From positions 1 through 42,016 of IMG/VR virus record IMGVR_UViG_3300022690_000657: DNA of 42,016 bases; one strand, 5' to 3'. The DNA comes from a virus. How positions within the stretch are numbered: position 1 is the stretch's first letter; each line of letters begins with the position of its first letter. Below the pieces are notes generated by a model. That model did not search any database, was not told where the DNA came from, and saw only the letters and a program-made list of their open reading frames with translations. The translations under genes and the position numbers were made by a program. Positions 1 through 42,016 of the stretch are shown here, one piece after another.

Positions 1-144
1 AATAACTCAAATTTCAATTGCTTAATTTCACTTAACAATTTATTTTTAATTAATGAGCCGCCTCTCTGAGTTGCTTCTACCGCTTCATCAGTCATAAAAC
101 TTTCCGTCCTTCTAGTTAGTAATTTCAGATAGGAGATCATCAAA
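1..144. repeat. Terminal direct repeat, copy 1 (identical to 41873-42016); marks circular closure or terminal redundancy
   Basis: Base-by-base comparison of the first 144 nt with the last 144 nt shows 144/144 identity. The repeat cuts through a CDS. Confidence 0.95.
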
Positions 145-396
145 GATTTTGTTGCTAGCCTTTTTCGATAATATCTGTTTCGTTACCATCAATAAAAATT
201 CAAATCTTTCTGTTTTCGTCATAAGTGAAACTAAAGACGAGGCTGCATCGATTTTATTTTCTCCTAAAACGTCACAAGCAGGAATTTCAATACCGTGATC
301 GCAATTTGGCGTATCTTTTGTTGGAGAAACCCATATAAAATCGTCGTTTTCGGCATATTTTAATACCGATAAGAATATTTGTGTTCTGTCAGTCAT
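112..396 (-). CDS. Hypothetical early protein (94 aa; alternative start at 435)
   Basis: ORF 112..435. The ATG at 396 is preceded by the recurrent GGAATTTTT initiation motif and avoids a 26-nt overlap with the upstream ORF. Confidence 0.6.
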   Translation of the reverse strand: MTDRTQIFLSVLKYAENDDFIWVSPTKDTPNCDHGIEIPACDVLGENKIDAASSLVSLMTKTERFEFLLMVTKQILSKKASNKIFDDLLSEITN

Positions 397-409
397 AATA
401 AAAATTCCG

Positions 410-556
410 TTAAAGTTTTTTACAATAAAGCCCATTACATCTAGGGCAGTTTTTTATGGTGTAAACAGGATTGCCAACGCCATCGTACGCAGTAAATTCA
501 TCTATCTGAAATTTATGTTGAAGATGGCCTAATAACCAACAGATCAATTTTTTCAC
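410..556 (-). CDS. Small Cys-rich protein, DUF1660-like (48 aa, GTG start)
   Basis: Hand translation: VKKLICWLLGHLQHKF...NCPRCNGLYCKKL. It is preceded by GGAATTTTTGACC. It is below the 60-aa cutoff of the ORF track. Confidence 0.45.
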   Translation of the reverse strand: MKKLICWLLGHLQHKFQIDEFTAYDGVGNPVYTIKNCPRCNGLYCKKL

Positions 557-574
557 GGTCAAAAATTCCGTCCT

Positions 575-985
575 TTAGTTAACTGGTACAGGGTTGATTT
601 GATCAGATACCCAAATTCGCATTCTGTCCCACCTCTGATCAGGCGTTTCATCTGCACACCAAATCTCCTCGTCATTCATAAAAACAATTTCTCTTGCTAG
701 CGCCCCTGCAATATTGAAGCTTTTAGATACTTCGTCAGAGTCTTCTGGATCAATATTTGTCATATCAACACCTCTACTGGCACCAATGACGCCGAGCGCA
801 CAAAACTCACCTTTAACTTCAAGTTCATCTTTAATAAGTCGCTTGTTTGGCATGCTGTCGAGAGCTTTTAGTAATTCAGTTAAAAACTTCTGTCCACGCT
901 TGCCACGAATAGCAGACTTAACCGCGCCTCTCCAACATATCATCTGCCAGTTTTCACCATCATATTCATATCCGCTTCTACTCAT
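575..985 (-). CDS. Hypothetical early protein (136 aa)
   Basis: ORF 575..997. The first Met in the track is a TTG. The ATG at 985 has a GGAG 7 nt upstream. Confidence 0.7.
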   Translation of the reverse strand: MSRSGYEYDGENWQMICWRGAVKSAIRGKRGQKFLTELLKALDSMPNKRLIKDELEVKGEFCALGVIGASRGVDMTNIDPEDSDEVSKSFNIAGALAREIVFMNDEEIWCADETPDQRWDRMRIWVSDQINPVPVN

Positions 986-1175
986 TTCTATCTCCAATTA
1001 ATTTAAAAATAATTGTTTTGCTAGACTTTAGAACGTACCCGCCGCCAGCCATTGGCAACACTTCACGCTCTTGACACTTCCAGTTGCGAAGAGTCTCTAC
1101 GGTAGTTCCGCAAGCCTTAGCAGCAATGTTGTCATCACCGCCATATTGATCTTTTATTAGTTTTTTTAGCTTCAT
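978..1175 (-). CDS. Small HTH DNA-binding protein (Cro / YdaS-like); paralogue of 37791..37970
   Basis: 65 aa. The AAKACGTTVETLRNW segment is HTH-like. It has its own promoter directly upstream and sits next to the recombinase. Confidence 0.6.
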   Translation of the reverse strand: MKLKKLIKDQYGGDDNIAAKACGTTVETLRNWKCQEREVLPMAGGGYVLKSSKTIIFKLIGDRNE

Positions 1176-1202
1176 TGATTTGCCTTGTTAGGATTTAGAT
1201 AA

Positions 1203-1231
1203 AGCATAACTAAACAATTATGATAAGTCAA
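1203..1231 (-). promoter_or_regulatory. Sigma70-like promoter TTGACT-17-TATGCT, bracketed by a 7-bp inverted repeat (CATAACT / AGTTATG, 1205-1211 / 1233-1239)
   Basis: Read on the minus strand in the 66-bp gap between the recombinase gene and the HTH gene. Confidence 0.5.
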
Positions 1232-1241
1232 CAGTTATGTT

Positions 1242-1919
1242 TTATGCCGCCATATCAAACGCTACTTCATAACATTCTTCTAACTTCTTATCTCGAATAT
1301 CAATGTAATGCAGTGACATTTCTTCATCATCGTGACCAAGTAGCCTAGCTATGATGCTCAATGGTACGCCTGCCTCTGCTGCGTTTGTTGCTAATGATTT
1401 TCGGCCACTGTGAGAGCTGCAATTATGTAAGCCGCATCGTTTATAAATTTTTGTTAATAAGTCCTGTAGCGCGTCACACGACTTGTAAATATTAATCGAC
1501 CCATCAACCATAGTTCTCTTTTTATCGCTCAGTGAGTACGGTCTACCCCTGTTATTATAGAGTAAAGGGCTGTCGGCCATTAAACCTTGATACCGATCAT
1601 CATTTAGAGATAAGCCCCACTTGCGCTTTATGCGATAATCAATCACTGCTTGGATAGCTTCACGAGCTTTTTTATTCCACAACCACATTGTTCGCGGCTT
1701 TAACATCTTGCAAATTTTTGCAGGTAAAAACACCTCTGTTCTAATCTTGCCAGATGGATATAAAAGCGTTTTAACATCAATTCGAGCAACTTCTGATATT
1801 CTCATACCTAAATGAGTTAAAACAAAGGCAGCTAGCTTAGTTTCGGGATCAGGCATCAAACCGATTTTACCTATGGTTTTTCTGATCTGAGTTTTAGTTA
1901 ATGCTGCTGCTTTGCTCAT
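1242..1919 (-). CDS. int: Tyrosine recombinase / integrase, catalytic domain only (225 aa)
   Basis: Catalytic signature in the right order: GMRISE (Arg), HSGRKS (His-x-x-Arg), LLGHDD (His), SLHYIDI (Tyr). There is no room for an N-terminal arm- or core-binding domain. Confidence 0.85.
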   Translation of the reverse strand: MSKAAALTKTQIRKTIGKIGLMPDPETKLAAFVLTHLGMRISEVARIDVKTLLYPSGKIRTEVFLPAKICKMLKPRTMWLWNKKAREAIQAVIDYRIKRKWGLSLNDDRYQGLMADSPLLYNNRGRPYSLSDKKRTMVDGSINIYKSCDALQDLLTKIYKRCGLHNCSSHSGRKSLATNAAEAGVPLSIIARLLGHDDEEMSLHYIDIRDKKLEECYEVAFDMAA

Positions 1920-1997
1920 TTTTACTACATACCTTTAAAATTTAGTGGTGAATCTCTACAGCCCTTATAAACTGGTACTTCCTAGTAAAGCCGTTAA

Positions 1998-2222
1998 TCA
2001 ACAAAAAGCCTCACATCCTGGATATACGCATCTAGTCGACATGGGGCTAAATCGTTTCATTTTATGCTTTCTTCCGAGCTTGCCACATAACGTATCGCCG
2101 CCTTTACTCCACGGGGTGCTATCTTGCTCATAATCGTATTCGCATACTGGACACTTAACTATTGGCCCATTATTATCAGTTTCGATCTCGCCTTTATCGT
2201 CGCAATACTCACACATTGTCAT
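1998..2222 (-). CDS. Small zinc-ribbon protein
   Basis: 74 aa with CEYC...CPVC. Confidence 0.6.
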   Translation of the reverse strand: MTMCEYCDDKGEIETDNNGPIVKCPVCEYDYEQDSTPWSKGGDTLCGKLGRKHKMKRFSPMSTRCVYPGCEAFC

Positions 2223-2600
2223 TTACCTGTTTGTTAGTGAGTTTAGAGCTTTCAGTGTACCTTCAAAAATCTCTGGAACTTCTTCGCTAATAACTTCAAC
2301 GCCTTCAAGTAGCTCTGCATGAAGTGATGTGACGATAATAGAGTGATGTGGGTGTCGGCCTTTTAGGTACTCAACCGCAGGCCTTAAAGCCACCTCAAAA
2401 CTATCGTTCTGTTTACTTTCTATCTTCCATGTTTTATTTAAATCTTTACTGTGCAGAGTTATGCTTTCACCGAAACCAATGCAGTACAATATGAACGCTC
2501 CATTCTTAACCTCAACGTTATGGACGGCCAAAGATTTGTCGCCGGTATGTGTCTCGATTATTACGTTTGATTTAGATAATTTGATAATGTCGATATTCAT
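2223..2600 (-). CDS. Hypothetical early protein
   Basis: 125-aa ORF abutting the next gene. Confidence 0.65.
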   Translation of the reverse strand: MNIDIIKLSKSNVIIETHTGDKSLAVHNVEVKNGAFILYCIGFGESITLHSKDLNKTWKIESKQNDSFEVALRPAVEYLKGRHPHHSIIVTSLHAELLEGVEVISEEVPEIFEGTLKALNSLTNR

Positions 2601-2665
2601 AATTTTTCACCTTTTAGGTCGTTTACCTGTAAGTTTTTGGTACGTTAAAATTCATCGGAAAGCCG

Positions 2666-2893
2666 CTAACCTCGAATGAAAGCCTGGTTCTTTGTAATCA
2701 TTCCATTCTTTTTGGCGTTTCTTTTGATCTTCTTTAGTTCAGATTGAACTTCCTGAAGTGTCTTTTCACCAGAGCGCACTTGCTCCATTAGAGCCATACG
2801 AACATCAGTGCTATCAGCAATTATCCCTTCTGCTTCACATTTCTTAACGTTGTTAAATTTATCAAATCTTGCTTCAACTCTTGATCTACTCAT
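2666..2893 (-). CDS. Hypothetical early protein
   Basis: 75-aa ORF preceded by GGAAAAGACA. Confidence 0.6.
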   Translation of the reverse strand: MSRSRVEARFDKFNNVKKCEAEGIIADSTDVRMALMEQVRSGEKTLQEVQSELKKIKRNAKKNGMITKNQAFIRG

Positions 2894-2902
2894 TGTCTTT
2901 TC

Positions 2903-3226
2903 CTATCGGTTATTCCAAGAATGTTCTTTTTGACCATCCCAGTAACAAAAATCAATAAATGAATTAAACATATCGCCATACTCATGATAGCGCTGGTATC
3001 TGGCCTGTGATTTAGTCATCTTTCGAATGCGACCAAAGCCAAGATATTCAACTTCACTAGTTGGGTGGCAGTTCATGATTACGCCAGGCTTATCTTCGTC
3101 AAAGTTAACGCCGATATAATGGCCTCTGTCTTTCGCAATAATCCCAGACTTACCAGACACAATAACTTTTCTTCCTAGCTCGGCCGGCACTTGATAAAAC
3201 TCTTTTACATATTCAAAATTACTCAT
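2903..3226 (-). CDS. Hypothetical early protein (107 aa)
   Basis: ORF 2903..3235. The first codon in the track is the TTG inside the conserved GGAATTGACTAAAATG cassette. The real ATG is at 3226. Confidence 0.65.
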   Translation of the reverse strand: MSNFEYVKEFYQVPAELGRKVIVSGKSGIIAKDRGHYIGVNFDEDKPGVIMNCHPTSEVEYLGFGRIRKMTKSQARYQRYHEYGDMFNSFIDFCYWDGQKEHSWNNR

Positions 3227-3238
3227 TTTAGTCAATTC

Positions 3239-3553
3239 CTATTGGTTCAATCGCACATCGTTCTTGGTTTCTATGCGATTTATTAAATTACTCTCTAAAT
3301 CAATCATTCGCCCAGGGTATGCGTTAGCCATTCTGAGAGCGCATATAACCAGATCTGAAATATATTTATCAGGCTCTAGTTCACTGTCTCTCCTATGGTC
3401 TAAATCGTCTACTATCTCTGATAATTTACCCAGCGCCTTTAATGCGTGAGTTATAGCGTGAGCAAAGTCTTTATGCGCCTGCGGATTCAAACGATAGTCT
3501 TGGCTGTATTTAATAGTCCAAGGTAAGCTGGTTTGTATGTCTCGCAAATTCAT
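3239..3553 (-). CDS. MazG-like nucleotide pyrophosphohydrolase-fold protein
   Basis: AHAITHALKALGKLSEIVDDLDH ... DLVICALRMANAY...DLESNLINRIETKN matches the all-alpha MazG-like pattern. The acidic catalytic residues are only partly kept. Confidence 0.45.
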   Translation of the reverse strand: MNLRDIQTSLPWTIKYSQDYRLNPQAHKDFAHAITHALKALGKLSEIVDDLDHRRDSELEPDKYISDLVICALRMANAYPGRMIDLESNLINRIETKNDVRLNQ

Positions 3554-3559
3554 TTTATG

Positions 3560-3670
3560 TCAATTCCCGTTTAGTAGGTTTAAGACTTGATCTAGCGTTA
3601 GATCCCTGTCTTCTTTTCTATCGTAGTAGTAAGTGCCGTACTTACCCATTCTTAGCTCATAACGTTCCAT
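3560..3670 (-). CDS. Small hypothetical protein (36 aa)
   Basis: Hand translation MERYELRMGKYGTYYYDRKEDRDLTLDQVLNLLNGN, preceded by GGAAAAGACACTA. Confidence 0.4.
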   Translation of the reverse strand: MERYELRMGKYGTYYYDRKEDRDLTLDQVLNLLNGN

Positions 3671-3683
3671 TAGTGTCTTTTCC

Positions 3684-3860
3684 TTATTCTTCGTCTTCGG
3701 AAGTAAGTAGATTATATATAGACTGCGCTATCTTAACTTGATCTTCAGATAATCCAGCCGCCTTAAGCTCTTTAACGTTAAGATTACCGGTGAGCTTTTT
3801 AATTACACTCTCTTCATCTTGACTAAGAGTTAATTCGATTGTTTTATTGATTTTAGCCAT
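3684..3860 (-). CDS. Small acidic hypothetical protein (58 aa)
   Basis: Hand translation MAKINKTIELTLSQDEES...SEDEE, preceded by the GGGAATTGACTAAAA cassette. Confidence 0.45.
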   Translation of the reverse strand: MAKINKTIELTLSQDEESVIKKLTGNLNVKELKAAGLSEDQVKIAQSIYNLLTSEDEE

Positions 3861-3862
3861 TT

Positions 3863-4120
3863 TTAGTCAATTCCCATTAGTTTATTTACAGTGTCGCAAA
3901 GTCTTTGTGTTATAGGGTTCCCCTGATCTACTGCATCAGAAAAAAGCAATTCATCAAAAGCGGATTCAAGTCTGTCTAATTTATCCTCAAGCTCTTTAAT
4001 TTTTTTCACGTCAATTTCTTGTCGCTCATAATGGTTAAGCTCATTTCGAATTCTATGCGACTCATATAATTCTCTAGAATCAATAAATTCTCTCAATGAC
4101 ATTTCTCTTGTTTCACTCAT
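3863..4120 (-). CDS. Hypothetical coiled-coil protein (85 aa)
   Basis: ORF 3863..4129. The track start is the TTG of the GGAATTGACTAAAATG cassette. The ATG is at 4120. Confidence 0.6.
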   Translation of the reverse strand: MSETREMSLREFIDSRELYESHRIRNELNHYERQEIDVKKIKELEDKLDRLESAFDELLFSDAVDQGNPITQRLCDTVNKLMGID

Positions 4121-4133
4121 TTTAGTCAATTCC

Positions 4134-4304
4134 TTATATAGATGTTTCTACTTCTAACTTTTCAATAAAACTGATAATTTCAGCCACATTCGTATTTTCG
4201 GGAAAACGTCCTAAAGATTCTAATAATGACTTTCTGAAATCCATCGCGCCTTGCATGTACATATCACTAGACAACTTTAATATTTCTTTCTTTGAATCAC
4301 TCAT
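4134..4304 (-). CDS. Small hypothetical protein (56 aa)
   Basis: Hand translation MSDSKKEILKLSSDMYMQGAMDF...; it fills the gap between neighbouring genes. Confidence 0.4.
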   Translation of the reverse strand: MSDSKKEILKLSSDMYMQGAMDFRKSLLESLGRFPENTNVAEIISFIEKLEVETSI

Positions 4305-4542
4305 TAGTGTCTTTTACTATTGTGTTGTTTGCATATTGGTGTGGTAGCTCTATTTCAACGCAAATCAGGCCATCTTTATCAAGCCATACTTTTTTAGGCT
4401 TAATTCTATTTGTGGAAGTATCACCATCACAACGAGCATAAAAAATCTTTCCAGAGCCTTTGTTAACGTATATTCCTAATTTACCTATACCCCCACAACA
4501 AGAATTGGATAGATACTGTCTATTTGAAGCCACTTTATCCAT
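4297..4542 (-). CDS. Hypothetical protein (81 aa)
   Basis: ORF 4297..4572. The ATG at 4542 follows GGAAAAGACCAAA. Confidence 0.55.
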   Translation of the reverse strand: MDKVASNRQYLSNSCCGGIGKLGIYVNKGSGKIFYARCDGDTSTNRIKPKKVWLDKDGLICVEIELPHQYANNTIVKDTNE

Positions 4543-4819
4543 TTTGGTCTTTTCCTTTGAGTTCTTTTGCATAATTTTCTAGTTGGTCTGATATTTCATC
4601 AAACGCCCAGTCCGCACCATCTATAAAAGTACCTTCTCTTGATGGAGAATGAATAACCACCGAGAGTCTAGCTTGCTCAACTGCATCGGATTTAGTTTTG
4701 TTTATTAAAACCTTAAGGTTCTTGGCGTTGCTAAATAGATGATCGCTTAACATAGATGTTTGAATGCCATGTAACGCCAAGTATTTACAACAATCTCCAA
4801 CAGTCTTTAAATCACTCAT
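4535..4819 (-). CDS. Hypothetical early protein
   Basis: 94-aa ORF preceded by GGGAAAAGACCAGG. Confidence 0.6.
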   Translation of the reverse strand: MSDLKTVGDCCKYLALHGIQTSMLSDHLFSNAKNLKVLINKTKSDAVEQARLSVVIHSPSREGTFIDGADWAFDEISDQLENYAKELKGKDQNG

Positions 4820-4834
4820 CCTGGTCTTTTCCCG

Positions 4835-4954
4835 TTAGTTAACTTGTTTCGGATTTACTGGGCATGGAAAGCTGTCTCTGCGCACTCCATGACCACCACA
4901 TTCTTGACAGCCGCTACCTCGCGAACCGTTAGAATATTCTGAGTCATCTCGCAC
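4835..4954 (-). CDS. Small DnaJ-type zinc-finger peptide (39 aa, GTG start)
   Basis: Hand translation VRDDSEYSNGSRGSGCQECGGHGVRRDSFPCPVNPKQVN. It contains CxxCxGxG. It starts 3 nt after the erf stop. Confidence 0.35.
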   Translation of the reverse strand: MRDDSEYSNGSRGSGCQECGGHGVRRDSFPCPVNPKQVN

Positions 4955-4957
4955 CTA

Positions 4958-5758
4958 TTAAAACTGATTTCTATTTTCAAACTCTTCAGAACTTACGCTC
5001 TTTATAAAGTGCTTCCTTGCATTCTCCATTTTTCCACGCTCTTCAGTTGTGAATATCCCGCCTTTAGTTGGCGCCCTCCATAACAAGTCGGTCTCCACTT
5101 TAGGAATATCTTGCCAATATCCACCAGCCAAATCATATTCTTCATTAGCTAAAGCCTCTTTGATTCCTGATATTTCATCAAATCTATCTCTTATAAGTCT
5201 ATTAAAATCAAGCAAGTCTCTAATATTAATTTCGCTAGCCTTCATTCCGTCATCATCATGATCGGCAGTAACTATCCCTAAAGCGCCTATAAGGGTATAT
5301 CGCTGCAAATAACTATTAGATGACCCGATTGCCTGTATTGCATTTTTAGATCCGCTGGCATCCATAGGGGCGCTCATACTGGTTGATTCTGAATGACCAT
5401 TCTCATGCGTGACTATGCATTTCACCGTCATTTCACTGTTTTTAACTTCTTGCTCATATCGAAAGGTTAACCCGCACTCATGTAAAGGCTTTTTAATGAC
5501 GGCGTGAATACTTGGTAGTGTTGCGTATTTACAGTTATGTCCGGACTTCTGCTTTAACACTGGTGGACAAATACTTTGAAACCTACCCATTGAGTCAACA
5601 AACATCTTCTTAGCTTCCTTGGACTCCCATCGCTCTTGTAAATCCATTAGCTTACTAAGTTTATCAACGTCTGCATTGCTAGTTACAGCCAACTCCATAA
5701 GGCTTGCTAGTTGCTGCCCTTGATTAATCGCAACTTCCTTTTTCATTAAATCACTCAT
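4958..5758 (-). CDS. erf: ERF-family single-strand annealing recombinase
   Basis: KYATLPSIHAVIKKPLHECGL and NAIQAIGSSNSYLQRYTLIGALGIVTADHDDDG match the ERF core as seen in P22 Erf (GATSSYARKYCLNGLFGIDD). Confidence 0.8.
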   Translation of the reverse strand: MSDLMKKEVAINQGQQLASLMELAVTSNADVDKLSKLMDLQERWESKEAKKMFVDSMGRFQSICPPVLKQKSGHNCKYATLPSIHAVIKKPLHECGLTFRYEQEVKNSEMTVKCIVTHENGHSESTSMSAPMDASGSKNAIQAIGSSNSYLQRYTLIGALGIVTADHDDDGMKASEINIRDLLDFNRLIRDRFDEISGIKEALANEEYDLAGGYWQDIPKVETDLLWRAPTKGGIFTTEERGKMENARKHFIKSVSSEEFENRNQF

Positions 5759-5759
5759 T

Positions 5760-5876
5760 CTATAACCCCAACAACGCTAAATTCTCATCATTAATAGCCA
5801 TCAATATTAAAATGCAACCTAGGACCACTATTATCTCGAATACTATTTTGTATAATTCTTTTTGACTTTCTTTCAT
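5760..5876 (-). CDS. Small membrane peptide (38 aa)
   Basis: Hand translation MKESQKELYKIVFEIIVVLGCILILMAINDENLALLGL. It has a TAATG overlap with the upstream gene. Confidence 0.4.
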   Translation of the reverse strand: MKESQKELYKIVFEIIVVLGCILILMAINDENLALLGL

Positions 5877-6163
5877 TATTCCGCCCTCAATAATCGATCA
5901 ATTGTTTCAGTTAAATTTTTCCCCGACAAATCATCAGCATCAATAACACACTTGAGAGCATCATTTATTCTTTGATTGACTAAGCATTGGCAGAAACTTC
6001 TAACTTCATCAGATTCAAGTAATTGCTCAACCATACAATCGTAATCGGTTGATGAATCTTCTCTAATTAAATCCACTGTCATTCTTAGAGTGTCTAGTGA
6101 TTCGTTAATCATTATTGAGCCCTGACCGTCAGTGTGAAAATCTTTCAAGAATTTGTTTAACAT
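5876..6163 (-). CDS. Hypothetical acidic early protein
   Basis: 95-aa ORF. Confidence 0.6.
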   Translation of the reverse strand: MLNKFLKDFHTDGQGSIMINESLDTLRMTVDLIREDSSTDYDCMVEQLLESDEVRSFCQCLVNQRINDALKCVIDADDLSGKNLTETIDRLLRAE

Positions 6164-6197
6164 TGTTATTCCCTTGTTGTTTTAATGCTTGTACCTC

Positions 6198-6229
6198 AAA
6201 AGCCCGTGGCATTTCTACCTACGGGCTTG
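6198..6229 (-). terminator. Intrinsic-terminator-like hairpin (AAGCCCGU...ACGGGCUU followed by UU)
   Basis: 8-bp GC-rich stem with a 13-nt loop and a short U tract, read on the minus strand between two genes. Confidence 0.4.
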
Positions 6230-6255
6230 GTTCTATGTAGCGTATCTATTATCGG

Positions 6256-6432
6256 TTATCCATACACTGTCCAAATCCAGTGCGGTTTAATCTCCGTTGC
6301 CACTACACCTTGGCTAAGTTTAGGTGGGTCGTGGCTGTCATCTACGTTTGATTCAGGCGCTACTTCCTGAATATGCTTAAATAACGTCAATAATAAGAAA
6401 TCGAGATAATTAAAAAATCCAATTGTTATCAT
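6256..6432 (-). CDS. Small hypothetical protein (58 aa)
   Basis: Hand translation MITIGFFNYLDFLLLTLFKHIQE... with a GAGGAT Shine-Dalgarno 6 nt upstream. Confidence 0.5.
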   Translation of the reverse strand: MITIGFFNYLDFLLLTLFKHIQEVAPESNVDDSHDPPKLSQGVVATEIKPHWIWTVYG

Positions 6433-6467
6433 TTCTTATCCTCTGTTAATGGGTGCTGGTGAATTAA

Positions 6468-6797
6468 CTATTCAGAAAAAACCTTTTCCAAATACTCTTT
6501 GGCGGTGAATTTTGCCTCCCCGATAACTATTGTTTGGTCATCAACATTAAACTTAATTAGTTCGTGCTCGTTATCGTGTACCTCACACGTTATGCCAAAT
6601 CCGGTTAACTCCATTTCACGACCTTTAGTCATCTGATTAAATATGATTCTAGTAATGTATTGAAAGTCATCCAAACGTGATTCACCACGTTTAAGTGCAT
6701 CTTGCAGCGTTTTAGGTAACTCCGTTCCAGCCCAGTGCGTATATAGACACACAGTCTCATTGTCGCTCGTTACTAAAATATTTGCTCTATCACCCAT
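6468..6797 (-). CDS. First gene of the leftward early operon; hypothetical
   Basis: 109-aa ORF directly downstream of the leftward promoter. No HTH is recognisable. Confidence 0.65.
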   Translation of the reverse strand: MGDRANILVTSDNETVCLYTHWAGTELPKTLQDALKRGESRLDDFQYITRIIFNQMTKGREMELTGFGITCEVHDNEHELIKFNVDDQTIVIGEAKFTAKEYLEKVFSE

Positions 6798-6836
6798 TTC
6801 TATTTCCTCTTAGTTAAGTTTGTTTCGATGAAATTA

Positions 6837-6865
6837 AGATTACTCTTGATGATTCCGATTGTCAA
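6837..6865 (-). promoter_or_regulatory. Leftward early promoter TTGACA-17-TAATCT
   Basis: Read on the minus strand in the 136-bp divergent gap. Confidence 0.6.
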
Positions 6866-6873
6866 CAAATAAT

Positions 6874-6902
6874 TTGACTCAAGCAAGATTATTCGTTACT
6901 AT
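6874..6902 (+). promoter_or_regulatory. Rightward early promoter TTGACT-17-TACTAT
   Basis: Read on the plus strand. Its -35 box lies back to back with the leftward -35 box (GTCAA-8 nt-TTGAC). Confidence 0.6.
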
Positions 6903-6933
6903 ACAATTACACATTTAATAAAAGGTAAGCAAA

Positions 6934-7134
6934 ATGCATTACGGGAAAGCTATTAGAAAGAAGCTTATAGATGCTGATAAAGACCAAACATGGTTAGCTG
7001 ATGGGTTGGGAGTAACAAAGCAAGCAGTTAGCTTTATGTGCAGTCAGAGGCACTTAAATACATCTAAGCTACATAAGGTTTGTGATTTATTAGGCGTTAC
7101 AGTTATGTCGATGATGATCGAGGGCAATGTATGA
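6934..7134 (+). CDS. Cro / XRE-type HTH regulator (66 aa)
   Basis: QTWLADGLGVTKQAVSFM is a canonical HTH_XRE segment. It is the first gene of the rightward operon. Confidence 0.8.
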   Translation: MHYGKAIRKKLIDADKDQTWLADGLGVTKQAVSFMCSQRHLNTSKLHKVCDLLGVTVMSMMIEGNV

Positions 7135-7283
7135 TGAGTGATTTACATAAACTAGATCATACCGAATTATTACTGAAAGCCTTAGAGCTTGAAGAAAAGG
7201 TAAAGCAATTAGAACTTAATCGTGCCGCGGTTAGAAAATCAATTAGGCAGCTAGATTTATACGTGGTGGTTCAGAAGTTCTAA
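7131..7283 (+). CDS. Small coiled-coil protein (50 aa)
   Basis: Hand translation MMSDLHKLDHTELLLKALELEEKVKQLELN.... It has an ATGA overlap with the upstream stop. Confidence 0.45.
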   Translation: MMSDLHKLDHTELLLKALELEEKVKQLELNRAAVRKSIRQLDLYVVVQKF

Positions 7284-7444
7284 TGAAATGCTTAAAATCA
7301 ACAGCAATATACATCTTATTTATTATAGCGGGACTTTTAGGGTTTATTGTTTTAGGTTGTGTTTATTTAATAAATCGTGATTTTGAGCTGGTTGATTTTA
7401 TTGACGACTGTATGGTTGCTGAAGATGAAAAGCTTTCTACTTGA
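7283..7444 (+). CDS. Small membrane protein (53 aa)
   Basis: Hand translation MKCLKSTAIYILFIIAGLLGFIVLGCVYLI.... It has a TAATG overlap. Confidence 0.45.
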   Translation: MKCLKSTAIYILFIIAGLLGFIVLGCVYLINRDFELVDFIDDCMVAEDEKLST

Positions 7445-7673
7445 GTTGTTATTTTGGATGCTCGTTATAGCTGCAATAGTGGTTCTTTTACAAATTAGGC
7501 ACCACAAGAAGAATATTGAAAGATGCCTGGCTAGCGAGCACAAAACGAAAGATTATGAAATTAATAGCGAAACTCATAGGTTATATTGCAGAAGTTCAGA
7601 TAATGGTATGCAAGAGTTAAAGACAGTTAAACCACGCTCAGTACATTTGGATGAGCATAAGCGGGAGCAATAA
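7425..7673 (+). CDS. Small membrane protein (82 aa; alternative start 7377)
   Basis: ORF 7377..7673. One TM segment: LLELLFWMLVIAAIVVLL. Confidence 0.5.
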   Translation: MKSFLLELLFWMLVIAAIVVLLQIRHHKKNIERCLASEHKTKDYEINSETHRLYCRSSDNGMQELKTVKPRSVHLDEHKREQ

Positions 7674-7675
7674 TT

Positions 7676-7963
7676 ATGAGAGAGCCTAATTTAACGCCTT
7701 ATAACGGAATGCCAGATCACACGATGCTTAGATCTGAAGATATAATAAAAGTATTTGATTATACAGGTGTTGCATGTGCAGTTTCCAGCCTAATAAAAGA
7801 CAATTTAATACCTGAGCCATCAATAAGAGCTAATGATATAAGTTCAATAAGGGTTAAAAGGTTCGGAGATTTAGGTTTTGAGAGTCAAGGACGTGAAAAT
7901 TATAGGTACTGGACTTTGGGAGATTTACGTAAAATTAAAAATAAACTTGCAGAGGGGGGGTGA
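7676..7963 (+). CDS. Hypothetical protein, possibly an AlpA / excisionase-like HTH
   Basis: 95 aa. MLRSEDIIKVF...LIKDNLIPEP...YWTLGDLRKI loosely fits the HTH_17 pattern. Confidence 0.35.
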   Translation: MREPNLTPYNGMPDHTMLRSEDIIKVFDYTGVACAVSSLIKDNLIPEPSIRANDISSIRVKRFGDLGFESQGRENYRYWTLGDLRKIKNKLAEGG

Positions 7964-7971
7964 TAAGTAAG

Positions 7972-8235
7972 ATGGGTGAAGTGGTTGATGGGAATTTCGC
8001 AAACGAAAAGTCAGGGTATGTGACAAAAGGCGATAGTATAGAAGGTGTTTATAATGGTAGTTTATGCGCCGTTTTAGTTAACGGCAGTAAAGATAAATGT
8101 ACTGTTGGGTATACCGATGACGAGCGTGTGATTGGCATTGAGATGACGGTGAAAGAAATGAACGAGTTTTGTCTCATGTGGCTTTGTATTTTCGATGAAT
8201 CGGTAATAGTTAAGGAGAAAGGCGATGATAATTAA
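7972..8235 (+). CDS. Hypothetical protein (87 aa)
   Basis: ORF 7960..8235. The ATG at 7972 lies 11 nt after GAGGGGGGG. Confidence 0.55.
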   Translation: MGEVVDGNFANEKSGYVTKGDSIEGVYNGSLCAVLVNGSKDKCTVGYTDDERVIGIEMTVKEMNEFCLMWLCIFDESVIVKEKGDDN

Positions 8236-8449
8236 AGTGAGCTCTAAAGATAGGTTAAAAAAGATGCAACCTATCCTTGAAAAGCAAAAGAAAGGCGAGT
8301 CCAGATTCGCATATTTTCCTGTAAAGCTAAAGGATAATAGTGTGATTTGGTTAGAATCTTATTTCGTTAACTACAATATTATCACCTTTGAGGATGGAAC
8401 AATGATTCCAGGTGAAAAAGAATTTGCAAATTATAAGGAGGTGATATAA
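8225..8449 (+). CDS. Hypothetical protein (74 aa)
   Basis: ORF with an AGGAGAAAGG Shine-Dalgarno. Confidence 0.6.
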   Translation: MIIKVSSKDRLKKMQPILEKQKKGESRFAYFPVKLKDNSVIWLESYFVNYNIITFEDGTMIPGEKEFANYKEVI

Positions 8450-8502
8450 GATCTAAGGGCTGATCGTACAGCGCCAAGTAATCCAATACACAAAAAGAGT
8501 CT

Positions 8503-8590
8503 TTAAAGCAAATTTCAGAGCCTTAGTTGTAACAAGTGTATTGGTAACTAAACGCTATACGAACTGAGGTTTGCTTTAAGGGCTTTTTTT
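8503..8590 (+). terminator. Long hairpin (16 bp including two G-U pairs, structured 45-nt loop) followed by GGC-T7
   Basis: 8503-8518 pairs with 8564-8579. The T run is 8584-8590. The wobble pairs form only on the plus-strand transcript. Confidence 0.45.
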
Positions 8591-8664
8591 ATGTCTGAGT
8601 CTTGTTAAATGTTGGAAATGTGGTCAAGTAAAGTGTGTAGCCAGAGTAGCTACCACAGCCAGCC

Positions 8665-8967
8665 AACTATCAGACACCCTTCAAAGCAATAAGTGTTTAT
8701 ATGTAGTGAGGTTTGGATCGGGGGTGGTATCCCATAATATCGACCATTATCCCCGTGTTCGGCAACAGTCGATTGTGGGGAATATAAATTCAAACCTCCT
8801 TTCATATAAACACTTTCTCAGATAGTTAGTATAAAAAGTGAGCCTAGCCCTTTGGTGGGTGCCTGGTTAAAGTTTGGCAATGCTCAGTATTAAAAACACT
8901 GACAAAGGCGGCTAAAAACAAAGCAGTATCGCGAACAAACATTGCTTAGGCTCACTTTTTATACTAA
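8665..8967 (+). ncRNA. Candidate large structured RNA (two adjacent long helical domains); family unknown
   Basis: Helices 8665-8671/8821-8827, 8691-8703/8803-8815 (13/13), 8708-8715/8791-8798 (8/8), 8826-8845/8948-8967 (20/20), plus nested sub-helices. There is no ORF of 60 aa or more on either strand from 8450 to 9245. Confidence 0.4.
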
Positions 8968-9257
8968 TTAAAGTTCTTAGAAAGATTAATTCTTATTCAG
9001 CACAAATGAATCGAATGTAGCAGCATAATAAATGCATCAACTAGATTGTTGATTATAAATCTAACTCATGGATACTTGGCTTGTCATTGAGAGTTAGTCT
9101 CTATAAAAGGACTCATTAAGAATAATCAACTTAATGTTTTAAAAGGTGTGCTGAGATGCTATACACCAAGAAAGTATCCGCGGTAGAAATACTGTTAGCT
9201 TGATAGCTTTTAAAGGAGAAGAAGCCACAAATTTAACTTAAATAAATGGAGAATAGA

Positions 9258-9512
9258 ATGAAAGTTGGAGATAGAATAAGAGTCATTCAATATATGATGG
9301 GTTGTAAAGTTGGAACTGAAGATTTTACAGTTGAAGAATTTAGATATTGCCTTGGCATTTTTGAGGATGAGGATCGAAGAAAAGCCCAAATATTTACTCC
9401 TTTATGTGAAATTTATGAGCCTGGCCCAAGCTCTAAGCGAGATTATATTTCTAATTTTGGTAAATATAATACTGAATATGTTCAAGCTTGGTGCGACATA
9501 CCTAAAAAATAA
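9258..9512 (+). CDS. Hypothetical protein (84 aa; alternative start 9246)
   Basis: ORF 9246..9512. The ATG at 9258 follows GGAGAA. Confidence 0.55.
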   Translation: MKVGDRIRVIQYMMGCKVGTEDFTVEEFRYCLGIFEDEDRRKAQIFTPLCEIYEPGPSSKRDYISNFGKYNTEYVQAWCDIPKK

Positions 9513-9545
9513 CCAACCCTTAACTTAATAACTTAGGATAATACA

Positions 9546-10040
9546 GTGATTACACAAAAATTAGTGAAAGAGTTATTTCATTACGTTCCGGAAACTGGAG
9601 AACTAATTAGGCTAAAGAATGCTGGAAGCGCTAAAACGGGTGATTTAGCTGGATGCTTATTTAATACAGGTTATATTTTGACCTCGATAAAGGGTAAGTT
9701 TTATCAGAATCACAGGATAATATTCTTATATTTTCACGGTTACTTGCCAGAACAAGTTGATCACATAAACGGCATTAGATCTGATAACAAGATAGAAAAC
9801 CTTAGGACTGCAACTCATAAAGAAAATATGAGAAACCACGGCAAACATAAGAATAATACTAGCGGCGTAAAAGGCGTACATTGGAATAAAAGAGAGAAAA
9901 GATGGCAAGCTCAGATTAAAGCAGATGGAAAATTAATATATCTAGGATTATTTATCACTATAGGTGACGCGGAAAAAATAGTAAGAAAAAAAAGAGTAGA
10001 ACTTCATGGTGAGTTTGCTAATCACGGAGATTCTGGGTAA
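9546..10040 (+). CDS. Free-standing HNH homing endonuclease with a C-terminal AP2 DNA-binding domain
   Basis: HRIIFLYFHGYLPEQVDHINGIRSDNKIENLRTATHKENMRN (HNH_3), then SGVKGVHWNKREKRWQAQI...LGLF (AP2). GTG start after AGGA. Confidence 0.8.
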   Translation: MITQKLVKELFHYVPETGELIRLKNAGSAKTGDLAGCLFNTGYILTSIKGKFYQNHRIIFLYFHGYLPEQVDHINGIRSDNKIENLRTATHKENMRNHGKHKNNTSGVKGVHWNKREKRWQAQIKADGKLIYLGLFITIGDAEKIVRKKRVELHGEFANHGDSG

Positions 10041-10402
10041 TGGATACCCTAATAGACTTTAAGTGGCGTCCAGCAAAGAAAACAAGTGCCTCACTAATCA
10101 AACTAGGTTACTCACAAAAGCAGCTTGATACGATTGGTAAAATGTTCTTGCAGAGGTTTGGCGGTCAGAGTATTGAAAATGCATCTACTACTTTCAAAAA
10201 CATGGTTCGTAGTTCGGGTTCAGCTCATAACGTAGCAAAGCCTGATTTAACCGCTGGTACGAAGCTAGACAAAAAGAGAGCTGATGACATTGCTAATAGG
10301 TCAGAAGACGCACACGAGAAAGCAGAGGCCGCTCACAATATTGATAGCGATAAGATGAGCAATGAAAAGGCGTTAGAATTTTACATGAAACATAGACACT
10401 AA
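10040..10402 (+). CDS. Hypothetical protein, possibly a DnaT-like replication accessory protein
   Basis: 120 aa. FKWRPAKKTSASLIKLGYSQKQLDTIGKMFLQRF weakly resembles the DnaT / phage replication N-terminal motif. Confidence 0.3.
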   Translation: MDTLIDFKWRPAKKTSASLIKLGYSQKQLDTIGKMFLQRFGGQSIENASTTFKNMVRSSGSAHNVAKPDLTAGTKLDKKRADDIANRSEDAHEKAEAAHNIDSDKMSNEKALEFYMKHRH

Positions 10403-10452
10403 TCGTGGTGGAAGTATTAGAGACAAAATGAATTATTAACCTGGAGAGAGAA

Positions 10453-10755
10453 ATGAGCGTCGAAGAAACAATAAAAGATCGTGATAGTAAATATGGCAGC
10501 TTTGTCGATTACTGTTCAATCAGTTTTAATTTAAAGGCTAATATGGAGTTTGCTAAAAATGGAAGAATTCACCCTCTACATAGGGAAGCGCTAGATATGA
10601 TTTTCTGCAAAATCGCCAGAATATTGAATGGTGACCCAAACCTAGTTGATAATTGGCATGACATAGCTGGTTACGCAACATTAGTCGAGAAAGAATTAAT
10701 TAAGGATAAAATGGTTAACCCTAAAGATTTTGGCGAAATTTCAGATGAAGTTTAA
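10453..10755 (+). CDS. Conserved phage protein (DUF6378-like)
   Basis: RDSKYGSF ... LDMIFCKIARIL ... DNWHDIAGYA pattern. Confidence 0.4.
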   Translation: MSVEETIKDRDSKYGSFVDYCSISFNLKANMEFAKNGRIHPLHREALDMIFCKIARILNGDPNLVDNWHDIAGYATLVEKELIKDKMVNPKDFGEISDEV

Positions 10756-10782
10756 CCAACCATTAGAAAGATAGATTAAGCC

Positions 10783-10811
10783 TTGATAAATAAGTTTTAA
10801 TTTACTATATT
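10783..10811 (+). promoter_or_regulatory. Sigma70-like promoter TTGATA-17-TATATT
   Basis: Read in the 153-bp gap upstream of the T5orf172 / J-domain / Dam operon. Confidence 0.55.
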
Positions 10812-10852
10812 GTAAATGCGCCGCTTGAGAAGTAATTAGCTCAGGTTTAGAT

Positions 10853-10901
10853 CCCTCAGTATCTAGGCGCGATAATTTCACAAACTGAGGATTAACTGAG
10901 G
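10853..10901 (+). promoter_or_regulatory. Leader hairpin that can sequester the ribosome-binding site
   Basis: CCCTCAGT (10853-10860) is complementary to either copy of the tandem ACTGAGG (10884-10890 and 10895-10901). The second copy is the Shine-Dalgarno for the ATG at 10909. Confidence 0.4.
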
Positions 10902-10908
10902 TGTCAAA

Positions 10909-11295
10909 ATGAAAGTTCAACCAGATACAAGAACGTCAACCGATTTTTTATTAATACAAAACAACACTTTCGCAAAGATTAAAAAGCCAAAACCTAGACC
11001 TTGCGTTTATGTAATTGATTTTGGCTGCGTCCGAAAAGTCGGCATATCCAATAACTTTGAAAATAGATTGTTAGCCCTAACTCAGCAATTTAAAATAAAG
11101 CCTTCTCGCTACCTTTCACTAGAAACAACTAAAAATAGCCGAATTGAGCAATTTATAAAAGTAACTCTAGAGGATTTTGTAGTTCCTTTCAGGGGGATAT
11201 ATACCGAAACATTCTCAACTAGCTTTCTTGATTGTACTAAAATGGTAATAAAGCTGATTCGTGAGCAAGCAATATTGGAGGGTATGAAAAAATGA
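10909..11295 (+). CDS. T5orf172 / GIY-YIG-like domain protein
   Basis: CVYVIDFGCVRKVGISNNFENRLLAL ... IEQFIKVTLEDF ... TETF fits the T5orf172 (MUG113) pattern. Confidence 0.5.
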   Translation: MKVQPDTRTSTDFLLIQNNTFAKIKKPKPRPCVYVIDFGCVRKVGISNNFENRLLALTQQFKIKPSRYLSLETTKNSRIEQFIKVTLEDFVVPFRGIYTETFSTSFLDCTKMVIKLIREQAILEGMKK

Positions 11296-11891
11296 ACTTA
11301 TATGAAAAACTAGGCGTAGCAATAACCGCCACCAAGAAAGAAATAAAACAGGCTTTTAAAAAACTCTCAACTAAACATCATCCCGACAAAGGTGGCGACA
11401 CTGAAGAGTTCAAGGTCATTCAAAAAGCTTATATGGTTTTGAGTAATGATGAAAAGCGTGATCACTATGATAAAACCGGTGAGTCTGAAAGTAATAATCG
11501 AAATCCTGACAATGCATTGCTTCAAGTATTTGCGGCGATTATCGATAATAGAAACTTTCAAGGCAATATTATTGAAAATATCGCTGGAAATCTAACGATG
11601 CAAATAAACCAGATCAGAAAGGAAAACACCCAACTTAATAAAAGAGAGAGAGACCTTAAAACGCAAAAGGACCGAATTTCTGCTAAAAATGAAAATTTCT
11701 TTGAGATCATCTTAGGTGAAAAAATTAAAGGTTTTGTTAATAAACAAGAATCAAACCTAAAAGCTATTGAGGGTATTGAGTGTTTAATTAAATTGATCAA
11801 TGATTATTCTGATGAAAGACCAGAAGAAGTTATAATATCAAGCTTTGATCGCCAAACCTTTCACAGCGGTACAACAGGGTTTCAGCTATGA
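11292..11891 (+). CDS. J-domain (DnaJ-like) protein with a coiled-coil C-terminal half
   Basis: NLYEKLGVAITATKKEIKQAFKKLSTKHHPDKGGDTEEFKVIQKAYMVLSNDEKRDHYD contains the HPD motif. It has an ATGA overlap with the upstream gene. Confidence 0.85.
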   Translation: MNLYEKLGVAITATKKEIKQAFKKLSTKHHPDKGGDTEEFKVIQKAYMVLSNDEKRDHYDKTGESESNNRNPDNALLQVFAAIIDNRNFQGNIIENIAGNLTMQINQIRKENTQLNKRERDLKTQKDRISAKNENFFEIILGEKIKGFVNKQESNLKAIEGIECLIKLINDYSDERPEEVIISSFDRQTFHSGTTGFQL

Positions 11892-12442
11892 AGGACCAAT
11901 TGAGTTTATCATCAGAGTTTGATTATAACCCCGACTTAGAAACGGATAATCTTACTGATCAGTGGTATACGCCGGTAGAAATCATCGACCGGGTAAAGGC
12001 TGTTTTCGGTGGTACCATAGATTTAGATCCCGCCAGTTGCCCCGCGGCTAACAAAATAGTAAGAGCATCAGAATACTATGATGAGTCAGACGATGGTTTA
12101 AAACAAGATTGGTATGGAAACGTGTTCTGTAATCCACCATATAGTACGCCAAAAGTTGGTCAATTTTGTGAGAAGGTAGTCGATGAATATGAAAACGATA
12201 ACATTAATTCAGCTATTTTTTTACTCAAAGAAGGAGCAACAAACGCCTGGTTTAGACCATTGAGGCCTTATTTAACTGGATATTTAGATAAAAGAGTAAA
12301 ATTTATTGATGGTACCACGGGTAAAATATGCGAATCGCCGCGCTCAGGTCATTGTTTAGTTTATCTTGGGCCATATGTTAAACAGTTTATTTGCACAATG
12401 AGCGTAGGCGGTTTTTGTTATTTTCCAAATATGAATTATTAA
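11888..12442 (+). CDS. dam: Phage DNA N6-adenine methyltransferase (Dam family)
   Basis: DQWYTPVEIIDRV...IDLDPAS...NVFCNPPYS (NPPY catalytic motif). It has an ATGA overlap with the J-domain gene. Confidence 0.8.
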   Translation: MKDQLSLSSEFDYNPDLETDNLTDQWYTPVEIIDRVKAVFGGTIDLDPASCPAANKIVRASEYYDESDDGLKQDWYGNVFCNPPYSTPKVGQFCEKVVDEYENDNINSAIFLLKEGATNAWFRPLRPYLTGYLDKRVKFIDGTTGKICESPRSGHCLVYLGPYVKQFICTMSVGGFCYFPNMNY

Positions 12443-12452
12443 GGAGTAAACA

Positions 12453-12650
12453 GTGAATAAGCACAATCTAACAGCAGAGTACTTATTAGGATATGATTGC
12501 GGGGTTGACGCTCGAGACGCTAAGATTCAAGAGCTAATAGACGGTTATTATACTCTCATAAATATTGGTAGTGGGGATCCGACTGTTAACTGTATTTATG
12601 CAAATGTTTGTAGAGATTTAGAGCGACTAATAGAGGTGAGTGATGAGTAA
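12453..12650 (+). CDS. Hypothetical protein (65 aa, GTG start)
   Basis: ORF after AAGGAG. Confidence 0.55.
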   Translation: MNKHNLTAEYLLGYDCGVDARDAKIQELIDGYYTLINIGSGDPTVNCIYANVCRDLERLIEVSDE

Positions 12651-13053
12651 GTTTACACAGCTAATACGCTTCGGCGACTACACCCAAAACCAAAAGACTC
12701 GAGTGATTGATTTTATCTCGAGCTTAATTATTGATGAGAAAAAAGAATATAAAATAACGATTGAGCAATACAAGGAAAACAAAACTTCTGAGCAGCTTGG
12801 TTATTATTGGTCTGCAATCGTCCCTGTATGCATGTGTTGGCAGGGACTGGTGAAAGATGATGCTGACATATGGTTAAAAGAAAAGTGCGCTATACCACGT
12901 GTCATGACCGTTATGGATGAAGTTTTTGAGGTTAGAGCGTCTATTGCTAAAATGAAGATAGACGAAATGAGCCGGTATATCGATGATTGTATTAATTTTA
13001 TGGGGTTACAAGGGCAATATGTGCCTACGCCAACATATAAAGGTTTTAGATGA
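12643..13053 (+). CDS. NinB / Orf-like recombination mediator
   Basis: KITIEQYKENKTSEQLGYYWSAIV resembles the NinB core (...RSLDQNRKLWA...). It sits in a nin-type region upstream of NinG. Confidence 0.45.
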   Translation: MSKFTQLIRFGDYTQNQKTRVIDFISSLIIDEKKEYKITIEQYKENKTSEQLGYYWSAIVPVCMCWQGLVKDDADIWLKEKCAIPRVMTVMDEVFEVRASIAKMKIDEMSRYIDDCINFMGLQGQYVPTPTYKGFR

Positions 13054-13304
13054 GCGATATTATAAATTTAGACGATAGAAGGCCGCACTTATCTGGTGAG
13101 GCAAAATGTTTATCATGCAAGCATAAATGGGTTGCCGTGTCACCTATTGATATAAATTGCGGGCTGGAGTGTCCTGAATGCGGATTGATGAAAGGTGAGT
13201 TCATTGGGGAATTTGCACCCGATGATGTCGCTTGGTCATGTAATTGTGAGAATAATTTATTTTGTTTGTGTAGATCATATTTTATGTCCTGCCTGTGGCG
13301 CTAA
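13050..13304 (+). CDS. Zinc-ribbon protein; the 3' end is probably frameshifted (see findings)
   Basis: CLSCKHKW...LECPECG, then WSCNC. A second CPACG motif lies in the +1 frame, which ends at 13329. Confidence 0.55.
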   Translation: MSDIINLDDRRPHLSGEAKCLSCKHKWVAVSPIDINCGLECPECGLMKGEFIGEFAPDDVAWSCNCENNLFCLCRSYFMSCLWR

Positions 13305-13315
13305 GTCGGATCTAA

Positions 13316-13489
13316 ATGATGTTAGTTGATTTACCATTTCACCCTCATCAATACCAATGCTCTCGCTGTGTCAATATAGGTAAAGTTTGCAAGTTAAACT
13401 TTGAAGAAATGAAGCCTGTTTATACTTATGCTGGTGTAGCGACAATTGTAAAGTGTACGGAATACAAGAGGCGTGAAATTCGTGGCTAA
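13316..13489 (+). CDS. Small Cys-containing protein (57 aa)
   Basis: Hand translation MMLVDLPFHPHQYQCSRCVNIGKVCKLNFEEMKPVY... Confidence 0.35.
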   Translation: MMLVDLPFHPHQYQCSRCVNIGKVCKLNFEEMKPVYTYAGVATIVKCTEYKRREIRG

Positions 13490-14045
13490 AAGAAAATGTA
13501 AATATTGCGAAAAAAGCAAGATTCGTGAAACTATGTTTATCCTGGGTTTAAGTGCTTACTGCAATAAAGATCACGCTGTTTCTTGGGCTATAGAGAATCA
13601 ATCCAAAGGAAGGAAGAAAATTGAACAGTCAGAACGTAAAGCTATTAACAAAGCGAAGAAAAACAATCTCAAGACTCGAAAAGAGGCAGCAAAAACAGCT
13701 TGCCATAATTACATCAGAGCTAGAGACTCAGGAAAAGGCTGTGCATGTTGTGGAGAACCTTTAGGTGAAGACTTTCAAGCGGGTCATTTTCTTGAGTCAG
13801 GAAACAATCCTAAGATTCGATATGATGAAGATAATATTAACGGACAAAAATTACAGTGTAATTACTTCAAAGGCGGTGATTCGGGGGAATATAAAGAGAG
13901 GTTAATTAAAAAAATAGGGATTGAAAGAGTTAACCGCCTATTGAACTTAAAAGGCGGAACTGTAAAAAGGACATCTGATGATTACAGGGCTATTGAGAAA
14001 TATTACAAAGATAAATTAAAGGATATAATAAATGAACTTATTTAA
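13473..14045 (+). CDS. ninG: NinG / Rap-family recombination endonuclease
   Basis: KRKCKYC...YCNKDHA, a basic coiled segment, then CACCGEPL...QAGHF...IRYDEDNINGQKLQCNYFKGG, as in lambda Rap / NinG. Confidence 0.85.
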   Translation: MKFVAKRKCKYCEKSKIRETMFILGLSAYCNKDHAVSWAIENQSKGRKKIEQSERKAINKAKKNNLKTRKEAAKTACHNYIRARDSGKGCACCGEPLGEDFQAGHFLESGNNPKIRYDEDNINGQKLQCNYFKGGDSGEYKERLIKKIGIERVNRLLNLKGGTVKRTSDDYRAIEKYYKDKLKDIINELI

Positions 14046-14512
14046 CTTTCAAATACTTTAAGAAAACTTTCAACAACATATCCCCATCCGTCAGGATGAG
14101 CTAAAGCAGCAGCATTACAAGCGTCAATAGCATATATTGGCTTATTGTGAGGGCTAGAAAAGAAACCAGCTACAGCCGAAATAACCGTAGATGCGGCGCA
14201 AGATTCAATGCAACAACCTTTAGCGTGTGCATTTCCTGCGGCTTCTCTCGCTTTACATTCAATTTCAGTAGTGCATGATTCTAAGTTAGCCAATACATCA
14301 TTGACTATTTCATCCGAATCTTCGCAAATGTGCGCAACTCCTTCAGCCAGCTCTTTAAGCAATGAACCTAAACCTTTAATGAGCGTATTGTATTTTTCGA
14401 AATCCAGATACCTTATGGCTTGTATACACTCCTCTATTCCTTCTGAGTTAAGTATTTCCAATAAATCTAATTTCGATAATTTGCTATCTGGTGTTAATAG
14501 TTTTGATTTCAT
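14042..14512 (-). CDS. Cys-rich hypothetical protein; last gene of the late operon (moron position)
   Basis: 156-aa ORF. Its stop overlaps the ninG stop convergently (TTAA). Confidence 0.6.
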   Translation of the reverse strand: MKSKLLTPDSKLSKLDLLEILNSEGIEECIQAIRYLDFEKYNTLIKGLGSLLKELAEGVAHICEDSDEIVNDVLANLESCTTEIECKAREAAGNAHAKGCCIESCAASTVISAVAGFFSSPHNKPIYAIDACNAAALAHPDGWGYVVESFLKVFES

Positions 14513-14527
14513 GATTTTCCGCCTTAA

Positions 14528-17257
14528 TTAAACAACCGCCATTCTATGGTTTTCTTTTGAAAAATGATTAACTCCAATCTTAGTTAACATATGCGATATC
14601 ATCCCAAGACCAGTATAAGTGGTTCCGCCATCAAGCTTAACAAATGAGCTATTAGTAAAGGTTACTAATGTATTTGTGCAATCAAAGTAAACAGGTTGAT
14701 TGTTCGGGTTCTTAGCTCTAATAACATTAATAGAAACGGCTATAGTCGGCGTAAACAAAAAGAAATTAACGTCATCCGGTATGGTTAACGTGTTACCTGC
14801 TACGTGAGCCTCTGTCAATGCAATCTGACCTGATATTAAAGTGTATGCACCATGTGTCATAGGGCATGAAAAATCAGGGCCGTTTTGCGCCTCTGTAGTT
14901 CCAGTGATTACACCGCCCGTACTCATGTCTCGAATTTTTACGGTCGGGTCGTTTATGGTATATATATCCCCAACTTGCCAATTATTATTAGTTCCACCAG
15001 AGAGGGTGGCTATTACAGTTGTTTGAGTATTTGTTGTTATCGTTCCTGATGAGCTATCAGTTTCATTTGTTATAACCAAGCCTTCAAGGCTATCAGGGCC
15101 AAAAGTAGCTAATAAATCCGTTAAGAATGCTGCGCTACCAGCCCCATCATGTGCGCCTCTACTATTTGCAAATCCTAAGATATAAATATTGCCAGCAGCC
15201 CACACGCCCCCGTTAGATAATAGGCCCGTAATGGTTGTTGCTGTATTTGATGTAACAATGGTTGTTTCGTTATTCTCTCCGTTGGTAAGAGTCATTCCTA
15301 CCAGACCATTTACAACAAAAGAAGCGGTTGATGCGGTCAACACGTTAGCACTAGGTACACCAGAATGAATACCGTTTAATGACGATACAGACAAAGTGTA
15401 AACATCACCAACATCATGCGATAAACCGGCCCCTAAAAGACTTGTGGTAATTGTTGTTGCTGTATTGCTAAGTATTATGCTATCAATATTTTTTGTGAAA
15501 TTAAGCAGTCTTAATCCTACTAAGCCGTTGACAACATAATTAGCCAGCGGGTCAGTTAATACAGTTGTGCTTACTGGTCCGTTGTGCTTTCCTGCTGCAC
15601 CCCCCACCCATGCTCCGCGCGGTGAAAATGCGGTACTGGAGATATCAACTTTAGGAAATATACCCCTTACTTTTATCGCTGTTAATCCTGTACTTTCAAT
15701 ACCAGAGAATAACAATGTATTATGATGAAAGCTTTTATGCTCATCAAAACTAATGTCGGCCAATGTATCATTTGGTCGATTACACTCTAAATAACTGTGA
15801 TGGAGGCTGTTACCTTTAGTTCCTAATGTTGACTTGTAGTAAGTTACGCCATGTTCCGCTAAAGCATTAAAAAAGTGATTACCTCCGTGAATATCAGATG
15901 CCGTACCATTATCAATAATATGAGTCTCTTCAATACCCTCAAAATAACAGGTATCAAGGGTTGGCTTTAAAGTGTTTAGCCTTAGATCTATTCCAACTTT
16001 AACCACACTAGATTCAACCTGCTCAAGTTTTAAACCAGACATATTGTCTGTGGTTGTAGCGTTCTCACCAAGAATAAATGCGGTATTGAACCCTCTACCT
16101 GTAATTTTTTTAATTGTTGGTATGCCGCCACCGTCACCAGCCTTAATTCTTATAGCTGCGCCAGTTCTTGGTACGTTGAAGCTGAAAGCATCTACATTTA
16201 AGATATTGGAAGCTTCAATATTACCCTTTAGAAAATACTCAATAGTTAAACCGTCACCGATACCAGCTTGATTTATCTCCATTCTGGTAAATTTAGCATA
16301 TTCACCTATTTGATCAAATAAAATAGCCTGGACTGTATTATTAGCTTCAACCCGCAAACCTTCCATATGGAATGCTCCGCCAGTATTAACAAACCCTAAC
16401 CTATTAACATAATGGATAACCGGCTTTGATGTGGAGGTATTTGTTATTTCTGATGTTAAAGGGTGTGCCGCTGTTACAAAAGCATTAGCAGCACCTTGAC
16501 CTATCAGTTTAAAAGCATCACCTCTAAATTCTGTAGTGGTTGAAGGTGGAAATTCTAAAGTTGAATCGCCCATAGAATTTTGTCCAAACGGGAAAAATAA
16601 CTCACCTATATTGTCATAACTGAAATCGCAAGCTGCTTGTATGGACAAGCCTTCATCTGAGTTATCGCTTTTGATCCCCCATGTTGGAACATCGAGTAGG
16701 ATATCGCTGTCTCTCAAAACAAAGCTGATTAGTGGATCCTCTGTACTTTGTATGATTTTCCTTTCATCAGGCAAGTCTACGTTTGGGGTTGTGCCAGTTA
16801 CAACAGAATCAAATACACCAGAGGATCTCTCCTCGACCATAAAGGCCTCCCCAACACTAACTCCAGCTCTATTTTTTATGGTGGTAACGGTGTCGATATT
16901 TACAACATCGTTTTGAGCAACTACCGGCGATAAACCTTGAGAAAAAATAAGACCTGCAGCCGTAGCGATATTAACAAATGCGGCCGACGTTCCACCCAAA
17001 ACATTAAGGTCAATGATTCCCGCCTCTTCCAAAACTAATTCAAACTCATTTCCAGAAGCATCCGACAACTTAACATCATTTAATGCCAAAGGGTCTTGAC
17101 TTACTGCTATGACATTGCCTGTGGGTTTCCACTTGGCCCCACCTACAGCGCCGATAGTCGAATAACCTAACATCTTGATTATTTCTTCGTTAGCGGTATA
17201 ACCAGATGCCTTTACATGGCTTGCAATAAATTCCACGGTTGTGTTAAATTTTTTCAT
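14528..17257 (-). CDS. Large tailspike / tail-fibre protein (909 aa), beta-helix-like, with three internal repeats
   Basis: Gly/Thr/Asn-rich repetitive beta-strand composition at the distal end of the virion module. Confidence 0.7.
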   Translation of the reverse strand: MKKFNTTVEFIASHVKASGYTANEEIIKMLGYSTIGAVGGAKWKPTGNVIAVSQDPLALNDVKLSDASGNEFELVLEEAGIIDLNVLGGTSAAFVNIATAAGLIFSQGLSPVVAQNDVVNIDTVTTIKNRAGVSVGEAFMVEERSSGVFDSVVTGTTPNVDLPDERKIIQSTEDPLISFVLRDSDILLDVPTWGIKSDNSDEGLSIQAACDFSYDNIGELFFPFGQNSMGDSTLEFPPSTTTEFRGDAFKLIGQGAANAFVTAAHPLTSEITNTSTSKPVIHYVNRLGFVNTGGAFHMEGLRVEANNTVQAILFDQIGEYAKFTRMEINQAGIGDGLTIEYFLKGNIEASNILNVDAFSFNVPRTGAAIRIKAGDGGGIPTIKKITGRGFNTAFILGENATTTDNMSGLKLEQVESSVVKVGIDLRLNTLKPTLDTCYFEGIEETHIIDNGTASDIHGGNHFFNALAEHGVTYYKSTLGTKGNSLHHSYLECNRPNDTLADISFDEHKSFHHNTLLFSGIESTGLTAIKVRGIFPKVDISSTAFSPRGAWVGGAAGKHNGPVSTTVLTDPLANYVVNGLVGLRLLNFTKNIDSIILSNTATTITTSLLGAGLSHDVGDVYTLSVSSLNGIHSGVPSANVLTASTASFVVNGLVGMTLTNGENNETTIVTSNTATTITGLLSNGGVWAAGNIYILGFANSRGAHDGAGSAAFLTDLLATFGPDSLEGLVITNETDSSSGTITTNTQTTVIATLSGGTNNNWQVGDIYTINDPTVKIRDMSTGGVITGTTEAQNGPDFSCPMTHGAYTLISGQIALTEAHVAGNTLTIPDDVNFFLFTPTIAVSINVIRAKNPNNQPVYFDCTNTLVTFTNSSFVKLDGGTTYTGLGMISHMLTKIGVNHFSKENHRMAVV
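14954..15562 (-). repeat. Three tandem modules of about 72 aa inside the 909-aa spike (roughly aa 566-768)
   Basis: VLTDPLANYVVNGLVGLRLLNFT..SNTATTITTSL..GDVYTL / VLTASTASFVVNGLVGMTLTNGE..SNTATTITGLLSNGG.W.AGNIYIL / FLTDLLATFGPDSLEGLVITNET..TNTQTTVIATLSGGTNNNWQVGDIYTI. Confidence 0.7.
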
Positions 17258-17267
17258 AATTAATTAC

Positions 17268-17621
17268 TCAAGCATTTCCAAAAATAAAACTAACGGTAAT
17301 AGTATCTGTTGTTTCTAAATCCGCGTTACCGGTATCAGTAACAGTTACTCTAAAAGTAGCAAAAAATTCTTTACCAAGGTTTCCGCTTGCGCTAAATGTA
17401 GTCGAAGAACTTGTCGGGCTATCTATCGATATTTGACTATCCCCACTTACTCTCTCCCATAAAAACGTTACCGGGCCAACCTCACCAGTAACGTTTGCAG
17501 TAGCCAACCCAGTAGTCGCGCTTCCTGGTGGTGAATTTACAAACAATACCCCTGGAGTAATAAAAACTCCGTAAGTTTGCACCGCAATGGAAGCGGATAT
17601 AGCTTTTGATGCACCTAACAT
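17268..17621 (-). CDS. Small Ig-like (PKD-like) domain virion protein
   Basis: VTFLWERVSGDSQISIDSPTSSSTTFSASG...FRVTVTDTGNADLETTDTITV is a PKD / Ig-type pattern. Confidence 0.5.
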   Translation of the reverse strand: MLGASKAISASIAVQTYGVFITPGVLFVNSPPGSATTGLATANVTGEVGPVTFLWERVSGDSQISIDSPTSSSTTFSASGNLGKEFFATFRVTVTDTGNADLETTDTITVSFIFGNA

Positions 17622-17630
17622 ATCTACCCC

Positions 17631-18791
17631 CTAGCTAAAATTCTGGCCCGCTGTCTTACCAGACCAAGTAACTCCGGCGTCGTAAGTGGTAAAAATATAT
17701 TCATCGACGGCGCCTATCCCGGCGGATACAGTCGGCGCACTACCGCCAGCCCATTTTATTAATGCAGGCCACGTAATTCCGTGACCCCCTACACCGTCTT
17801 GCGTCACCCTAAGCGTAACAGTACTGGCATAAGTTGAATCAGGATTAAAATTAACAAAAACAACATCGGATATACTTACCGTAAGCGTTACTATTTGAAT
17901 AACCCCGCTATTCAAGTTAAGAGTCATGACACCAGATGCTACCTGAGCCGTATCAATTTTTTCGGAATAGTTCTGAAAACGATATAAATTGTTTTGAAGC
18001 TCAAGCTGTAGGGTGCCGTTAAGATCTAAAAAGTTAACGCCATCATTAGTTTCTGCAGTCACAATAACTTTATATTTGTCACCGCCTAATCCATCACCCT
18101 CTGATGCATTGCCATTCAGAGTAACAGTATCGCTTACCGTTAATTCCCCTGCAGCGGCGGAGCTAGCGGCTGTCGCTAAATCTGGAAAGACTAATAGTGA
18201 CGCGGCACCTACAACTACCGGTATCAATTGACCTGTTGGGTCATTTTGACGGGCAACAATAATATCCCCAGCATTATAAGACTGAGTTAATTCAATTGTG
18301 CTAGAGTTGGTAACAGTATAATCAGTGTCTTTTTTCAAAAAACCTTGATCGCCAATATTTGTTTGCAGATAAAAAACCGACTCATTTGCACCAAGACTAG
18401 GTAAAACTACGGTGGTTTGTCCTGCAGTTAAGGTGATTAGGTCAACTGCAACAACACCGCTAAACCCTTCACTACCTTCTGCAATGTTTTCAACTCTAGG
18501 AACTTGATAAACCTGACCGTCGAATCTATCTAATACGGTAAAAGAATAATCTCCGTCAACATCAAGTATAACTGGACTACCTTGAAATTCAGGAACGCCA
18601 CCGGAACCAGTCGCAACAGGTTGAGGCAAACTAACAACGTCACCGTTTTCTTGTATGCCTCGAACAAGCTTTTGATTGGCTGCAATGGTTGGATCGGTAT
18701 CAGGCAAACCAAAAAACATTTTGGCATTAAATACCGGCCGACCTTTGGTAGGATCAGCAATATACTGAAATGGATTGGCTATCTGGGTCAT
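17631..18791 (-). CDS. Tailspike / fibre with a P22-type N-terminal head-binding domain
   Basis: RPVFNAKMFFGLPDTDPTIAANQKLVRGIQENGD resembles P22 gp9 [29 protein letters not shown]. Confidence 0.65.
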   Translation of the reverse strand: MTQIANPFQYIADPTKGRPVFNAKMFFGLPDTDPTIAANQKLVRGIQENGDVVSLPQPVATGSGGVPEFQGSPVILDVDGDYSFTVLDRFDGQVYQVPRVENIAEGSEGFSGVVAVDLITLTAGQTTVVLPSLGANESVFYLQTNIGDQGFLKKDTDYTVTNSSTIELTQSYNAGDIIVARQNDPTGQLIPVVVGAASLLVFPDLATAASSAAAGELTVSDTVTLNGNASEGDGLGGDKYKVIVTAETNDGVNFLDLNGTLQLELQNNLYRFQNYSEKIDTAQVASGVMTLNLNSGVIQIVTLTVSISDVVFVNFNPDSTYASTVTLRVTQDGVGGHGITWPALIKWAGGSAPTVSAGIGAVDEYIFTTYDAGVTWSGKTAGQNFS

Positions 18792-18859
18792 TCTGTCGCC
18801 TCTTGATTTGATTTATGGCTTAGTCTTACTTGTTCTAATTTCGTGTTAACATTAAGTTC

Positions 18860-18868
18860 ATTGTAACA
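18860..18868 (-). promoter_or_regulatory. Extended -10 element TGTTACAAT (part of the shared 11-mer GTGTTACAATG)
   Basis: Read on the minus strand in the 164-bp gap upstream of the tailspike gene. The identical 11-mer occurs at 26807-26817. Confidence 0.45.
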
Positions 18869-18955
18869 CTTTAAGGTTTTCTATCATGACAGACAATAAA
18901 GTTATATTAAAATCTATTGATAAATCACTTCGTACTATTTGTTTTGTGCTTATAT

Positions 18956-20608
18956 TTATTCTCTCATATTTTGTTGCTGGTCTGTTTTAACAGCTTGTCC
19001 AGCTTCACCAGATAAAGCGCCAGCAGCTAGATTTATAGCTCTACGACCTTTGGCTAGATCAACAGCATCTTGAAATGTTTTGTTTGCTATCATTTCTAGC
19101 TCATTTAAATTAATTTGCGGGTCAGATAGTAAGTCGGCTAAATCCTCAACACTTCTTTTTGCTTTTGGAACTGAGGTTAAATAAGCCTTAGCTATTTTAT
19201 TTGCATCAGTTCCAGCCCTCGTCATTGAGTCGACAAACTTAGCTTTATTTCTAGTAAGCTTTTGTGCTACTTGCTTTGATACTGATCCGATAGCTGGAAT
19301 GATTATACCGCCAGAACCAAGCCCCATCAAACCACCTAATCCAGCGCTGCCGCTGGCCATCATAGCCTGAAAAAAACCAGGCGATCTATCGATTGATATT
19401 CCGGTTTTACCTATCAACCGAGTCATATTTTGCTTGAAATCACCTTTTACTAAATCCCTCATTATCTGCTTTTCAGATTCAGGAATGAATTTAGATTTCT
19501 TTTTGTTGTTTAATAGGTTGTTTAATTCGTTTCTTATTCCTGCTTCCGCTCCTGCAGCTCTTGCTTCACCTTTGGTTATAGCTTCGTTAATCATTTCTGA
19601 CCTTTTAGCTCTTCCCCACAACTTACGAGCGGCATCATATTTTTTACCTGTTGAAGCGTCACCTTTTAATAAATCTTTTCTTGACATTTGGTCCATGAAA
19701 CTATCAATTTCATCAATCATCATATTACCAAGCATAGCTTCGCCTGCATCAGCGCTACCAGCTACTTTTTGAGCTATATTCCTTTGAATATCAAGCTCTG
19801 TTATTGGCTGAGCAGTTCCTTTTATATCTCTTAAAGCTTGCATTGCTCCTGAAGCTTGAACAGTTACTCTTGGATCTAAACCTTTTTTCCTTGTTTCTGC
19901 GTCGATTTTATTAACGAGTTTATCTATTGATTTTGGCTTTATAGTTACGCCAGACTCATCAATCTCTTTGTAGATAGCCCTTGATGCACTTTTTATTGCT
20001 TCAACTTCTGGAGCTGATTCTAATATTGACTGCTCAACCATTTTTTTAGTTAGTGGTTTTGGTGCGCCAGAAATTCGCTTTGCTCCCTTTATTCCTAACA
20101 GCTCTAATGCTGCAGTTGGTAGGGTATGAGCTATTGTGGCTAGAGCAGGACTTCCAGTTAAATCAAGTACGGATTCACCTAAAAACGCTTCAGCAGAAGA
20201 TAAAGCCTCGCCAACAGGAGCTAAAGCCTCACCTATAGCTTGTTGTTGCTGTATTCCTGCCTCTGTTTCTGGCTGATAAGTTAAAGCTTCTCTAGTTGCT
20301 TCAACCGCTCTAGCACCCGCACCTTCCTCAGCAAAAGGATTTAGAGATTGAGCAATTCCAGCAACACCAGCAACAGGTTCGGCAACTGCGCCACTAACAA
20401 AAGATGCAGCAGTTTCTAGACCGCCAACGATATCTTCGCCAATGGTAGTTTCTGTCTGCTGAGGTTGCAACTGTTGTTGAGGCTGTTGCGCTGTAAAGTC
20501 TGATTCTTTAGCTAGTCCCGCAGATATAGCTTTCTGCATTATTACGTCTTTGGGTGTGCCTTCTGGAACACCTTTAATTACTTGTCCGTTAGGGAGAGTC
20601 ACATCCAT
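18956..20608 (-). CDS. Ejection / internal virion protein (P22 gp16 position)
   Basis: 550 aa, Ala/Gly/Gln-rich. It is the third of three consecutive such genes after the tail hub. Confidence 0.5.
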   Translation of the reverse strand: MDVTLPNGQVIKGVPEGTPKDVIMQKAISAGLAKESDFTAQQPQQQLQPQQTETTIGEDIVGGLETAASFVSGAVAEPVAGVAGIAQSLNPFAEEGAGARAVEATREALTYQPETEAGIQQQQAIGEALAPVGEALSSAEAFLGESVLDLTGSPALATIAHTLPTAALELLGIKGAKRISGAPKPLTKKMVEQSILESAPEVEAIKSASRAIYKEIDESGVTIKPKSIDKLVNKIDAETRKKGLDPRVTVQASGAMQALRDIKGTAQPITELDIQRNIAQKVAGSADAGEAMLGNMMIDEIDSFMDQMSRKDLLKGDASTGKKYDAARKLWGRAKRSEMINEAITKGEARAAGAEAGIRNELNNLLNNKKKSKFIPESEKQIMRDLVKGDFKQNMTRLIGKTGISIDRSPGFFQAMMASGSAGLGGLMGLGSGGIIIPAIGSVSKQVAQKLTRNKAKFVDSMTRAGTDANKIAKAYLTSVPKAKRSVEDLADLLSDPQINLNELEMIANKTFQDAVDLAKGRRAINLAAGALSGEAGQAVKTDQQQNMRE

Positions 20609-21888
20609 TATAAGTCAGCCCAGTTAATGATTTTTGGTTGTACTTGCTGAGCAGGGACTTGTTGAGGTGTTGCTATCGCAGGGATATCATCAAACCCTTT
20701 GCTATACATTAAGTTGGTATCCTCAAATTCCTTCTCAAGCCTATCAATAGTAGAAAGGTTAGAGTTGACTATTTGATCTATTACTCTTGCTAGCTCAGCA
20801 GGATCACCAGCCTGATCTAGAGCGCCCAGCTTTGATTCAAGCAATACCAATTCCGCTTCACTGATTGCGCCAAGAGTGCCACCGCTTGCTTTTAAGTCTG
20901 TTAATGTACTAAACGCTGAATGCGCCCTTAATGTATCAAGCTGTTTCTTCAATGTTCTAGATTCTGCGCCTGGAATACCTGATAAAGATGCACCGTATTT
21001 TGTAGTTAAAGAGCTTATTCTGCTTTTAATCTGATCTGCTGTTGCCCTTAATATGCCTTGGCTTGCTCTTGCTGAACTAATTTTAGCTTTAAACTTAGGC
21101 TTTCCAGTTCTCCATTTTGTTTTGCTAACAGCGAAATCATTCCTAGATTTTTTATCTGCGGCAATATCTGCTAACGCTCTAGTTTGGATGCTTAAATTTT
21201 CAGAGGCAGCATCTACAATAGGCTCCCATTTTTGGGTTTCGGGATTTAACTGGTGTTCAACTCCTGCTACCTTTACTGTCTTTGGTGAATATCGCGTTAA
21301 GTCTCCGATATTACCTGTTTCTTCATACTTAGCCATAGATTCAACAGTGAAGTCTTTTGGACTAGCTGCGCCTATATTGGCTCCTGCTCTAACTCCAACA
21401 CCACCAACAAGCTCTTTGTAAGCATCTTTGCCCATACCTTTGTAAAGCATGGTGTTGATAACTAACTGATCCTGCCTTAAGTCTTTACCCATCATGGTAG
21501 AGTCAAAATCAATTAGTGGGTCAGCCTCTGCCTCAACGACTAAATCAGAAGCTGACAATTCATCACCACTATCAATGGCACGTTTATATTTTTGAGCCCA
21601 AGCAAGTTCTGCTTGAACTTTAGCTTGATTTGCCGACGTACCTTCGCGTTTTTGTCGCTCAAATAACCGTTGTTCATATTTAGAGGCTAAATCGGGATTA
21701 ATAGCAAAAAGATTGTCGATGGCATCAGGGTCTCCAGTAGCAGCGCCAGCCATTGCATCCTGTATTTTTTGACGCTGTGCCGCCAGTTCCATTTTTTCTC
21801 GGCGAACGTCACGACCTGCTAAAGCCTGACTAAGCCCTTCACCTGGATCATAGCCACCCAGTGGGTTTATAGAAAATTGATTAGGCAT
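20608..21888 (-). CDS. Ejection / internal virion protein (P22 gp20 position)
   Basis: ORF 20608..21909. The ATG at 21888 follows GGGGA and lies just past the upstream stop. Confidence 0.5.
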   Translation of the reverse strand: MPNQFSINPLGGYDPGEGLSQALAGRDVRREKMELAAQRQKIQDAMAGAATGDPDAIDNLFAINPDLASKYEQRLFERQKREGTSANQAKVQAELAWAQKYKRAIDSGDELSASDLVVEAEADPLIDFDSTMMGKDLRQDQLVINTMLYKGMGKDAYKELVGGVGVRAGANIGAASPKDFTVESMAKYEETGNIGDLTRYSPKTVKVAGVEHQLNPETQKWEPIVDAASENLSIQTRALADIAADKKSRNDFAVSKTKWRTGKPKFKAKISSARASQGILRATADQIKSRISSLTTKYGASLSGIPGAESRTLKKQLDTLRAHSAFSTLTDLKASGGTLGAISEAELVLLESKLGALDQAGDPAELARVIDQIVNSNLSTIDRLEKEFEDTNLMYSKGFDDIPAIATPQQVPAQQVQPKIINWADL

Positions 21889-21889
21889 A

Positions 21890-22450
21890 TTATCCCCAGT
21901 CTCGTTCAATACCAGTATTTAGTATGCTGAGTAAATTACCATACCCAGCCTGTTGAGCTTGCCCTGAAGCAATTTGACCAGCACCTAATGTTTGTCCAAT
22001 ACCTGTCATAGTTTGGGCAATAGCATTGGTATTCAGAGGTTGTTGTGATAAGCCAGAGATCCCCATTAATCGTTGATTAACTAAATTTTGAAGAACCGCT
22101 TGATTTGATTGGTTTAAATCCTGCGTGGTATTACCTGAACGTGTTAGTCCTCTCTCACCAGCTTGAGCAAGTACACCTTCTTGGCCGGATCGTATCATTT
22201 GACCGTAAAACGGGCTTGACTGAACATCTTCAATTAAGGCTTGTTGACCTTCACCACCCCGATAATAATCAGCGAGCATAGGTAGAAACTCGTTCCTGAT
22301 TTCAAGTGGCAATGCTTCAACTTCTCGCTGATATGCTAGTGCGTCCGACTCTGCACCGGCCGCTGTTCTTGCCGCCGACTCTGCACCACTAGAAGCCTCT
22401 CTTGATCCCAGATACCCTATTCCTGCGGCCGCAACGTAACCCCAAGGCAC
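21890..22450 (-). CDS. Ejection / internal virion protein (P22 gp7 position), GTG start
   Basis: 186 aa, Gly/Ala/Gln-rich. Confidence 0.45.
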   Translation of the reverse strand: MPWGYVAAAGIGYLGSREASSGAESAARTAAGAESDALAYQREVEALPLEIRNEFLPMLADYYRGGEGQQALIEDVQSSPFYGQMIRSGQEGVLAQAGERGLTRSGNTTQDLNQSNQAVLQNLVNQRLMGISGLSQQPLNTNAIAQTMTGIGQTLGAGQIASGQAQQAGYGNLLSILNTGIERDWG

Positions 22451-22453
22451 CGG

Positions 22454-23038
22454 TTACACCAATTCGCCAAGCATAAAGCCTGACTTATCCAGTTTAGATT
22501 GTTTAATGCAAATAATCATTGCTATACGATCCTCTTTTGAGTTATTTTCCACCCAATGCATGTAGGCGTTATCAAACGCCCACACATCACCGCAGTCTGG
22601 CTCTATGATACCACAATCGAATCCAAATATTGCACCCCGCTTGTTTTTGATTGGGACGTAGTATTTATCATAGTATTCAGCATGCCATCCAGAATCTCGA
22701 TGTGGTTGTATTTTCCCGCCAGGTGGAAGCCTAGTAATTAATACACCGCCTAACCTTTCACCATCAACTAAGGCCATCACATCAAAGCATAATCGTTTTA
22801 ATGATGGTAAATTTTTGAGCCAGACAGCATCATGCTCTTCAGCTATTTTTGAAAAATTGCCGGTTTCTAGCATTTCTGTTAAATCTCCATATCTCAACCA
22901 GATATCGTCCATGTCGGCATGAACTGGACCGGCTTCTTTTCGGGCGTTAAATTCTCCGAATAGATGCGCATTTTCTTCCAGTTCTATTTTCGCAGGACCT
23001 ATATCAAGACCTGAATATATTTTATTGAATGAGTCCAT
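22454..23038 (-). CDS. Aspartyl / asparaginyl beta-hydroxylase-family (cupin, Fe/2OG) oxygenase
   Basis: LPPGGKIQPHRDSG...YYVPI...GAIFGF...GDVWAFDNAYMHWVENNSKEDRIAMIICI matches the Asp_Arg_Hydrox pattern with the H-x-D...H triad. Confidence 0.7.
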   Translation of the reverse strand: MDSFNKIYSGLDIGPAKIELEENAHLFGEFNARKEAGPVHADMDDIWLRYGDLTEMLETGNFSKIAEEHDAVWLKNLPSLKRLCFDVMALVDGERLGGVLITRLPPGGKIQPHRDSGWHAEYYDKYYVPIKNKRGAIFGFDCGIIEPDCGDVWAFDNAYMHWVENNSKEDRIAMIICIKQSKLDKSGFMLGELV

Positions 23039-23525
23039 TAAACAGTTCCTTAGCGGCTTTGGCATCAATATTAAAAGGATCAGATTGAATATTAAAATCT
23101 TTTAGTATGGTGTATGTTTCTTTCCATGGCATATCAATTAGATATCGCCAAATTTCATGAAGACGATCATTGATATCTGATTGATTAATTCGCAGACCTT
23201 TAATTTCTTTCATTTGCTCATTAAGTTGATAAATATAATCACGACTATCTCCACCATAAGTATCATCACACCACTTAATACATCTTTTAACTTGCTCATG
23301 ATTTTTTTCAATAATTACAACAGGTGAATCAGGGAATAGTTTGTTTAATTTAATCATCATGAGGCCAGTGGAACTATCTCCGCCATTATTTAGTTTATTT
23401 GAGTATTCATCGAGAGAGCGACAGCCGTTTAAACCTTCATGATGGCAGAACCTACCAGACTGAGAAAGAAATACCGACAACCATGCTGTTCTGCTTCTTG
23501 GTAGACCAACGACAAAATAACTCAT
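23022..23525 (-). CDS. Sulfotransferase-like P-loop protein
   Basis: The N-terminus YFVVGLPRSRTAWLS resembles the 5'-PSB loop (GxPRSGTT) of sulfotransferases, but has Arg in place of Gly. It has an ATGA overlap with the upstream gene. Confidence 0.4.
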   Translation of the reverse strand: MSYFVVGLPRSRTAWLSVFLSQSGRFCHHEGLNGCRSLDEYSNKLNNGGDSSTGLMMIKLNKLFPDSPVVIIEKNHEQVKRCIKWCDDTYGGDSRDYIYQLNEQMKEIKGLRINQSDINDRLHEIWRYLIDMPWKETYTILKDFNIQSDPFNIDAKAAKELFNGLIQ

Positions 23526-23809
23526 GGGAAAGCCACCCATCCGGTCTGAGCATTAAATATTGGATTGAAATAAAGTGTCGGAACCGCCGTGTCAACATAA
23601 AGTAGGCTAAAGTTAGCGAATACAATACCTTCTGGACTACCGGTACCGCTTTGAGGGGATAGACCACCGTTGTTAATGGTATCAAGTATTCTATTAACGT
23701 CGTCTTTTAATCCTTGGTAGTCTTCTATGGCGTTTTCCGACCATTTAGGGTGCGCTTCTGCGGCTGCCTGGTAATCCTGTATTGTTTGTAATGTTTCAAT
23801 CATGGTCAA
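23522..23809 (-). CDS. Small virion protein at the needle / plug position (95 aa)
   Basis: Helical N-terminal half. The C-terminal GSPEGIVFANFSLLYVDT...LYFNP...TGW is a fibre-tip-like motif. It follows the gp10-like hub gene. Confidence 0.35.
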   Translation of the reverse strand: MTMIETLQTIQDYQAAAEAHPKWSENAIEDYQGLKDDVNRILDTINNGGLSPQSGTGSPEGIVFANFSLLYVDTAVPTLYFNPIFNAQTGWVAFP

Positions 23810-25205
23810 TCATCAACTTAGAAAAAGCGGTCTGGTGAGGCGAAACAACCCGGAACTTAAAATTAAATAATTTATCAACATAGCCTAACCGCCTAGCGAT
23901 AAAACGCTTGTCGTATTCAAATTGATCGCTCTCAGTGACTGCATGTTCCTTACCATAAGTTACACCATTGTAAGATAAGGACACAAATACTGTGACTTCA
24001 CCAGATGAAAACCCGGGTATCGTATCAAGCTCCAGTTCATTAATACTAGATGACTCGATATTGACTATATTAGTGAAAAATATATTTTCTGATTGGTCGC
24101 CATATTGATTATTAGTTGTGTTATCTAGAAATCCAAGCCTACCATCTATATCATCGCCGTAAATCCATTTAGCCGCTCTTGGGTCAAATACACCATTCCT
24201 ACCACGCCAGGGCGTATCACCCGTAACACTAGATTTAACGATAGTCCATGCACGTTCAATGCCGAATTTTTGGAATATTGTTAAATCAAATAATAGTGTG
24301 TCACGCAATAATCTAACGTATAGATATTTTTCCCTTTCTTCAACTCTCGCTTCAAGCACCGCTTGGCGTAACTCGCTTTCTGTATAAGTTGCTAAAATTT
24401 TATCGATTTCACGGGAGGCTACAGTTTCTTCGCGACCACTTGTTAATACATGGATACTCGGACTCTCTTCTTTACGACCGCCTAGTATAAATATGCGACC
24501 ATCTAATTCAGCTTTGCAGTTTGTACCAACAATTCCGACTTTAACTGATTTACCCCTGATCCGCTCAAAACGGAACCTACCTGCAATTGATGATCCAGTA
24601 TCACGAAACCATTCGGCTGAATATCGATTAAGCACAACGACTTGATTTTGTATGTTCTTGAGTAGCCCCCATGTTCTATCGGGGGAGAATTCGGCAGTAG
24701 CAAAAGTGAGTGGGTCGATAGCGAATTCAGAATCTGCTCTAGTATGGTAAACCGTTTCACCATCTGTAAGAAAATAAACTCCGTTAATCCATACACAATC
24801 TATTGGAGATCCAAGGTTTGGATCGACAACTTCTTGTAATATAGTTCCATCAAATAGCCAGAAACGAGTATCAGCAATGATTCCTTGCGTGGTAAATGAG
24901 TAAGGTAGAATAGCTTGTTCAGAACCTGAAATAACACCTAATGTGGTTGTTGCGCCATCAGTGTCAACCAATATTAAAGCTTCACCTGATATTCTTAAGT
25001 GATTTCGTTGACGCTCGTTGTAAATCCCCCCACGGTCAATACCGACACCAGTACCAAAAGCAGTAATGCCGGGATGAGATAAGAGATATCCTTTTGCGCC
25101 TTTAATCTTGCGCTCAACTAAAGTGTAATTAATAGGCAACTGGTCACGGTAATCAGTTTCTGACCCGTGTTCATCGCCTAACCCGATTGGGATTGGAAGT
25201 TCCAT
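23796..25205 (-). CDS. Tail hub protein, P22 gp10-like
   Basis: DYRDQLPINY...GYLLSHPGIT at the N-terminus and YNGVTYGKEH...FEYDKRFIARRLGYV..FNFKFRV at the C-terminus parallel P22 gp10. The size is 469 aa against 472 aa. Confidence 0.6.
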   Translation of the reverse strand: MELPIPIGLGDEHGSETDYRDQLPINYTLVERKIKGAKGYLLSHPGITAFGTGVGIDRGGIYNERQRNHLRISGEALILVDTDGATTTLGVISGSEQAILPYSFTTQGIIADTRFWLFDGTILQEVVDPNLGSPIDCVWINGVYFLTDGETVYHTRADSEFAIDPLTFATAEFSPDRTWGLLKNIQNQVVVLNRYSAEWFRDTGSSIAGRFRFERIRGKSVKVGIVGTNCKAELDGRIFILGGRKEESPSIHVLTSGREETVASREIDKILATYTESELRQAVLEARVEEREKYLYVRLLRDTLLFDLTIFQKFGIERAWTIVKSSVTGDTPWRGRNGVFDPRAAKWIYGDDIDGRLGFLDNTTNNQYGDQSENIFFTNIVNIESSSINELELDTIPGFSSGEVTVFVSLSYNGVTYGKEHAVTESDQFEYDKRFIARRLGYVDKLFNFKFRVVSPHQTAFSKLMIDHD

Positions 25206-25281
25206 ATAATCAGCCTATATGTTTATATAGACCGATTATACCGTATTATCTCTTTCGTTTCATTTTCTTAATTTTACTGAA

Positions 25282-26685
25282 TTATCTTGTGACAAATGAT
25301 ACTTCTTCAATAGTTAGATTATCACTAGTACTCACACCCTTTACTTGTATTTTAACTTTGTCTCCTGTAACTAACGAGACAGTTCCAAGTATCATCTTTG
25401 CTGATAATGCTGTTTTTATCTCAAATGACGCAATTGGAGCACCTGCAGGAATAATTCCGTTAACTGCAATAGTGAAAGTATATTTTGCAGTTGCTCCAGA
25501 TTTAAGTCCACCTATTCCTACGATAATTGTTGGGTCAAACGCTTCGCTACCAATATATGTTAATTCACCTGTTACAGTATTAGAATAAGTGAATCTTTCG
25601 ATTAATGCGCCTGCACTAGAACCTGTTACATTTATATCTTGAAAGGTATCTGGTGATGCTATTGTTGTAAGCGCTGAACTTCCGGCAATATCCCATTCAC
25701 CAAGTTTAACGCTATTCTTAACACCTTTATTGCCATCAACCTCCATTCTTAAATCTTTTTCAGTAATCGATGTACCATCTAAAAAGTTTGCAGGCGTGTC
25801 TATTAAATTCCTAGCCATTAATGCTGCTTTAGTTGTAGGAAAAGTAGAATCGATATGTACAAAAGACCCAAATGCATCATTATTATAGAGGTTATCAACT
25901 ATTTGAACATTGCCTGCGCCAGCTCCAGAAATATCAAAGAAAGTTAGAGTATTACCGTCTAAAGCTAGTACTAAACAACCTTGGAAAGTATGTGATAAAC
26001 AATCGACCAAAGTAAAACCATTATCTATTACTTCATACAATACACCAGGACTAAATAAATCTGTAAGGCCCGTCAATGTTCCCATGCTACTATAGCGCTT
26101 AAAGTCTGGGAATTTAAGTGAAAGAATTCCACCAGTAATATCAAACGCTGTAGCATTCTCATTACCATTAAAAACAACGTCAAGGGCAGAAAAATTTACA
26201 TTTGTTCCTTGGAATTGTGCACCTATCGCACCACCTGTATATGTTAATGTATTAATAGTTCTATTAGTGGTTAATAGCTGGAACGCCTTGCCAGTTGGAT
26301 GAATAAAAGGCAAAGTCTGAGTGACAGGTTTTTGTAAAACAAAAGTAGTATCTCCTATGACATCAATTTTAACACCTGCTGTAACAGTGCCAAAATTACT
26401 TTCATCTGTAACATAAACCACATTTGAAGGCGCTGGAATATCTGTAGTATTTTGCAGTGCCGTCCCATCACTTTGAATTTCTCCATTCCACAAACCATCG
26501 GAGCACTTGCATGATACAAGTGAGCCAAACCAATTATCAGGATCTTGGGATACAAAGCGACTTTGCGCAAAATAACCGACCACCTGAGTTTCTGCAATGG
26601 TATCGCTTGTTTCGTAGACGTATTGATTGAATATTCCGCGTGATTGAGCGGTTGCGATTTCTAGCTTGAATTGTGCAAACGGCAT
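25282..26685 (-). CDS. Beta-rich structural-type protein inserted between the gp4-like and gp10-like genes
   Basis: 467-aa ORF with its own promoter motif and a 134-nt leader. Its composition resembles fibre or beta-helix proteins. Confidence 0.55.
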   Translation of the reverse strand: MPFAQFKLEIATAQSRGIFNQYVYETSDTIAETQVVGYFAQSRFVSQDPDNWFGSLVSCKCSDGLWNGEIQSDGTALQNTTDIPAPSNVVYVTDESNFGTVTAGVKIDVIGDTTFVLQKPVTQTLPFIHPTGKAFQLLTTNRTINTLTYTGGAIGAQFQGTNVNFSALDVVFNGNENATAFDITGGILSLKFPDFKRYSSMGTLTGLTDLFSPGVLYEVIDNGFTLVDCLSHTFQGCLVLALDGNTLTFFDISGAGAGNVQIVDNLYNNDAFGSFVHIDSTFPTTKAALMARNLIDTPANFLDGTSITEKDLRMEVDGNKGVKNSVKLGEWDIAGSSALTTIASPDTFQDINVTGSSAGALIERFTYSNTVTGELTYIGSEAFDPTIIVGIGGLKSGATAKYTFTIAVNGIIPAGAPIASFEIKTALSAKMILGTVSLVTGDKVKIQVKGVSTSDNLTIEEVSFVTR

Positions 26686-26806
26686 GTAATCTCCTTGGGA
26701 TAGAGCTCATCCTTGAGCGACGGAGTACATGGCGGAATTTCTACGGTTATGACGGAAAATTGTTGCGTCGACGTCAACGACTCGGGGTTCCGTCAACCCC
26801 TGCACG
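26686..26806 (-). promoter_or_regulatory. Structured, visibly GC-richer 5' leader with mutually exclusive pairings
   Basis: Hairpin GGGGTT-gacgg-AACCCC (26784-26800). TGACGGAA (26750-26757) is complementary to TTCCGTCA (26788-26795), which overlaps that hairpin. Confidence 0.4.
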
Positions 26807-26807
26807 C

Positions 26808-26816
26808 ATTGTAACA
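26808..26816 (-). promoter_or_regulatory. Extended -10 element TGTTACAAT (second copy of GTGTTACAATG)
   Basis: It lies 3 nt after the stop of the gp4-like gene, read on the minus strand. Confidence 0.45.
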
Positions 26817-26819
26817 CTA

Positions 26820-27575
26820 TTATATCGTATTGTTAGGTAAAATATTAAAATTAACAATACGGACGTCTTTATTGAAAGGTGTTGATAAATCAGTAATTAT
26901 TTGTATGGTTGCGAATTGCGCTCCCGTAACTTGAGATAAAACTGTAAACGAAACTTCTTTCCCATCTGAACTAATGACCGGCGCTACAATTTGTCTCAAA
27001 CCATCGGTAAAGGTGACGATTACACTGGTTATTATCTCTAATTCTTCTAGCTCATCTAACCAAGACTCAGTTACTTTCTCAACCGTGTTAAGAGGCATTT
27101 GGACTGTATCGCATGATATAGGTGCAGGCTTGCTTTCGTGCGTGAAGCGCCTTAAATGGTTCCATCTGAACGTGTTTCCACTACCTCGAGCCATACGTCT
27201 AGGGTAAACCATCTCGTTAACTACGGCGACTGCTCCGCTTGCTGTGGATAAGGCGCTAACTGCCTGTTTGCGTAATAATATAAGTGAATCGTTATTAGAT
27301 GATTTTTTACCAAAGTCTGGGATCAGCCGCATGGCCAAATTAGTAGCCATCATGTAATTGAATTTTATGTCAATACCTGAGCTACTGGAGGGATCGGGCA
27401 ACTCTTCAAAAATGTATTCCATGCAAATGTTACGACCTTCAAATTCGGCCGCCATTTCTTCAAGGATAGTCAAAGCCCTTGCTTTTTCATCACCAGATGC
27501 ATCAACAGTAATACCACTTATCCTGATATGAGAATAAGCGTTGTTAATAAGTTCAGCTTTACTTGCTATCGCCAT
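26820..27575 (-). CDS. Head-to-tail adaptor, P22 gp4-like, with an extra C-terminal domain of about 100 aa
   Basis: LTILEEMAAEFEGR, NLAMRLIPDFG and YPRRMARGSGNTF parallel P22 gp4 LEAMMAEWYQDG, NLACRIAPDY and YPSRMPTGSGNSF. Confidence 0.6.
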   Translation of the reverse strand: MAIASKAELINNAYSHIRISGITVDASGDEKARALTILEEMAAEFEGRNICMEYIFEELPDPSSSSGIDIKFNYMMATNLAMRLIPDFGKKSSNNDSLILLRKQAVSALSTASGAVAVVNEMVYPRRMARGSGNTFRWNHLRRFTHESKPAPISCDTVQMPLNTVEKVTESWLDELEELEIITSVIVTFTDGLRQIVAPVISSDGKEVSFTVLSQVTGAQFATIQIITDLSTPFNKDVRIVNFNILPNNTI

Positions 27576-27888
27576 TTTGTTTTATCTCAATTTTAGCTTT
27601 TAGCTTTTCGATGCCCATATTATGCCAATTGGGGATACTAAGGTTTTTAGCCGTTAGACGAATATCATCATCGGATAACTCATCTTCATCATTGTCAAGT
27701 TCAACCTTAGGTTCTTCAACTTCGGTAGCTGCGGTAACTTCTTGAACTTCCTCAGATTCCTCTTCGGTAGAAACTTCTTCACATAAGGACTCTTCACGCG
27801 TTAAAAAATACCCATTACCTAAGTGTGCATCAAGGGTCTGTGGTGGTACTAAAACTCGTTCACCATCACGATATAGTATGACTGACAT
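27559..27888 (-). CDS. Acidic small head-associated protein
   Basis: 109-aa ORF immediately downstream of the coat gene. Confidence 0.55.
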   Translation of the reverse strand: MSVILYRDGERVLVPPQTLDAHLGNGYFLTREESLCEEVSTEEESEEVQEVTAATEVEEPKVELDNDEDELSDDDIRLTAKNLSIPNWHNMGIEKLKAKIEIKQNGDSK

Positions 27889-27920
27889 AATTATTTCCTA
27901 ATTTTTAGTTAGTTTAACAT

Positions 27921-27944
27921 AAAAACCCTCAACAAAGAGGGTTC
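27921..27944 (-). terminator. Intrinsic terminator after the coat gene (AACCCUC-uuuguu-GAGGGUU-UUUAU)
   Basis: 7-bp stem plus a U tract, read on the minus strand 34 nt after the coat stop. Confidence 0.6.
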
Positions 27945-27977
27945 TTATTTCTGCTTACTTGTTAACCTGGTTTCGCA

Positions 27978-29252
27978 TTATGCAGTTAATGCTACGCCGA
28001 CACGTCGTGGATCAGCAATTGTTACTCCAAACCAAGTGAATATACGGAACCTAAAGTTAAGGGTCGCAATATCACCATCATAAAGAATGTACATTTGCTG
28101 GCCGTTTGACATAGTAGTTGATACCACTTTCATTCCATCAAATTGCTTGAACAATTCAGCAGGAATGTTTCCGCCCAGCACTTCAACCGCATCCATATCC
28201 CAGAATAAATTAACTTTATTAGTTGCATCGGTATTTAAACGTTCAACAACTGCAGTATTTAAAATCTGAGTATCGATGTTAGCGTAAGCCAGCTCCGCAA
28301 CTGTAAGTCCTGGATCATCTGCCGCAATCGGCTTAGGGAAGACGGTAATGCTTGTACCGGTTGGTTTGGCAATGATTGTAAAAGTCATAGCCTGGCCAGT
28401 ATCAGTCTTATCATCTAGACCTACCGCAATTACATCGCCACCTGGGTTAGTGAACTTAATCTTATCGCCGACGTTGTAAGTTGCCGAAGCTGCTACCGGA
28501 ATAACTGCTTCACGATAATCGATGTTAGTCACTACCTTTGTAGTCGAGTTCACTGCACCACCTTCTGGCGCAAATGATTGATCGCCTGTTACGGTTGTGT
28601 CAGGACTTGCACCACCAACTAGATTAGGCAAGAAAGAACCGGTATATACATCAAATCCCGCTACATTCTGACCAATCTGACCCTTTGCCCAAGCCTCTTC
28701 TGGTCGACCTTGTAGTGTTTGACGTGCAGCCAAGTCACTAGAAAAGGTCAGCGTATCACGGTCATTCATCATGAAATAACGATCACTTTCGTAACCTTGT
28801 CGCTCATTCAATATGGCCTGACCTTCAGCAATAAACGGATAACCGCTCGTCGCTGATGAACTGTAGAACAATGAACCTTGTAAGAACATCGCTTGTACAA
28901 TCGCTTGGTTTAAGTTAGACGCTTGACGTCGACCTGATTGCTCACCTCGTCGCTTCCAATATTGCAGGTCACGGACTTGATCGGCTCGCTGGACAACAAA
29001 ATCATTCGCAGGCTCACCCAATACCGCTGGGTATGCTTCTTCGATAATATCTTGTTCTTGTCCAGAAATATCAAAACCGGTGATAATCGGTGCATGTTGT
29101 TGTGTTGGACGCCATACGACGTTTCCAGAAATCTGTAATTTGTCGCCATCAGGCTCGAAGAAATTGACCATAGGAAGCATTGACTGCTGGGACTCGTAAG
29201 TCTCCAAAGCATTTTCAAGCAATAATTCCACAATCTGTGTAGTTTGTGACAT
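27978..29252 (-). CDS. Major capsid (coat) protein, P22 gp5-like HK97 fold
   Basis: GEPANDFVVQRADQVRD, VAGFD, FPKPIAADDPGL, AYANIDT, FWDMDA and the C-terminal W.GV..ADPRRVGV parallel P22 coat. The size is 424 aa against 430 aa. Confidence 0.9.
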   Translation of the reverse strand: MSQTTQIVELLLENALETYESQQSMLPMVNFFEPDGDKLQISGNVVWRPTQQHAPIITGFDISGQEQDIIEEAYPAVLGEPANDFVVQRADQVRDLQYWKRRGEQSGRRQASNLNQAIVQAMFLQGSLFYSSSATSGYPFIAEGQAILNERQGYESDRYFMMNDRDTLTFSSDLAARQTLQGRPEEAWAKGQIGQNVAGFDVYTGSFLPNLVGGASPDTTVTGDQSFAPEGGAVNSTTKVVTNIDYREAVIPVAASATYNVGDKIKFTNPGGDVIAVGLDDKTDTGQAMTFTIIAKPTGTSITVFPKPIAADDPGLTVAELAYANIDTQILNTAVVERLNTDATNKVNLFWDMDAVEVLGGNIPAELFKQFDGMKVVSTTMSNGQQMYILYDGDIATLNFRFRIFTWFGVTIADPRRVGVALTA

Positions 29253-29265
29253 AGCTAGTTACCTT

Positions 29266-30345
29266 TTACCATTTGGATACGTCAATACCTTTGGCTTTGG
29301 CAGCGCGTTTTAAATCAATTCGCGTTTGCACGTCACCCATGGCAGCATCATATAGCTTTTTCTGCTTACCGCCGGAGCCGCTTGCCTTGTCGCCTTTCAA
29401 CTTAGTTGCAGGTTTTGGCGCATCACTTCGTTTTTTGTTTGCAGCTTGAGAGAATTTGTTTTGAATACCAGCTAGATACATAATTGCTGAGGCACCTGTT
29501 GGGTCACTAGAAACTTTACTAGAGAACTCATTCAATGCTTTAGCGTTATTACCTAAGTAGTACCAAACTTTCTCAGAGTCTGCACCATTGTTGTCTAATA
29601 GGGTTATAAATTGATCGGCAAGTGCATCGCCTGCTTTGGGTACGAAAGATTCAAGCGATTGCCTGATTTTCATATCACCTGCAAGCCATTTATCTTCAGT
29701 GATCTTTCCATCACCGATTAACGTTGCCGCTCTTTCTAAATGCCCTGTGACAGCTTTGTCGGTCTTCTGAATACTAGCTTGTTGCTGCGCTTCTTTAAGT
29801 CTCTGCTGCTGGAGAGTGTCAGTATGAGAGTTTAATTGTTTCTTAACTCTTAAGTCCTGCCATTCATCCATTCTTTGATTGTGCTTATCTTCATCAAAGT
29901 CAACGTCTTCCAACTTAGGTCGAGGGGGTAATACATCCTCGGTATTAGTGGGTGTGCTTGAGACCTTAAGCTCTGCAATCTTTGCTTCTAATTCATCAAT
30001 CCTAGAGGCTTTTTCCAAACCATCAAACTTAGCATCTTTAAGCTTACGCCTAAGTTTTGCTGCGCCTGGATTTGGTACAAAACCCTTCTTGCCGTCTTTG
30101 GAAACTTCATCATCTTCTGATTGCTGCCAGTCCTCTAATGCTTCTGGGTCGTCGCTTTCATCGTCATCGTCGCTTTCTTCCTCTTCAGGTTCAGCAACTT
30201 CGATATCTAGCTCTTCAACGTCGTCTGCCTCAATGGGCTCGTCCGTTTCAGGGTCGACTTCGATAAACTCATCTTTAACAGGTTCCTTAGTGGCTTCCCG
30301 TTCCTCAGCATTTTGAGCCTTCAGCTCTTCAAGAGATGTTCCCAT
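29266..30345 (-). CDS. Scaffolding protein
   Basis: It lies between portal and coat. Very acidic N-terminal third, coiled coil, basic C-terminal helix-turn-helix (RIDLKRAAKAKGIDVSKW). The ATG at 30345 follows GAGGAT. Confidence 0.75.
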   Translation of the reverse strand: MGTSLEELKAQNAEEREATKEPVKDEFIEVDPETDEPIEADDVEELDIEVAEPEEEESDDDDESDDPEALEDWQQSEDDEVSKDGKKGFVPNPGAAKLRRKLKDAKFDGLEKASRIDELEAKIAELKVSSTPTNTEDVLPPRPKLEDVDFDEDKHNQRMDEWQDLRVKKQLNSHTDTLQQQRLKEAQQQASIQKTDKAVTGHLERAATLIGDGKITEDKWLAGDMKIRQSLESFVPKAGDALADQFITLLDNNGADSEKVWYYLGNNAKALNEFSSKVSSDPTGASAIMYLAGIQNKFSQAANKKRSDAPKPATKLKGDKASGSGGKQKKLYDAAMGDVQTRIDLKRAAKAKGIDVSKW

Positions 30346-30455
30346 TTTCAATCCTCGTTTGGTAACGATAGCTATATGAAAAACCGCATATATTCGGTGC
30401 GCGTATAGTCTCGCCAGACGGTATTAGTATATGACAGGCGTAAAGCTAACGCAAA

Positions 30456-32528
30456 TCAGCGCTGACCAACCCTCTGTCTTAGGTCGTCGCCTCTAATCTT
30501 TTTAATGGTATCTACACGAACTCCAGCCGTTTGCGCCTTTTTCAAATCGATATTAACGCCGGCCTCTTGTGCTTTAATCATAACCTCGGCGCGTTTGGTT
30601 TCAGCATTGAATTGATCAACCTGCTTATCAATCATATTAGACTCAGCGTTCATTTGTTCGGCCTGCGCCTTACCCATTTCAGCTTGAGCGATTAGCATAT
30701 TCGGATCAGGTTGATTTTGCTGTGCTTGCTGCGATTGTTGAAGCATTGCTTTTTCTTCGTCCGTTTCTGGCTCTTTGATACCATCAAGTATTAATTGTTT
30801 CTTGGCATACTCTCGCATGTCAGAGAATGCAGCGCCCTCTTTCATTGACCAGAATAATAGCAATGCAGTCTTACGCATTGGGTCATCAGGCGGCATACTT
30901 CCAAGCATTTCGCGTAATTCTTCTCGGTCTTCTTCCTTTTGCGATTGGTAACTTGGTCCAATATCCGCGTAAACATCAAAGATATAACTGCTAATATCGT
31001 TTTTAACTTCTAGCTGTAATGTTTCAGGGTTGATTTCTTCCTGATTAATAGTTTCGGTCGTGCGAGTGCCATCGATTTTGGTAAGGTTTACTTCTTGCTC
31101 AGAATCATAGACCACTCTGGCCATTGATGCGTAAATCTCACCCTCTCGACGTAGCGCAGCCTTTAAATTATGCTGATAAGTGTACGATTGCATATCAAAA
31201 CGTTTCTGAAGTGCAATCAACGCTTTGCCTGATAAGTTAGTATCAGCAATATCTTGTGGTAAGTCTGAGCTAGCAACATCGTTAACCGCTTCACGCGACA
31301 TTTGTTGCGCCATCAATAGTGAGTCTGGCACCTTATGTTCGCCAGTGTTACCGATAGGTCCGGGCGGTAACACTTCATCACCTGCAGTGGTCTTATGCAT
31401 TAAGGCATAAGGGAATTGCTCGTCCGCGCCGCTCTCGTTATAAAATTTCTCAAAGCCTTGGATTTGTTCCTGATAGTAAATATTCTTTGCGAGCGGGCTT
31501 TTCGACACAATGTCAGCTAAATATGAGTTAACGAAATTACGCAATCTTTGCGGATCTTTGGCAAGCCTAACAATTCCTTCGTAATGCTCTTGTCCTTCGA
31601 CAAATGCTCGCTCTCCATACATCGGAATGACCGGGATATGTTCACCAGGTATAATGCTATGGTCTAAAATTTCATCGCCGCCACCGACAATATATAAACT
31701 AATTTCGTAGACTTCACGCTCTGACTCACTGATAAGCTCAAAGCCTTTGCCGTTCAAACCTTCAACCTCTTCTTCTTCAGGATCATCAACGAGCTTTTCA
31801 CTGCCCATCATGTCAGCAAAGACCATCGTCTTTATCTTGATTTTGTTTCGGTGAAAAAATCGCGTCACGTAATAAGTATCGCCATCATCAAGCCAAGGGA
31901 ATACATAGCTTTGTTCTGGAAAGGCAAATGAACTTGGCATAGCACTTATTTCAATGTCATCACCAGTTAAATCGTGTACTAAATCTTTGTATCCGTCAGC
32001 GCTATATGGTATAAGGCACGAAACAAAATCGGCGTCTGACTTGTCTTGTAGTTTTGCATTGGGATCCCAGAAAACATTGTTATTTGCTTCATTGAGTGGT
32101 TGACGTTTAATAACTTGCTTATCATCGCCAGCCCTTCTGCTTTTGTATTCGGTCTGCAATTCCCATGCACCATATCCACAAACAATAGTTTCAGTGGTTG
32201 CAGTTTCTCTCGCTTCAATCGCGGTATTATTTCTCATGTCGGTTCGATACATGCCATCGATTATTTCGGCACCATTAGGATCGGTATCATCAACTGGTTC
32301 GAAATCTACCTGAGTAGGATTTGATTTAATATTGGTAATTATTTGTCGACCGGCCTTTCGTAACATATCGAACTGGCCGCGATATTGAAGCGTTGAACCG
32401 CCGAGGTTAGTGTCATCCCATTGTGTTATCCAGTAGAACAGTAAATCATCTGCGGCTCGCTCTCTTGTTGTTTGCCCACGCTCAAAGGCTTTGTCGTGCA
32501 TATTCCTGATTTCAGTTACTGTTAGCAT
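30456..32528 (-). CDS. Portal protein, P22 gp1-like
   Basis: QWDD..LQYRGQFD, GMYRTDMRNNTA, DKSDA, GEHIPVIPMYGERAFVEGQEHYEGIVRLAKDPQRLRN, and a Gln-rich C-terminal barrel helix. Confidence 0.9.
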   Translation of the reverse strand: MLTVTEIRNMHDKAFERGQTTRERAADDLLFYWITQWDDTNLGGSTLQYRGQFDMLRKAGRQIITNIKSNPTQVDFEPVDDTDPNGAEIIDGMYRTDMRNNTAIEARETATTETIVCGYGAWELQTEYKSRRAGDDKQVIKRQPLNEANNNVFWDPNAKLQDKSDADFVSCLIPYSADGYKDLVHDLTGDDIEISAMPSSFAFPEQSYVFPWLDDGDTYYVTRFFHRNKIKIKTMVFADMMGSEKLVDDPEEEEVEGLNGKGFELISESEREVYEISLYIVGGGDEILDHSIIPGEHIPVIPMYGERAFVEGQEHYEGIVRLAKDPQRLRNFVNSYLADIVSKSPLAKNIYYQEQIQGFEKFYNESGADEQFPYALMHKTTAGDEVLPPGPIGNTGEHKVPDSLLMAQQMSREAVNDVASSDLPQDIADTNLSGKALIALQKRFDMQSYTYQHNLKAALRREGEIYASMARVVYDSEQEVNLTKIDGTRTTETINQEEINPETLQLEVKNDISSYIFDVYADIGPSYQSQKEEDREELREMLGSMPPDDPMRKTALLLFWSMKEGAAFSDMREYAKKQLILDGIKEPETDEEKAMLQQSQQAQQNQPDPNMLIAQAEMGKAQAEQMNAESNMIDKQVDQFNAETKRAEVMIKAQEAGVNIDLKKAQTAGVRVDTIKKIRGDDLRQRVGQR

Positions 32529-34000
32529 CTTTGAGAACCCATTCTTTTGAGTGGTTGTGGCATGATAAATGGTTTAATGGGTTGCAGTATATCACCTTTT
32601 GGTATTGAAAATCTGCGCATCATGTAAGCGTATCGAGCGGAGTCTAATATGTCATCCATTGCTTTAACTATCTTACCTTTGTCATCACGATGGTACTGAT
32701 TGAACTCTTCGAAGAAACCTCGACAACCTCTGAATACTTTAAATTGGCCTTTACGCATTAAATCATGGATGGCATAAATCCCACTCTCAACACTGATTCC
32801 GCCTGATTTCATCTTGCCGTCTTTGTTGTATGGTGGATGGGTCGCGTGATTTGCCAACATTTTAAATCCTGCATCCTTGTAATGTTTCATTTGCTGGACC
32901 GCATCATCCCGACCTTTCTCATGCTGCAATCCATCATGAGGCCAAGCTACTGGAATACCATCTTGCCAGGGCTTAACGACACCCAAAGCATCATTGGCAG
33001 ATATTTTAGATGCTTTGAACGCATGGGTTAAATAGAACGTCCCAGTATCTCTGTCTTCAACTAATTGAATATGTCCTTGCGGGTGATTCCAACCGAAATC
33101 CATACCGCCAATAACAAACCAATGCGGCGGAATATCAAACGGTTCACAAGTTATAAACTCTTCCGATAAATCATAGATGCGACCATGACCGAGCATCGGT
33201 ATACCCTTTGTCCGCATGTCACGTTGATGATCGGGATATTGAGCGATCATTCTTTCGCGCTTTTCTTCGGTAATATGCTCTGCGTCTAACCAACCTTTTT
33301 GCATGAAGAACTGATCTTTACTTCGATCATCCATAAACTTAATAACGAGCTCAGTCCGACCATTCTCAGGCGTGAAGGTATAAATACCACGACCGCCTTT
33401 ACCTTTATCACCGTTGATTGTTCGAGTTAATACCTGTGGCCTGATAGTTTGGTCGCGTGGCTCTTCATCAATATGGAACCAATCAACTACATCGCCCATG
33501 ATTGCATGCTGACCTTGAGAGTAGGACCAAAATTGCATGGTTGATGTACCACCTAAAACATGTCTAACACGTACCGTTCGCATGGCGTTAGGTGTACCAG
33601 TGGCTGATTCCCAGTTAAGTATTTTGTCTTTTGGTACCAGTCCGCCTTCAAATTCACCGTTGATATATTTACCAAATAGAGCGGTTTGCAATAAGTCTCG
33701 AGTCTTCTCCATAGAATAACCAAGACCCCAACAAAGCGGGGCAAAGCTAAACTTATGGCCTTCATAGTCTTTTGGATAGTTACCGGTTAGGTGGAACGCA
33801 TCAATAGTGGTGCCGAGATACGTCTTGCCGATTTGGTTGGCGGCGATGAGACATGATTCATGATAATTTCTGGTCGCCTTACAAAATTCTTTTTGCCAGG
33901 TGTAGAACTGATTGTATTGAAATATAGCTAGATTGTCGCGTCTGCGTTGTGCTAGCTCACGTTTGATTGCCACTTTACGTTGTAGTTGTGCACGATTCAC
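32522..34000 (-). CDS. terL: Terminase large subunit
   Basis: Walker A-like AANQIGKT and Walker B-like VVDWFHIDEEP. 492 aa. It overlaps the portal start. GTG start. Confidence 0.85.
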   Translation of the reverse strand: MNRAQLQRKVAIKRELAQRRRDNLAIFQYNQFYTWQKEFCKATRNYHESCLIAANQIGKTYLGTTIDAFHLTGNYPKDYEGHKFSFAPLCWGLGYSMEKTRDLLQTALFGKYINGEFEGGLVPKDKILNWESATGTPNAMRTVRVRHVLGGTSTMQFWSYSQGQHAIMGDVVDWFHIDEEPRDQTIRPQVLTRTINGDKGKGGRGIYTFTPENGRTELVIKFMDDRSKDQFFMQKGWLDAEHITEEKRERMIAQYPDHQRDMRTKGIPMLGHGRIYDLSEEFITCEPFDIPPHWFVIGGMDFGWNHPQGHIQLVEDRDTGTFYLTHAFKASKISANDALGVVKPWQDGIPVAWPHDGLQHEKGRDDAVQQMKHYKDAGFKMLANHATHPPYNKDGKMKSGGISVESGIYAIHDLMRKGQFKVFRGCRGFFEEFNQYHRDDKGKIVKAMDDILDSARYAYMMRRFSIPKGDILQPIKPFIMPQPLKRMGSQRC

Positions 34001-34009
34001 TGTGATTGG

Positions 34010-34411
34010 CTATATATTTAACTCGGTATTCATCCCAACACTGTAAGTTATTGAGTCAGCATCCACGTGAGTTAATTCTAACACGACGTTTTCAGGGATT
34101 AAGTCTTGGGCGGCCAATCCAGCCGCCGCAACAATATCCTTGCCAACCTTAAGAACAGTTGTTCCTATGGCGGTTATAGCTGCTATGCCAGGCAATAACT
34201 CGTAAGTTTTACCAGATGCTTTATCAGTGGCCAGTATCTTAGGCTGTATGCTAGGTGTTGCGGCAACAGCAGTTACATCGATAATGATATGAATGTTATA
34301 TAGGGACCCTTCAGATAGCGTGACTTTAGGTTCTGAAATAACGATATCATCCGGAGATGCAATTCTAGCGGCTGATGGCAATAACTCGAAAGACTGTTTT
34401 TTTGTGGACAT
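34010..34411 (-). CDS. Hypothetical beta-rich protein inserted between terS and terL
   Basis: 133-aa ORF with its own promoter and an AGGAAA Shine-Dalgarno. Confidence 0.6.
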   Translation of the reverse strand: MSTKKQSFELLPSAARIASPDDIVISEPKVTLSEGSLYNIHIIIDVTAVAATPSIQPKILATDKASGKTYELLPGIAAITAIGTTVLKVGKDIVAAAGLAAQDLIPENVVLELTHVDADSITYSVGMNTELNI

Positions 34412-34439
34412 TATATTTCCTATTTCAAGACAGATTATT

Positions 34440-34467
34440 ATTTTAAGATGATAACACAGTAAGTCAA
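34440..34467 (-). promoter_or_regulatory. Sigma70-like promoter TTGACT-16-TAAAAT
   Basis: Read on the minus strand in the 61-bp gap upstream of 34010..34411. Confidence 0.5.
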
Positions 34468-34472
34468 TTATC

Positions 34473-34658
34473 TTATTTAATCTTAACGCCGTATTCTAAC
34501 AACATCTCTTCAGCTAATTGAACGCGACCTAACAGAACCAATATTCTACCTGGCGGTTTAGGATTATCTTCAGACATCTGGCTTTTAAACTCTGCAACTT
34601 CTGTCATGGCTTTGGCGTGAAGTGAAAGTAACCTTGCTTTCCAGTTCATTTTTTTCAT
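34473..34658 (-). CDS. Small hypothetical protein
   Basis: 61-aa ORF immediately after terS. Confidence 0.5.
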   Translation of the reverse strand: MKKMNWKARLLSLHAKAMTEVAEFKSQMSEDNPKPPGRILVLLGRVQLAEEMLLEYGVKIK

Positions 34659-34661
34659 TAG

Positions 34662-35153
34662 TTAATCATCCGTCTGCAACTCATCCTCGAGCTCCTCATT
34701 GGTCATTTTTGACAAATCTTTCAACCCTATGATGCCTGTATGCTTTGTTTCTTGGTATATTCTATCGCCATACTTCTTAGGCTTTAGCTTGGATGCAGCC
34801 CATTTTCTCGTGTCCACTCTTAACTTTGCGTGGTTAACGCTAACTGCGTCTTTAACCATCACAATCTTACCATCAACCTCAACAGGCTTGCCGTCAATTA
34901 TAAGAGGTTGAGCAACCTGGTTATCTGCAATATCCAGCATATCTTCAACCAAAGCGTCGGCACTTTCTACCTTAGCCTTGTCGTATTGTTCGCAAAACTC
35001 TTGATAAGTTCTTATCCAACGAAACATTGTAGCGCAGTGAGGCATAGCGTCATCACGAGATATTGAACGCATTGACTCTCCACCCGCTAGACGTTCACAT
35101 ATGTCATCAGCAAGCTCTTGAGTGTATTTTGTTGGTCTACCTTGCTTAGCCAT
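34662..35153 (-). CDS. terS: Terminase small subunit
   Basis: MAKQGRPTKYTQELADDICERLAGGESMRSI is the typical small-terminase N-terminal HTH. The start is taken at the internal ATG at 35153. Confidence 0.75.
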   Translation of the reverse strand: MAKQGRPTKYTQELADDICERLAGGESMRSISRDDAMPHCATMFRWIRTYQEFCEQYDKAKVESADALVEDMLDIADNQVAQPLIIDGKPVEVDGKIVMVKDAVSVNHAKLRVDTRKWAASKLKPKKYGDRIYQETKHTGIIGLKDLSKMTNEELEDELQTDD

Positions 35154-35439
35154 TATGATCCCTATTGAATCCAGGAAAAAGACCTGCAGCCATAACAAAA
35201 ACATCGATCTTTTTTTCCTCGAACTGCTTTATAGATTCTTCTAGATGTTTAGCGTTATCCTCTGAGCTTAATAGATATTCTGTTTCTGTTTGCTTCTTAG
35301 TTACTTTGTAATCGACACCATGGCAGACAACTGTTTCACCTAAATTAGGAAGGTGAAGAGAAGTTACACCTTCAATCTCTTCTATCTCATAACCAGAAGC
35401 CTCAATAAAAGCTTTTAATAATTTCATTTCGTTAGTCAT
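35146..35439 (-). CDS. Hypothetical protein
   Basis: 97-aa ORF overlapping the terS start by 8 nt. Confidence 0.55.
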   Translation of the reverse strand: MTNEMKLLKAFIEASGYEIEEIEGVTSLHLPNLGETVVCHGVDYKVTKKQTETEYLLSSEDNAKHLEESIKQFEEKKIDVFVMAAGLFPGFNRDHNG

Positions 35440-35446
35440 TTAGCAC

Positions 35447-35805
35447 CTATTTAACGTTAAAAACTCTAATTCTACCGCCAGTATAAGTATCGCGTGTCAT
35501 AGCGTACTTAACAGCTTCTTTTGCTGATTTGCCGTGATCCATGGCTGCTATAGCGAAGTCACGACCGCTCCCAAGACCCTTGTTGTATTTTATAATTTGT
35601 TCACAAAATACACAGTCAGCAATGAAAACAAAATACACCACGCTGTTAGTTATTCTTAATCCTGAAACATCAAGTTCTAAATCTTTGCTTATAATTTCGT
35701 TTTTACTATTTTGTTGAATTTTTCTGTCTCTATTACCCCGCCAGCACAAGACCTGCTGTCAACAGCTATTTGTCTGTCACCATGATGATAGGCTATTGTC
35801 GTCAT
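35447..35805 (-). pseudogene. Ntn-hydrolase (HslV / proteasome-beta-like) gene split by a -1 frame change at an A5 run
   Basis: Frame A (35805-35689): MTTIAYHHGDRQIAVDSRSCAGGVIETEKFNKIVKTKL*. Frame B continues ...NEIISKD...GLGSGRDFAIAAMDHGKSAKEAVKYAMTRDTYTGGRIRVFNVK. The frames meet at AAAAA (35700-35704). Confidence 0.45.
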
Positions 35806-36005
35806 TAGAAATGCTCCTCTGAGTCATCGCCACAATTATCACCTACCTTAACAGTATCCGTTATCTCGTAATTACCCTTATCGTCAATGATAGTTAGGTT
35901 TTGATTTGGAAATACTTCCACAGGCTTACCATTGATTTCAACTATTCCTGGAAGCTCGCCAGAATAGTTGAATCTATCTTCATCTGTGTCGAATTGATTA
36001 TTCAT
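35805..36005 (-). CDS. Small acidic hypothetical protein
   Basis: 66-aa ORF. Confidence 0.55.
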   Translation of the reverse strand: MNNQFDTDEDRFNYSGELPGIVEINGKPVEVFPNQNLTIIDDKGNYEITDTVKVGDNCGDDSEEHF

Positions 36006-36249
36006 AACTTACATCAACTGGTTGATAAGTTGCTTTTCCTGGTTTGTTGATTCCGTAGTAACTATTAAATCCCTTTATTACTTCCCACGCATCAAAATCT
36101 TTTTTGTGAGGGTTTGCTATATCATCTTCTGAATAAAGACTGTAATCACCATCGTTTTCTTCTATTCTTTGCCACTTTGCAAACAGATGCTTCTTGACTT
36201 GAGGGAAAAATCCTCGACGTGGATTGTGTTTTATTCTGTATTTAACCAT
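35998..36249 (-). CDS. Hypothetical protein (83 aa)
   Basis: ORF 35998..36270. The ATG at 36249 overlaps the upstream stop (ATGGTTAA). Confidence 0.55.
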   Translation of the reverse strand: MVKYRIKHNPRRGFFPQVKKHLFAKWQRIEENDGDYSLYSEDDIANPHKKDFDAWEVIKGFNSYYGINKPGKATYQPVDVSYE

Positions 36250-36412
36250 TACCCTTCCCCTTAATAACAACGCATCCAGCTACAATTACGTCAAAGAACT
36301 GTCTGTTGGCGTAATAATTACGCTCTAACATTCGTACTGACTTATTTGCTATGATTGAAGCCTCAATGGTTGAGGCCAATCCTGCTTCTTTAATTGCTTT
36401 GGATGCTGACAT
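36242..36412 (-). CDS. Small hypothetical protein (56 aa)
   Basis: Hand translation MSASKAIKEAGLASTIEASIIANKSVRMLERNYYANRQFF... Confidence 0.4.
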   Translation of the reverse strand: MSASKAIKEAGLASTIEASIIANKSVRMLERNYYANRQFFDVIVAGCVVIKGKGNG

Positions 36413-36470
36413 GACTATACAATACGACTATGTGCCGCATTTATCAAGAGGTATTTGTTGGTTAAGTAAT

Positions 36471-36572
36471 TTAATAACCTTTCTTAGTGTTTTTCTTACC
36501 CTTATTCTTATTCTTCTTGTGGGTTTTCGCTCTCTGTCCACGCTTGGGCATTTTTTTATCTTTGTGAGCCAT
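36471..36572 (-). CDS. 33-aa polybasic peptide
   Basis: Hand translation MAHKDKKMPKRGQRAKTHKKNKNKGKKNTKKGY, with a GAGGAT Shine-Dalgarno 6 nt upstream. Confidence 0.4.
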   Translation of the reverse strand: MAHKDKKMPKRGQRAKTHKKNKNKGKKNTKKGY

Positions 36573-36751
36573 AATGTTATCCTCGTTTTAAGTGGGTTTG
36601 GCTGTGAACTTCTATTAAATAAAAAGTGCCGCTAAACTACATACGGCTAGTGTGGCCTACATTGGCCTTTAGGGATTCTTTAATTTCTTCTTCACGTTCT
36701 TTCATTCGCTTTAAATAGCGTTTACGCCTGATTTTTCTTTCTTCGTCGAGA

Positions 36752-37030
36752 TCAGTTTTTATGAAGCTCGTCATGTTCTTTGTTGACGCTGCACTGAGAG
36801 ATAATTCTTTCTTGGTACATTATAATATGCTCTTCGTAAGAATCAAATACGTTATCGGGGATACTGTTTAATTCTTCATCCGTGAATCTCTCTGACAGCC
36901 TTGTCAAGCTCTTGTCAATGCAGCCAATAGGATTATGTGCTATCTCTATAGTTTCACAACCTACCAGCCCTATCACGGCGAGACTTGCCAGAATTAGCTT
37001 TGACACGTTCTTTAATTCTTTCATCTTCAT
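36752..37030 (-). CDS. o-spanin (outer-membrane lipoprotein, Rz1-like)
   Basis: Signal peptide with lipobox LVG-C. Its start is embedded in the 3' end of the i-spanin gene. Confidence 0.7.
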   Translation of the reverse strand: MKMKELKNVSKLILASLAVIGLVGCETIEIAHNPIGCIDKSLTRLSERFTDEELNSIPDNVFDSYEEHIIMYQERIISQCSVNKEHDELHKN

Positions 37031-37220
37031 GTTTTAAAATCTCTTCTGTTATTTCGTCTTGATCTTCCTTTATCTCGTTTATTTTATCATGGACTTTGTT
37101 TTTATGCTCAAGCTGCTTGTTTTCAGCCCTTAGATATTTAATCCAACCAAACATGATTAGACCGATAAAGGATGCTACGGCGTACATCTTAGCTTTAATT
37201 GGTGCTAAGAAATCAAGCAT
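36954..37220 (-). CDS. i-spanin (Rz-like)
   Basis: N-terminal TM segment VASFIGLIMFGWIKYL followed by a charged coiled coil. The first ATG is at 37220. Confidence 0.65.
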   Translation of the reverse strand: MLDFLAPIKAKMYAVASFIGLIMFGWIKYLRAENKQLEHKNKVHDKINEIKEDQDEITEEILKHEDERIKERVKANSGKSRRDRAGRL

Positions 37221-37410
37221 CACTGTTGGCCTTTGTGTGGCTTCTTCCAAAATATAATGCCGCTACAGGGCTCAAAAACATAGCTAAACCTGCGTAATCT
37301 GGAGCCTCTTGCATAAATATTTTAACTAGGCATGATATTAAAGTAATCCAAAAAGCCATCTTAGCAGCACACACTTTGCCATCTTTATCACAAACTAAAT
37401 CTTTCATCAC
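37213..37410 (-). CDS. Holin (65 aa, two TM segments, dual Met-Met-Lys start)
   Basis: TM segments MAFWITLISCLVKIF and YAGLAMFLSPVAALYF, with a charged C-terminus. It heads the spanin genes. Confidence 0.6.
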   Translation of the reverse strand: MMKDLVCDKDGKVCAAKMAFWITLISCLVKIFMQEAPDYAGLAMFLSPVAALYFGRSHTKANSDA

Positions 37411-37422
37411 CCTTCCCCATAT

Positions 37423-37431
37423 ATGTTTAAT
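37423..37431. repeat. 9-bp direct repeat ATGTTTAAT, left copy (right copy at 37963-37971), flanking the plus-strand cassette
   Basis: Exact 9-mer found at both borders of the inverted-orientation cassette. Confidence 0.6.
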
Positions 37432-37437
37432 CTGTCA

Positions 37438-37446
37438 ATTATATCA
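37438..37446 (-). promoter_or_regulatory. Extended -10 promoter TGATATAAT facing the holin / late operon
   Basis: Read on the minus strand about 28 nt upstream of the holin ATG. Confidence 0.5.
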
Positions 37447-37482
37447 CATTGAAAATATATTTCATTATATTAAATATAACGC

Positions 37483-37510
37483 TTGTGTAATATTACAGAT
37501 GTGTTACTAT
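37483..37510 (+). promoter_or_regulatory. Promoter TTGTGT-16-TACTAT with the perfect palindrome TGTAATATTACA (37486-37497) overlapping the -35 box and spacer
   Basis: Read on the plus strand upstream of 37553..37789. Confidence 0.5.
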
Positions 37511-37552
37511 GGTTTCAGGTTAAGCAAATACACAAACACAAGGAACGGGAAA

Positions 37553-37789
37553 ATGAACACTTACCAAAAGATTGAAGCGGCGATTAATAATATTAAAAAC
37601 ATACACCAAGAAGCTGGTAACGAGTTACATCAACAATTATTTCATGCTGGTAATTCTGGCTGGTCTAGAGAAGATTTGTCAGAATATGTCAAAAGCGATA
37701 ATGATGTCGTAGACCATTTTGGTTGTGAGAATATTCTAGATGAAATTAGAGAAATTCAAGACTCTATCATTAATTTTTTTGGCGAATAA
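37553..37789 (+). CDS. Small acidic protein (78 aa); anti-defence candidate
   Basis: Internal ATG of ORF 37376..37789, preceded by AAGGAACGGGAA. It is rich in Asp/Glu and has no recognisable family. Confidence 0.55.
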   Translation: MNTYQKIEAAINNIKNIHQEAGNELHQQLFHAGNSGWSREDLSEYVKSDNDVVDHFGCENILDEIREIQDSIINFFGE

Positions 37790-37790
37790 A

Positions 37791-37970
37791 ATGAAACTAA
37801 AAGAATTTGCAAATAAATACAAATGCCGCGCTGATTGTGCGGCAGCCCTCGGCATTAAAACCAAATACTTGACCGTATTAATTAGTCGAAATAGGAATTT
37901 CATACAACTTAAGGGCGGTAATTGGGTGATTTTGTCGCACGGACATAAATTATTTAATCTTGATGTTTAA
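37791..37970 (+). CDS. Small HTH protein (59 aa); Aca-like, paralogue of 978..1175
   Basis: MKLKEFANKYKCRADCAAALGIKTKYLTVLIS...GGNWVILSHGHKLFNL. It starts 1 nt after the upstream stop. Confidence 0.55.
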   Translation: MKLKEFANKYKCRADCAAALGIKTKYLTVLISRNRNFIQLKGGNWVILSHGHKLFNLDV

Positions 37971-37971
37971 T
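37963..37971. repeat. 9-bp direct repeat ATGTTTAAT, right copy
   Basis: See the left copy. Confidence 0.6.
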
Positions 37972-37973
37972 AT

Positions 37974-38369
37974 TTACAATCCCAAATCCTTTGGGTCAAC
38001 GTAATTGCCTTGCAAATCTTTTATTTCTAAGTGAACGTGCTCTGTTATTTTGGGATATCTATCACCTAGCTTTTGTGATGAACCTATAATATCGTCATCA
38101 GTAACATAATCGCCTATCGATACAAACGGCTTAACATAAAAAACCCTTACATTATAGCCCTCTTTGGTGGTTATCTGAACGTATCTAAATGATGTGTCAT
38201 TTGCATATGGATAGCCAAGCTTTGTTACTTCACCCTCAACCGGGGAAAATACGTGTGAGCCAGGCGTACAGGCGTGATCAACACCGTTATGAATTCTAGA
38301 TCCTCTACTCGCTCCAAAATGACCGCAACCAAACGAATCTCTTTCTCTTAAGGGTGCTATAAGCTTCAT
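37974..38369 (-). CDS. M23-family peptidase endolysin
   Basis: RIHNGVDHAC (HxxxD) and EHVHLEI (HxH) zinc motifs. It has an ATGA overlap with the upstream gene. Confidence 0.8.
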   Translation of the reverse strand: MKLIAPLRERDSFGCGHFGASRGSRIHNGVDHACTPGSHVFSPVEGEVTKLGYPYANDTSFRYVQITTKEGYNVRVFYVKPFVSIGDYVTDDDIIGSSQKLGDRYPKITEHVHLEIKDLQGNYVDPKDLGL

Positions 38370-38695
38370 TTCATTACCCAATCAGCCAAATCTTTTCCGA
38401 ATGTTCCAAGAGCGCCAGCCAAAATGATACCACCACCCCATATAATTTTATTTGCTATTGATGTTAGTTTACTATTCGCTTGAACCGCCTCTTTTAGTTT
38501 GACGATATCACTAGTGTTTTTGTTAACTTTCTCTTCTATTCTGTCATGCTTATGAAAATAACTTAACAATTTCTCATGCATTGTTTTGTTATCTGATGCC
38601 ATCTGTTCGAGGGCTTTTGATGTCCTGTCGTTGCTCTCTGCATTCATCTTCACGTAGAGATTGAACTCGGGCCTTGAAATGTGTTCGTCTTTCAT
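38366..38695 (-). CDS. Coiled-coil protein with a C-terminal TM anchor
   Basis: 109 aa. C-terminal IIWGGGIILAGALGTFG. Confidence 0.5.
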   Translation of the reverse strand: MKDEHISRPEFNLYVKMNAESNDRTSKALEQMASDNKTMHEKLLSYFHKHDRIEEKVNKNTSDIVKLKEAVQANSKLTSIANKIIWGGGIILAGALGTFGKDLADWVMK

Positions 38696-39243
38696 GCCAG
38701 ACCCCCACTAACAGGCCTACGATAAGACATATAAAACCGGTCAGTAAATATGGTATAAGTTCTTGCATGCTTCCCTAGCTTGCTTATTAGCAATTTGTTG
38801 TAAGATGCCATATAAATTAACTGCATTAACATGATGAAACCCAATATATTCGAGTAACCATTATACATTTGTTCACCAGAAAATCCAAAAACGGAATATT
38901 CGTAGTATGGGGCAATCATTAAGATATTGTATATTGCAGCAATTGATATTAGCGCAACTATCATTATAGACACGTCATAACCTTTTTTTGCAGCAAGATA
39001 CAATAAGTAAATAGATGTAAATTGTATTGATGAGTAAGCAAGATACATTCCAGAATTATCAAGAAGGTTTGTCATCCTTAAGCCTATAATGGCTGCAACC
39101 TTACACATGATAAACTCAATTAACAGGATAAAAATTGATAGTGATTTAGGTCTAACTGAATATACAAATAGGAAAAAGGCCGTAATTAAGCAGCCTGCTG
39201 AAAAAAATTCACTATTAAACAACCAGCTCAGAAAATTCATCAT
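38692..39243 (-). CDS. Polytopic membrane protein (about 5 TM segments)
   Basis: 183-aa hydrophobic ORF. Confidence 0.55.
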   Translation of the reverse strand: MMNFLSWLFNSEFFSAGCLITAFFLFVYSVRPKSLSIFILLIEFIMCKVAAIIGLRMTNLLDNSGMYLAYSSIQFTSIYLLYLAAKKGYDVSIMIVALISIAAIYNILMIAPYYEYSVFGFSGEQMYNGYSNILGFIMLMQLIYMASYNKLLISKLGKHARTYTIFTDRFYMSYRRPVSGGLA

Positions 39244-39304
39244 TTTTTTGATTTCTTTCTTCTCTTAGGTTTTGGTGGTGGCTTCGGCTTATCGTTGTTA
39301 CTCA

Positions 39305-39496
39305 TTACGCTACCCTCTCTAATTTACAGTTTCTAAAATTCAATACTATATCGTTCAACCTTGCTATCGCGAAAGCTGTTTCTACCGATCCAATACCGCA
39401 AAGAATAAGCTCATCATATTTGTGTATCTGCCAGTGATTATGCTGGAAGACGATATTATACATTTTATTAACATTTAATAACCTTGTTAGTTTCAA
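39305..39496 (-). CDS. Hypothetical protein (start uncertain: TTG at 39496 or ATG at 39463)
   Basis: 63-aa ORF. Confidence 0.4.
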   Translation of the reverse strand: MKLTRLLNVNKMYNIVFQHNHWQIHKYDELILCGIGSVETAFAIARLNDIVLNFRNCKLERVA

Positions 39497-39548
39497 TCTT
39501 CATTATAAGATATTAGGTTGACAAGTACAAATCGTCAAAATTCCTTGG

Positions 39549-39746
39549 TTAATAATCTTCAAATCCAGCTTTATAATCAGCTTTCGGTATGCAATGTATA
39601 TTGAAATTCGTGGAGCTGATATTCCAGTGAACCAACATATAATTTTCATTACAAGACGGAAAATAAAAAGTATCCTCATTCCAACTACTTGCCCGACATT
39701 CAATTAAAACAAGCGGTTCATTCGTACTCTTATTATCAATAATCAT
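39549..39746 (-). CDS. Hypothetical early protein
   Basis: 65-aa ORF preceded by GGGGAAAGTTCATT. Confidence 0.55.
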   Translation of the reverse strand: MIIDNKSTNEPLVLIECRASSWNEDTFYFPSCNENYMLVHWNISSTNFNIHCIPKADYKAGFEDY

Positions 39747-39770
39747 AATGAACTTTCCCCGTAACTTTAT

Positions 39771-39947
39771 TTAGTCAATTTCTCGATCTTTTATTGTTTC
39801 AATTAGGATATCCACCGCGACAATCCATGTGAAAACGACAACTATAAATATCCAAAACTTTCGAAGGCAAAAGCTCCTCCATGAAATCACTCCAAATACG
39901 ACCCCAATCATCAGGTACGCATATAGAAAAACATTAAATAAATCCAT
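39771..39947 (-). CDS. Small membrane protein (58 aa)
   Basis: Hand translation MDLFNVFLYAYLMIGVVFGVISW...FWIFIVVVFTWIVAV..., preceded by GGGGAAAGTTTT. Confidence 0.45.
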   Translation of the reverse strand: MDLFNVFLYAYLMIGVVFGVISWRSFCLRKFWIFIVVVFTWIVAVDILIETIKDREID

Positions 39948-39961
39948 AAAACTTTCCCCAT

Positions 39962-40147
39962 TTACTCAGATTGATTACATTTGGCTTCAGGGTCTTTGCG
40001 ACCAAGGCCATATTTACATTCTTCACAACTTAAATAAGACTCATAACCACATTCAAATTCAATCCCCGCATCTGGCGTATTATCTGACCAGCCTTTGCAT
40101 TTTGGATGGCGTCCATTATATTTTGGATTTTTAAATTGAATATTCAT
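39962..40147 (-). CDS. Small Cys-rich protein
   Basis: 61-aa ORF preceded by GGGAATTTTTTTA. Confidence 0.55.
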   Translation of the reverse strand: MNIQFKNPKYNGRHPKCKGWSDNTPDAGIEFECGYESYLSCEECKYGLGRKDPEAKCNQSE

Positions 40148-40159
40148 TAAAAAAATTCC

Positions 40160-40351
40160 CTATAAGTCTTTGCAATATGCTGGTAAACATAAAGATTTAT
40201 AATGTGTGAAATATATAAGCCCACTGGTAGGATGAATAAACTCAATCTCATCGTCATCAGACCAACGATAATATACTGCTATCTTCCAATTATCGGTTTC
40301 AATAACGCCAACTAATGGATATTTTCTATTTGGTTTATTTACTGTTTGCAT
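40160..40351 (-). CDS. Hypothetical early protein
   Basis: 63-aa ORF. Confidence 0.55.
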   Translation of the reverse strand: MQTVNKPNRKYPLVGVIETDNWKIAVYYRWSDDDEIEFIHPTSGLIYFTHYKSLCLPAYCKDL

Positions 40352-40368
40352 TTTAAGTTTCCTTGTAA

Positions 40369-40737
40369 TTATTTTTGTTGAGTTTCAAACCAAAATGTCA
40401 CTGGTTTGGAAGTTATTTCTATCAATCCGAATCGCTCAGACATTCTAAAATTTACTGATGATTTTCTAGCTCTTTCGACCTGCAAAGTTATTTCCCCTCT
40501 AAACTCTTCAATAGACCATGTGCGCTTGAATAAATTACATGGTGCGCAAGATGGAACATGATTTGAAACAACATCTAAATCCGCATTCCTATGCTTCCCT
40601 TTACCGTAATAGTTACGATGAAGGCAAACGAAATGATCTGCATGCCAGCCTTTTTCTGGAAGATTGCAACCGCAGTACCAACAGACACCATTTGATTTAG
40701 CGAAAACTTGCTGTCTTTGTTTTTTGGTGAGCGCCAT
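40369..40737 (-). CDS. HNH endonuclease
   Basis: CWYCGCNL...WHADHFVCLH...VSNHVPSCAPCNLFK (H-N-H with flanking Cys pairs). Confidence 0.8.
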   Translation of the reverse strand: MALTKKQRQQVFAKSNGVCWYCGCNLPEKGWHADHFVCLHRNYYGKGKHRNADLDVVSNHVPSCAPCNLFKRTWSIEEFRGEITLQVERARKSSVNFRMSERFGLIEITSKPVTFWFETQQK

Positions 40738-40752
40738 AAAATTTCCCCGTAA

Positions 40753-40944
40753 TTAATCTTTTTGTAAAATAGTTCTAAGCATGGCGAAAATCATACCTAT
40801 ATTTTGACTTTGTATTTTGCTAGATTCTTTGCGCATTTTTTCCAAATCTTCACAAAAATAAACTCTCGGACTTAAACCCTCTTGAGCAAGCTTATACATT
40901 TTTTCAACTTCTTTTTGTGGTATTCCACACATTACTTCTGACAT
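40753..40944 (-). CDS. Hypothetical early protein
   Basis: 63-aa ORF preceded by GGGAATTTTTGAC. Confidence 0.55.
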   Translation of the reverse strand: MSEVMCGIPQKEVEKMYKLAQEGLSPRVYFCEDLEKMRKESSKIQSQNIGMIFAMLRTILQKD

Positions 40945-40956
40945 GTCAAAAATTCC

Positions 40957-41250
40957 CTATTTGCGGCCGCGCCGCTTAAAATCGTTTTGAAAACGAGAAA
41001 AGTTCGGTTGCTTTGGTTTTGTAACTTCGATATTTTTAACTAAATCAGGGTAAAACGAACTTATTGTTATACAGGTACTACTATCAACTGACTTAATTAT
41101 GTATTCATGGGTAATTTTTCGTTCTAGCTTTCTAAATGTTATAAAAAACCATAATTTGACCCACCATTTATGAAACACAGGCTCATTAATAGTTACCTTA
41201 TCTCCAACATCCATATCATGAAAGCCGCTTACAGTTAGTGTTGATTCCAT
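40957..41250 (-). CDS. Hypothetical early protein
   Basis: 97-aa ORF preceded by GGAAAATTTGAC. Confidence 0.55.
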   Translation of the reverse strand: MESTLTVSGFHDMDVGDKVTINEPVFHKWWVKLWFFITFRKLERKITHEYIIKSVDSSTCITISSFYPDLVKNIEVTKPKQPNFSRFQNDFKRRGRK

Positions 41251-41266
41251 GTCAAATTTTCCGAGG

Positions 41267-41479
41267 TTAGTTAACAGCGACTAAATCGCTTGGTTTAAAG
41301 TATTTAATAAGCCCGAATTTAGGGTTCTTTTCCTGGCTGTATTCACACTTAACAATAATTCGGTTATGTGGGTTTTCGTCTTGTTTTGGTTTCAATACCT
41401 TAACAACCTTAGCCCACGCGTACCCTGGATGGTCTTTGTGTCTGTAGCTTTCGCCAATTATTAATTTATTATGATGCAT
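41267..41479 (-). CDS. Hypothetical early protein
   Basis: 70-aa ORF. Confidence 0.55.
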   Translation of the reverse strand: MHHNKLIIGESYRHKDHPGYAWAKVVKVLKPKQDENPHNRIIVKCEYSQEKNPKFGLIKYFKPSDLVAVN

Positions 41480-41488
41480 AAGATATCC

Positions 41489-41737
41489 CTATGAAGTTAA
41501 ACTTACTGCTGCAGCAAATAGATCAGCGGACTCTGGCGTCCAAAAGACACCTAGTTGTTGTATGTCTTCGCCTGGCTCCACCTTAGCCACGATAACCCCG
41601 CCGCCAGTGATCCTGAAGTCCTCTTTATCACCTTTAAAAATCATAATGCATTGAGTTTGACCTTCATAAGGTATTGCCGGATTATCTTGTTGTGGGATTT
41701 CTCGCCATGTTTTATCTAAAAATTTTACTATTTCCAT
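41489..41737 (-). CDS. Hypothetical early protein
   Basis: 82-aa ORF preceded by GGGGAAAGTTAAA. Confidence 0.55.
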   Translation of the reverse strand: MEIVKFLDKTWREIPQQDNPAIPYEGQTQCIMIFKGDKEDFRITGGGVIVAKVEPGEDIQQLGVFWTPESADLFAAAVSLTS

Positions 41738-41754
41738 TTTAACTTTCCCCGTAA

Positions 41755-41967
41755 TTATTTAATAACGTATTCATCTTGGTTTTCAAGAACTTTATCTCTG
41801 ATCGCTTTTGCTGCGTGAGCATTCAAAGGACTAAAAAACATTGGTTTATCTGCCGCAAGTTTTGATACCAATAATAACTCAAATTTCAATTGCTTAATTT
41901 CACTTAACAATTTATTTTTAATTAATGAGCCGCCTCTCTGAGTTGCTTCTACCGCTTCATCAGTCAT
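41755..41967 (-). CDS. Hypothetical early protein (70 aa); its 5' part is duplicated at 1-95 by the terminal repeat
   Basis: ORF 41755..42015. The ATG at 41967 follows GGAAAGTTTT. In the circular map it lies just downstream of the stop of gene 112..396. Confidence 0.55.
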   Translation of the reverse strand: MTDEAVEATQRGGSLIKNKLLSEIKQLKFELLLVSKLAADKPMFFSPLNAHAAKAIRDKVLENQDEYVIK

Positions 41968-42016
41968 AAAACTTTCCGTCCTTCTAGTTAGTAATTTCAG
42001 ATAGGAGATCATCAAA
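41873..42016. repeat. Terminal direct repeat, copy 2
   Basis: Identical to 1-144. Confidence 0.95.

What the first reader, a model, noticed from the sequence alone, without database searches (positions are those of the whole stretch)
8665..8967. ORF-free island folds into two adjacent long helical domains: candidate undescribed large structured RNA
This genome is mostly packed with overlapping genes. Yet about 800 bp (8450-9245) carry no ORF of 60 aa or more on either strand. Domain 1: 8665-8671/8821-8827 (7 bp), 8691-8703/8803-8815 (13/13 perfect) and 8708-8715/8791-8798 (8/8). These enclose a core (8716-8790) that can form gatcg/cgatt (one G-T wobble), gggg/cccc, tggt/acca, a tgtt-cggc-aaca tetraloop hairpin and a possible tccca/tgggg pseudoknot. 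Domain 2: 8826-8845/8948-8967 (20/20 perfect) plus agc/gct. It encloses about 100 nt with cctttg/caaagg, tgcc/ggca and cagt/actg sub-helices and A-rich loops. The nested multi-helix architecture and the wobble pairs that only work on the plus strand point to an RNA co-transcribed with the rightward operon. I recognise no Rfam family (no tRNA T-loop, no group I core order, no riboswitch signature). A free-standing HNH-AP2 nuclease lies about 600 bp downstream.
Basis: partly seen in the sequence, partly recalled or inferred. Interest (0 to 1): 0.8.

Follow-up and report, generated by a model that had tools for sequence, protein, structure and literature searches.

The report
Phage array of stem-enclosed small-RNA cassettes
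The two long hairpins are real and conserved, but they are separate units of a modular non-coding RNA island, previously undescribed as far as Rfam and the literature searched show, in which the same stems hold tRNAs in related phages.

Summary
8450-9257 has no ORF above 51 aa. The three longest inverted repeats of the whole 42-kb genome lie there side by side: H0 8492-8518/8564-8590, H1 8691-8718/8788-8815 and H2 8823-8846/8947-8970. Each folds far better than shuffles (z about -6). No Rfam family or tRNA matches.

The reading as one large RNA is only partly right. About ten related uncultured-phage contigs carry a homologous island. It always starts with a sigma70-like promoter and a hairpin RNA of about 130-150 nt that ends in a U-tract (H0). 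Then come 0-4 tandem hairpin cassettes in a fixed order (E2, H1, G, H2), present or absent independently.

The basal helices are conserved and covary. In H1, 10 of 23 pairs change on both sides and 98.9% of cells stay paired. H2 keeps an invariant G.U. The apical cargo is replaceable: two canonical tRNA-Arg, several tRNA-like RNAs, or unrelated folds as in this window.

Most likely this is a rightward-transcribed array of small RNAs, each held in a leader-trailer helix that insulates, stabilises or directs its processing. Transcription, processing and cargo function are inferred. A DNA-level palindromic-cassette reading is not excluded.

The parts
8424..8452 (+). Sigma70-like promoter of the island: -35 TTGCAA (8424-8429), 17-nt spacer, -10 TAAGAT (8447-8452, overlapping the stop codon of the 74-aa ORF)
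   Evidence: Read. A -35/-10 pair with a 16-18 nt spacer sits at the same place, 6-8 nt before the conserved 5' hairpin, in every relative. Examples are TAGACA-N16-TATAAT (L008, L009, L023, L025, L034, L039), TTGCAA-N17-TAAAAT (L044), TTGATA-N16/17-TAAAAT (L042, L049) and TTGAAC-N16-TAAAAT (L053). The consensus scan did not list it because TAAGAT has only 3 of 6 matches to TATAAT, below the scan's minimum of 4. Transcription is not shown.
8458..8590 (+). H0: predicted sRNA of about 133 nt. It has a 5' hairpin GCUG/CAGC (8459-8472), a long imperfect helix (8492-8518/8564-8590) and a T7 tail (8584-8590) that resembles an intrinsic terminator
   Evidence: z -6.07. The + strand gives -38.3 vs -21.0 kcal/mol for the - strand, with 7 G.U pairs. 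It is 88.8% identical over 134 nt to L049, although the flanking genes share no detectable DNA similarity. Conserved G.U pairs and compensatory changes appear across relatives.
8676..8690 (+). Conserved junction ACCCTTCAAAGCAAT(A) that precedes the first cassette
   Evidence: The same motif precedes the first cassette in L023, L044 and L049.
8691..8815 (+). H1 cassette. Basal helix 8691-8703/8803-8815, internal loop 8704-8707/8799-8802, second-tier helix 8708-8718/8788-8798, unique 69-nt apical cargo 8719-8787
   Evidence: z -6.18. The arms are homologous to L009 4100-4195, L049 2837-2953, L044 5152-5263 and the L023 H1/G cassettes. Over 4 sequences, 98.9% of cells are paired, 10 of 23 pairs change on both sides, and 0 of 500 shuffles reach this. 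The cargo has no homologue and no tRNA or Rfam match.
8816..8825 (+). Linker TCTCAGATAG, the window's version of the conserved CCTCAG(T)A(A)ATAG that precedes the next cassette
   Evidence: Present after H1, or after H0, in L008, L009, L023, L025, L042, L044 and L049.
8823..8970 (+). H2 cassette. A 24-bp helix 8823-8846/8947-8970 (one G.U) encloses a unique 100-nt multi-hairpin cargo 8847-8946
   Evidence: z -6.64. The basal arms AGTTAGYATA/TATRCTAATT are shared with L049, L008, L025 and L023. 94.4% of cells are paired, 6 of 18 pairs change on both sides, and the G.U at alignment columns 6/53 is invariant in all four.
8952..9010 (+). Conserved 3' flank of the array (includes ATTCTTATTCAGCACAAATGAA, 8989-9010)
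   Evidence: 82% identical to L049. The 22-nt motif recovered four related IMG/VR contigs.
9044..9225 (+). Conserved non-coding tail upstream of the 84-aa gene. Function unknown; possibly the promoter/leader of the downstream genes
   Evidence: 82% identical to L005 6870-6923. Alignable by eye to L039 4760-4930.
9546..10040 (+). Free-standing HNH(-AP2) nuclease gene downstream (context, not shown to be functionally linked)
   Evidence: phrog_99 E 1e-72; Pfam HNH_3. In most relatives a T5orf172/MUG113 gene occupies the position directly after the island.

Best explanation
8665-8967 covers two neighbouring units, H1 (8691-8815) and H2 (8823-8970), of a tandem array of stem-enclosed small-RNA cassettes. 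The array belongs to a conserved accessory non-coding island (about 8424-9010, with a conserved tail to 9257) in the early rightward operon of a complete P22-like temperate phage genome.

The island opens with its own sigma70-type promoter and a hairpin RNA of about 133 nt that ends in a U-tract (H0). Behind it lie hairpin cassettes. Each has a sequence-conserved, covarying basal helix, formed by a leader paired with a trailer. That helix carries an exchangeable apical cargo RNA.

In related phages the same basal helices carry canonical tRNAs or tRNA-like RNAs. In this window they carry two unrelated folds of 69 and 100 nt.

Proposed mechanism:
1. The array is transcribed rightward, by read-through of the H0 terminator from the island promoter and/or by the antiterminated early transcript.
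2. Each leader-trailer helix makes its cargo fold independently.
3. The helix also serves as a double-stranded processing or stabilising stem, as RNase III stems do for rRNAs, so that discrete stable small RNAs are released.
4. The conserved arms also give homology for swapping cargo between co-infecting phages.

Shown: the helices, their conservation and covariation, the modularity, the tRNA cargo in relatives, and the conserved promoter and terminator motifs.
Inferred: transcription, processing, and any function of the window's two cargo RNAs.
For: (1) The helices are statistically exceptional.

(2) Homologous islands occupy the same genomic slot in about ten uncultured-phage contigs: L008/L007, L009, L023, L025, L034, L039, L042, L044, L049/L050, L051/L052 and L053. 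They were found through three independent routes:
- a downstream DUF6378 protein;
- DNA motifs;
- flanking proteins.

(3) Between the window and L049, the only DNA similarity within +/-3.5 kb of the island is the island's own pieces plus one 34-nt intergenic stretch (10416-10449). H0 is 88.8% identical over 134 nt. The non-coding DNA is therefore conserved better than the flanking genes.

(4) Covariation:
- H1 arms: 98.9% of cells paired, 10 of 23 pairs changed on both sides, 0 of 500 shuffles as good, and slid controls fall to 38-64% paired.
- H2 base: 94.4% paired, 6 of 18 pairs changed on both sides, one G.U invariant.
- H0: 6 of 18 pairs changed on both sides among distant members, and several invariant G.U among close ones.

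(5) Strand: the + strand folds better than the - strand in 13 of 14 cassettes and in all four H0 RNAs tested. All tRNAs lie on the + strand.

(6) Cargo:
- Two tRNA-Arg (59.6 and 52.2 bits) lie between the arms TAGATGATAT/ATATCATTTA in L009.
- A type-II tRNA (39.9 bits, above the gathering score) lies inside the H1 basal helix of L023. The trailer arm starts right after the encoded CCA.
- Weaker tRNA-like cargos occur in L049 and L051.

(7) Modularity: the cassettes keep the order E2-H1-G-H2 but are present or absent independently. Each is preceded by (A)ATAG.

(8) A promoter-like -35/-10 pair and a U-tract terminator are conserved at the same positions in the relatives whose H0 is fully held (see parts).
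Against: - There are no expression data, so no transcript or processing site is shown.
- The H0 U-tract lies between the island promoter and the cassettes, and I found no convincing internal promoter. Cassette transcription therefore needs read-through.
- The basal helices of H1 and H2 are almost perfect Watson-Crick palindromes and are conserved in sequence, not only in pairing. In outer helices alone, G.U pairs number 28 on the + strand and 14 on the - strand. A DNA-level role fits this equally well.
- Compensatory changes would also arise in DNA inverted repeats that must stay complementary.
- The covariation tables rest on 3-4 sequences, on arm-only constructs with an artificial GAAA loop. 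The L023_G row in the H1 alignment is a G cassette whose outer arm is not homologous to H1; about four of the ten double changes are that substitution. Excluding it, roughly five or six compensated pairs remain, in the second-tier helix.
- The cargo RNAs of the window have no homologue, so their internal structure and function are untested.
- The family is small and comes from a few, possibly related, metagenomes.
Confidence: 0.55

Rival explanations
1. DNA-level palindromic cassettes. The hairpins would be terminal inverted repeats, or hairpin-forming recombination or nuclease sites, of small mobile or exchangeable DNA modules. These could be MITE-like or homing-type, moved or converted with help from the adjacent T5orf172/HNH nuclease. 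The RNA structure would be incidental.
For: - Cassettes are gained and lost with sharp boundaries. Each starts TAG... and ends ...CTA and follows (A)ATAG.
- The basal arms are near-perfect and conserved in sequence.
- L053 has 2.5 direct repeats AATAGTTwTCACC where cassettes would sit.
- A T5orf172/MUG113 (GIY-YIG-like) or HNH gene follows nearly every island.
- Several assemblies break inside the island, as population-level cassette polymorphism would cause.
Against: - Each arm type is single-copy in the 42-kb genome and always appears in the same order and place, unlike transposing MITEs.
- No clean target-site duplication: filled and empty sites differ by 2-3 nt (read).
- There is no transposase or recombinase next to the island.
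- The invariant G.U in H2, the conserved U.G and mismatches in H1, and the strongly asymmetric H0 point to a single-stranded plus-strand structure.
- Functional tRNAs with encoded CCA sit exactly at the top of the stems.
- This rival is partly compatible with the main explanation. DNA-level exchange and RNA-level function may both hold.
Confidence: 0.18
2. One large multi-domain structured RNA. H1 and H2, perhaps with H0, would be domains of a single functional RNA of 300-500 nt, comparable to GOLLD or ROOL, with variable peripheral elements.
For: - The whole of 8650-8980 folds with z -6.75.
- The island is conserved as a unit with fixed element order.
- From my own knowledge: large prophage RNAs such as GOLLD and ROOL lie next to tRNAs, and GOLLD can hold tRNAs in variable regions.
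Against: - H1 and H2 occur without each other, and other cassettes can be inserted between them.
- Nothing conserved links the domains. The 7-bp closing helix is not conserved and clashes with H2.
- The cores, which should be the functional heart of a large RNA, are unrelated between genomes, while the stems are what is conserved.
- No GOLLD, ROOL or other Rfam hit even at E <= 10.
Confidence: 0.07
3. Cis-acting mRNA elements. The hairpins would be RNase III or stability/insulator sites that set the differential decay or translation of the early polycistronic mRNA, as in T7 early mRNA. They would yield no independent small-RNA product.
For: - The position is intergenic within the early rightward operon.
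- Stems of 20-24 bp are long enough for RNase III (established knowledge).
- No promoter was found for H1 or H2 themselves (and my reading).
Against: - This does not explain why the same stems enclose tRNAs and tRNA-like RNAs in relatives.
- It does not explain why 70-180 nt of structured, hypervariable cargo is kept in each stem.
- It does not explain why the island has its own promoter-plus-terminator sRNA unit.
- The related phage L003 lacks the island altogether and has replication genes in that slot.
Confidence: 0.1
4. Replication origin or single-strand priming signals. The island would be the phage's ori, with hairpins that form in unwound plus-strand DNA or an RNA primer made from the island promoter.
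For: - The genome is complete and circular (144-nt terminal overlap), yet no replication initiator, helicase or primase is recognisable.
- The island lies in the slot where the relative L003 carries DUF1376 plus a 152-aa gene.
- A promoter followed by a structured untranslated RNA recalls ColE1 RNA II (a resemblance from memory).
Against: - No DnaA boxes in the island; genome-wide there are fewer than chance.
- No iterons or tandem repeats.
- tRNA genes inside the same stems are hard to reconcile with an origin.
- Cassette number varies from 0 to 4 between relatives.
- There is no remnant of replication genes in the island.
Confidence: 0.05

Closest known systems
Leader-trailer (processing) helices of bacterial rRNA operons, cleaved by RNase III (e.g. 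PMC10250234)
   Same: Sequences on the 5' and 3' sides of a functional RNA pair into a long helix, so the product sits on top of a double-stranded stalk within a polycistronic precursor. tRNAs are co-transcribed in the same unit.
   Different: Here the enclosed RNAs are 70-180 nt (tRNAs, tRNA-like and unknown folds), several stalks follow each other in tandem, and the element is in a phage. The stalk sequences, not the cargo, are the conserved part. RNase III cleavage is not shown.
Phage tRNA gene clusters with accompanying stable small RNAs and free-standing homing nucleases (T4 tRNA region with species 1/2 RNAs (rnaC, rnaD) and SegB; T5 tRNA region) - from my own knowledge
   Same: A non-coding region of a phage genome that encodes tRNAs together with other structured small RNAs of unknown function. 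It is variable between relatives and lies next to free-standing HNH/GIY-YIG-type nuclease genes.
   Different: This window's island has no tRNA at all. The enclosing inverted-repeat stems and the promoter-proximal H0 RNA are not features I know from those clusters. The phage is a small temperate P22-like phage.
GOLLD and ROOL large non-coding RNAs of prophages (Rfam)
   Same: Large structured non-coding regions in phages or prophages, next to tRNAs. From my own knowledge, GOLLD sometimes has tRNAs nested in variable parts.
   Different: No match to either covariance model, even at E <= 10. There is no conserved core. The units are independent hairpins that come and go.
Correia repeat-enclosed elements (CREE) and other MITEs (PMC2649163)
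   Same: Units of 100-150 bp bounded by inverted repeats. Their transcripts form hairpins that RNase III can cut. They can carry promoter-like sequences.
   Different: CREE are multicopy, dispersed, and flanked by TA duplications. Here each arm type is single-copy, in fixed order at one locus. The cargo includes tRNAs, and no clean duplication was found.
RNase III processing hairpins between phage T7 early genes - from my own knowledge
   Same: Intergenic hairpins with internal loops in an early phage transcript. H1's 13 bp + 4x4 loop + 8-11 bp layout resembles them.
   Different: T7 sites are about 50-60 nt with small loops and no cargo. Here 69-180 nt of structured cargo sits in the apex, and homologous stems hold tRNAs.

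Membership tests
Any Rfam 15 family | cmscan score at or above the family's gathering score | tested here: not met
   0 hits in the whole window at gathering thresholds. In 8400-9300 only 4 hits at E 1.3-7.6, all far below gathering.
tRNA (window cargo) | Cloverleaf detected by ARAGORN or Rfam RF00005 | tested here: not met
   ARAGORN finds 0 genes in the window. No RF00005 hit at E <= 10 in 8400-9300. For contrast, the cargos of relatives do match: L009 59.6 and 52.2 bits, L023 39.9 bits.
GOLLD / ROOL large phage RNAs | Match to the family covariance model (conserved core) | tested here: not met
   No hit at E <= 10 or at gathering thresholds.
Leader-trailer processing helix (rRNA-type) | The 5' and 3' flanks of a functional RNA pair into a helix that is kept by compensatory change | tested here: met
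   tRNAs sit inside the helices in L009 and L023. The H1 and H2 arms covary.
Leader-trailer processing helix (rRNA-type) | The helix is cleaved by RNase III to release the enclosed RNA | not testable with these tools
   Needs RNA end-mapping in wild-type and rnc hosts.
Intrinsic terminator (H0 3' end) | Stem-loop immediately followed by a U-tract | tested here: met
   T7 at 8584-8590 directly after the helix. A T6-T9 tract is conserved at that place in the relatives whose H0 is fully held. The consensus scan did not list it because its loop limit is 3-8 nt. Termination itself was not tested.
Promoter-driven sRNA gene (H0) | Sigma70 -35/-10 pair at a conserved distance upstream of the RNA | tested here: inconclusive
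   Motifs are conserved in position in all islands by reading. However, the window's -10 (TAAGAT) is weak, the scan tool did not call it, and no transcript is shown.
MITE / Correia-like element | Terminal inverted repeats | tested here: met
   Arms of 24-28 nt.
MITE / Correia-like element | Target-site duplication at filled versus empty sites | tested here: inconclusive
   TA/TAG is present at both ends, but filled and empty sites differ by 2-3 nt (compare).
MITE / Correia-like element | Multiple dispersed copies | tested here: not met
   The arm motifs occur only in the island within the 42-kb genome. IMG/VR scans with the H1 and H2 arms found one relative and one chance hit. The host chromosome is unknown and was not tested.
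Iteron / DnaA-box replication origin | Clustered DnaA boxes or iterons | tested here: not met
   No box in 8450-9257, and fewer genome-wide than in shuffles. No tandem repeats. Only short two-copy direct repeats.
Retron msr-msd / other RT-linked ncRNA | Adjacent reverse transcriptase gene | tested here: not met
   No RT among the ORFs scanned around the island or in the rest of the genome.
Group I / II intron or HEARO-type nuclease-associated RNA | Match to the intron or HEARO models; a split host gene or an IscB-type partner | tested here: not met
   No Rfam hit. The flanking ORFs are intact. The neighbour is a 164-aa free-standing HNH.

The most novel reading that the evidence does not exclude
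The island is a plug-and-play RNA cassette system, a sort of RNA-gene integron of phages. Conserved leader-trailer stems would act both as universal processing adaptors and as homology arms or nuclease-defined junctions ((A)ATAG). This would let phages swap hypervariable small RNAs rapidly, helped by the adjacent T5orf172/HNH nuclease. The swapped RNAs would be tRNAs, expanded tRNA-like RNAs and other folds. They could serve as replacements, decoys or inhibitors in the arms race with tRNA-targeting or RNA-sensing host defences. H0 would be the constitutively expressed gatekeeper sRNA/terminator that limits array expression to lytic growth.
Probability: 0.15. Interest if true: 0.85.

Novelty: new variant of a known kind. 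Interest (0 to 1): 0.62.

Why it matters
If the reading is right, a clade of temperate phages packages accessory small RNAs in a standard scaffold: a conserved helix that can hold a tRNA, a tRNA-like RNA or something else.

- It adds an RNA architecture, with at least five helix types, that is absent from Rfam.
- It offers a natural example of insulated, modular RNA expression cassettes.
- It gives a handle for finding phage small RNAs that evolve too fast to be found by their own sequence: search for the scaffold, then read the cargo.
- The oddly expanded tRNA-like cargos and the unrelated cargos, such as the two in this window, are candidates for anti-defence or host-takeover RNAs.
- The tight link with T5orf172/HNH genes suggests a testable route for exchanging such RNAs.

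Separately, this complete 42-kb genome has no recognisable replication gene, which raises the question of how it replicates.

Tried and rejected
Searches that found nothing relevant:
- Rfam at gathering and at E <= 10 on the window: nothing.
- ARAGORN on the window: nothing.
- DNA similarity of the island to 50,697 phage records and 72,556 plasmids, and of window 1-25000 to the phage records: no match.
- The islands of L009 and L023 matched isolated phages only through their tRNAs.
- An exact H2-arm 18-mer in IMG/VR gave one chance hit inside a gene.
- The H1 arm pattern in IMG/VR found only L009's contig.
- The 22-nt 3'-flank motif in metagenome contigs and in 185,579 species genomes gave only chance hits inside coding regions. 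The family was not found there, and no host was identified.

Flanking proteins that were no use as anchors:
- The 74-aa protein is an orphan, with only itself among 5.8 billion clusters.
- The 84-aa protein family is large, but in other phages it is not preceded by an island. This gave no closer relative, and so no homologue of the window's cargo RNAs.
- ERF and the 88-aa form of the downstream ORF found no relatives in IMG/VR.

Ideas rejected:
- Decayed replication genes: tblastn of L003's DUF1376 and 152-aa proteins finds nothing in the island.
- Classical origin: no DnaA boxes, iterons or tandem repeats.
- Antisense regulator of the phage's own genes: the cargo, the H0 apex and the spacers have only chance-level matches of 12 nt or less elsewhere in the genome.
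- The shared motif TATAnnnAGTGAG as a protein-binding iteron: 5 matches genome-wide against 2.95 expected, with 16 of 100 shuffles reaching that. Not significant on its own; it reflects homology between stem arms.

Not found: an internal promoter for H1 or H2 (and my reading).

Poor result: MAFFT alignment of full-length H0 from distant members was unreliable. I used arm-only constructs and close relatives instead.
Full report
**1. What is in the sequence**

The window is a complete circular phage genome. The contig ends overlap by 144 nt, which gives about 41.9 kb of unique sequence. The layout is lambdoid/P22-like:
- integrase at 1242-1919 and ERF at 4958-5758, both on the minus strand;
- a divergent cI-like/cro-like pair around 6800-6934;
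- a rightward early operon running to NinB and NinG;
- packaging and structural genes on the minus strand.
The portal protein is 50% identical to those of Vibrio phage 1.275.O and Pseudomonas phage AH02.

Between the 74-aa ORF (8225-8449) and the next credible gene there is no ORF longer than 51 aa. That next gene most likely starts at ATG 9258 behind a GGAG; this 84-aa product is the one on record.

A genome-wide scan shows that the three longest inverted repeats with arms up to 400 nt apart all lie in this island, side by side:
- H0: 8488-8518/8564-8594, 31 nt at 81%;
- H1: 8691-8718/8788-8815, 28 nt at 86%;
- H2: 8823-8846/8947-8970, 24 nt at 96%.

As RNA, each folds about six standard deviations better than dinucleotide shuffles: z -6.07, -6.18 and -6.64, and -6.75 for 8650-8980. 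Rfam gives nothing at gathering thresholds and only noise at E <= 10. ARAGORN finds no tRNA.

**2. Relatives exist and show what the thing is**

DNA searches of isolated phages and plasmids found nothing. The immediate flanking proteins were no use as anchors: the 74-aa protein is an orphan, and the 84-aa family is widespread but not linked to an island elsewhere.

Three other routes recovered homologous ORF-free islands in the same slot of the early operon:
- a DUF6378 protein 1.2 kb downstream;
- two conserved DNA motifs;
- two flanking protein families of the relatives.
The contigs are L008/L007, L009, L023, L025, L034, L039, L042, L044, L049/L050, L051/L052 and L053. They are uncultured-phage contigs from IMG/VR, JGI, ENA and Logan.

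Scans of metagenome and species-genome collections with the 3'-flank motif gave only chance hits in coding DNA. The family is therefore rare in what I could search.

Between the window and its closest relative L049, the only DNA similarity within +/-3.5 kb of the island is the island's own pieces plus one 34-nt intergenic stretch at 10416-10449. H0 is 88.8% identical over 134 nt, and the start of H1 and the 3' flank also match, while the flanking genes do not. The non-coding DNA is the best-conserved part of the neighbourhood.

**3. Anatomy of the island family** (read; landmark table)

(a) A sigma70-like promoter sits at a fixed position. In the window it is TTGCAA-17-TAAGAT (8424-8452). In relatives it is TAGACA-16-TATAAT, TTGCAA-17-TAAAAT, TTGATA-16/17-TAAAAT or TTGAAC-16-TAAAAT.

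(b) H0 follows. It has a short 5' hairpin (GCUG..CAGC, which covaries), then a long imperfect helix of 25-30 bp rich in G.U, and it ends in a run of 6-9 U. It looks like an sRNA of about 130-150 nt with an intrinsic terminator.
- It is much more stable on the plus strand (-38.3 vs -21.0 kcal/mol in the window).
- It keeps several invariant G.U pairs among close relatives.
- It shows compensatory changes among distant ones (6 of 18 pairs).
- L039 and L053 have a second H0 type.

(c) Then come 0 to 4 tandem hairpin cassettes in a fixed order, which I call E2, H1, G and H2; L051 has a further type. Each is preceded by (A)ATAG and begins at the TAG or AG of that motif (CAG in L008's H2); most end ...CTA.

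(d) A conserved 3' flank follows (window 8952-9010), and then a conserved non-coding tail.

The window has H0-H1-H2. Other arrangements are:
- L049: H0-H1-G-H2
- L023: H0-E2-H1-G-H2
- L009: H0-E2-H1-G
- L008: H0-G-H2
- L025: H0-H2
- L044: H0-E2-H1-G
- L039 and L053: H0 only

H1 and H2 are therefore separable units, not two domains of one RNA.

**4. Conserved stems, exchangeable cargo**

The basal helices are conserved in sequence and, where they differ, in pairing.

For the H1 arms (window, L009, L049 and the L023 G cassette, which shares the second-tier helix):
- 98.9% of cells form standard pairs;
- 10 of 23 pairs show changes on both sides;
- none of 500 column shuffles reaches any of the five measures;
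- sliding the partner by 1-3 columns drops pairing to 38-64%.
About four of those ten double changes are the substitution of the non-homologous G outer arm in the L023_G row. Excluding that row, roughly five or six compensated pairs remain, in the second-tier helix.

A U.C and a U.U mismatch (A-U in L023_G), and a U.G pair in three of the four sequences, are kept in the same places.

For the H2 base (window, L049, L008, L023):
- 94.4% of cells are paired;
- 6 of 18 pairs change on both sides;
- one G.U is invariant in all four.
Between the window and L049 the inner part of the helix also covaries around a shared AAGUGA (read).

By contrast, the apical parts are unrelated between genomes. In L009 the G arms TAGATGATAT/ATATCATTTA enclose two canonical tRNA-Arg (UCU and ACG, 59.6 and 52.2 bits). 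In L023 the H1 basal helix encloses a type-II tRNA (39.9 bits, above Rfam's gathering score). Its encoded CCA abuts the trailer arm. The same tRNA-like gene sits in a G cassette in L049 (17.9 bits).

L051 has a T-arm/acceptor-type tRNA-like cargo scoring 22.8 bits. By reading, L009's E2, L044's E2 and L051's H1 cargos also have T-arm and acceptor-like features. Several of these have oversized anticodon loops, variable arms or D-region insertions, and they escape ARAGORN.

Other cargos are non-tRNA folds with no detectable homologue: the window's H1 (69 nt) and H2 (100 nt), L049's H1 and H2, and the H2 cargo shared by L008, L023 and L025.

**5. Strand and molecule**

All tRNAs are on the plus strand of the island. 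The plus strand folds better than the minus strand in 13 of 14 cassettes and in all four H0 RNAs tested. Over whole cassettes there are 96 G.U pairs against two A.C 1x1 mismatches.

However, in the outer helices alone the asymmetry is modest: 28 G.U on the plus strand and 14 on the minus strand. For the window's H1 and H2 the plus strand is favoured by only about 5 kcal/mol. What carries the strand assignment is H0, the invariant G.U in H2 and the orientation of the tRNA cargos.

**6. Most likely mechanism**

The simplest account of the following five facts is a rightward-transcribed array of small RNAs, each nested in a leader-trailer helix:
- a conserved promoter;
- a terminator-ended hairpin RNA;
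- plus-strand structure;
- stems that are conserved and covary while the cargo is swapped;
- bona fide tRNAs sitting exactly on top of such stems.

By analogy with rRNA operons (leader-trailer helices cut by RNase III, e.g. PMC10250234) and with T7 early-mRNA processing sites (my own knowledge), the helix would let each cargo fold on its own. It would also provide a double-stranded processing or protective stalk. The window's 20-24-bp H2 helix and H1's 13 bp + 4x4 loop + 8-11 bp layout have suitable dimensions for this.

The H0 terminator lies between the island promoter and the cassettes, and I found no convincing internal promoter (and reading). The cassettes would therefore be expressed by terminator read-through, plausibly by antiterminated early transcription during lytic growth, while H0 alone could be made from its own promoter.

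All of this paragraph is inference. No transcript, processing site or function has been shown.

**7. Rivals**

(i) DNA-level palindromic cassettes. The sharp gain and loss of units at (A)ATAG, the near-perfect sequence-conserved arms, the AATAGTTwTCACC direct repeats in the cassette-less L053, the T5orf172/MUG113 or HNH gene next to almost every island and the assembly breaks inside the island all fit modules exchanged or cut as DNA.
Against this as the sole explanation:
- each arm type is single-copy, in fixed order at one locus;
- there is no clean target duplication and no transposase;
- G.U pairs and mismatches are conserved;
- the cargo includes tRNAs.
DNA-level exchange and RNA-level function may well coexist.

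(ii) A single large RNA. This is contradicted by the independent occurrence of the units and by the non-conservation of the cores.

(iii) Pure cis-acting mRNA processing or stability sites. This does not explain the tRNA cargo or the promoter-terminator unit.

(iv) Replication origin. The idea is tempting because the complete genome has no recognisable replication gene, and because the relative L003 has DUF1376 plus another gene in this slot. But there are no DnaA boxes, iterons or tandem repeats, no gene remnants, and the cassette number varies from 0 to 4.

**8. Comparison with the known, and novelty**

It works most like a phage tRNA/small-RNA gene cluster whose members sit in rRNA-style leader-trailer helices. 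It is not a member of any Rfam family, of GOLLD or ROOL, of the intron families, or of retron or HEARO-type RNAs. It fails the multicopy criterion for MITEs (see the membership table).

Three full-text literature searches turned up no description of stem-enclosed tRNA or sRNA cassettes in phages, though the library does not cover subscription journals.

I rate it a new variant of a known kind: phage accessory small-RNA/tRNA islands, with an undescribed scaffold architecture and an undescribed promoter-proximal hairpin RNA.

**9. Limits**

- The covariation tables rest on 3-4 sequences, on arm-only constructs joined by an artificial GAAA loop, so they say nothing about the cargo.
- The relatives come from a handful of metagenomes.
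- Compensatory change cannot by itself separate RNA helices from DNA inverted repeats that must stay complementary.
- The host is unknown.

Noticed in passing
window 1-42016 (ends 1-144 = 41873-42016): The contig is a complete circular genome of about 41.9 kb (144-nt terminal overlap). It has no recognisable replication initiator, helicase, primase or polymerase in any ORF scanned. The related phage L003 carries DUF1376 plus a 152-aa gene where this phage has small orphan ORFs, the island, an 84-aa ORF, HNH and a 120-aa ORF.
   Followed up: partly
window 8458-8590 (H0): A third hairpin, not mentioned in the finding. It appears to be a promoter-proximal, terminator-ended sRNA of about 133 nt that is conserved in every related island. 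Two types exist: type A as in the window, type B in L039 and L053. It is 88.8% identical to L049 although the flanking genes are dissimilar.
   Followed up: partly
window 8532 and 8918; L034 end; L042 end: Independent assemblies break inside the island. The Logan contigs of SRR7467839 stop at the H0 apex and restart in the H2 apex. One IMG/VR contig ends 57 nt into H0 and another ends inside a cassette. The cause could be hairpin-related coverage loss or cassette polymorphism within populations.
   Followed up: no
L053 3235-3290: An island with type-B H0 and no cassettes has 2.5 direct repeats of AATAGTT(A/T)TCACC directly after H0. These might be empty cassette junctions.
   Followed up: no
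window 9044-9225: The non-coding tail after the array is also conserved: 82% to L005 6870-6923, and alignable by eye to L039 4760-4930. It includes a hairpin GTTAGTCyC...GGACTCA and a conserved AGCTTGATAGCTTTTAAAGGAG block. It may be the promoter or leader of the downstream genes.
   Followed up: no
L009 4594-5187, L025 8465-9058, L044 5678-6031, L049-L053 3501-4094: A T5orf172/MUG113 (GIY-YIG-like) gene directly follows the island in most relatives. The window instead has an 84-aa ORF and the HNH-AP2 gene, plus a 128-aa ORF at 10909-11295 with only a weak endonuclease PHROG hit.
   Followed up: partly
L023 884-998 (-), L049 2975-3105, L051 3040-3300, L009 3897-4097: The tRNA-like cargos have unusual expansions: a 12-nt anticodon loop with a 38-nt variable arm, an insertion in the D region, or about 95 nt between the anticodon and T arms. 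ARAGORN misses them. They may be non-decoding tRNA mimics.
   Followed up: partly
L007/L036 and L008/L024 (IMGVR_UViG_3300032087_003094, 74.5 kb): This IMG/VR contig contains the island and its neighbours twice, about 35 kb apart. It looks like a head-to-tail dimer assembly of one genome.
   Followed up: no
window 1242-1919 (-): The integrase ORF is only 225 aa and matches only the catalytic Phage_integrase domain. It is short for a tyrosine integrase and may be truncated or have a mis-called start.
   Followed up: no
window 11292-11891 (+): A 199-aa protein with an N-terminal DnaJ (J) domain is encoded in the early operon, next to a Dam methylase. A phage-encoded J-protein is uncommon. It could relate to host-chaperone-dependent replication in a genome that lacks recognisable replication genes.
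   Followed up: no

Follow-up and report, generated by a model that had tools for sequence, protein, structure and literature searches.

In an uncultured podovirus of the P22-like kind, two small genes that run head-on to the string of lysis and late genes are best explained, taking the evidence as a whole, as an accessory, exchangeable, moron-like operon, and by analogy with known systems this operon is a candidate regulator-linked anti-defence or host-takeover unit, a reading to which we assign a probability of about 0.5. The first gene, ORF78, founds a previously undescribed family of acidic five-helix mini-proteins, and the second, ORF59, encodes a putative regulator. Both were found in a single 42,016-nucleotide stretch of viral DNA, referred to below as the window.

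Gene organization of the cassette and its neighbours

The coordinates of the original prediction were all correct when re-checked against the window sequence. ORF78 (37553..37789, plus strand) encodes a 78-aa acidic protein, and ORF59 (37791..37970, plus strand) a 59-aa basic protein (pI 10.0) that is probably a Cro/YdaS-like HTH protein with a beta-hairpin. A single nucleotide lies between the ORF78 stop and the ORF59 start (TAA-A-ATG), and the sequence predicts that ORF59 is translationally coupled to ORF78. Convergent with ORF59, with 3 nt separating the two stop codons, is the gene for an M23-peptidase endolysin (37974..38381, minus strand; Pfam Peptidase_M23 PF01551, E=3.5e-11).

On the other side, divergent from the cassette and preceded by the SD sequence GGGGAAGGG, is the gene for a 65-aa membrane protein (37213..37410, minus strand) that is designated a putative holin from its position and hydrophobic segments only. 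The predicted holin between the cassette and the spanins is thus present as a membrane ORF, but the libraries do not support its identity, there being no family match in Pfam or PHROGs, and an exact-protein look-up returned the same phage only. Farther along the same strand are a putative Rz-like i-spanin (36954..37250), which has weak PHROG matches to Rz-like spanins (E=0.005), and, in an overlapping gene, a putative o-spanin lipoprotein (36752..37030) with the lipobox LVGC in its sequence and no family match; a spanin scan of IMG/VR returned nothing. The w45 gene (36637-36774) lies downstream of the lysis genes. A scan of both strands from 36600 to 39170 predicted no terminator-like sites, and the window contains no Rfam families or tRNAs.

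Absence of the cassette from related phages

Three phages (L018-L020) with endolysins 82-88% identical to that of the carrier phage lack the cassette, a finding that upholds its description as an accessory, exchangeable module. DNA homology to these phages ends at the endolysin stop codon; in the relatives this codon overlaps, as ATGA, with the lysis gene that follows on the same strand. The w45 gene is also conserved in L018/19. Two hallmarks of morons are found: absence from relatives that share flanking genes (the endolysin in L018-L020, and w45 as well in L018/19), and a deviating base composition, with a GC content of 0.32 in 37411-37973 against 0.39 for the whole window. Two other relatives, L009 and L010, encode Tad2-like anti-Thoeris domains in front of this lysis region, at a distance of ~1 kb upstream.

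ORF78 and its family

The description of ORF78 as a small acidic protein of no recognizable family has been confirmed. The protein has a pI of 4.5 and a net charge of -10, and no sequence or fold relative was found in Pfam, PHROGs, PADLOC, NCBIfam, PDB or BFVD, six libraries and fold databases in all, the best Foldseek matches to PDB and BFVD having E-values of 5.2 and 1.9, respectively. A profile search recovered 76 clusters at 50% identity, all of them standalone proteins of ~75-105 aa (about 80 aa), with a median pI of 4.3. The AF2 model of ORF78 consists of five helices at a pLDDT of 89.4. Homologues are 59-68% identical at the amino acid level and share the conserved C-terminal motif IR(E/N)IQDxIINF(F/Y)GE, and their aligned N-termini agree with the ORF78 start at 37553. 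Comparison with these homologues gives a dN of 0.26-0.43 with synonymous sites saturated.

ORF78 and ORF59 are genuine genes under purifying selection; a reading of the cassette as chance ORFs is ruled out by the dN/dS of 0.19 for ORF59 against its one homologue together with the 59-68% identity of ORF78 homologues at saturated synonymous sites. Membership of either protein in a known Acr, Aca or anti-defence family, checked by HMM and structure searches, was not borne out by PADLOC, PDB or BFVD. AcrIF13, returned by the PDB profile search at E=0.23, was rejected as noise.

The ORF78 family is limited to mobile elements, namely uncultured phages and plasmids, where its members mostly occupy opposite-strand islands or early small-gene islands. 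Opposite-strand gene islands with a family member occur in at least 5 phage lineages, with the island located, like that of the window, between the early-region end and terminase in L002, L011/12, L017 and L026; in L013-16 and L024, the family member is found in early small-gene clusters. On a conjugative plasmid (L001), the ORF78 homologue comes 14th among the ORFs and points away from the nikA/relaxase genes, which lie at a distance of 8.5 kb; this position probably corresponds to the plasmid leading region. Anti-defence genes are enriched among the first ~30 leading-region ORFs of plasmids (Samuel et al. 2024, PMC11541004). No family member was matched in PLSDB plasmids. Searches of 50,697 phage records and of PLSDB with megablast and tblastn returned nothing, nor did a narrow ORF78 alignment scanned against IMG/VR or two GTDB genome scans with ORF78.

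The genes that accompany family members vary. In L004/5, the ORF78 homologue is followed 4 nt later by the gene for an XRE HTH protein (HTH_19, E=1e-4), and the promoter of this operon, TTGACA-17-TATTAT, is strong and has copies of an operator-like motif, CCCAATGGG, that flank the -35 and fill the spacer; this sequence is expected 0.18 times, and its observed count was reached in 0/200 shuffles. In L030, the second gene downstream of the family member encodes a Cro/YdaS-like HTH protein. Most members have no HTH gene next downstream, the partners being acidic, Zn-ribbon or K/R-rich proteins, or none.

ORF59, a candidate regulator

Weak support exists for ORF59 as a Cro-like HTH DNA-binding regulator. 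An hhalign comparison gave a weak match (E=0.01) to a Cro/YdaS-like HTH protein that neighbours another ORF78 family member, and the pattern AALGI-x5-L-x2-LI is found at the putative turn. The HTH assignment of the original prediction is weakly favoured by the hhalign match but not by the Pfam or PDB libraries: Pfam returned nothing at E<=10, and a profile search of all PDB chains, which we assume to include the solved Aca structures (Aca1, Aca2, Aca10), returned nothing at E<=10 except one designed protein. Secondary structure in the AF2 model follows the order H-H-H-E-E at a pLDDT of 41, too poor to use, and a Foldseek list dominated by winged-HTH regulators is not counted as evidence because every match has E>=2. 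BLASTP against lambda Cro gave no alignment, and neither an alignment scan of IMG/VR nor two JGI metagenome scans with ORF59 returned anything.

The one homologue of ORF59 (83% amino acid and 87% nucleotide identity) is encoded on L007 (ERZ23495036), a 765-bp contig that does not extend to a promoter region. There, the ORF59 gene has a different upstream ORF, which returned nothing when scanned against IMG/VR, and an unrelated lysin, and DNA homology stops at the limits of ORF59. The gene is thus exchangeable separately from the rest of the cassette.

Two-way association of a regulator with different upstream genes is a defining trait of acr-aca-type loci. Such an association is found here, with the ORF59 gene beside other genes in L007 and an ORF78 homologue beside an XRE HTH gene in L004/5, and in combination with the mobile-element distribution of the family and the cassette-free relatives it amounts to the guilt-by-association pattern of acr-aca loci. 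The acr-aca-like layout that had been proposed for the cassette is therefore retained as regards this association, but not as regards homology to known Acr or Aca proteins, of which none was found in the libraries and solved structures searched.

The divergent control region

An AT-rich control region of 142 bp (37411..37552; 29% GC) separates the start codons of the holin gene and ORF78. It contains a candidate operator, an imperfect inverted repeat of 30 bp (37477..37506) with 13/16 arm matches and a perfect 12-bp core, TGTAATATTACA (37486-37497), which is the sole TGTAAT-N0-6-ATTACA site within the window. The palindrome said to lie over the promoter is indeed perfect and in place, but alone it is not significant: the window holds nine perfect 12-nt palindromes, and when the 142-nt intergenic region is shuffled, such a palindrome arises with a probability of ~0.08. 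Further copies in the genome, at up to 2 mismatches, do not exceed chance.

The palindrome and the 30-bp repeat are placed between candidate promoters and the RBS. The promoter originally proposed, TTGTGT-16-TACTAT, is present at 37483..37510 on the plus strand, but it is weak, matching the consensus at 7/12 positions, and was missed by a consensus scan. Alternative promoter-like sites on the same strand are CTGTCA-18-TATATT (37432-37461) and ATCACA-17-TATATT (37443-37471). Two leftward sites on the minus strand are 10/12 consensus matches only: ATGAAA-16-TATAAT (37438..37465), which has a TG extension and faces the holin, and ATTACA-16-TATAAT (37491->37464), which takes its -35 from a palindrome half. 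The outward extended -10 that had been noted, TGATATAAT, maps to 37446->37438 of the minus strand. Promoter-like sites are not commoner in this region than chance (9 found versus 11.2 expected from shuffles), and the RNA fold of the 5'-UTR is no better than that of shuffled sequences (z=-0.29).

A proposed function and its alternatives

In the mechanism proposed here, transcription of the cassette by host RNA polymerase would start in the 142-bp divergent region, probably early in infection and without dependence on the late operon, and ORF78 would bind and neutralize a host protein, most likely a component of anti-phage or anti-plasmid defence or another nucleic-acid-handling protein. ORF59, produced through translational coupling, would act as a dimer that binds the inverted repeat centred on TGTAATATTACA and switches the promoter off, thereby limiting ORF78 dosage and halting convergent transcription into the endolysin gene and the late transcript; Aca proteins in acr-aca operons serve as the model for this role. 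ORF59 may also influence holin and spanin transcription, because its proposed site overlaps a leftward promoter-like element. A more specific version is offered tentatively, as we consider it less probable than not by some distance: ORF78 would be a new and widespread direct-binding inhibitor of defence, for example a nucleic-acid mimic, and ORF59 a minimal Aca-type repressor that doubles as a bidirectional switch, silencing the head-on operon so that late transcription crosses into the holin and spanin genes.

An unlikely alternative is that the cassette is a moron expressed from the prophage, acting in lysogenic conversion or superinfection exclusion, or else the immunity repressor itself, with ORF59 repressing early promoters and ORF78 made in the lysogen. 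Among the phage proteins is a tyrosine recombinase (Pfam Phage_integrase, E=2e-14), and its Cro-like HTH gene at 6934-7134 was found to have no CI-like repressor gene beside it. The early promoter TTGACT-17-TACTAT (6874-6902) has the same -10 context, GTTACTAT (6895-6902), as the promoter originally proposed for the cassette; after it comes ATTACACA, which is the half-site TGTGTAAT of the cassette repeat in reverse complement. Each of these 8-mers, however, is at chance frequency taken singly, and the ORF78 family occupies phage and plasmid positions typical of entry-phase genes. The suggestion that the cassette is the missing immunity module also fares poorly on the operator itself, as the full palindrome has no second copy in the genome and only one 8-nt half-site lies by the early promoter.

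The improbable view that the cassette is a lysis-timing or late-gene module draws on the same control region. ORF59 would mainly control the leftward promoter or promoters of the holin and spanin genes, which are cut off from the endolysin gene, and ORF78 would be a co-regulator or anti-regulator. Consistent with this, the best intergenic promoter-like sites face the holin, one of them with the palindrome half ATTACA as its -35, and in each of the two phages that have it, the ORF59 gene adjoins a gene for a lysin; moreover, relatives couple the holin gene straight to the endolysin gene, and this phage would therefore need another route to holin expression. However, ORF78 homologues are found on a conjugative plasmid and in early clusters with no lysis genes nearby, the gene upstream of ORF59 is replaced in L007, and no predicted terminator blocks late read-through over the cassette.

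How the cassette arrived is a separate question, for which a discrete, transposition-like insertion with a 9-bp target-site duplication had been suggested. We consider this very unlikely, and the 9-bp repeat is probably a coincidence rather than an insertion scar. The exact 9-mer ATGTTTAAT is present at both ends of the unit on the plus strand (37423..37431 and 37963..37971), removal of one copy with the unit would indeed leave a compact junction of 23 nt from endolysin stop to holin start, and relatives without the cassette exist. Yet a shared 9-mer in such a geometry has a probability of ~0.04-0.06, the window contains 3 copies of ATGTTTAAT where 1.34 would be expected, and two further exact 9-nt repeats are found within the same 1.2 kb. 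The left copy is judged to be chance, and 8/9 bases of the right copy are the last codons of ORF59, GAT GTT TAA (D-V-stop), retained as coding sequence in L007 despite its unrelated flanks. The unit consists of two small ORFs only, neither of them for a transposase or recombinase, and its ends have no terminal inverted repeats, the best candidate being an AT-rich match of 25 nt at 72%. An empty site with a single ATGTTTAAT, for which relatives were searched, was not found; no such site is definable, as homology to the relatives is also lacking in the adjacent genes for the holin and spanins, and the exchanged block may therefore be 36775-37973. Finally, a type II toxin-antitoxin-like pair in the HigBA-type order (small protein, then HTH antitoxin), to which the gene order and tight coupling would point, is rejected as the least probable reading, since ORF78 is acidic and all-helical rather than a basic toxin of RelE/HigB fold, PADLOC, Pfam and NCBIfam hold no match, and the partner gene varies across the ORF78 family.

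Significance

If ORF78 inhibits host defence, the anti-defence repertoire would gain a new fold and a family that numbers at least 76 sequence clusters, drawn from environmental mobile elements that collections of cultured phages, plasmids and genomes do not contain. In that case ORF59 would become a new bait for guilt-by-association searches, and the head-on position within the lysis cassette would provide a simple system in which to study how a repressor keeps an early accessory promoter from clashing with late transcription. Should ORF78 not be an inhibitor, the cassette would be another small, uncharacterized moron.

Comparison with known systems

The resemblance to anti-defence islands of plasmid leading regions (PMC11541004) lies in the L001 homologue, which is on the nikA/relaxase side expected to enter the recipient first and is co-oriented with its neighbours among small unknown ORFs, although this is one plasmid example, its position judged from the nikA/relaxase genes, and the family is absent from PLSDB. 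Likeness to the mini HTH proteins lambda Cro, P22 Cro and YdaS is seen in the size (~60 aa), basic charge and predicted alpha-alpha-alpha-beta-beta order of ORF59, which differs from them in having no Pfam match (E<=10) and only the hhalign match of E=0.01 to one neighbour protein. With phage morons and the hotspots near lysis and terminase genes, the cassette shares opposite orientation, lower GC content and absence from relatives sharing its flanks, and its family is found in similar islands of at least 5 lineages; unlike morons, it has no predicted terminator and splits the lysis genes rather than trailing them.

Parallels also exist with acr-aca operons. Published accounts describe Aca HTH repressors as binding inverted repeats in acr promoters, with some being bidirectional (PMC13551039, PMC9410906, PMC12282945). 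The cassette departs from these operons in that neither ORF78 nor ORF59 resembles a solved Acr or Aca in sequence or fold, most ORF78 family members have no adjacent HTH gene, and the cassette is convergent with the endolysin gene without a predicted terminator. ORF59, at 59 aa, is also presumably shorter than Aca1 and Aca2. The likenesses are a small acidic upstream gene, a small putative regulator gene tightly coupled downstream of it, a candidate inverted-repeat operator in the promoter or 5' region, and the position of the whole within an otherwise co-oriented phage gene string, with the ORF59 gene following another upstream gene in a related phage and an ORF78-type gene preceding a different HTH gene elsewhere.

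Genomic context of the cassette

The window is a complete metagenomic contig of 42,016 bp that encodes P22_portal, Terminase_6 and Sf6-type small terminase proteins and is, by gene content, a P22-like podovirus, with no DNA-level relative found among cultured phages. Every feature of the original prediction was recovered in place. The plus-strand cassette, consisting of the genes for ORF78 (37553-37789) and ORF59 (37791-37970), lies between a minus-strand M23 endolysin gene (37974-38381; Pfam E=3.5e-11) and a minus-strand 65-aa membrane ORF (37213-37410), the putative holin, which is followed by overlapping Rz/Rz1-like genes with weak PHROG support. Copies of a 9-mer lie at 37423-31 and 37963-71, a 12-bp palindrome at 37486-97, and the plus-strand promoter proposed originally, TTGTGT-16-TACTAT, at 37483-510. 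The ORF59 and endolysin genes are convergent, their stop codons separated by 3 nt, and no terminator-like site was predicted around the cassette on either strand. On the minus strand 5' of the endolysin are genes for a 109-aa protein (38366-38695), whose C-terminal membrane segment is IIWGGGIILAGALGTFG and which matches XhlA very weakly, and for a 183-aa polytopic membrane protein (38692-39243). Both genes are conserved across relatives bearing different lysins, and the true holin, or an accessory to it, could be one of these two proteins instead of the 65-aa ORF product.

Three IMG/VR phages (L018, L019 and L020) encode endolysins 82-88% identical to that of the window, and none of the three has an opposite-strand cassette: in each, the lysis gene that follows is co-oriented with the endolysin gene and overlaps its stop codon (ATGA). 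DNA homology with the window ends at the endolysin stop codon, beyond which lie a phrog_3427 holin gene in L018, a gene for a 166-aa protein without assigned function (phrog_1544) in L019, and, in L020, genes for a 69-aa membrane protein without family match, an Rz-like spanin (phrog_739, E=2e-5) and a lipoprotein without family match. Because the endolysin and a 45-aa gene of the window (36637-36774; 67-71% identity, in L018 and L019) are shared with relatives, the variable slot extends from 36775 to 37973, and its contents, the cassette with the holin and spanin genes, are not homologous to the relatives' counterparts. By this comparison the cassette is judged accessory and lineage-restricted. 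The proposal of a discrete insertion stands in so far as the cassette is missing from these phages, but a separate insertion event is not demonstrable where the whole slot differs. In L010, a related IMG/VR phage, the small downstream genes come straight after the 109-aa gene (5066-5640), with no endolysin or holin at this position, in contrast to L009, another such relative; either the L010 lysis genes are elsewhere or the slot is empty.

The 9-mer as a target-site duplication is rejected, its right copy being the GAT-GTT-TAA end of ORF59, which is kept in the related phage contig L007 despite other flanks; no transposase or terminal inverted repeat was found at the cassette. Three copies of the 9-mer are present in the window (1.34 expected), segments of 142 nt and 46 nt in the same geometry share a 9-mer at 4% of genome positions and in 5.8% of shuffles, and two further exact 9-mers are repeated inside the same 1.2 kb.

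The ORF78 and ORF59 proteins

Homologues of ORF78 are 59-68% identical with synonymous sites saturated, and their N-termini all correspond to the Met of the 78-aa reading rather than to the 96-aa gene call. The one ORF59 homologue (P0007, from L007) shares 83% amino acid identity with dN/dS = 0.19. By these patterns of divergence both ORFs are real genes. Searching 1.84 billion representative proteins with an ORF78 profile yielded 76 clusters at E<1e-3, 27 of them at E<1e-10, nearly all standalone and about 75-105 aa long. Acidity is a feature of the whole family (median pI 4.3; pI 4.5 and net charge -10 for the window protein); L25, Q28, R66 and Q69 are invariant, and a C-terminal helix, IR(E/N)IQDxIINF(F/Y)GE, is conserved. 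The AlphaFold2 model is a confident five-helix structure (pLDDT 89.4, pTM 0.78) for which Foldseek returned no match, the best E being 5.2 in PDB and 1.9 in BFVD; the family profile had no match among PDB sequences, nor ORF78 in Pfam, PHROGs, PADLOC or NCBIfam, and no member was found in INPHARED phages, PLSDB plasmids or one-genome-per-species GTDB. The family is undescribed and seen in uncultured elements alone, which bears out the acidic protein without recognisable family; neither profile nor fold searches returned an anti-CRISPR or other relative. A PDB sequence hit to AcrIF13 (E=0.23) is noise.

ORF59 is basic (pI 10.0), and its sequence, CRADCAAALGIKTKYLTVLISRNRNFIQLKGGNWVIL, has the pattern of a helix-turn-helix with a beta-hairpin after it. 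In the AF2 model the order is the same (H-H-H-E-E) but confidence is low, pLDDT 41, for which reason its Foldseek matches were set aside. The sequence pattern fits the helix-turn-helix assignment, and Pfam and PDB gave no match even at E<=10; the sole positive test is an hhalign match (E=0.01, 31% identity over 36 columns across the HTH) to a Cro/YdaS-like protein of 57 aa, itself matching HTH_28 and YdaS (E about 1e-3), whose gene lies in L030, two genes downstream of a member of the ORF78 family. ORF59 is a probable HTH protein on this sequence evidence.

Genomic settings of the ORF78 family

On a conjugative plasmid (L001), the ORF78 homologue is the 14th ORF, 8.5 kb from nikA-like and relaxase genes and pointing away from them, among small ORFs of no assigned function upstream of T4SS genes. 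Provided that oriT adjoins nikA as usual, it would lie in the leading region, whose first 30 or so ORFs are enriched in anti-defence genes in one orientation (PMC11541004). In phage contigs L002/3, L011/12, L017 and L026, members lie in opposite-strand small-gene islands in the interval from the early-region end (NinG) to the terminase gene, islands that the window cassette resembles in character, and in a different phage type (L013-16 and L024) they lie in early small-gene clusters. The genes next to family members differ from lineage to lineage and are mostly tiny, with products that are often acidic; ORF78 thus behaves as a single-gene module. Two phages from IMG/VR encode a conserved basic 56-59-aa Zn-ribbon protein (CxxC...CxxC; L023 6337-6516 and L026 4835-5005) downstream of a family member, as the next gene in L023 and one gene further in L026, which may be an alternative nucleic-acid-binding partner.

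Association with regulators is two-way. L007, a 765-bp contig of a related phage, carries the ORF59 gene with 87% DNA identity, the homology running from about 3 nt before the ATG to the TAA. The upstream gene is an unrelated ORF that ends ...YFSSNEIRKAFK and overlaps the ORF59 start by ATGA, and the 3' gene is convergent and abutting, without similarity to the M23 lysin; beyond it lies a homologue of the 109-aa gene (76% identical), which suggests exchange of the lysin between conserved flanks. That abutting gene (352-703, minus strand) is interrupted by a scaffold gap, has no PHROGs match and carries an NHFHVE motif reminiscent of M15-type peptidases. The reverse case is L004/L005, where an XRE-type HTH gene (HTH_19 E=1.2e-4, below the Pfam cutoff) begins 4 nt after the gene for an ORF78 homologue (68% identity). 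The promoter of this operon is near-consensus (TTGACA-17-TATTAT), and CCCAATGGG is found both just 5' of the -35 and within the spacer, with a third near-copy 100 nt upstream (expected 0.18 times; observed count reached in 0/200 shuffles). Not every member shows this association: elsewhere in the family the next gene encodes a Zn-ribbon, K/R-rich or acidic small protein, or nothing obvious follows. Upstream of the L008 homologue, a 13-mer, ATTAATGAGCATC, occurs as two direct copies about 68 nt apart (38-49 and 106-117) and may be a different operator or regulatory repeat.

Control region and the immunity alternative

The promoter and the palindrome, like the 9-mer, had been over-read. TTGTGT-16-TACTAT scores 7/12 and is absent from the promoter-scan output, promoter-like sites in the region are no more frequent than in shuffles, and the top consensus matches of the intergenic region point left: ATGAAA-16-TATAAT with TG, the outward -10 noted originally, and ATTACA-16-TATAAT, whose -35 is half of the palindrome. 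Perfect 12-nt palindromes number nine in the window, and 8% of shuffled intergenic regions hold one. The cassette palindrome extends into a 30-bp imperfect inverted repeat (37477-37506; 13/16), and it is the single TGTAAT-N0-6-ATTACA site in the genome.

That single copy bears on the alternative that ORF59 is an immunity repressor and the cassette a missing immunity module. The phage also encodes a short tyrosine recombinase, ERF, Dam methylase, NinG and a Cro-like HTH (6934-7134; HTH_26, above the Pfam cutoff), with no CI-like repressor found, but a palindrome without a second copy in the genome argues against this role. The orphan Dam-type N6-adenine methyltransferase (11888-12442, plus strand; Pfam PF05869, E=6e-18) could itself have an anti-restriction function. 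An early rightward promoter, TTGACT-17-TACTAT (6874-6902), has GTTACTAT in common with the cassette; after it comes ATTACACA, which is the TGTGTAAT half-site in reverse complement. Each of GTTACTAT and TGTGTAAT is present in 3 copies in the window, at chance frequency, and they lie within 20 nt of each other at 6874-6913 and 37484-37510, a co-occurrence with a post hoc probability of about 0.004, as estimated from site counts. The early promoter may bear an ORF59 half-site or a shared early-promoter signature, and a link between cassette and early transcription is conceivable.

Proposed function and comparison with known systems

The preferred reading, an accessory operon with its regulator, is given a probability of roughly 0.8. 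Transcription by host RNA polymerase would start in the divergent intergenic region and would not depend on the late operon. ORF78 would then bind and inhibit a host factor, most likely a defence component because the family is confined to mobile elements and because of its positions there. ORF59 would be produced by translational coupling, bind the inverted repeat and shut the promoter, so that less transcription runs head-on into the endolysin gene and the late transcript; it may also act on the leftward holin-facing promoters. Tad2-like (Thoeris anti-defence 2) domains (Pfam PF11195, E about 1e-24) are encoded in the related phages L009 (4616-5194) and L010 (3746-4276), where they precede the conserved 161-aa/109-aa/lysis genes by about 1 kb; by domain assignment, the same lysis neighbourhood carries recognised anti-defence genes in this phage group. 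For autorepression by ORF59 through the palindrome the chances appear evenly balanced, and an anti-defence role of ORF78 is a tentative proposal, with the odds somewhat against it.

The proposed acr-aca-like layout, an anti-CRISPR gene followed by an Aca autorepressor gene, is partly supported, by architecture and the two-way association, but not by homology to known systems. The definition of acr-aca loci draws on constant regulators with variable upstream genes, and on the reverse, constant upstream genes with variable regulators and operator-bearing promoters. Similarly, the ORF59 gene occurs with a different upstream gene in L007, and an ORF78 homologue with a different HTH in L004/L005. 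What is new here is the protein families; the kind of locus is already known.
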